Of a DNA stretch of 19,276 bases, positions 1-19,276 are shown piece by piece. The notes under the pieces are model-generated. The model was not told the origin of the DNA. It did not search any database and worked only from the letters and a program-made list of their open reading frames with translations. The stretch is taken from the IMG/VR virus record IMGVR_UViG_2617270963_000006. One strand, 5' to 3'. Position 1 is the first letter of the stretch. Every line of letters starts with the position of its first letter. The stretch is from a virus. Taxonomy: Duplodnaviria > Heunggongvirae > Uroviricota > Caudoviricetes. Both the position numbers and the translations under genes were made by a program.

Positions 1-324
1 CTTTTTCCAGAGGCGGTCGAACTCCGCCTTCGCAAAATAAGCGGAAGCCTGGCGAAGGATATCGTTACTGCGGCGCAGTTCACGATTTTCACGTTCCAGC
101 TCTTTCAGACGCTGACGTTCAGCGGTGGTGAGCCCTCCATCACCGCCCCCGGTATCCCGCTCATGCTGGCGAACCCAGACACGCAGAGTCTCCGGCGTAC
201 AGCCAATCTTTGGAGCAATGGAACAAATTGTCGCCCATTGTGAGTCATATTCGCTCTGACTTTCCAGAACCATACGGACTGCCCGTTGACGGACTTCGGG
301 GGAAAAACGAGTATTTTTAGTCAT
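1..324 (-). CDS. IS3-family transposase OrfA (108 codons; stop codon lies just outside the window)
   Basis: Minus-strand translation from ATG at 322-324 gives [108 protein letters not shown], an HTH/leucine-zipper OrfA typical of IS3-family elements. Absent from the ORF track because it has no in-window stop. Confidence 0.8.
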
Positions 325-378
325 CCTGTTTACCTCTTTCTCAGGAAGTTTAGTCTCCAGGATTCCCGGGGCGGTTCA
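1..378 (-). mobile_element. IS3-family insertion sequence, IS629/IS1203-like, copy A (partial; body continues left of window). Terminal inverted repeat ends at 378.
   Basis: Reverse complement of 340-378 reads TGAACCGCCCCGGGAATCCTGGAGACTA, followed by an RBS and the transposase OrfA start. The same 14-nt terminus occurs at 18868 on the plus strand. Confidence 0.8.
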
Positions 379-1812
379 GTTTTCCCTGGCTTTATTGAGT
401 TCCTCCCTCAGTTCCTGGTATTTCGTTTCTACAGATGAGACATTTTCCAGTGATTGCGTGTCCTCATTATGTTTAACTGGAATTTCTTCCACTGATTCAG
501 GCGCTGCCTGTTCATTAGCCATTGTGTCCGATGTTTGTTGCTTTTCTTCATCGCCATGTTTTCCTTCTGCTGTTCCGCGCTGCGGCATCGGTGCTGATGA
601 GCGACCGCAGGCAATTTCCACGATTTCCGGATCCGGGTTAGCGTGATCGGTTTCGGTCAACACTTTGTTGAGATATTCAGTCACGCGTGCCGGGATGGCC
701 TCAATGCCGATTGGTGCTTCTTTCACGGAAGCCACCACAATGGCGCGGGAATAATCCAGCCCACCGGGCATGGCGATAAATTTGTCGCGAAAAACAGAAA
801 AGGGCGGCTTATTCTCTGACACGATTTCTTCAACGCGTTTTGCGTGTGCTGGGTGCAGGTTATAAATATCCACATCCATTGAACGGGCCAGAACGCCGGT
901 GGCTACATCTCGTGCGAGTGATGTCTTATCATGTTTGAATCCTTCACCACGATCGGTAATATTTCCGCCGCCAGCGTTAGCACCGGAAGGCGTACGGGTA
1001 ATGCCTGAAACATAATTTCCGTTCTGCCATTCTTTTGTCAGCAGGCCCTGATCAAGGTAGTCAGTTTTCATCCAGGTGGAAATGAACTTGTCGAATTCAG
1101 CCGGGCTGATGCGATGATTTGCAGAGTGGGGGAATGCTTTCCCTACAGATTCAGCCAGGCGACTAAGGTGATAGTTCGTCAGTTTATCCAGTTCATGATG
1201 CGCGGCGCGCACAGCAGTAAGCAGGCTCTGAAGGTAACTGTCCTCTGTGTCCATCTCCATACGGATCACGTTATTGCGTTGTTCTGGTGTGGCATGATGC
1301 CGGTATTTTCCATCTTCATCTTTGCTGAATAAGAAGAGGTGAAGGAAGCGATGAGTAAGGCTCAGAGTGGCGACGGGAATTTCACACTCAGAACAGTCAT
1401 CGTCGCTGTCCGGGGATTCGTTTTTCTCCACATCATCCGGAATAGTTCCGTCCGGGTCATCGTTGTCATCGCCAGCAGTTGTGGCATCTTCACCGTTGAT
1501 GTTGTCATTGAAGGGTATAGCCATCATGGTGATGCCATCTTCCCCGCCTTTTTCATAGCGGTTGCAGAATTCAGTATCAAACACGCCTTCCGGTGGAAGG
1601 TCATTCACGACGGGGAAATTTACGCGAACGGGTTTTTTGAAATCATCCTCGTCGTAGCCTGCATCGTCCATGGCTGCAATGCAGCGGGAAACTGCGACAG
1701 AAAGTTTTCTGGCATCAGCCCAGAAAAAACCGCCTTTGATGCCAAGGCGTTTTCTGACTTTATCGTTTTTTGCTTCGCAGTGTAGTGCAAAAGTCTGTTT
1801 ATCAGCGCTCAT
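376..1812 (-). CDS. hypothetical phage early protein, 478 aa, with a strongly acidic D/E-rich segment; C-terminus probably truncated by the IS insertion
   Basis: Long ORF in the track with ATG start and GAGG about 11 nt upstream. Its stop codon TGA is the first three bases of the IS terminal repeat (376-378). No family recognised. Confidence 0.55.
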
Positions 1813-1919
1813 TGTATTTAAACCTCTGGCTGGATTAGAATTAGAGGCCCTTTGTCTGATTTCTCCGAATACGGTGACGCAGGGAGAAATCCGGTAGCCT
1901 GCGCTGCCGGATTTTTATT

Positions 1920-2306
1920 TCAGTGGAAGGTTGCCTGGTTTGCTGTTTTGTGAGTTGTTTTTCCCTTTTCGTGCTGGCATTCAGAGCAGTCGCACTCAGA
2001 ATTTTCTCTTGCAAATTCAAGAGCCTGCGCCAGTGTATGGATTTGTTGTGCTCCAATGTTGCTTCTGACGACTTCACATGCAGCATGAATATATGGGCTT
2101 GGTGTTTTGCCATTTAACCCACATGAAACCAAACGACTGTCTTTATATTCGTTATTTCCAACTTCTGTAAGCACTGAAAAAGAAAATACAAAGTCGATTT
2201 TGTATTCTTTGCATATTTTACTGATGCGTTCTGCAATTTCTTTGAGTTCATTTATTGCATCAGGACTGGTTTCGGAAAATATTTCATTTTGCGCAAGTTC
2301 TTTCAT
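1920..2306 (-). CDS. hypothetical protein, 128 aa, C-terminal Cys cluster (CDCSEC), in an AT-rich segment
   Basis: ORF track; ATG start; weak RBS; same strand as the early-left operon. Confidence 0.4.
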   Translation of the reverse strand: MKELAQNEIFSETSPDAINELKEIAERISKICKEYKIDFVFSFSVLTEVGNNEYKDSRLVSCGLNGKTPSPYIHAACEVVRSNIGAQQIHTLAQALEFARENSECDCSECQHEKGKTTHKTANQATFH

Positions 2307-2379
2307 TTTGATTTTTCCGTGATTGATAATTAATGCGGTTTTTATTTCGGCAGATATGGAAGGTGTATTTTATTACTCG

Positions 2380-2601
2380 TCACAACGACTCTGCTTTTAC
2401 GGGTAAGCCATCGCGCCCGATGAAAACTTTAATCATGCAGTCGGTAATGCATGTTTTTGTTGTGAAGTTACGAATATAGAGTTTTCTCTTTTCAATATTG
2501 TTTGCTGAAGCGATATATGTCCGACCTTCATGAAGAACATAATCGCCAGGCGTCACGCACTGACGTGGTATTTCATCAGTTCCGAAGTGATGAGCAATCA
2601 T
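2380..2601 (-). CDS. hypothetical small protein (about 73 aa from the internal ATG; the ORF extends to a GTG at 2619)
   Basis: ORF track 2380-2619. The ATG at 2599-2601 is preceded by GGAGA with a 5-nt spacer. Confidence 0.3.
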
Positions 2602-3058
2602 AATTATCTCCATTTTCACAAATGAACTTTGTTGATGCGGTGCCTGGTGCCTCCAGGTGGCGTTAACCAGTTAACAATTAACGCCGGGTCAGGGGACGAT
2701 GACTTTCCGTGACATCCTGTCGGTTTAACTGTTCCGCGTGCGCTGAGCCGCATTCACCGCATCACAAAATTCACTTTAAAAAGGGCGGACATCAGCAATC
2801 GGCAAACCGATATCCGCCAAGGGTTACACACAGCAATGTTGTTATTCACAACCGGAAGCGCACGGTCGAAGAAATCTAACGACAATCCTTCTATGGGAAA
2901 GAGTCTTCGCCTCGCGCTTTCGTGTAGTACCCTGGCTTTTCAGGGTAATGTCTGTTCAGTAAAGTGAGAGTGCCGGAACTCACCCGTGTCCGGCGCACGA
3001 TCTCCACCTCACCCGTGGAGAACTCCTCAACTACAAACCCCGTAAGGAGAGTGAATTT

Positions 3059-3268
3059 ATGACACAAGAAGAAAAAGTGATGTTTCTGATGCGGCTGGCT
3101 GTCGATACCTACAATACACAATTCAGGGAGAAAGATATACCTCAAAAGGCAGTTCCTGCCGCGGTAGATAAGGGCGGTGCTATTGCCGTATTTTACGATG
3201 CATTTGAATCATTTTTTGATGAAAAACTCGACGCTGTTAGCGACTTCGGAACATCGAGTAATAAATAA
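3059..3268 (+). CDS. hypothetical small protein, 69 aa, opposite in orientation to the surrounding early-left genes
   Basis: ORF track; strong RBS AAGGAGAG 7 nt before the ATG; its 3' end overlaps the 3' end of the convergent minus-strand gene 3237-3596 by 32 nt. Confidence 0.4.
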   Translation: MTQEEKVMFLMRLAVDTYNTQFREKDIPQKAVPAAVDKGGAIAVFYDAFESFFDEKLDAVSDFGTSSNK

Positions 3269-3596
3269 CGTTCATTACGGTTCTTAAACAACAATCAGTG
3301 GGCTTGATGTTGTTCTTTTCAAGCTCACTTGCCATCACTTCCATTATTCTTGCGCTTACACGAATTATTTGGTGGCTGTAAGCGACGCAACTATCGCTGA
3401 TATTGCTGTTTATTTCTATTACTTCATTTTCACTGGCGGCGCTAAATTTGGATATGCCGTTTCCATTGTCCTGTTTCAGTGCTGTTTCCGCTATCCGGAT
3501 GCGTTCCTGCGTTGCGGAATTTGGGCTAAGTCGATAAACCTGTCTGGCATCTTCCAGAAGCAGGGCGATAATGTGCTTCAGTTCTGTTTCATTCAT
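3237..3596 (-). CDS. hypothetical protein, about 119 aa
   Basis: ORF track 3237-3617 (TTG); the internal ATG at 3594-3596 has GGAG with a 6-nt spacer. Confidence 0.45.
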   Translation of the reverse strand: MNETELKHIIALLLEDARQVYRLSPNSATQERIRIAETALKQDNGNGISKFSAASENEVIEINSNISDSCVAYSHQIIRVSARIMEVMASELEKNNIKPTDCCLRTVMNVIYYSMFRSR

Positions 3597-3627
3597 AGTT
3601 AACTCCGGTAGTTGCAATTTATTAATA

Positions 3628-3813
3628 TCAGGCGGTCAGCTTTTTAAGCTTCTGAACTGCTTTATTCATTTCATCCATACAGTCGATGAATTCGTCCAGT
3701 TTAAGCTGCATTTTTCCGGCGGCCTGAAGAATTTCAAGTTTTAAGGGCGCAAGTTTTTTGTTGTAATCGACGCAGGTTATTAACTCGCGGCCAGTAATAT
3801 TTTGGCTTGGCAC
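3628..3813 (-). CDS. hypothetical small protein, 61 aa (GTG start); overlaps 3734-4018 in another frame, so it may be the downstream half of a frameshifted gene
   Basis: ORF track; coiled-coil-like translation; no good RBS. Confidence 0.25.
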   Translation of the reverse strand: MPSQNITGRELITCVDYNKKLAPLKLEILQAAGKMQLKLDEFIDCMDEMNKAVQKLKKLTA

Positions 3814-4018
3814 GAGATCCGGGTCTTGAACCTACACAAACTATATAGCTCTCTTCTTTCCTCGGAAGGCCAGGTGCATCTAGCAGACGGCCTAGTTCGA
3901 ATTTTTTTACGTTGACACCAGGAGGAATCACCTCGACGATAAACCCGATTTTTACCTTCGTTACACCGTTTGATGAGCTTGACCATTTAACTTCATCGTT
4001 CAATTTGAACTTCATCAT
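3734..4018 (-). CDS. hypothetical protein, about 94 aa, immediately downstream of N
   Basis: ORF track 3734-4078; tandem ATGs at 4016-4018 and 4013-4015 preceded by GAGG; starts just after the N stop codon. Confidence 0.4.
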   Translation of the reverse strand: MMKFKLNDEVKWSSSSNGVTKVKIGFIVEVIPPGVNVKKFELGRLLDAPGLPRKEESYIVCVGSRPGSRAKPKYYWPRVNNLRRLQQKTCALKT

Positions 4019-4023
4019 TAACC

Positions 4024-4329
4024 TCAATCGTAATAAGCCGGAATTGATTTTCCGCGTTGTTTCTGGCGGCCTGAGCAAGTCACACCCATTTCACTGCGTG
4101 GTTTGCGGTAGTAAATACGGTTCTGTTTACTCTCGACTTCTTCTGCCTTCTTGCAGCGAAGGCTTCCGAGTGATACTGCTTTGTCTGCTCCGACGCAACC
4201 AGAGATCTTTAGCGCAATCTTCCGTGTCAGTCTTTCACTACTGCGCCGCTCTGCAATAAGTTCTTCCCTGCGAGCTTTATAGCGGCTTTTTGCCGTACCT
4301 TTGGATTCTTTCCAGATTATGGTTACCAT
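4024..4329 (-). CDS. N: N-like transcription antitermination protein (about 101 aa)
   Basis: Arg-rich N-terminus (SRYKARREELIAERRSSER) and a C-terminus (YYRKPRSEMGVTCSGRQKQRGKSIPAYYD) closely resembling the lambda N C-terminus. ATG at 4327-4329 with AGGAGA 5 nt upstream. Sits downstream of a nut-like site and leftward of cI. Confidence 0.7.
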   Translation of the reverse strand: MVTIIWKESKGTAKSRYKARREELIAERRSSERLTRKIALKISGCVGADKAVSLGSLRCKKAEEVESKQNRIYYRKPRSEMGVTCSGRQKQRGKSIPAYYD

Positions 4330-4439
4330 GATGGTCTCCTTTAAGTGGCTTTGGTGTATGACGCGTCGAGGTGTTTTTCTTCTCGATCGCGGCCTTGCAA
4401 CTGAAATTCGCGTCATCCCCAAAACCACTTAGATTTTGG

Positions 4440-4479
4440 TCTCAACGGTTAGGTTGAGAGTCCATCAATGTTAAAGAGC
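4440..4479 (-). promoter_or_regulatory. nutL-like site: boxA (GCTCTTTAACATTG) followed by a boxB hairpin (TCTCAAC-CTAACC-GTTGAGA) on the minus strand
   Basis: Read directly on the minus strand. The same boxA string recurs downstream of cro at 6087-6101. Confidence 0.5.
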
Positions 4480-4662
4480 CGGCCAATCTGTTCCGTTTGG
4501 CTTCCAGCGTCCTGCTGTTGAATTGAAGATGACCTAAGTTATCTGGTTGCGCAATAACTATATTTATCATTTTATGAAAAACGTTATAAATGACTGATAA
4601 CAAAAATATTTTATTTTTTGTGGTATCCGCGTGATATTTTCAAGGGGGAAAGGCTGATTGTT

Positions 4663-4884
4663 ATGGGTGATTGCATGTTAATCGAAGGGGAATTTGGTGT
4701 GTTGCACCAGCGGGTAGTCGAAATTCTAGGGGTGTCGTTGCTTGAGGTTATTGCTACTGGGGAAGCTATTTCAGCAGATGCTATTGCGGGAATGATCCGA
4801 GTGCTTCACCATGATGAATTGGATGATCTCGCTGTGAAGTTAGCTATAGATGTGTTACTTCAGGATATGCGACTGTGTAATTAA
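4663..4884 (+). CDS. hypothetical small acidic protein (about 73 aa) between nutL and cI, opposite in orientation to both
   Basis: ORF track 4618-4884; ATG at 4663 preceded by AAGGGGGAAAGG; AT-rich upstream region; hairpin immediately downstream. Confidence 0.4.
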   Translation: MGDCMLIEGEFGVLHQRVVEILGVSLLEVIATGEAISADAIAGMIRVLHHDELDDLAVKLAIDVLLQDMRLCN

Positions 4885-4917
4885 GTAAATAAAACCCGGC
4901 ACTGGAGCCGGGGGATT
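4885..4917 (-). terminator. rho-independent terminator for leftward (cI) transcription
   Basis: Hairpin CCCGGC-ACTGGA-GCCGGG at 4895-4912; on the minus strand it is followed by TTTTATTTA. Confidence 0.5.
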
Positions 4918-5036
4918 TAGAAATGGCATTTTATGAATTGGCTACTTGGCGAATGGTTTACCATCGGTGGTATTGAGCACAATAAAAGGCCGTTCTTCGT
5001 GAGTGTTCTTATAGCAAAAGTTCAGTTGGAGTCTGA

Positions 5037-5744
5037 TTACCAGCTATGTGATGACCAGAACACTCGCCCTATGATTCTTACGTTTTTGTAGAATTCTTCT
5101 CTGTTCATTACTTCATCAGGATACTCTTCGCGGTTTATCGATCTGATAATTACCGATGTTGGCGTGGCTATGAGCGTTTTTACCCTTAACAAATCAGCTT
5201 GGCAAATTGCATATGTTTTACCATCCCTGATGCTCGTATCTTGCGTGTTTACCCCCACCACATCACCATCATGGAGTGTTGGCTCCATGCTTTGCCCAAC
5301 AACCCTGACCAACTTTGCCGCTTTTTCTGGAACTCCCATTTTTTTCAGGTAATAGCGCCTAAAAACTAGAGAGAATTCTGCGGACTCCTCCAATGCACAA
5401 CTTCCTCCGCCAGCTGAAAGTGAAATATTTAGAAGGGGGAGCGCAACAAATTCGTCATTATCATTTTGATGATCATCCCAGGCGATAGCTTTTAAAGATG
5501 ATTCCCGAGCATTAGATGGCTCTTCTGCGCTCTGTGGTCTCATTGACCCTATACCAGAGCTTAGCCATTCAGGGCGAACTCTTAACGCGTTGGCTAATTC
5601 GACCATTTTACGTGATCCGGTTGTTTTACCAGATGACATCTTTTGTATGGCTGGTTGTGATACCCCCACCATGTCTGCAAGTTGTGCTTGTGACAACCCG
5701 GCTGAACTCATGGCGGCATTTAGTCTTTCTGCGAATGTTTTCAT
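5037..5744 (-). CDS. cI: CI-type prophage repressor (N-terminal HTH, C-terminal S24/LexA-like autocleavage domain)
   Basis: The translation has an N-terminal HTH (LSQAQLADMVGVSQPAIQKM), a possible Ala-Gly cleavage site (SAGGG) and the S24 motif GQSMEPT. It is divergent from the cro-like gene. Confidence 0.85.
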   Translation of the reverse strand: MKTFAERLNAAMSSAGLSQAQLADMVGVSQPAIQKMSSGKTTGSRKMVELANALRVRPEWLSSGIGSMRPQSAEEPSNARESSLKAIAWDDHQNDNDEFVALPLLNISLSAGGGSCALEESAEFSLVFRRYYLKKMGVPEKAAKLVRVVGQSMEPTLHDGDVVGVNTQDTSIRDGKTYAICQADLLRVKTLIATPTSVIIRSINREEYPDEVMNREEFYKNVRIIGRVFWSSHSW

Positions 5745-5854
5745 ACCTGTAATCTATAACCACGGTTATCAAAAGTAAAACAACAATTGTTATTGCTCTG
5801 GTGTATAACTCATGTTATTTTTGGTTATGCTTTATTTGCTGTAGAGGTATGCTC
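5745..5854. promoter_or_regulatory. OR-like operator/promoter region between cI and cro, with 14-bp palindromic sites of form ATAAC-N4-GTTAT
   Basis: ATAACCACGGTTAT at 5756-5769 and ATAACTCATGTTAT at 5805-5818. A weaker match (ATAACTATATTTAT, 4554-4567) lies in the putative OL region. Confidence 0.5.
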
Positions 5855-6079
5855 ATGAATTTAGTGATTCAGCGAGCCTTGAATATTGTTGGCAGTCAAA
5901 AACGACTTGCAGCTGATTGCGGCGTATCACAGCCCGCTGTTCATAAATGGTTGCGAGGCGGAAAAGTTTCTCCTGAAAAAGTTTTCGCTATCGTTAATGC
6001 CACCAATGGTCAGGTTAAGGCTTACGAAATTCGCCCGGACTTACCGCACCTGTTTCCTCATCCGAACCAGGCTGAATAA
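5855..6079 (+). CDS. cro: Cro-like HTH regulator (74 aa)
   Basis: ATG at 5855 with GAGG 7 nt upstream; HTH motif (QKRLAADCGVSQPAVHKWLRG); divergent from cI. Confidence 0.65.
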   Translation: MNLVIQRALNIVGSQKRLAADCGVSQPAVHKWLRGGKVSPEKVFAIVNATNGQVKAYEIRPDLPHLFPHPNQAE

Positions 6080-6086
6080 GTAACAC

Positions 6087-6127
6087 CGCTCTTTAACATT
6101 GCTGGTCGTTCACCTCTAACAGGGTGA
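6087..6127 (+). promoter_or_regulatory. nutR-like site: boxA CGCTCTTTAACATTG plus boxB-like hairpin TCACC-TCTAACAG-GGTGA
   Basis: Read directly; boxA is identical over 14 nt to the nutL boxA. Confidence 0.5.
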
Positions 6128-6195
6128 GCAAACATCAGTGGCAAACCCATTGGGGATTGCCGCTTAACCCCATATCAATATAGGAAAATTAACAA

Positions 6196-6492
6196 ATGTC
6201 ACAAACAAGTTACAGCAAACTGTCACAGCGCGATATCGATCGCGCTGAAACGGATTTACTTATCAACCTGTCAGCTCTGACGCAAAGGGGACTGGCGAAG
6301 ATGATTGGCTGCCATGAATCGAAGGTCAGTCGTACCGACTGGCGATACATCGCGGCGATTTTATGCGCGTTCCAGATGGCATCTGATATCAGTCCGATCA
6401 GCCGGGCTTTCCAGCATGCCATTAACGTTCATGCAAATAAAAAACGTCCGGTTGGGGCCGGACGTTCTGAGCAAATCCTGATGAACATCTGA
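6196..6492 (+). CDS. cII: CII-like transcriptional activator (98 aa)
   Basis: C-terminus NKKRPVGAGRSEQILMNI resembles the lambda CII C-terminus (NKKRPAATERSEQIQMEF, recalled); central HTH; position after cro and nutR. Confidence 0.7.
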   Translation: MSQTSYSKLSQRDIDRAETDLLINLSALTQRGLAKMIGCHESKVSRTDWRYIAAILCAFQMASDISPISRAFQHAINVHANKKRPVGAGRSEQILMNI

Positions 6493-6562
6493 TATTCAGG
6501 CAGGGCATGGAGCAATACACGGGAATAATTCTGCCACATCTGGAAGAATTTCGCCAGCAACA

Positions 6563-6621
6563 ACACCAACCGCAGCAGCCTGAAGCCGATTGGGTTAACC
6601 CGGAGATACCGGGACCGTCTG
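6563..6621 (+). repeat. iteron-like direct repeat, copy 1 (about 58 bp)
   Basis: ACACCAACCGCAGCAGCCTGAAGCCGATTGGGTTAACCCGGAGATACCGGGACCGTCTG; a near-identical copy follows at 6653-6712. Confidence 0.6.
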
Positions 6622-6652
6622 TGAAGATGTGCAGTCACACCAATGTGCAGTC

Positions 6653-6712
6653 ACACCAACCGCAGCAGCCTGAAGCCGATTGGGTTAACCCGGGAGATAC
6701 CGGGACCGTCTG
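6653..6712 (+). repeat. iteron-like direct repeat, copy 2 (one extra G relative to copy 1)
   Basis: Direct comparison with 6563-6621. Confidence 0.6.
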
Positions 6713-6745
6713 CGGTATGGAGTAAATCTTGTATGCGAGGGGACT

Positions 6746-7828
6746 ATGCGTAATTACGCAACAATTTCACCTCAGTTCTGGTTAGGCGATACAGGGCGAA
6801 AACTCAGGAAGTCTGGTCCGGAATGTATGGTAGTGGCGTTGTATATGATGACCTCGCCTCATTCCAATATGCTGGGCCTTTATTACCTGCCTGTTTTGTA
6901 CATTGCTCACGAAACCGGACTTGATCCTGAAGGGGCTTCTAAGGGGCTTCAAATGGCTTGCGAGGCTGGTTTTTGCAGCTATGACCATGATTCTGAGGTT
7001 GTATGGGTGCATGAAATGGCAGCATGGCAGGTTGGTGAATCGCTGAAACCTGGCGATAACCGTTGTGCTGGGGTAAGAAATGAATATTCCGCGTTGCTGG
7101 AAAATCCTTTTTTATCATCCTTTTATGATAGATATAAGGATGATTTCCACCTGGATGTCAGACGTGAATCATGTCGGAAAATTGAAGCCCCTTCAGAGCC
7201 CCTTTCAAGCCAAGAACAGGAACAGGAACAAGAACAGGAAAGGGATAAAACCCTTCTGGTCCATGGCGAAAAAATCGCCACGGACCCACAGGGGGATTTT
7301 TGTCCTGTTCTGACTGAACGTCCAGGACCAGCTGGCACGACACCGGAAGCAGATTCCGGGCGTTGTGTGCAGCAGGTGCTGATCGTCGAACCGGAGCAAC
7401 AACGCCAACCGCAGCAGCCTGAAGCCGATTCCGCGATGAGCGGGAAGCCGATTGGGTTAACCCGGGCGATGCCGGGACCGTCTGCGGGACGAGTTGATTA
7501 TCCTGACGTGTTCGAACGGGTCTGGCGTGAATATCCGCATCGGGCAGGGTCAAACCCGAAGAAATCCGCGTTCAATGCCTGGAGGGCCAGATTACGCGAA
7601 GGGGTGTCACCGGATGTCGTGCTGGATGGCGTGAGGCGTTACGCAAGATACCTGGAGGCTACCGGGAAAGCGGGAACTGAATTTGTTCAGCAGGCATCGA
7701 CGTTTTTTGGCCCGAACAGGAATTTCGAAAATCCGTGGTCGCTGCCGAAGGCTGGCGCAGTCAGCCTGCGTTGCGTGAATCACATTTCTGAACCGGACAC
7801 CGAAATTCCGCCGGGTTTCAGGGGGTAA
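6746..7828 (+). CDS. phage replication initiator / replisome organiser (360 aa) with a DnaT-like C-terminal tail
   Basis: ATG at 6746 with GAGGGG upstream. The C-terminal residues SEPDTEIPPGFRG match the C-terminus of E. coli primosomal protein DnaT as recalled (SEPDSQIPPGFRG). It contains a third iteron copy and sits directly upstream of a DnaC-like gene. Confidence 0.7.
   Translation: MRNYATISPQFWLGDTGRKLRKSGPECMVVALYMMTSPHSNMLGLYYLPVLYIAHETGLDPEGASKGLQMACEAGFCSYDHDSEVVWVHEMAAWQVGESLKPGDNRCAGVRNEYSALLENPFLSSFYDRYKDDFHLDVRRESCRKIEAPSEPLSSQEQEQEQEQERDKTLLVHGEKIATDPQGDFCPVLTERPGPAGTTPEADSGRCVQQVLIVEPEQQRQPQQPEADSAMSGKPIGLTRAMPGPSAGRVDYPDVFERVWREYPHRAGSNPKKSAFNAWRARLREGVSPDVVLDGVRRYARYLEATGKAGTEFVQQASTFFGPNRNFENPWSLPKAGAVSLRCVNHISEPDTEIPPGFRG
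7211..7240 (+). repeat. hexanucleotide (GAACAG/GAACAA)n microsatellite encoding a (QE)n linker inside the replication initiator
   Basis: CAAGAACAGGAACAGGAACAAGAACAGGAA translates to QEQEQEQEQE. Confidence 0.6.
7405..7486 (+). repeat. iteron-like repeat, copy 3, interrupted by a 20-bp insertion or partial duplication, inside the initiator gene
   Basis: CCAACCGCAGCAGCCTGAAGCCGATT ... ATTGGGTTAACCCGGGCGATGCCGGGACCGTCTGCG; the internal GAAGCCGATT is duplicated. Confidence 0.55.
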
Positions 7829-7834
7829 TCAGCC

Positions 7835-8575
7835 ATGAAAAACATTTCGACAGGAGGGATTCTTGAACGGGTGCGCCGTCTGGCACCACCGCACGTGGCA
7901 GCACCGTTCCGGACGACCGACGAATGGCGGGAATGGCAACTGGCTGAGGGCCGTAAGCGCAGCGAGGAAATTAACCGCCTGAATCATCAGGCGCGGGTTG
8001 AAAAAATCCTGAACCGTGCGGGCATCCAGCCGCTTCACAGGAAGTGCTCATTCGGGAACTACCGGGTGCAGAACGACGGTCAGCGCCATGCTCTGAGCCA
8101 GGCGAAATCCATTGCCGATGAATTGATGACCGGTTATACAAACTTCGTGTTCAGCGGGAATCCGGGAACCGGAAAAAATCATCTGGCGGCGGCTGTGGGT
8201 AATCGTCTGCTGAATGCCGGTAAATCCGTGATAGTGGTCACCGTGGCGGATGTGATGAGCGCGTTACATGCCAGCTATGACGACGGACTGTCAGGGGAAA
8301 AATTTTTGCGTGAACTGTGCGAAGTGGACCTCCTGGTTCTTGACGAAATTGGCATCCAGCGTGAGACGAAAAACGAGCAGGTGGTACTGCACCAGATTGT
8401 TGACCGCCGGACGGCATCACTGCGCAGTGTCGGGATGCTGACAAACCTGAATCATGCCGCAATGAGCAAGCTTCTTGGTGAGAGGATTATGGACCGGATG
8501 ACCATGAACGGTGGTCGTTGGGTGAATTTTAACTGGGAGAGCTGGCGGTCAAACGTTGGACGTCAGGGTATGTGA
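7835..8575 (+). CDS. DnaC-like helicase loader (AAA+ ATPase, IstB/DnaC family), 246 aa
   Basis: Walker A GNPGTGKNHLAAAVG and Walker B LLVLDEIG in the translation; strong overall resemblance to E. coli DnaC; abuts the stop of the initiator gene. Confidence 0.9.
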   Translation: MKNISTGGILERVRRLAPPHVAAPFRTTDEWREWQLAEGRKRSEEINRLNHQARVEKILNRAGIQPLHRKCSFGNYRVQNDGQRHALSQAKSIADELMTGYTNFVFSGNPGTGKNHLAAAVGNRLLNAGKSVIVVTVADVMSALHASYDDGLSGEKFLRELCEVDLLVLDEIGIQRETKNEQVVLHQIVDRRTASLRSVGMLTNLNHAAMSKLLGERIMDRMTMNGGRWVNFNWESWRSNVGRQGM

Positions 8576-8600
8576 GAATTTTTGACGAGGTAAATTTTCG

Positions 8601-9371
8601 ATGGAAACCGTATTGCATGCACTGAAAGCGATGGGAAAAGCCAATTCTGTTGAACTGGCGGCGCGGCTTGATATCAGCCGTGAAGAAGTTCTCAACGAAC
8701 TGTGGGAGCTCAAAAAAAATGGCGTTGTTGATAAAACGGGTCACACCTGGTTTCTGGCTGTCGAAGGTGAAGCCGGGGTAACCGAAGGGCAGGCACTGCA
8801 ACCTGAAGCGCCGGATGTGGTAACCGAAGAGGTCGCTCCAAAAGTTACCGCAGACATGATGATTGAGTTTATCGATCAGGATGGGGCTAAAACGTGTGAG
8901 GAACTGGCGGGGGAGTTCGGTGTCAGCACTCGTAAGGTTGCTTCCACGTTGGCGGTGGTAACAGCAACGAGACGCCTGGTACGCGAGATCAGCAACGGAA
9001 AATTCCGTTACAAAATGCCTGATGTCGAAAACGGCGATTTGAGCGCTTTATCATCGCAGAATAAGCAATCACACCATGACGCAGAAAACAGCGCGGCAGG
9101 CGATGAAATGAATCGTTTTCCGTTGGCATCAGAGAGCACGGCAAAGGCCAGTACAGATGAGTTTATCCGAGAAGTTCCATCATTCACCGAAAAATCTGCC
9201 AGTTCGGTGATGCTTCCATCGCTGCATGCTGCCAGTCGAGAACTTCGTCGCGCCAAAAAACAGGTCCAGAAGTGGGAGCGAGTCTGCGCCGCGCTGCGGG
9301 AGCTGAACAAGCACCGGGATATTGTTCGACAGATTGTCGATTCATCCGGTCGTATTGTGTCGGAAAAGTGA
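8601..9371 (+). CDS. hypothetical phage protein, 256 aa, N-terminal winged-helix-like region
   Basis: ORF track; ATG with an upstream GAGG; same strand and tight spacing with neighbours. Confidence 0.55.
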   Translation: METVLHALKAMGKANSVELAARLDISREEVLNELWELKKNGVVDKTGHTWFLAVEGEAGVTEGQALQPEAPDVVTEEVAPKVTADMMIEFIDQDGAKTCEELAGEFGVSTRKVASTLAVVTATRRLVREISNGKFRYKMPDVENGDLSALSSQNKQSHHDAENSAAGDEMNRFPLASESTAKASTDEFIREVPSFTEKSASSVMLPSLHAASRELRRAKKQVQKWERVCAALRELNKHRDIVRQIVDSSGRIVSEK

Positions 9372-9386
9372 TTGCCGGAGGCGCTT

Positions 9387-9782
9387 ATGGCGAAACCTTT
9401 TACACACGAACAGCGGGAAGAACTGAAGGCACGAATTATCGGATTGGTACGCAAAAATGAACGCATGACGATATCGCAACTGGAGAGAGCGACGGGAGCA
9501 GGCTGGCATTCAGTCAGACGTTGCCTTGTGGATGTACTGGCTTGTGGCGATTTATACATGTCCGGTAAATACGGTGTTTTTGCATCAGAACAGGTGTATC
9601 GCGTATGGCGTAAGACACCGGAGAAAACAACTGACCAGACATTGATTCGAAAGTTACCAGACGGAGAAATTCGCCGCTACGATAGACGCCTGAACATAAT
9701 TTGTCGTGAGTGCCGCCAGAGCGAAGTTATGCAGCGTGTGCTGGCTTTCTATCAGGGGAATTTTCAGGAGGCGGTACTGTGA
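9387..9782 (+). CDS. hypothetical phage protein (about 131 aa), HTH-like segment
   Basis: ORF track 9372-9782 (TTG); the ATG at 9387 has GGAG with a 6-nt spacer. Confidence 0.5.
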   Translation: MAKPFTHEQREELKARIIGLVRKNERMTISQLERATGAGWHSVRRCLVDVLACGDLYMSGKYGVFASEQVYRVWRKTPEKTTDQTLIRKLPDGEIRRYDRRLNIICRECRQSEVMQRVLAFYQGNFQEAVL

Positions 9783-9838
9783 GTGAATTAGCTATCAGGC
9801 TTCAATTGTCGCTGGCATTCGCATCAAAGGAGAATGAG

Positions 9839-10423
9839 ATGACCACTTTTACAAAAGAGCAGTTAATCAGTCATGTTAGTGAAAATGTAAAGGCGATGAA
9901 ATTTGCAGTAAAACAGACAGCATTCAAAAATTCTCTCGAGGCAATTGAGTTGGATTTAGCACTGGCCCTTGTTGCTCAGGCTTCGCTGGAAGCAGAGCCC
10001 GTGCTTTATATGAATCGATTTACCGGAAAGACATTCTCACTGGAAGAGCAACCTGGTGCTGATAAGGAACCGGAAATATACGTGCCGCTATATGCTGCCC
10101 CGCCAGACAGCGCCGCCATGCTTCAGGCTGGAAACTTTCGGGAAAAGAAGGGTTCGTCAACCAATAATTTTCGGGAAATCTCGGAAACGTCAACCAACCA
10201 TCCGGTAACTCTGGATGGTTGGATAAGCTGTAGTGAGCGAATGCCGGATGACGGTCAGCACGTAATTATTTTATGTGATGGCGCATTCGTTCTTTATGCG
10301 CAATATCGAGACGGTGAGTTTTTTGATGTAGTCCGTGATGGTGATGAATTTTTCGAAACACAGAGCCGCAATGTAACCGACTGGATGCCGCTACCAGAAC
10401 CGCCGCAGGAGGTGCGCCAATGA
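9839..10423 (+). CDS. phage protein with a DUF551-type C-terminal domain (Eaa/Ead-like), about 194 aa
   Basis: ATG at 9839 with AAGGAGAA upstream; C-terminal motif VTDWMPLPEPP, which I recall as characteristic of DUF551 phage proteins. Confidence 0.55.
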   Translation: MTTFTKEQLISHVSENVKAMKFAVKQTAFKNSLEAIELDLALALVAQASLEAEPVLYMNRFTGKTFSLEEQPGADKEPEIYVPLYAAPPDSAAMLQAGNFREKKGSSTNNFREISETSTNHPVTLDGWISCSERMPDDGQHVIILCDGAFVLYAQYRDGEFFDVVRDGDEFFETQSRNVTDWMPLPEPPQEVRQ

Positions 10424-10503
10424 TCTGGCCTGAAGCCTTTGCAATTACAGGCGTTGCTATAGCTATTGATTTTTTAGTATATGTTATTTGTCGGTGGGGG
10501 TAA
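10420..10503 (+). CDS. tiny hydrophobic peptide (27 aa, MIWPEAFAITGVAIAIDFLVYVICRWG), predicted single transmembrane helix
   Basis: Not in the ORF track (under 60 aa). ATG overlaps the upstream stop (ATGA); AGGAGG 7 nt upstream. Confidence 0.35.
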   Translation: MIWPEAFAITGVAIAIDFLVYVICRWG

Positions 10504-10538
10504 AAACGTTCGCCGGGATTAACACCAAAGGAGGGAAT

Positions 10539-10643
10539 ATGTCGGATGATATATCACTGGCAATGGAAGGTGCGCTGGCTGTTATTGCTGTTGTGGGCGT
10601 TTACTGCCTGGTTGTGTTTTTGATGGATCGACTAGGGAACTGA
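10539..10643 (+). CDS. tiny hydrophobic peptide (34 aa, MSDDISLAMEGALAVIAVVGVYCLVVFLMDRLGN), predicted single transmembrane helix
   Basis: Not in the ORF track. AAGGAGGG immediately upstream of the ATG. Confidence 0.35.
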   Translation: MSDDISLAMEGALAVIAVVGVYCLVVFLMDRLGN

Positions 10644-10774
10644 ATTCATTACGATATGGGAATTCCCATATCGGGTAAAAACGGTTTGCGGTAAAGCGAG
10701 AGTTAAGCAGAATTGCTGCGGGTGCTTGAGGCTGTCTGCCTCGGGCATGCCACCGTAAGGCAGACAGAGAAAAA

Positions 10775-10860
10775 CCCCAGTTAACATTACGCGTCCTGCA
10801 AGACGCCTAACATTAATCTGAGGCCAATTTCATGCTAGACACATGTAGGTTAGCCTCTTA
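10775..10860 (-). ncRNA. sok: candidate Sok-like antisense RNA of the hok/sok module (position approximate)
   Basis: Inferred from hok-family organisation: the antisense regulator lies opposite the hok leader. No promoter or terminator was pinned down. Confidence 0.3.
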
Positions 10861-10888
10861 CGCGCCGAAAGGCAAGGAGAAGCAGGCT

Positions 10889-11044
10889 ATGAAGCAGCAA
10901 AAGGCGATGTTAGTCGCCCTGATCGTCATCTGTATTACCGTCGTAGTGACGGCACTGGTAACGAGGAAAGACCTCTGCGAGGTACGAATCCGAACCGGTC
11001 AGACGGAGGTTGCTGTCTTCACAGCTTACAAACCTGAGGAGTAA
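10889..11044 (+). CDS. hok: Hok/Gef-family type I toxin (51 aa)
   Basis: MKQQKAMLVALIVICITVVVTALVTRKDLCEVRIRTGQTEVAVFTAYKPEE is nearly identical to chromosomal Hok homologues (HokD/RelF as recalled). In-frame upstream extension from ATG 10832 (track ORF 10832-11044). Terminator follows. Confidence 0.85.
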   Translation: MKQQKAMLVALIVICITVVVTALVTRKDLCEVRIRTGQTEVAVFTAYKPEE

Positions 11045-11111
11045 GAGACCAGGCGAGGGAGAAATCCCTCGCCACCTCTGATGTGTCAGGCATCCTCAAC
11101 GCACCCGCACT

Positions 11112-11134
11112 TAACCCGCTTCGGCGGGTTTTTT
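11112..11134 (+). terminator. rho-independent terminator after hok
   Basis: CCCGC-TTCG-GCGGG followed by TTTTTT. Confidence 0.7.
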
Positions 11135-11253
11135 CACGTACTGTGGTTGTGAATACGATTGGTATTAGGCTATGCTAACAACATTAGCCTGACTAATTTT
11201 GTATTGACTTGATTTTTGTTAAAGAACAGGACGGAGAAGTAAGGGTACACCCA

Positions 11254-11433
11254 ATGAGCTACGCACTAAAAAAACACCCGCGATTGACTATTCCCCCTCG
11301 CGATAAAAGCGTTGTGGCAGCTCCGCGCCCGGCTATCGATGAAAATTGCACTCATCGTGAGCAGGTGAAAAATGCTTTCGATTTCGGTTTTTCTCGTTAC
11401 GAGAAGGCAATGGAAGAACTTTCAAAAGTGTAA
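11254..11433 (+). CDS. putative antitoxin of the Doc-family module (59 aa)
   Basis: Small ORF immediately upstream of the Doc-like toxin, separated by about 18 nt; ATG at 11254 (track ORF begins at a TTG at 11209). Not recognisably Phd-like. Confidence 0.5.
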   Translation: MSYALKKHPRLTIPPRDKSVVAAPRPAIDENCTHREQVKNAFDFGFSRYEKAMEELSKV

Positions 11434-11451
11434 TGATGGGTATTGTGCTCT

Positions 11452-11937
11452 ATGGCTGAGATTGTTGAAGGAGTGCACTACCTTTCGTTTGATGATCTTA
11501 CCGAAATTAATCGCCTTTTAATTGAGCTTCAAACACCAGATGAACCTGTTAGTGTGCTGAGTGTTGATAATTTAAGTTCTTCTCAGTCTCGTCCCAGCAT
11601 GGTTCGATGGTATGAACAGACTAATGACATGTTTGTACTGGCATCAGTATTGATTGAAAGTCTGATTCAGAATCATCCATTTGCTAATGCAAACAAACGA
11701 ACAGCTATGATGGCTGGTTATGTCTTCTTGTTGTTGAATGGCTATGAGTTAACAGCACCAGGCGATGAAATCGTGGAAATGGCAGAGGGACTGGCCTGCA
11801 AAACCTATACTCGAGAAGATCTCGAGAACTGGTTGTGTTATTGGTCTCGTGCGTATGACAGCCGGGAATTATGTAAAACAGGCGCAACTATTGTTTTGTA
11901 TGAAACTATCAAGCTTAAAATAGAACAGCAAAACTAA
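11452..11937 (+). CDS. doc: Doc (death-on-curing) / Fic-fold toxin, about 161 aa
   Basis: Catalytic motif HPFANANKR fits the Doc signature HxFx(D/N)(A/G)NKR. Start is uncertain: ATG at 11452 or TTG at 11443. Confidence 0.75.
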   Translation: MAEIVEGVHYLSFDDLTEINRLLIELQTPDEPVSVLSVDNLSSSQSRPSMVRWYEQTNDMFVLASVLIESLIQNHPFANANKRTAMMAGYVFLLLNGYELTAPGDEIVEMAEGLACKTYTREDLENWLCYWSRAYDSRELCKTGATIVLYETIKLKIEQQN

Positions 11938-11953
11938 AGGTGCTTCTAATGAA

Positions 11954-11976
11954 AATCCGCTTCGGCGGGTTTTGTT
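11954..11976 (+). terminator. rho-independent terminator after the Doc module
   Basis: CCGC-TTCG-GCGG followed by a T-rich tract. Confidence 0.55.
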
Positions 11977-11987
11977 GTATTGGAGTA

Positions 11988-12305
11988 TCATGATATTACT
12001 TGGATCCCGTTTTTCTCTACGACTGAAAGAAGGCGAAGAGCGGCACCTCCCGGCCGTTTTACACCACGTTCCCAGTCTGATATCAGGTTTTTACTGACGT
12101 TGAGGTATCTGGCAAAAACAGGTTGAGACAGATGCTCTCGTTCGCGCAGTGCACGGATCCTTTCCGGAGACATTACCGGCGCTGGCTGGAGACAAGTTTC
12201 ATCGAATTCTCGCATAGTCTGTTTCGTTACTGCGCCGATATCATGAAGCGATTCCATCATTTCATGTACGGATGCAAGCGCATCACTGCGGTAATTTTTA
12301 CTCAT
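11988..12305 (-). CDS. HTH (XRE-type) antitoxin, HigA/MqsA-like, 105 aa
   Basis: C-terminal HTH (LSQPVFARYLNVSKNLISDWERGVKRPGGAALRLL); GGAGG 7 nt upstream; lies directly downstream of a RelE-like toxin ORF on the same strand. Confidence 0.65.
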   Translation of the reverse strand: MSKNYRSDALASVHEMMESLHDIGAVTKQTMREFDETCLQPAPVMSPERIRALREREHLSQPVFARYLNVSKNLISDWERGVKRPGGAALRLLSVVEKNGIQVIS

Positions 12306-12359
12306 TGGGTACCTCCGTAAACTGACCCTGTAGAATCAGTTGTGCCAGTTGTTCATCTG

Positions 12360-12668
12360 TTAGATTGAGTACGTGAGGAGCCCCTTCCGAAATGCACTTT
12401 CCTCAGTAGCGGTTATATTTTCACGTTCATTTTTTGCGTATGCATATACGAAAAAGGCCCTTGTGCCGACGCGATAGAAAATGATTGTGCGATAACCGCC
12501 AGATTTGCCGCCACCGACTCGTGGCAGACGTTGCTTGATAACGCCGTTACCCAGGTTTGCTGAGATAAGCCCGTTATCAGCCTGTTTAACAATTTCGCGC
12601 AGTGACTGGTCGGATATTTTGTTTTTGTGTGCAAATCGCTCAAACCAGGCGTTTTTAAAAATGCGCAT
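12360..12668 (-). CDS. RelE/ParE-superfamily toxin (HigB-like; toxin-first arrangement), 102 aa
   Basis: Segment GGGKSGGYRTIIFYRVGTRAFFVYAYAKNEREN is typical of RelE/HigB-like killer proteins; followed by the HTH antitoxin. Confidence 0.65.
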   Translation of the reverse strand: MRIFKNAWFERFAHKNKISDQSLREIVKQADNGLISANLGNGVIKQRLPRVGGGKSGGYRTIIFYRVGTRAFFVYAYAKNERENITATEESAFRKGLLTYSI

Positions 12669-12772
12669 TTTTTTGTTCCGTTATTAATGTATAACACATA
12701 GTATTACATTGCGTAGGGATCTGCAATGCCATCAGTTTGACAACGTCGCGTATCCGGGATTATATTCATCGC

Positions 12773-12851
12773 ACGCCAGCAAAATCTGGCGTCGGGATTA
12801 GGAACCCCGGATAGAAACCGCGACAGAGACACGCCGCGAGCGTGTTTTTTA
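12773..12851 (+). ncRNA. candidate small RNA (about 80 nt) with its own promoter and intrinsic terminator, carrying a TTAGGAAC motif
   Basis: Promoter TTGACA (12737-12742), 18-nt spacer, TATATT (12761-12766). Terminator ACACGC-CGCGA-GCGTGT plus T-run at 12829-12851. No ORF. Confidence 0.3.
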
Positions 12852-13013
12852 TTGTCGTATGCACACGCACATCTGAATTATGGTGGGGCGTATAGGGGAG
12901 CTGAAAAGCTCGCCGGTTGGTTTCCCGGTAGTTCCTAACCCTGTACGTCTCGCCACCCGATGATTAGGAACCTGACGGTGGTGATAGTTTAGAAACCACT
13001 CGAGGGCGTCATT

Positions 13014-13685
13014 ATGACAACTCAAGTTTCTGTTGAAACACTCTCCACGATTACTTACAAGCAGATCCCCGTTATCACTACCGAACTTTTGGCGCACCTT
13101 TACGGCACAGAAGCTATTCGTATTCGCCAGAATCACCACGAAAACAAAGGTCGTTTCATTGAGGAAAAACACTTCTTCAAACTTGAAGGTGAAACTTTAC
13201 GTGAGTTCAAGCACAGAGTAGCTTTTAACTACTCTGTGAAAATTGCCCGTAACGTTCGCTCCCTCATCCTATGGACAGAACGCGGCGCAGCCCGTCACGC
13301 AAAAATGCTCGAAACTGATCAGGCGTGGGAGGTATTCGAAAAACTGGAAGACTGCTATTTCAGCCAGGGAAAAACAGCACCAACCGAACAGCAGCCGCAG
13401 ATTCAGCCACAATTCACAGCCGAAGAAATCATCCTCCTTTGCTACATGCAGCTCTGGATGGAAAAAGCCCAGGACCTCAGCAAACACCTGTATCCCATTA
13501 TGAAAGAGCTGAACTCCTCATACACGAACAAGCTGTATGACATTGCGTTTGAGACCATCTACATGGTGACGAAGAACAGAGACGCGCTACTAAGGGAGGT
13601 AACACGTCTCGACATGTCAAGTTCCATTATCCAGCGGGCCATGCCAATGCTGAAAAGCCTGCGGGCAAGACAATTTGAATTCTGA
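13014..13685 (+). CDS. phage antirepressor-like regulator (ORF6N/Rha-type N-terminal domain), 223 aa
   Basis: N-terminal segment (ITYKQIPVITTELLAHLYGTEAIRIRQNHHENKGRFIEEKHFFKLEG) resembles ORF6N/Rha antirepressor domains; GAGGG RBS; terminator follows. Confidence 0.6.
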   Translation: MTTQVSVETLSTITYKQIPVITTELLAHLYGTEAIRIRQNHHENKGRFIEEKHFFKLEGETLREFKHRVAFNYSVKIARNVRSLILWTERGAARHAKMLETDQAWEVFEKLEDCYFSQGKTAPTEQQPQIQPQFTAEEIILLCYMQLWMEKAQDLSKHLYPIMKELNSSYTNKLYDIAFETIYMVTKNRDALLREVTRLDMSSSIIQRAMPMLKSLRARQFEF

Positions 13686-13691
13686 AACTAA

Positions 13692-13713
13692 AGGAGCTTC
13701 GGCTCCTTTTTTG
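13692..13713 (+). terminator. rho-independent terminator
   Basis: AGGAGC-TTCG-GCTCCT followed by TTTTTT. Confidence 0.6.
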
Positions 13714-13739
13714 TTGGGAAAATCCAGTGAGAGGGAATA

Positions 13740-14150
13740 ATGAACCAGACTATCTTCCTCCGAAGTAAGCAGCAGCAACAATTTGCCATTAACGCCATCC
13801 TTGCAACAACTCTCGATAAAGACAAACCCGTTACGATCCGCATCACCGATTACAAGCGGAATCTCGATCAAAATGCCAAATTTCACGCGATGGTCGCTGA
13901 TATCTCCCGACAGGTTCAGTGGTGCGGCAGATGGCTAAAACCAGAACAGTGGAAAGTTTTGTTAATCAGCGGACATGCCGTGGCTACAAAACAGGAAGCT
14001 GATGTTTTGCCAGGTCTTGAAGGTGAATACGTCAATATCCGCGAAAGCAGTGCGCAGATGAGCGTGAAGCGTATGGCAAGCCTGATTGAGTACACAACTT
14101 CCTGGGCTGTGGAGCAGGGTGTCAGATTTACCGACAGGAGGTATGAATGA
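13740..14150 (+). CDS. ninB: NinB (Orf-family recombination mediator), 136 aa
   Basis: Translation resembles lambda NinB, including the conserved block [27 protein letters not shown]. Confidence 0.85.
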
Positions 14151-14338
14151 GACGACAGCGACGAAGCATTACCGATATAGTCTGTGAAAACTGCAATTAC
14201 CTTCCAACGAAACGCTCCCGAAATAAACCCAGGCCAATCCCCAACGAATCTGATGTAAAAACCTTCAATTATACGTCTCACCTGTGGGATGTCCGGTGGC
14301 TCAGACGTCGTGCAAGATTTAATAGTCACTCCGGATAG
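14147..14338 (+). CDS. ninE: NinE-like small protein (63 aa)
   Basis: Start overlaps the ninB stop (ATGA). Basic Cys-containing peptide ([27 protein letters not shown]...) at the ninE position upstream of ybcO; family assignment from memory. Confidence 0.5.
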
Positions 14339-14358
14339 TTCAATGTACGAGGAATAAG

Positions 14359-14652
14359 ATGATGGCAAACCTACGCAAAGAAGCGCGTGGCAGAGAATGT
14401 CAGGTACGGATTTACGGCGTATGCAATGGCAATCCTGAAACTACAGTTTTGGCGCATTACCGAATAGCTGGAATTTGCGGAACGGGAATGAAGCCAGATG
14501 ACCTGTTGGCTGCATGGGCCTGTAGTGACTGCCATAATGAAATCGATCGCCGTACTCGCATTCTCGACAACAACGACGCCAGACTTTACCACCTGGAAGG
14601 CGTGATCAGGACGCAGGCGATATTGCTGAAGGAGGGGAAGATTAAGTCATGA
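14359..14652 (+). CDS. ybcO: YbcO-like (DUF1364) putative nuclease, 97 aa
   Basis: Conserved Cys/His pattern (CQVRIYGVCNGNPETTVLAH ... CSDCHNEIDRR) as in DLP12 YbcO; GAGGA RBS. Confidence 0.8.
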   Translation: MMANLRKEARGRECQVRIYGVCNGNPETTVLAHYRIAGICGTGMKPDDLLAAWACSDCHNEIDRRTRILDNNDARLYHLEGVIRTQAILLKEGKIKS

Positions 14653-15011
14653 ATGAATATGAGTTTGTGCTTCCCTGGCCGCCGACGGTGAATACCTACT
14701 GGCGAAGACGGGGAAGCCAGTACTACATCAGCGATAAAGGCCAGAAATACCGAAAAGACGTACAGCAAATCATCCGGCAACTCAGATTAGACATTTTCAC
14801 TAAATCACGACTTCGCATCACAATTATTGCTGAACCACCAGACTCCCGCCGTCGCGACCTCGATAACATCCTGAAAGGTTTACTCGACTCTCTTATCCAC
14901 GCCGGATTTGCGGAAGACGACGAGCAATTCGATGACATTCGCGTAATTCGCGGCGTGAAAGTGCCTGGCGGTAGAGTGGGGATAAAAATCACCGAACTGG
15001 AGAACATTTGA
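14649..15011 (+). CDS. rusA: RusA Holliday-junction resolvase, 120 aa
   Basis: LPWPPTVNTYW ... RRRDLDN motifs; start overlaps the ybcO stop (ATGA). Confidence 0.9.
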   Translation: MNEYEFVLPWPPTVNTYWRRRGSQYYISDKGQKYRKDVQQIIRQLRLDIFTKSRLRITIIAEPPDSRRRDLDNILKGLLDSLIHAGFAEDDEQFDDIRVIRGVKVPGGRVGIKITELENI

Positions 15012-15205
15012 TGAATGCTAAAATTCAAACGATACCTGAATTACTGATCTGCACCAGGGGAAATCAGACAGAAGTCGCCAGAATACCGAACTGCAATCGT
15101 GCTACAGTCAGAAAATACATTGATGATAAAGATGCGAAAAAGCACGCCGTCGTCAATGGCGTCCTTATGGTTCATCGCGGATGGGGTAAAGATACTGATG
15201 CGTGA
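15011..15205 (+). CDS. small putative DNA-binding (HTH-like) protein, 64 aa
   Basis: ATG at 15011 with GGAG 8 nt upstream; HTH-like segment [20 protein letters not shown]; its 3' end overlaps the Q start by 8 nt. Confidence 0.45.
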
Positions 15206-15578
15206 TATCCGGCAGGTTCTTGAGCGCTGGGGGGCATGGGCGGTAAATAACTATGAGGATGTTACATGGTCGCCCATTGCTGCCGGATTTAAGGGACTGA
15301 TCCCCGAAAAAGTAAAATCACGTCCACAGTGCTGTGACGATGATGCGATGGTGATATGCGGGTGCATAGCCCGCCTTTACCGGAACAATCGCGATCTGCA
15401 TGACTTGCTGGTTGATTACTACGTGTTGGGGGAGACGTTCATGGCGCTGGCACGTAAGCATGGATGCTCTGATGGAACTATCGGTAAAAAATTACAGAAA
15501 GCGGAGGGCGTGGTTGAAGGGATGTTAATGTTACTTGGTGTCAGACTGGAAATGGACCGATATGCGCAACGCCTCTGA
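15198..15578 (+). CDS. Q: late-gene antiterminator Q (QuuD/phage-82-type), 126 aa
   Basis: [25 protein letters not shown] ... [14 protein letters not shown] motif resembles Q antiterminators of DLP12/phage-82 type; position after rusA. Confidence 0.75.
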
Positions 15579-15709
15579 CAGGAGGCGTTTGCCGTTCACT
15601 ATGTGAAGTGTGTCAATTTGTGAGCGTTATGCTGTTTACTTTATAGTACAGGGACGTAAGAGTTATCTACCTGTTAATAACATATATACAACAATGAACA
15701 GGGGGCAAA
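15579..15709 (+). promoter_or_regulatory. candidate late promoter (PR'-like) / Q-utilisation region
   Basis: Location immediately downstream of Q; plausible sigma70 elements TTGTGA-N18-TATAGT near 15626-15656; no hairpin terminator before the next ORF. Confidence 0.3.
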
Positions 15710-16369
15710 ATGGACATTGAAGATTTTCTGGAGGCGGAAGACAATGATCTGTCTCTGTGGAATGATGATATTTTAAGCATTGACTGGTTCGTTATCCTCA
15801 AAGAGCTTTTGAAATACCAGAACAGGTTAAAGTTAAACTATTCAGAATTACTTCTGCTGGCTAATTTTGTTTCATTTCACCAGGACGTAGATTCGCAAAC
15901 ATTACCATCAATATCTCTTTTTGCCACCAGAATGCGTGCATCTCGTGCCATTATAGAAGAAGGCTTTCAACGCCTGGAGGAGAAAGGGATGTTGCAGAAG
16001 ATAAGTTATGCTCAAATCGGTCATGATTATGATTTGCGGAACGTTTATGACATCAAGCCATTAATTCGTAAGTTAATTGAGGTGCTGAAAACCGAGTATG
16101 ATAAAAAGCACACTTGCCCCCTCTGCGGCAAAATAGCTGTCTCTGATGAGGAAATTGAGAAAAAATTCGGATTCAGAATTTGCGGGAATAAGAAAAGGCC
16201 GCAAAGCTGGTGCCGTTCATGCAGAAGCACGAAACAACGCAGACTGAATTCATCGCTAATTGGCAAAAAAAGCCCCGAAAATCTCCGCCCGAGGTGGTGT
16301 GAAGCGTCGCGGAACCCCGGATTCCACTCACGATTGAACGAGGTGCTAAAAAGTATTTTACGTACGTAA
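15710..16369 (+). CDS. hypothetical protein, 219 aa: N-terminal winged-helix-like DNA-binding region, central CxxC...CxxC zinc ribbon, basic C-terminus; AT-rich insert gene
   Basis: ORF track; AGGGGG RBS; visibly AT-rich versus flanking phage genes (by eye, not computed); intrinsic terminator 50 nt downstream. Confidence 0.6.
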   Translation: MDIEDFLEAEDNDLSLWNDDILSIDWFVILKELLKYQNRLKLNYSELLLLANFVSFHQDVDSQTLPSISLFATRMRASRAIIEEGFQRLEEKGMLQKISYAQIGHDYDLRNVYDIKPLIRKLIEVLKTEYDKKHTCPLCGKIAVSDEEIEKKFGFRICGNKKRPQSWCRSCRSTKQRRLNSSLIGKKSPENLRPRWCEASRNPGFHSRLNEVLKSILRT

Positions 16370-16416
16370 AAATCTGCATATCATGATAAGAGTGGTTACA
16401 TTGCCACGCTGCTTAA

Positions 16417-16439
16417 CCCGCCGATGCGCGGGTTTTTTT
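16417..16439 (+). terminator. rho-independent terminator after the 219-aa gene
   Basis: CCCGC-CGATGC-GCGGG followed by TTTTTTT. Confidence 0.7.
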
Positions 16440-16619
16440 GTACCCAGAATCCTGTGAGCTATACGGAAAGTACACAGAAAGGAAGGTACGACCGCAATTA
16501 ATAACAAAATCTTAAAAATCTCATATGGCACTATTAGTTTTCTAAATATTGTATATTTTAAGTATTGCAGGATAACCCTGTAACGAAGTTTGCGTAACAG
16601 CATTTTGCTCTACGAGTTT

Positions 16620-16649
16620 GCCAGCCTCCCCTGGTGGCTGGCTTTTTTT
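16620..16649 (+). terminator. rho-independent terminator
   Basis: GCCAGCC-TCCCCTGGT-GGCTGGC followed by TTTTTTT. Confidence 0.7.
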
Positions 16650-16885
16650 GTATCCGTTCAACGGGAATGTTACATACCTCACAATTAAGTCAGTTGAATG
16701 TTGTCTGCCCGGATGAGAATTTGTTAGAAAAAACTGCATGGTGAATCCCCCTGAGCGGAGGGGCGACTGGTGACGGTATAATCTCTGATTATCAAAACGA
16801 GAATGACGCGGGTTTAGTGGCACCGGGCTGAACTCACCGGGAGGCACCCGGCACCATGCAATGGCACATAGCGCCACTCTCCAGC

Positions 16886-16940
16886 CCCTCTCCGGAGGGG
16901 CTTTCTTATGGACAAAAAAGCCCGCGCTGGGAGACGCGGG
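16886..16940. terminator. back-to-back hairpins: plus-strand CCCCTC-TCCG-GAGGGG then T-rich; minus-strand terminator (A-run, then GCCCGCG-CTGGGAGA-CGCGGGC)
   Basis: Read directly from the sequence; orientation of function uncertain. Confidence 0.4.
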
Positions 16941-17038
16941 CGGCAAGGAATAAACAATGAAACGTGAAGTAATATTTCAGCTGGCGAATAATACCCCATA
17001 GTAATCACTCTGCGCAACTGCGCGACCTTTTTCGAATT

Positions 17039-17095
17039 GCGGGCTGTAGTCTCCCTTCTGCCATTGTCCTGTAACTTCCGGACTTCAGCCCGCTC
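17039..17095 (+). promoter_or_regulatory. 13-bp stem (one mismatch) with a 28-nt loop and T-rich 3' flank, 40 nt upstream of the nanS-p-like start; candidate terminator/attenuator
   Basis: GCGGGCTGTAGTC (17039-17051) pairs with GACTTCAGCCCGC (17080-17092). Confidence 0.4.
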
Positions 17096-17134
17096 CTTAT
17101 TTTACTCACAATATTATCCCGGCCGGGAGGATTC

Positions 17135-18907
17135 ATGGCATTTAAACACTATGATGTTGTCAGGGCGGCGTCGCCGTCAGACCTTGCGAAACGAATAACT
17201 CAAAAACTGAAGGAAGGGGGGCAGCCTTATGGTAGTGCGCTGATTTCGACAGCTGGTTATGGTGCGGAGTTCATCCAGCCAGTTGTGAGTGAGGGGAGCA
17301 TCTCATCACCAGAGGAGCCAGGCAACCGTCCGACGACCTCAGCGCCTTCTGTTGCGCCAGAATATTACTATGTGATCGCGCTTGCTGGTCAGTCCAATGG
17401 TATGTCATACGGTGAGGGACTGCCATTACCGGATACATTCGACAGCCCTGATCCACGTATTAAACAGTTAGCGCGTCGCAGTACGGTGACACCGGGCGGT
17501 GCAGCATGCAAATATAACGACATCATTCCGGCGGACCATTGTCTGCATGATGTGCAGGACATGAGCCGTCTTAACCATCCGAAAGCGGACCTGTCAAAGG
17601 GGCAGTACGGAACCGTGGGGCAGGGGCTGCATATCGCCAAAAAACTGCTGCCGTTTATACCGGCGAATGCGGGCATTCTGCTGGTTCCGTGCTGTCGTGG
17701 GGGTTCAGCGTTCACCACCGGAGCTGATGGCACATACAGTGACGCGAGTGGCGCCTCGGAGAATTCACCCCGCTGGGGTGTGGAAAAGCCGCTGTATAAG
17801 GACCTTATCGGTCGAACAAAAGCGGCACTGGAGAAGAACCCGAAAAATGTGCTGTTTGCCGTGGTGTGGATGCAGGGGGAATTTGATTTTGGCGGTACGC
17901 CGGCAAATCATGCCGCACAGTTTGGTGCGCTGGTTGATAAATTCCGTGCAGACCTGGCGGATATGGCAGGCCAGTGCGTCGGTGGCTCTGCTGGCGGTGT
18001 TCCCTGGATATGCGGGGACACGACGTATTTCTGGAAGCAGAAGAACGAATCCACGTACCAGACGGTGTACGGCAGCTATAAAAATAAAACGGAAAAGAAT
18101 ATCCATTTCGTACCGTTCATGACCGATGAGAACGGGGTGAATGTGCCGACGAACAAACCGGAAGAAGACCCGGACATTCCGGGTATCGGTTATTACGGTT
18201 CGAAATGGCGTGACAGCTCAGCCACCTGGACGTCACAGGACAGGGCGAGCCATTTCAGTTCATGGGCTCGCCGTGGGATTATTTCCGACCGTCTGGCAAC
18301 GGCGATTCTGAGCTGCGCGGGTAAGTCTTCTGCGTTTGTTAATGGTACTGCCGGGGTGGTTGTTCCAGACAGACCGGTTACCACCTCAGAGTCTGTAATT
18401 TTTTACGATGCCAAAAAAGCTACAGACAATCAGCTGAAACCCTATGGCTGGGACGGTGTGTATGGCAGGGGCACACTGGTTGATGACAGCGGCAATAAAG
18501 CTCTGCGAATTGAGAAAAATAACAGCGCGAAATCCTGGTCAATGTACTGTGATATTGCTGCAGACAAGGCAAAACTTTTACTGGAAAAAGGCGGGGAAAT
18601 TGCTGTCCGGTTTAAAATCCCCGAAAACGTCAATCTTGAGACAACCAGAAACAAGTATGCCTTTGGTTTGTACTGGCGAATAGCGGAATGGCCGGGTGAG
18701 GGTGGTGAAGGCCATCTGAGTTCTTTCTTTGTCCAGACAGATAAAGCCAGTATTAATGTTGCATACCATCATACAGTTAATCAACAAAAAGAACTTGGCA
18801 CGTTTGGCGCATTCGACCATGACTGGCATACGCTTGCATTTAAATTTAAGGGCAGTAACAGCATTAATGAACCGCCCCGGGTTTCCTGGAGAGTGTTTTA
18901 TCTGTGA
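17135..18907 (+). CDS. nanS: NanS-p-type prophage esterase (DUF1737 N-terminus plus SGNH/SASA sialate O-acetylesterase domain), C-terminally truncated and fused to IS sequence
   Basis: N-terminus MAFKHYDVVRAASPSDLAKRITQKLKEGGQPYG and the GQSNG motif (IALAGQSNGMSYG) are characteristic of NanS-p encoded downstream of Q/stx in lambdoid prophages. The frame enters the IS at 18868, so the last 12 codons are IS-derived. Confidence 0.75.
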   Translation: MAFKHYDVVRAASPSDLAKRITQKLKEGGQPYGSALISTAGYGAEFIQPVVSEGSISSPEEPGNRPTTSAPSVAPEYYYVIALAGQSNGMSYGEGLPLPDTFDSPDPRIKQLARRSTVTPGGAACKYNDIIPADHCLHDVQDMSRLNHPKADLSKGQYGTVGQGLHIAKKLLPFIPANAGILLVPCCRGGSAFTTGADGTYSDASGASENSPRWGVEKPLYKDLIGRTKAALEKNPKNVLFAVVWMQGEFDFGGTPANHAAQFGALVDKFRADLADMAGQCVGGSAGGVPWICGDTTYFWKQKNESTYQTVYGSYKNKTEKNIHFVPFMTDENGVNVPTNKPEEDPDIPGIGYYGSKWRDSSATWTSQDRASHFSSWARRGIISDRLATAILSCAGKSSAFVNGTAGVVVPDRPVTTSESVIFYDAKKATDNQLKPYGWDGVYGRGTLVDDSGNKALRIEKNNSAKSWSMYCDIAADKAKLLLEKGGEIAVRFKIPENVNLETTRNKYAFGLYWRIAEWPGEGGEGHLSSFFVQTDKASINVAYHHTVNQQKELGTFGAFDHDWHTLAFKFKGSNSINEPPRVSWRVFYL

Positions 18908-19276
18908 ACTCAGGCTGCCAGATCATCGTTTCCGATGGAAGCATAATAAGCTTTTTCTGCTTCTGCCGGAGGAGTATGGCCCAGCCTTTCCAGCAATCGT
19001 CGATTGTTATACCAGTCCACCCACGTGAGTGTGGCCAGTTCCACTTCTGCACGGTTTTTCCAGCTCTTACGGTGTATTACCTCCGCTTTGTAAAGACCAT
19101 TGATGCTCTCCGCCATCGCGTTGTCATACGAGTCGCCTGTACTTCCTGTTGATGCCAGTAATCCGGCTTCCTTAAGCCGCTGTGTGTAGGCCAGCGATAC
19201 ATACTGAGAACCTTTATCACTGTGATGGACCGTGCCGGACGGTCGACGGGCCCATAACGCCTGCTCCAGTGCATCC
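18868..19276 (-). mobile_element. IS3-family insertion sequence, IS629/IS1203-like, copy B (partial; body continues right of window). Terminal inverted repeat begins at 18868.
   Basis: Plus strand from 18868 reads TGAACCGCCCCGGGTTTCCTGGAGAG, matching the copy A terminus over the first 14 nt and 9 of the next 11. Transposase OrfB lies on the minus strand. Confidence 0.8.
18910..19276 (-). CDS. IS3-family transposase OrfB, C-terminal 121 codons (DDE catalytic region); 5' part outside window
   Basis: Minus-strand translation is an open frame from the window edge: DALEQALWARRPSGTVHHSDKGSQYVSLAYTQRLKEAGLLASTGSTGDSYDNAMAESINGLYKAEVIHRKSW...GHTPPAEAEKAYYASIGNDDLAA. Confidence 0.85.
   Translation of the reverse strand, partial: DALEQALWARRPSGTVHHSDKGSQYVSLAYTQRLKEAGLLASTGSTGDSYDNAMAESINGLYKAEVIHRKSWKNRAEVELATLTWVDWYNNRRLLERLGHTPPAEAEKAYYASIGNDDLAA

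What the first reader, a model, noticed from the sequence alone, without database searches (positions are those of the whole stretch)
12700..13013. Candidate sRNA plus triple TTAGGAAC motif forming possible alternative pairings in the antirepressor-like gene leader
A near-consensus sigma70 promoter (TTGACA-N18-TATATT, 12737-12766) is followed about 80 nt later by a strong intrinsic terminator (12829-12851), with no ORF between. The transcript contains GATTAGGAACC (12796-12806). Its reverse complement GTTCCTAA occurs at 12931-12938 and a second forward copy at 12962-12972, 42 nt upstream of the antirepressor-like ATG. The middle copy can pair with either flanking copy, giving a switch-like arrangement. 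The short RNA could also act in trans on the leader. This looks like an RNA-based control of antirepressor expression.
Basis: seen in the sequence. Interest (0 to 1): 0.6.

Follow-up and report, generated by a model that had tools for sequence, protein, structure and literature searches.

The report
Phage C4/IsrK RNA switch controlling antirepressor
The three repeated motifs are real, but they belong to an already described phage RNA circuit: a small structured antisense RNA (C4) that silences an antirepressor gene, preceded by a short decoy RNA (IsrK), here sitting unannotated in an E. coli lambdoid prophage.

Summary
The motif occurs 3 times in the window against 0.4 expected.

This is a known system. 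Rfam scores 12773-12850 as IsrK (69 bits, cut-off 50) and 12876-12960 as C4 antisense RNA (66 bits, cut-off 45). The layout is the one annotated in phage P1 immI:
- promoter
- a1/b1 sites
- C4 RNA carrying a'/b'
- a2/b2 sites
- ant

The middle copy sits inside a very stable structured RNA. There is also a second motif triple: b1 GAAACC 12814-19, b' GGTTTC 12919-24, b2 GAAACCA 12992-98, which ends 3 nt before the ant Shine-Dalgarno.

Across 113 related loci I found 9 a-types and 26 b-types, and all three copies change together. The locus is about 81% identical to the Gifsy-1 isrK-anrP locus, where IsrK acting in trans activates antirepressor translation.

The most likely mechanism is that C4 blocks ant translation by pairing with a2/b2, and the IsrK leader competes for C4. 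The kind is already known, so interest is low. One side point may be useful: the Gifsy-1 "orf45"/STnc1160 region is the C4 RNA homologue.

The parts
12737..12766 (+). Sigma-70 promoter of the module (TTGACA-N18-TATATT). The transcription start is inferred at about 12773.
   Evidence: 11 of 12 consensus positions. The same TTGAC...TATATT / TATAGT promoter sits at the same place in Gifsy-1, Stx phages and P1, where it is annotated P1c4/P51b.
12773..12850 (+). IsrK-type short RNA, which is also the 5' leader of the read-through transcript. It has hairpin 1 (12773-92), the a1 hairpin (12793-96 with 12806-09) and an intrinsic terminator (12825-34 with 12840-49, then a U-run to 12850).
   Evidence: Rfam RF01394: 69.2 bits against a cut-off of 50, full-length match. 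Fold -27.3 kcal/mol, z = -2.9. Hairpin 1 shows compensatory changes in 6 of 7 pairs. A T-run lies at the equivalent place in more than 100 of 113 related loci.
12798..12805 (+). a1 site (TTAGGAAC), displayed in the loop of the a1 hairpin.
   Evidence: a1-a' pairing holds in 92% of cells, and 4 pairs carry changes on both sides across 45 loci. c4-a1b1 RF03163 scores 44.0 bits against a cut-off of 46.7.
12814..12819 (+). b1 site (GAAACC), single-stranded between the a1 hairpin and the terminator.
   Evidence: It is the complement of the C4 hairpin-2 loop. In related loci the complement of b' falls at about -61 from C4. Cognate matches average 6.7 nt against 4.0 nt for non-cognate pairs.
12876..12960 (+). 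C4 antisense RNA gene. By analogy with the P1 annotation the mature RNA is predicted as 12882-12957 (76 nt). It has a 17-bp closing stem (12881-97 with 12939-55), hairpin 1 (12898-12911) and hairpin 2 (12912-12929).
   Evidence: Rfam RF01695: 66.0 bits against a cut-off of 45. Fold -43.7 kcal/mol, z = -6.3. Closing stem is 100% paired with 7 compensatory pairs; hairpin 1 has 5 of 5 compensatory pairs. P1 c4 is annotated at the equivalent position.
12918..12924 (+). b' (TGGTTTC) in the loop of C4 hairpin 2. It pairs with b2, and with b1 through one G-U pair.
   Evidence: the loop is unpaired in the minimum-energy fold. 26 b' types covary with b1 and b2.
12931..12938 (+). a' (GTTCCTAA) in the single-stranded segment between hairpin 2 and the closing stem of C4.
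   Evidence: 9 a' types covary with a1 and a2.
12964..12971 (+). a2 target site (TTAGGAAC) in the ant leader, starting 7 nt after the predicted C4 3' end.
   Evidence: a'-a2 pairing holds in 94% of cells with 4 compensatory pairs. P1 a2 is annotated at the same relative place.
12977..12984 (+). GGTGGTGA, complementary to the 3' strand of the C4 closing stem (12950-57). This is a conserved alternative helix that would place a2 in a 19-nt loop.
   Evidence: 95.8% of cells pair, 5 of 8 pairs have changes on both sides, and 0 of 500 shuffles reach that. Function unknown. Weinberg 2010 noted a terminator-like hairpin overlapping the 3' half of the C4 P1 stem in some loci.
12992..12998 (+). b2 target site (GAAACCA), ending 3 nt upstream of the ant Shine-Dalgarno.
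   Evidence: Cognate b2 matches average 8.3 nt against 4.3 nt non-cognate. In most other specificity classes b2 runs into the SD (GGA / GGAG), as it does in P1.
13002..13016 (+). Shine-Dalgarno GAGGG (13002-06) and the ATG start codon (13014-16) of the antirepressor gene.
   Evidence: The same ...GAGGGCGTCATTATGAC... start region occurs in Gifsy-1 anrP and in Stx phage ant genes.
13014..13685 (+). Antirepressor-like gene (223 aa; ORF6N N-terminal domain plus P22_AR_C). It is the regulated output, followed by a terminator-like hairpin at 13690-13709.
   Evidence: Pfam ORF6N 1e-19 and P22_AR_C 2e-7. 61% identity to Gifsy-1 AnrP over 149 aa.

Best explanation
The region 12737-13016 is the regulatory head of a self-contained antirepressor cassette of the P1/P7 c4 (immI) type, in the lambdoid-prophage form studied in Salmonella Gifsy-1 as isrK-'orf45'-anrP.

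Proposed sequence of events:
1. A sigma-70 promoter starts transcription at about 12773.
2. Many transcripts stop at the intrinsic terminator. This gives a ~78-nt IsrK-type RNA that displays a1 in a hairpin loop and b1 as single strand.
3. Read-through transcripts contain the C4 RNA (mature form predicted as 12882-12957). In P1 this RNA is excised, with its 5' end made by RNase P.
4. C4 pairs through its exposed a' and b' segments with a2 (12964-71) and b2 (12992-98) in the ant leader. These sites lie 50 to 16 nt upstream of the start codon and directly next to the Shine-Dalgarno. Pairing blocks ribosome entry, and probably allows premature termination as in P1. The antirepressor is therefore kept off in the lysogen.
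5. a1/b1, both in cis and on the free IsrK RNA, carry the same sequences as a2/b2. They compete for C4, so a rise in IsrK relieves repression and lets the antirepressor be made.
6. The a and b sequences act as specificity alleles that keep different prophages' circuits separate (heteroimmunity).

Shown here: family membership, structures, complementarity and co-variation.
Inferred from homologues: processing, translational block, de-repression by IsrK and antirepressor activity.
For: - Rfam gathering-level hits to isrK and C4, adjacent and on the same strand. c4-a1b1 scores 44 bits.
- The order of parts is identical to the annotated P1 immI region: P1c4 promoter, a1, b1, c4 RNA, a2, b2 overlapping the RBS.
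- All 10 phage loci that BLAST to this region carry the isrK + C4 pair, including Gifsy-1 at about 81% identity.
- Among 113 unique C4 loci there are 41 (a', b') combinations. The complements of a' and b' sit at fixed positions upstream (about -77 and -61) and downstream (about +9 and +40).
- Cognate complementarity far exceeds non-cognate complementarity.
- Pair counts on a 45-sequence alignment: 97.7% of cells paired, 23 pairs with compensatory change, 0 of 500 shuffles as good, slid controls 36-47%. a1-a' is 92% paired.
- C4 folds at -43.7 kcal/mol (z = -6.3) with a' and b' unpaired.
- The downstream protein is an ORF6N/P22_AR_C antirepressor-like protein, 61% identical to AnrP.
- Published experiments on the Gifsy-1 homologue: IsrK supplied in trans raises anrP translation more than 100-fold; compensatory mutations G28/C162 and G31/C159 fall in what are a1 and a' here; a stable processed RNA (STnc1160) lies downstream of IsrK (PMC4825925).
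Against: - Nothing about this particular locus has been tested experimentally.
- Here b2 stops 3 nt short of the SD instead of overlapping it as in P1 and most other classes, so direct RBS occlusion is less certain.
- There is no icd-like ORF between C4 and ant, so the P1 route (blocking icd translation, then Rho termination) cannot be copied literally.
- Thermodynamic co-folding shows no net gain for C4 + target or C4 + IsrK (ddG 0 to -0.5 kcal/mol). Whole-molecule duplex scores are not beyond shuffles for the ant leader (86 of 300 shuffles as good; IsrK 16 of 300). These tools cannot model loop-loop kissing, so this is weak evidence.
- The Gifsy-1 authors explain activation through translation of 'orf45' and coupling to anrP, not through titration of a C4-like repressor.
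- c4-a1b1 scores just below its Rfam cut-off (44.0 against 46.7).
Confidence: 0.85

Rival explanations
1. A purely cis-acting conformational switch, as the Gifsy-1 paper describes it. In the read-through mRNA the IsrK part pairs with about 30 nt of the a'b' region (inactive structure A). Free IsrK displaces it (structure B). Translation of a small upstream ORF that begins at the conserved ATG (12880) is then needed to open and translate ant by coupling. No separate C4 repressor RNA is involved.
For: - Native gels, compensatory mutants and start/stop-codon mutants of orf45 in Gifsy-1 (PMC4825925).
- The a'-a1 region can form an extended duplex of -19.9 kcal/mol here.
- The ATG at 12880 is invariant.
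- The conserved alternative helix 12950-57 with 12977-84 shows that the C4 closing stem has a selected competitor, which fits a switch.
Against: - In this window the ORF from ATG 12880 is only 27 codons and stops at TGA 12961-63, 51 nt before the ant ATG.
- Its length ranges from 8 to more than 86 codons in 113 loci. The Gifsy-1 authors themselves found the nucleotide sequence conserved but the amino-acid sequence variable.
- The invariant ATGGTGG is explained by the C4 closing stem, which is 100% paired with 7 compensatory pairs.
- The full-leader minimum-energy fold keeps C4 and the IsrK hairpins folded separately.
- This model gives no role to a2/b2, yet they covary with a'/b'.
Confidence: 0.1
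2. The ~78-nt RNA is mainly a trans-acting Hfq-dependent sRNA with host mRNA targets, and its resemblance to the ant leader sites is secondary.
For: - The Rfam family is named 'isrK Hfq binding RNA'.
- It has its own promoter and a terminator with a U-tail.
- Prophage sRNAs with host targets are known in EHEC (reviewed in PMC12197685).
Against: - Its only variable segments are a1 and b1, and they track the cognate C4 in every locus. That pattern is expected for a partner of C4, not of a conserved host mRNA.
- No host target is known for IsrK in the papers I read.
- TTAGGAAC occurs nowhere else in the window.
Confidence: 0.04
3. The three copies are a chance repeat or a leftover of a duplication, with no function.
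For: Short 8-mers recur by chance in any sequence. 1 of 200 shuffles of the window also gave three copies.
Against: - All three copies lie within 175 nt in the exact positions of a1, a' and a2.
- 9 a-types and 26 b-types change in concert in all three positions across 113 loci.
- 0 of 500 shuffles reach the observed covariation.
Confidence: 0.01

Closest known systems
P1/P7 immI: c4 antisense RNA - icd - ant (Citron & Schuster 1990; Rfam RF01695 and RF03163; annotated in NC_005856)
   Same: - Same order of parts: sigma-70 promoter, a1/b1, structured C4 RNA with a' in a single-stranded segment and b' in the hairpin-2 loop, a2/b2, then the regulated gene.
- Same C4 fold (long closing stem plus two hairpins, 3' ...CCACC).
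- Even a terminator-like hairpin between b1 and C4. P1 matches the isrK model end to end at 35 bits, E = 5e-6.
   Different: - The specificity sequences differ: P1 has TTGACAG / GTTAGTG, this window has TTAGGAAC / GAAACCA.
- There is no icd ORF, so b2 sits directly in front of ant and ends 3 nt before the SD instead of overlapping it.
- The Ant protein is unrelated in sequence to P1 Ant1.
- No C1 operator or second promoter was recognised.
- The host element is a lambdoid prophage (nin region), not a plasmid prophage.
Gifsy-1 isrK - orf45 (STnc1160) - anrP locus of Salmonella (Hershko-Shalev et al. 2016, PMC4825925; Rfam RF01394)
   Same: - About 81% DNA identity over the whole leader.
- Identical terminator sequence.
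- AnrP is 61% identical over the N-terminal 149 aa.
- Same promoter, short RNA plus read-through architecture. The experimentally mapped IsrK-'orf45' pairing corresponds to a1-a' here.
   Different: - a and b alleles differ: Gifsy-1 has TTGGCGT / TCACCG.
- 'orf45' is 27 codons here and does not overlap the ant start.
- The module lies upstream of ninB and Q here, but downstream of Q in Gifsy-1.
- No IsrJ follows ant.
- In all the text I searched, the Gifsy-1 paper does not connect the locus with P1 c4. Rfam scores its 'orf45' region as C4 at 69 bits.
Phage P4 CI RNA with seqA / seqC targets
   Same: A processed small RNA from the leader of an operon pairs with complementary sequences both upstream and downstream of itself. 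Hershko-Shalev et al. cite it as a structural analogue of IsrK/SeqA.
   Different: According to that paper, P4 CI acts by causing premature transcription termination of replication genes, not on an antirepressor RBS. I did not test any sequence relationship here.
P22 sar antisense RNA controlling ant
   Same: An RNA repressor of an antirepressor gene in a temperate enterobacterial phage. The window's Ant carries the P22_AR_C domain.
   Different: From my own knowledge, sar is a true cis-antisense transcript made from the opposite strand across the ant RBS. Here all parts lie on the same strand, and the scan found no minus-strand promoter in 12700-13013.

Membership tests
C4 antisense RNA (Rfam RF01695) | Covariance-model score at or above the curated gathering threshold, with a full-length match | tested here: met
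   66.0 bits against a cut-off of 45, model positions 1-87 of 87, at 12876-12960 +.
C4 antisense RNA (Rfam RF01695) | Long closing stem enclosing two hairpins, supported by covariation | tested here: met
   The minimum-energy fold reproduces it at -43.7 kcal/mol, z = -6.3. In 45 loci the closing stem is 100% paired with 7 compensatory pairs, hairpin 1 has 5 of 5 compensatory pairs, and hairpin 2 is 100% paired.
P1/P7 c4-type immunity (immI) | Exposed a' and b' segments complementary to a2 and b2 between C4 and the regulated gene, next to its ribosome-binding site | tested here: met
   a' 12931-38 pairs with a2 12964-71 (8 bp). b' 12918-24 pairs with b2 12992-98 (7 bp). b2 ends 3 nt before SD 13002-06. 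Cognate specificity is shown.
P1/P7 c4-type immunity (immI) | A second set of the same target sequences (a1, b1) upstream of C4 on the same transcript | tested here: met
   a1 at 12798-12805 and b1 at 12814-19. a1-a' is 92% paired with 4 compensatory pairs.
P1/P7 c4-type immunity (immI) | The regulated gene is an antirepressor | tested here: inconclusive
   Pfam ORF6N + P22_AR_C, and 61% identity to AnrP, which induces Gifsy-1. There is no sequence similarity to P1 Ant1. Activity against a repressor has not been tested.
P1/P7 c4-type immunity (immI) | An icd ORF between C4 and ant, whose translation is the direct target | tested here: not met
   No ORF lies between 12960 and 13014. Only a 4-codon GTG frame is present, and ant starts 15 nt after b2. 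This feature belongs to the P1 operon, not to the RNA family.
P1/P7 c4-type immunity (immI) | C4 is released from the precursor, with its 5' end made by RNase P | not testable with these tools
   The sequence context agrees with the P1 annotation: U at -1, G at +1 (12882), and the stem followed by ACC (12955-57), which is invariant in 45 loci. Processing itself was not observed.
IsrK (Rfam RF01394) | Covariance-model score at or above the gathering threshold | tested here: met
   69.2 bits against a cut-off of 50, model positions 1-77 of 77, at 12773-12850 +.
IsrK (Rfam RF01394) | Own promoter and an intrinsic terminator giving a ~75-80-nt RNA, with read-through into an anrP-like gene | tested here: met
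   Promoter at 11 of 12 consensus positions. Terminator at -11.5 kcal/mol, identical to the Gifsy-1 one. AnrP homologue downstream. Actual termination and read-through were not measured.
IsrK locus as described in Gifsy-1 | orf45 whose stop codon overlaps the anrP start (ATGA), giving translational coupling | tested here: not met
   The ORF from ATG 12880 has 27 codons and stops at 12961-63, 51 nt before the ant ATG. Its length varies from 8 to more than 86 codons in 113 loci.
c4-a1b1 (Rfam RF03163) | Covariance-model score at or above the gathering threshold | tested here: not met
   44.0 bits against a cut-off of 46.7, E = 1.4e-9, full length at 12760-12813. The two hairpins are present and covary. 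The miss is marginal, and several sister loci pass.

The most novel reading that the evidence does not exclude
The most novel reading left open concerns the conserved helix between the 3' strand of the C4 closing stem (12950-57) and GGTGGTGA (12977-84). It has 5 compensatory pairs in 45 loci, is also present in P1, and is mutually exclusive with the folded C4. It could mean that the unprocessed transcript toggles between two states: a 'C4 folded / repressor made' state and an 'a2 displayed in a loop' state. IsrK/a1b1 would decide which state forms. The module would then be a self-contained cis/trans RNA switch rather than a simple antisense repressor plus decoy. This reading would also recast Gifsy-1 'orf45'/STnc1160 as the C4 repressor and IsrK as its anti-antisense RNA, joining two literatures that cite each other rarely or not at all.
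Probability: 0.25. Interest if true: 0.45.

Novelty: already known. Interest (0 to 1): 0.2.

Why it matters
Antirepressor cassettes of this kind decide whether a prophage stays silent. A match to this leader is found in 738 of 5,426 complete E. coli genomes and in many Stx-converting phages, so the circuit bears on Shiga-toxin phage induction and on cross-talk between co-resident prophages.

For this window the practical value is annotation. RefSeq lists only an 'ORF6N domain-containing protein' under the match and no RNA genes. In related phage records gene callers place spurious 'hypothetical protein' CDSs over IsrK and C4.

The comparative data here give a catalogue of specificity alleles: 9 a-types and 26 b-types in this sample. 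They also support the view that the Gifsy-1 'orf45'/STnc1160 region is a C4 RNA. Neither point changes the known principle.

Tried and rejected
- **Co-folding and whole-molecule duplex energies** for C4 with IsrK or with the ant leader. There was no net gain (ddG 0 to -0.5), and the duplex scores were not clearly beyond shuffles. These tools cannot represent loop-loop contacts without unfolding C4, so I did not use the result as evidence either way.
- **Local duplex energies.** These suggested that a1 binds a' more strongly than a2 does (42 of 43 loci). The same roughly 5 kcal/mol excess appears in non-cognate pairs. It comes from constant flanks that are already engaged in intramolecular stems. 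I rejected it as evidence for a built-in decoy advantage.
- **Alignment-based counting of b'-b1 and b'-b2 pairs** gave only 39-76% paired, because the b' loop varies in length and the columns fall out of register. I replaced it with an alignment-free cognate versus non-cognate test.
- **First count of the C4 closing stem** was off by one column through my own error. It is corrected.
- **LexA box near the promoter.** None was found. There were 6 one-mismatch matches elsewhere in the window against 5.7 expected.
- **A coding role for the ORF starting at ATG 12880** was rejected because the ORF is not conserved.
- **tRNA scan** found none.
- **The P1 genome paper** (PMC523184) is not held. I took the P1 details from the GenBank annotation, from PMC8198154 and from the supplement of PMC2864571.
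- **P22 sar-type cis-antisense control** was considered and rejected, because all parts are on one strand.
Full report
**1. Checking the observation**

- TTGACA 12737-42, an 18-nt spacer, TATATT 12761-66
- GATTAGGAACC at 12796-12806
- its complement GTTCCTAA at 12931-12938
- a second GATTAGGAACC at 12962-12972
- the ATG of a 223-codon ORF at 13014

The promoter is the best sigma-70 match in 11500-14500, at 11 of 12 consensus positions. No + strand ORF of 40 aa or more lies between promoter and terminator.

The terminator hairpin pairs 12825-34 with 12840-49 and is followed by a U-run. It folds at -11.5 kcal/mol, z = -3.0. The simple scanner did not list it on the + strand.

TTAGGAAC occurs three times in the 19-kb window, all inside 175 nt. 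The expected number is 0.40.

**2. What it is**

An Rfam scan of the whole window gives two adjacent, same-strand hits above the curated thresholds:
- isrK (RF01394) at 12773-12850, 69.2 bits against a cut-off of 50
- C4 antisense RNA (RF01695) at 12876-12960, 66.0 bits against a cut-off of 45

A permissive scan adds c4-a1b1 (RF03163) at 12760-12813. It scores 44.0 bits, just under its cut-off of 46.7.

The GenBank record of phage P1 annotates the same order of parts in its immI region (sequence):
- promoter P1c4
- a1 and b1, annotated as 'putative target site for C4 RNA'
- the 77-nt c4 RNA
- a2 and b2, where b2 runs into the Shine-Dalgarno of icd
- icd, then ant

- GAAACC 12814-19 (b1)
- UGGUUUC 12918-24 in the loop of C4 hairpin 2 (b')
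- GAAACCA 12992-98 (b2), which ends 3 nt before the ant Shine-Dalgarno GAGGG 13002-06

C4 folds into the family structure at -43.7 kcal/mol (z = -6.3), and a' and b' are unpaired in that fold.

**3. Surroundings**

The window is a lambdoid prophage, 99.8% identical here to prophages of E. coli O104:H4 strains. The only feature annotated under the match is an 'ORF6N domain-containing protein', with no RNA genes.

Neighbouring genes:
- a Fic/Doc protein
- a RelE-family toxin and an HTH antitoxin on the minus strand
- then the RNA module and the ORF6N + P22_AR_C antirepressor-like gene
- NinB, YbcO, RusA and the antiterminator Q

A terminator-like hairpin follows ant at 13690-13709. The module therefore looks like a self-contained cassette.

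The Ant protein is 61% identical to Gifsy-1 AnrP over its first 149 residues. It is unrelated in sequence to P1 Ant1.

**4. Related loci and covariation**

BLAST against phage genomes finds the leader in 270 records. Most are Stx-converting phages, and Gifsy-1 matches at about 81% identity.

All ten loci that I fetched carry the isrK + C4 pair. P1 also matches the isrK model end to end, terminator included, though below threshold at 35 bits, E = 5e-6.

Laying the loci side by side shows that the a and b sequences differ between loci and change at all three positions together. Three examples:

| Locus | a type | b type |
|---|---|---|
| Gifsy-1 | TTGGCGT | TCACCG |
| phi346 | TTCGAAC | GAAACC |
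| PhiR12_4 | TTTGCAC | TCAACC |

A pattern scan of viral contigs gave 113 unique C4 loci. They contain 41 (a', b') combinations, made of 9 a' types and 26 b' types. The complement of a' sits at about -77 and about +9 relative to C4. The complement of b' sits at about -61 and about +40.

Longest exact complementarity, cognate against non-cognate pairs:

| Site | Cognate (nt) | Non-cognate (nt) |
|---|---|---|
| a1 | 5.9 | 3.8 |
| a2 | 6.0 | 3.2 |
| b1 | 6.7 | 4.0 |
| b2 | 8.3 | 4.3 |

I then counted pairs on a 45-sequence alignment (A1). The structure tested was the two leader hairpins, the C4 fold and the a'-a2 contact.
- 97.7% of cells are paired.
- 23 pairs carry changes on both sides.
- No shuffle out of 500 does as well, and slid controls reach 36-47%.
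- The a1-a' contact is 92% paired with four compensatory pairs.

A T-run marking the IsrK terminator lies 29-40 nt upstream of C4 in more than 100 of the 113 loci. The triple motif is therefore functional and under selection. It is the specificity determinant of the system.

**5. How it most likely works**

Shown here: the parts, their structures, their complementarity and their co-evolution.

Taken from homologues:
- In P1, C4 is needed in addition to the C1 repressor to keep ant off. It binds the icd-ant leader around the ribosome-binding site (annotation; PMC8198154; PMC12197685).
- The idea that a1/b1 compete with a2/b2 for C4 and so free ant expression is attributed to Citron & Schuster 1990 in the supplement of PMC2864571.
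- In Gifsy-1 the isrK promoter drives a short terminated RNA and a read-through mRNA that is translationally silent.
- IsrK supplied in trans raises anrP translation more than 100-fold.
- Compensatory mutations G28/C162 and G31/C159 define a helix that, mapped onto this window, is a1-a'.
- A stable processed RNA, STnc1160, lies downstream of IsrK.
- AnrP leads to prophage induction (PMC4825925).

Putting these together, my model is that C4, cut from read-through transcripts, represses ant by pairing at a2/b2 next to the SD. The IsrK leader, free or in cis, titrates C4 and de-represses ant. I give 0.85 to the identity of the module. I give about 0.6 to this exact chain of events at this locus.

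**6. Differences from the models**

- There is no icd ORF here. b2 directly precedes ant and ends 3 nt before the SD, rather than overlapping it as in P1 and most other allele classes.
- The Gifsy-1 'orf45' is not conserved. In this window the frame from the invariant ATG 12880 has 27 codons and stops 51 nt before ant. In the 113 loci it runs from 8 to more than 86 codons.
- The Gifsy-1 authors themselves found the nucleotide sequence conserved but the amino-acid sequence variable. That is the pattern expected of a structured RNA.
- Rfam scores the Gifsy-1 'orf45' region as C4 at 69 bits.
- The Gifsy-1 paper does not cite the P1 c4 work. A 2025 review lists IsrK and c4 as separate entries.
- Coupling through a small ORF is therefore not available as the mechanism here. 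I keep the cis-switch model as a rival at 0.1.

**7. A side finding**

The 3' strand of the C4 closing stem (12950-57, TCGCCACC) is complementary to GGTGGTGA at 12977-84, just after a2.
- In the 45 loci, 95.8% of cells pair.
- 5 of 8 pairs show changes on both sides.
- No shuffle reaches this, and slid controls give 28-68%.
- P1 has the helix too, at 8 of 9 pairs.

This helix excludes the folded C4 and would present a2 in a 19-nt loop, much as a1 is presented in its own hairpin.

[quoted passage not shown] Here the helix is not followed by a convincing U-run. Its role is unknown, and it is the basis of the 'novel case'.

**8. Things that led nowhere**

- Co-fold and whole-molecule duplex energies were uninformative.
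- The apparent stronger binding of a1 than a2 comes from constant flanks that are already paired within their own RNAs.
- Alignment-based b-pair counts were spoiled by variable loop length.
- No LexA box lies near the promoter.
- No tRNA genes were found.

**9. Verdict**

The feature is an unannotated instance of a system described in 1990 (P1/P7 c4), catalogued in Rfam, and dissected experimentally in a locus about 81% identical (Gifsy-1 IsrK). I rate novelty as already known and interest at 0.2.

The useful by-products are the annotation of this locus, the allele catalogue, the identification of 'orf45'/STnc1160 as C4, and the conserved alternative helix.

Noticed in passing
window 12950-12957 with 12977-12984: A conserved alternative helix joins the 3' strand of the C4 closing stem to GGTGGTGA just after a2. 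It is 95.8% paired, 5 of 8 pairs are compensatory in 45 loci, and it is also present in P1. It is mutually exclusive with the folded C4 and would display a2 in a 19-nt loop. Its role is unknown.
   Followed up: partly
window 12880-12963; loci L003 783-1022, L004 753-926, L009 883-1545: The invariant ATG in the C4 5' strand opens an ORF of very variable length: 27 codons here, 45 in Gifsy-1, and 8 to more than 86 in 113 loci. Deposited phage annotations place 'hypothetical protein' CDSs over IsrK and C4. These are probably artefacts of calling genes across RNA genes.
   Followed up: partly
window 10720-10894 (+): Rfam 'sok antitoxin' hit (RF01794, 110 bits against a cut-off of 59). It overlaps the start of a 70-codon ORF at 10832-11044, which suggests a hok/sok-type toxin-antitoxin module in the prophage early region.
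   Followed up: no
window 16708-16913 (+): Rfam STnc100 hit (RF02076, 165 bits against a cut-off of 47). It lies downstream of the Q antiterminator gene (15099-15578) and upstream of a 590-aa DUF1737 / SASA esterase / DUF6645 gene (17135-18907). This is the usual place of the late-promoter leader RNA in Stx-type phages.
   Followed up: no
window 11443-12668: Immediately upstream of the RNA module lie three genes: a Fic/Doc-family gene (11443-11937, +), and a divergently oriented pair consisting of a RelE-family toxin (12360-12668, -) and an HTH antitoxin (11988-12305, -).
   Followed up: no
L036 9756-11104 and L084 4807-5499: Two viral contigs carry two or three C4 pattern matches spaced exactly 656 bp apart on the same strand. 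This points to tandem arrays of C4 cassettes.
   Followed up: no
L108 2361-2622 and L045 4240-4501 (alignment A1, about columns 105-141): Two loci have an insertion of about 37 nt between the IsrK terminator and C4. Their a1 site lies at about -116 instead of about -77.
   Followed up: no
window 13690-13709 (+): A GC-rich hairpin followed by a T-run lies right after the ant stop codon. The promoter-IsrK-C4-ant unit therefore looks like an autonomous, moron-like cassette inserted before ninB.
   Followed up: no

Follow-up and report, generated by a model that had tools for sequence, protein, structure and literature searches.

Introduction

The stretch of lambdoid prophages located between pR', or the moron, and nanS-p was reported to contain a convergent sRNA pair in eight Sakai prophages (Tree et al., 2014). 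The STnc100-type RNAs EcOnc04, EcOnc05, EcOnc06, EcOnc13, and EcOnc27 have published sizes of 177–247 nt (PMC4104026), with EcOnc27 measuring about 235/247 nt and becoming destabilized when Hfq is missing (Tree et al., 2014), and the EcOnc08/21/42 RNA has been described as Hfq-bound, approximately 271 nt long in Sakai and accompanied by a nearby terminator (Table S2, PMC4104026). STnc100 has been mapped 75 nt 3' of stx2 (PMC12370729), it overlaps EcOnc27/sRNA103, and its variants are among the features that predict HUS outcome in O157:H7 infections (PMC12711010). Transcriptome reads from cultures of EDL933 have been obtained for all 11 of its 11 annotated STnc100 copies, one of them confirmed by northern blotting (PMC5331693), and RpoD has been found at the STnc100 promoters of Salmonella LT2 (PMC10794520).

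A related prophage RNA, PasD, is stabilized by Hfq and forms RIL-seq chimeras (PMC8550237). The PasD1 and PasD2 RNAs of EPEC E2348/69 are taken here to be structural homologues of STnc100 on the authority of Zhu, Shabalina and Storz (bioRxiv 2026), the paper on which this relation rests. Like the STnc100 copies, PasD is prophage-encoded, lies near Q and depends on Hfq for its stability, with PasD2 placed directly 5' of a sialate esterase gene, but it is reported to have a distinct seed region and distinct targets. As for the transcription unit in which these RNAs are embedded, a short pR' transcript is known from the biology of StxS (PMC7873438), nanS-p has been placed in the Q-dependent late region (PMC12078605), and it belongs, alongside stx2, to the genes with the strongest induction by norfloxacin (PMC8065619).

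Results

The region between pR' and nanS-p

The window analyzed here is a stretch of 19,276 nucleotides of caudoviral DNA (IMG/VR record IMGVR_UViG_2617270963_000006), in which an earlier note had read positions 16,650–17,134 as one structured leader of nanS-p, requiring antitermination of the Q-dependent late transcript. All of the features on which that reading was built were found again at the same coordinates or 1–3 nt away, and most of them belong to an element that is already known. The earlier reading holds only in part: instead of a single leader, the region comprises two convergent sRNA genes and a short nanS-p 5'UTR. As a whole, it very probably represents the convergent sRNA pair module of lambdoid prophages, downstream of pR' and between the moron slot and nanS-p; this slot carries stx in Stx phages and is empty here. 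Family membership, structure, homology, and layout were observed in the DNA itself, starting with the late control elements upstream of the module.

16357..16384, plus strand: late promoter pR', TTTACG-16-TATCAT (promoter scan; base-for-base homologous to the 'putative late promoter' of VT1-Sakai)
16415..16441, plus strand: tR', intrinsic terminator ending the short pR' transcript, in the StxS-type RNA region (terminator scan; identical to VT1-Sakai)
16618..16649, plus strand: second terminator 3' of pR' (terminator scan; homologous to the second pR' terminator of VT1-Sakai)

The Q protein is encoded at positions 15099–15578 (PF06530) and is 91% identical to the Q protein of VT1-Sakai, while positions 16340–16650 are base-for-base homologous to the pR', qut, and two terminators of that phage. 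The locus therefore contains a lambdoid Q antitermination system with its cognate pR', and with qut and tR' immediately downstream, despite the insertion of approximately 780 bp between Q and pR'. This insertion, which carries a DnaD_N/HTH_36 ORF, is what sets the locus apart from the usual lambdoid late-operon arrangement. In its homologous Q, pR', qut, and terminators, the arrangement resembles the lambdoid Q system with StxS, and the sRNA module is downstream of these elements and separate from them.

The similarity to Stx phages extends into the module. At approximately 90% column identity, positions 16685–17140 match the spacers found between stx1B and nanS-p in VT1-Sakai and between stx2B and nanS-p in an O145 Stx2a phage, and this near-identity identifies the region as a Stx-phage module without stx. 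The spacer of Sakai Sp5 has the sRNA core and the nanS-p 5'UTR in common with the window; its tail differs, and an AsxR module takes the place of the minus-strand module of the window. In RefSeq, a genome that is 100% identical over positions 16380–17140 bears no annotation whatsoever in the interval separating the esterase gene from the ORF that precedes it, and this unannotated stretch is consequently easily mistaken for a leader. The position between Q/pR' and the esterase ORF, in the moron slot, and the presence of facing units with adjacent terminators (the plus-strand terminator ends at 16909 and the minus-strand T-run at 16914) are those of the convergent pairs. As in the EcOnc27/AsxR and EcOnc06/AgvB pairs, each strand encodes one sRNA, the two terminators meet tail to tail within about 5 nt, and the site falls between the moron slot and a conserved esterase ORF.

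Transfer RNA genes or remnants, such as those found at the corresponding position of Stx phages, were sought and discarded, since ARAGORN predicted no tRNA or tmRNA gene in the window and the Rfam tRNA model had no match. Phage phi296 has an insertion of three tRNA genes immediately 5' of the sRNA module. The nanS-p gene of the window is interrupted by an IS3-family element, and the prophage may thus be defective.

A consensus scan of positions 15600–17400 returned eight terminator-like sites, against 1.6 ± 1.2 in shuffled sequences. Folding energies, in turn, were unremarkable and only mildly better than those of shuffles (z = -1.6, -2.1, and -0.7) and were set aside as evidence. The structural support given below comes from homology and covariation, and not from thermodynamics.

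A plus-strand sRNA gene of the STnc100 family

16666..16735, plus strand: conserved block 5' of the core, AATGTTACATACCTCACAATT...TTGAAT...TTTGTTAGAAAAAA (homology across upstream contexts)
16708..16913, plus strand: STnc100-family sRNA gene (Rfam RF02076; 165.1 bits, E = 9e-38, model positions 1–206)
16860..16882, plus strand: variable 3' tail between core and terminator (at least six alternative tail modules in related loci)
16883..16909, plus strand: sRNA intrinsic terminator, hairpin 2 (terminator scan; 3' hairpin of the Rfam model)

The notion that the region might encode a structured RNA was borne out by a scan against all Rfam families, in which RF02076 was matched over its full model (positions 1–206 of 206), well above its gathering score of 47 bits. 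The consensus helices, comprising a closing helix, two conserved hairpins, and a hairpin with a variable loop, can form and are supported by covariation in an alignment anchored on conserved motifs, and the 3' end is a Rho-independent terminator with an 8-bp stem including six G-C pairs. This terminator is the second of the two related hairpins of the earlier note (AGCCCCUC at 16883–16890 paired with GAGGGGCU at 16895–16902, loop UCCG, then UUCUUAU; terminator-like in the consensus scan), and the first (CCCCU at 16748–16752 paired with AGGGG at 16759–16763, loop GAGCGG) is helix P2 of the same RNA. The two hairpins do form a 17-nt direct repeat with 82% identity, and their relatedness stands; what does not is their attribution to a leader, as they are the P2 helix and the terminator of one STnc100 sRNA.

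The relatives of the window sRNA within the family are EcOnc27/sRNA103, from the O157 Stx2a phage Sp5/933W, and EcOnc04, EcOnc05, EcOnc06, and EcOnc13, with PasD as a related RNA. Its four helices, its 3' terminator, and its location downstream of Q/pR' and upstream of nanS-p are those of STnc100/EcOnc27. The copies found behind stx1B in VT1-Sakai and stx2B in the O145 phage have almost the same 5' leader, core, and terminator; the window copy, for its part, has no stx or tRNA genes upstream. The 3' tail, AAUGGCACAUAGCGCCACUCUCC, is of the Sp15/O145-phage type, whereas Sp5 carries the EcOnc27 tail. In Sakai Sp5, the STnc100 match (positions 2923–3128 of locus L125) adjoins AsxR (3182–3130) on the opposite strand, and the Hfq peak of EcOnc27, together with its probe, which falls in the Sp5 tail, identifies EcOnc27 as the Sp5 copy of STnc100. 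The probes for EcOnc04, EcOnc05, EcOnc06, and EcOnc13 are antisense to other STnc100 variants recovered from viral contigs, and Hfq-CRAC peaks, northern sizes, and probe sequences together establish EcOnc27, 04, 05, 06, and 13 as STnc100-type plus-strand RNAs. By analogy with such homologous copies (EcOnc27 and others, PMC4104026; the STnc100_4 northern, PMC5331693), the copy in the window would be expressed as a discrete, Hfq-associated RNA.

The block at 16666–16735 probably holds the promoter and the 5' leader of the sRNA. Across 61 distinct upstream contexts, homology begins approximately 70–75 nt before P1, mostly right after an upstream terminator, and the EcOnc13 northern probe falls within this block. 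No convincing -35/-10 pair could be assigned in the conserved upstream block: a consensus sigma-70 promoter was considered for the conserved TTGACW and CACAAT motifs and rejected on account of their unsuitable spacing. At the other end of the RNA, the tail at 16860–16882 is a candidate target-pairing region, a role suggested by its exchange among variants of the family. Two other RNAs were considered and discarded: IpeX, from the K-12 prophage DLP12, was rejected as a family member since its locus contains no STnc100 match, and HnrS (EcOnc10-12) is a distinct RNA located elsewhere.

A covarying pseudoknot in the STnc100 core

16736..16859, plus strand: conserved structured core P1–P4 (Rfam alignment structure line, pair counts, covariation)
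16736–16743/16852–16859, plus strand: helix P1
16748–16752/16759–16763, plus strand: helix P2 (hairpin 1)
16810–16817/16828–16835, plus strand: helix P3
16837–16841/16847–16851, plus strand: helix P4
16767..16826, plus strand: pseudoknot, X (CUGGUG, 16767–16772) pairing with X' (CACCGG, 16821–16826) in the P3 loop (covariation)
16773..16809, plus strand: variable X–P3 insert, with TATAAT at 16777–16782 (sequence and length differ among variants)

The sRNA is modular, with a near-invariant core (P1–P4), a variable P2–P3 insert, and a 3' tail that comes in at least six alternative forms. Searching viral contigs with exact patterns yielded 80 loci and 83 distinct variants. Further copies, from Salmonella, Citrobacter, Enterobacter, Klebsiella, Kosakonia, Raoultella, Pantoea, Erwinia, Rahnella, and other genera, came from a scan in which each species was represented by one genome; ten of the loci from the species scan were run against Rfam and all ten were STnc100. 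The collection of loci through exact motifs fixes some of the alignment columns, and the skeleton alignment used for pair counts omits the variable parts and takes X from two registers.

In this skeleton alignment of 21 distinct sequences, 98.2% of cells are paired overall, compared with 88.1% in shuffles, none of 500 of which scored as high. Three pairs of P3 show two-sided compensatory changes in the same 21 sequences. P1, P2, and P4 are nearly invariant in the alignment designated A5, in which P1 and P4 depart from the consensus by GC-to-GU changes alone, and the inner pair of P2 is unpaired in 7 of 21 sequences. Changes confined to one side turn GC into GU pairs when read in the plus sense, so that selection is acting on the plus-strand RNA.

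Strong covariation is also seen outside the four helices. The segment X, which begins 3–4 nt past P2, can pair with X' in the P3 loop, and all six pairs of this helix have changed on both sides, with 97.6% of cells paired in the 21-sequence skeleton alignment; sliding the partners by 1–3 columns lowers pairing to 35–46%. With no register imposed, 97% of a set of 37 sequences and 90% of a set of 103 have an X:X' helix of at least 6 bp, against 24–30% in cross-sequence controls and 13% with shuffled loops. There are 62 distinct X:X' combinations, and P1 covaries in 40 across the Enterobacterales; two variants lack the pseudoknot topology. The X:X' pairing is absent from the structure line of the Rfam match (the structure line, as distinct from the seed alignment), and the term 'pseudoknot' was not found in connection with STnc100 in the searchable papers. 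On this comparative evidence, the STnc100 core can be said to carry a well-supported covarying pseudoknot.

The insert between X and P3 contains the TATAAT hexamer that had been proposed as a perfect -10 element at 16777–16782. The hexamer is there, but with four copies in the window, against 7.2 ± 2.7 expected by chance, it is not enriched, and it lies in a non-conserved insert; it was rejected as an internal promoter. TATAAT, GATAAT, and TATGAT-like motifs recur in other insert types.

The pattern of conservation itself raises a second reading of the plus-strand RNA. A core this strongly conserved next to a freely exchangeable tail is unusual for an sRNA acting solely through a seed, and counts against the explanation of the locus as an sRNA pair. 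It is possible, if somewhat doubtful, that the core is a structured domain that has its own biochemical function, be it protein or ligand binding or action on the transcription or translation machinery, to which the Hfq tail would be secondary. The compact four-helix junction with its pseudoknot, maintained through all of the X:X' and P1 combinations enumerated above, fits such a role, as do the junction and loop nucleotides that are near-invariant across the Enterobacterales (GGUGAAUCCCCCU.GCGG.GGGGC and UCACCGGGAGGCACCCGGCAC) next to an insert and a 3' tail that vary freely, although that invariance is partly fixed by the anchor motifs with which the loci were gathered. Against it, no ligand, protein partner, or phenotype points in this direction, the core has no Rfam match beyond STnc100 and is not tRNA-like according to ARAGORN and the Rfam tRNA model (its four-way junction is cloverleaf-like in topology alone), and published work treats RNAs of this kind as Hfq-dependent sRNAs.

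A putative minus-strand RNA convergent with the STnc100 gene

16914..16941, minus strand: intrinsic terminator of the convergent RNA (terminator scan)
16914..17105, minus strand: putative antisense sRNA of the EcOnc08/21/42 type (northern-probe homology)
17113..17141, minus strand: promoter-like site, ATGCCA-17-GATAAT, overlapping the nanS-p start codon (consensus scan, 9/12 matches)

A terminator on the minus strand had been noticed near 16913–16940, and it is indeed present, with a stem at 16920–16941 followed by a T-run that appears as an A-run at 16914–16919 on the plus strand. At this position, variants of the module carry hairpins of differing sequence, always preceded on the plus strand by an A-run. 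The northern probe for EcOnc08/21/42 aligns to positions 16987–17017 of the plus strand (local alignment score, 25 out of 35), which assigns the detected RNA to the minus strand. The spacer of VT1-Sakai (Sp15), nearly identical to positions 16685–17140, contains the exact probe sequence in the sense orientation. Probe homology, location on the opposite strand, and a terminator at the end are thus those of the EcOnc08/21/42 antisense sRNA, and the minus-strand terminator, as read from these matches, would end an EcOnc08/21/42-type RNA that is antisense to the nanS-p 5'UTR.

The site at 17113–17141 is a putative promoter for this RNA, and variants of its -10 hexamer retain A2 and T6. The 5' end of the antisense RNA is uncertain: transcription from the predicted promoter would place it at approximately 17105 and yield an RNA of about 190 nt, in disagreement with the published length of about 271 nt, for which the RNA would have to start at approximately 17185, inside nanS-p.

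AsxR and AgvB were considered as minus-strand partners and rejected. Neither had a Rfam match in positions 16300–17300 at E-values up to 5, and the Sakai Sp5 locus, used as a control, was positive at 88 bits for AsxR. The anti-sRNA class formed by AsxR, AgvB, and EcOnc03, defined by a length of 51–60 nt and a 3' region of about 42 nt reading ACGAGUAUCUCAUGCAAUUGCCCGAACCCACUCGGGCUUUUU or close to it, is not represented in the window, and the minus-strand module of Sakai Sp5 is unlike that of the window except for its GC-rich terminator. The window differs from the EcOnc27/AsxR and EcOnc06/AgvB pairs precisely in this respect, its minus-strand partner being the longer EcOnc08/21/42 type of Sp4 and Sp15 instead of the 51–60 nt AsxR/AgvB/EcOnc03 class.

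The nanS-p 5'UTR and predicted read-through of the late transcript

17011..17034, plus strand: small hairpin, GCGC-AACU-GCGC, then CCUUUUUCG (terminator scan; weakly terminator-like)
17039..17093, plus strand: long hairpin of the nanS-p 5'UTR or late transcript (inverted repeat I3)
17125..17137, plus strand: nanS-p Shine-Dalgarno GGGAGG and ATG at 17135 (ORF context)

The nanS-p ORF spans positions 17135–18907 and encodes DUF1737, SASA, and DUF6645 domains. Upstream of it, the long stem that had been described as 13 bp with a T-rich tail is formed by 17039–17051 and 17081–17093, with 12 pairs, one U.U mismatch, and a 29-nt loop, and ends 1 nt beyond the position originally given. Among 21 distinct nanS-p upstream regions, 89.5% of cells are paired and two-sided changes affect 6 of its 13 pairs, a number reached by none of 500 shuffles. 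The tail fared differently: the U-tail that follows the stem is not conserved, reading UUAUUUUAC in some loci and UUAUCUGAC in others. The paired changes argue that 17039–17093 is a conserved RNA structure of the plus sense, and the variable tail makes a conserved intrinsic terminator unlikely. In the small hairpin (17011–17024), 96% of cells are paired and, read in the plus sense, all changes are from GC to GU; likewise, every wobble of the long stem is a G.U pair in that sense. Both hairpins lie inside the antisense span, and wobble pairs that form in one sense only indicate that the structure conserved there serves the plus-strand transcript, leaving homology to published data as the sole basis for the minus-strand RNA.

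An anti-Shine-Dalgarno interaction between 16742–16758 of the sRNA and the nanS-p ribosome-binding site (17119–17135; 17 nt, 76% complementary) was entertained and discarded, as alleles with the ribosome-binding sites GGAATAATG, GGAGCAATG, and GAAAGAACCATG lose the match with the sRNA segment unchanged.

On its way from pR' to nanS-p, a polymerase first encounters tR' and the terminator at 16618–16649, then that of the sRNA, and finally the weak site (17011–17034) and the long hairpin. Q-dependent read-through into nanS-p is plausible by analogy, being expected from the biology of lambdoid late operons that have, as here, a cognate Q together with pR', qut, and tR'. Such read-through is a general property of lambdoid late operons, and not what the hairpins are primarily conserved for.

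The proposal that the region is a cis-acting leader or attenuator, blocking transcription into nanS-p unless the polymerase has been modified by Q, and perhaps involving a switch between P2 and the terminator in the window copy, appears improbable. It draws on the three to five plus-sense terminator-like hairpins that separate pR' from nanS-p, on the conservation of the 17039–17093 hairpin in the plus sense, and on the co-induction of nanS-p with late genes. P2 and the terminator are also 82% identical over 17 nt, and the 3' strand of P2 could pair with the 5' strand of the terminator. That alternative pairing is available to the window copy, but the unrelated terminators of other variants are unable to form it, and the switch was rejected on these grounds. 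The same core is also found in many other contexts: in tandem copies, with tails that lack a terminator of this type, and in many Enterobacterales away from nanS-p. Its homologues yield discrete, Hfq-bound RNAs of 177–247 nt without induction, and conservation does not extend to the U-tail of the 13-bp stem. No curated cis-regulatory leader was matched, with only weak, sub-threshold hits elsewhere in the region (Trp_leader, for example, scored 19.9 bits where the threshold is 41).

Lastly, it is very improbable that the locus reflects DNA-level recombination junctions between phage modules, or short ORFs, instead of RNA genes: mosaic tails and inserts are flanked by invariant blocks and mechanically called ORFs of 43–134 aa overlap the region, but compensatory changes and plus-sense-only wobbles point to selection on RNA, the small ORFs have no Pfam match above threshold and are broken by indels in related loci, and homologous RNAs have been detected experimentally.

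Discussion

The convergent sRNA pair provides a simple account of how the region between pR' and nanS-p may operate. On the plus strand, an STnc100-family sRNA of approximately 210–235 nt would be transcribed from a sigma-70 promoter of its own, probably within 16666–16735, and would end at 16883–16909. It would join a variable 3' tail to the conserved four-helix core with its pseudoknot, and by homology it would bind Hfq and regulate in trans. An EcOnc08/21/42-type RNA on the minus strand would start at or inside the 5' end of nanS-p, run antisense to its 5'UTR, and stop at 16941–16914, tail to tail with the sRNA. In the lysogen, pR' transcripts would halt at tR' (16415–16441), so that just the two small RNAs would be produced, and upon induction the Q-modified RNA polymerase would proceed from pR' through all of the plus-strand terminators, that of the sRNA included, into nanS-p. 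The transcription start sites, the targets, the Q-dependent read-through, and any effect of the antisense RNA on nanS-p are predictions of this scheme, and transcription, Hfq binding, and RNA sizes are taken over from the literature on homologous copies.

Identification of the module as an already described element leaves three contributions specific to this analysis: the hairpins have been attributed to their individual transcripts, a pseudoknot in the STnc100 core has gained support, and the nanS-p 5'UTR hairpin is seen to be conserved in the plus sense. A broader proposition, which we regard as unlikely, is that the STnc100/PasD core constitutes a widespread, pseudoknotted four-helix prophage RNA domain of the Enterobacterales with its own function, for instance in binding a ligand or a protein of host or phage, or in cis on late transcripts. 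If this were true, the exchangeable 3' tails and the antisense partner would be add-ons, and the functional center would reside in X:X' and in the near-invariant junction and loop nucleotides.

In Stx phages the module adjoins the Shiga toxin genes, and its correct identification prevents it from being misread as a leader. The pseudoknot and the plus-sense hairpin of the nanS-p 5'UTR provide two structures that can be mutated, and both could bear on the role of these abundant, multi-copy prophage RNAs.

Core structure and variable insert of STnc100

The core of the prophage sRNA STnc100 (Rfam RF02076), present in the window upstream of nanS-p, contains a pseudoknot that joins the segment 3' of helix P2 (16767-16772) to the P3 loop (16821-16826), and its pairing shows strong covariation across the window copy and the related loci gathered from viral contigs and a one-genome-per-species scan (L003-L205). 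Helices P1-P4 and this pseudoknot combine into a four-way junction that resembles a cloverleaf. The pairing does not appear in the structure line that accompanies the Rfam match to STnc100, and the pseudoknot was not mentioned in the literature searched. In the variable insert of the sRNA, -10-like hexamers recur across differing insert types and might mark internal starts of a shorter isoform:

16773-16809 and homologous inserts: TATAAT, TATGAT, GATAAT (after TGG) and CATTAT

STnc100 copies and related sequences

Among the viral contigs, tandem pairs of STnc100 paralogues are found upstream of nanS-p in several prophages (L009, L018, L019, L025, L037, L062, L066, L075, L077), spaced by ~468 nt in most and by 232-267 nt in some, with inserts and tails that differ between both copies. 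Three STnc100 copies and isrI lie on one Enterobacter contig, and in loci from Salmonella diarizonae, Enterobacter and Pantoea (L138, L176, L198) tRNA genes are located within a few hundred bases of STnc100, a layout in other Enterobacterales that resembles the ileZ-argN-argO cluster of Stx phages.

Within the window, the 13-bp stem in the nanS-p 5'UTR has a 5' arm (17040-17054, CGGGCTGTAGTCTCC) that directly repeats the P3 3' strand (16824-16838, CGGGCTGAACTCACC) at 80% identity, which makes its 3' arm 92% complementary to 16824-16835. This repeat could be the leftover of a duplicated sRNA copy, or could let the late transcript form a different long-range pairing. A second complementarity (76%) links an invariant sRNA segment (16742-16758, UGAAUCCCCCUGAGCGG) to the nanS-p ribosome-binding site (17119-17135, CCGGCCGGGAGGAUUCA). 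Because nanS-p alleles with different ribosome-binding sites lose the match, it is probably due to chance or to a generic anti-Shine-Dalgarno resemblance.

Genomic surroundings

Three further Rfam RNAs score above threshold elsewhere in the window:

10720-10894: sok antitoxin RNA (110 bits)
12773-12850: isrK (69 bits)
12876-12960: C4 antisense RNA (66 bits)

At 16362-16438, overlapping the short pR'-tR' transcript, there is also a weak match of isrK type (17 bits).

An insertion of ~780 bp (15579-16340) separates the Stx-phage-type Q gene from its cognate pR'/qut and takes the place of the final ~19 codons that Q has in VT1-Sakai. It encodes this protein:

15710-16369: ORF of 219 aa, with a DnaD_N match (PF21984) and weak HTH_36 matches

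At the other end, the nanS-p ORF stops at 590 aa rather than at ~636-645 aa, and the rest of the window (~18880-19276) belongs to an IS3-family insertion element, of which thousands of E. coli genomes carry copies with 98-99% identity. The esterase gene nanS-p is truncated and separated from the lysis genes, a situation like that of the IS629 insertion in the Sakai prophage Sp5.
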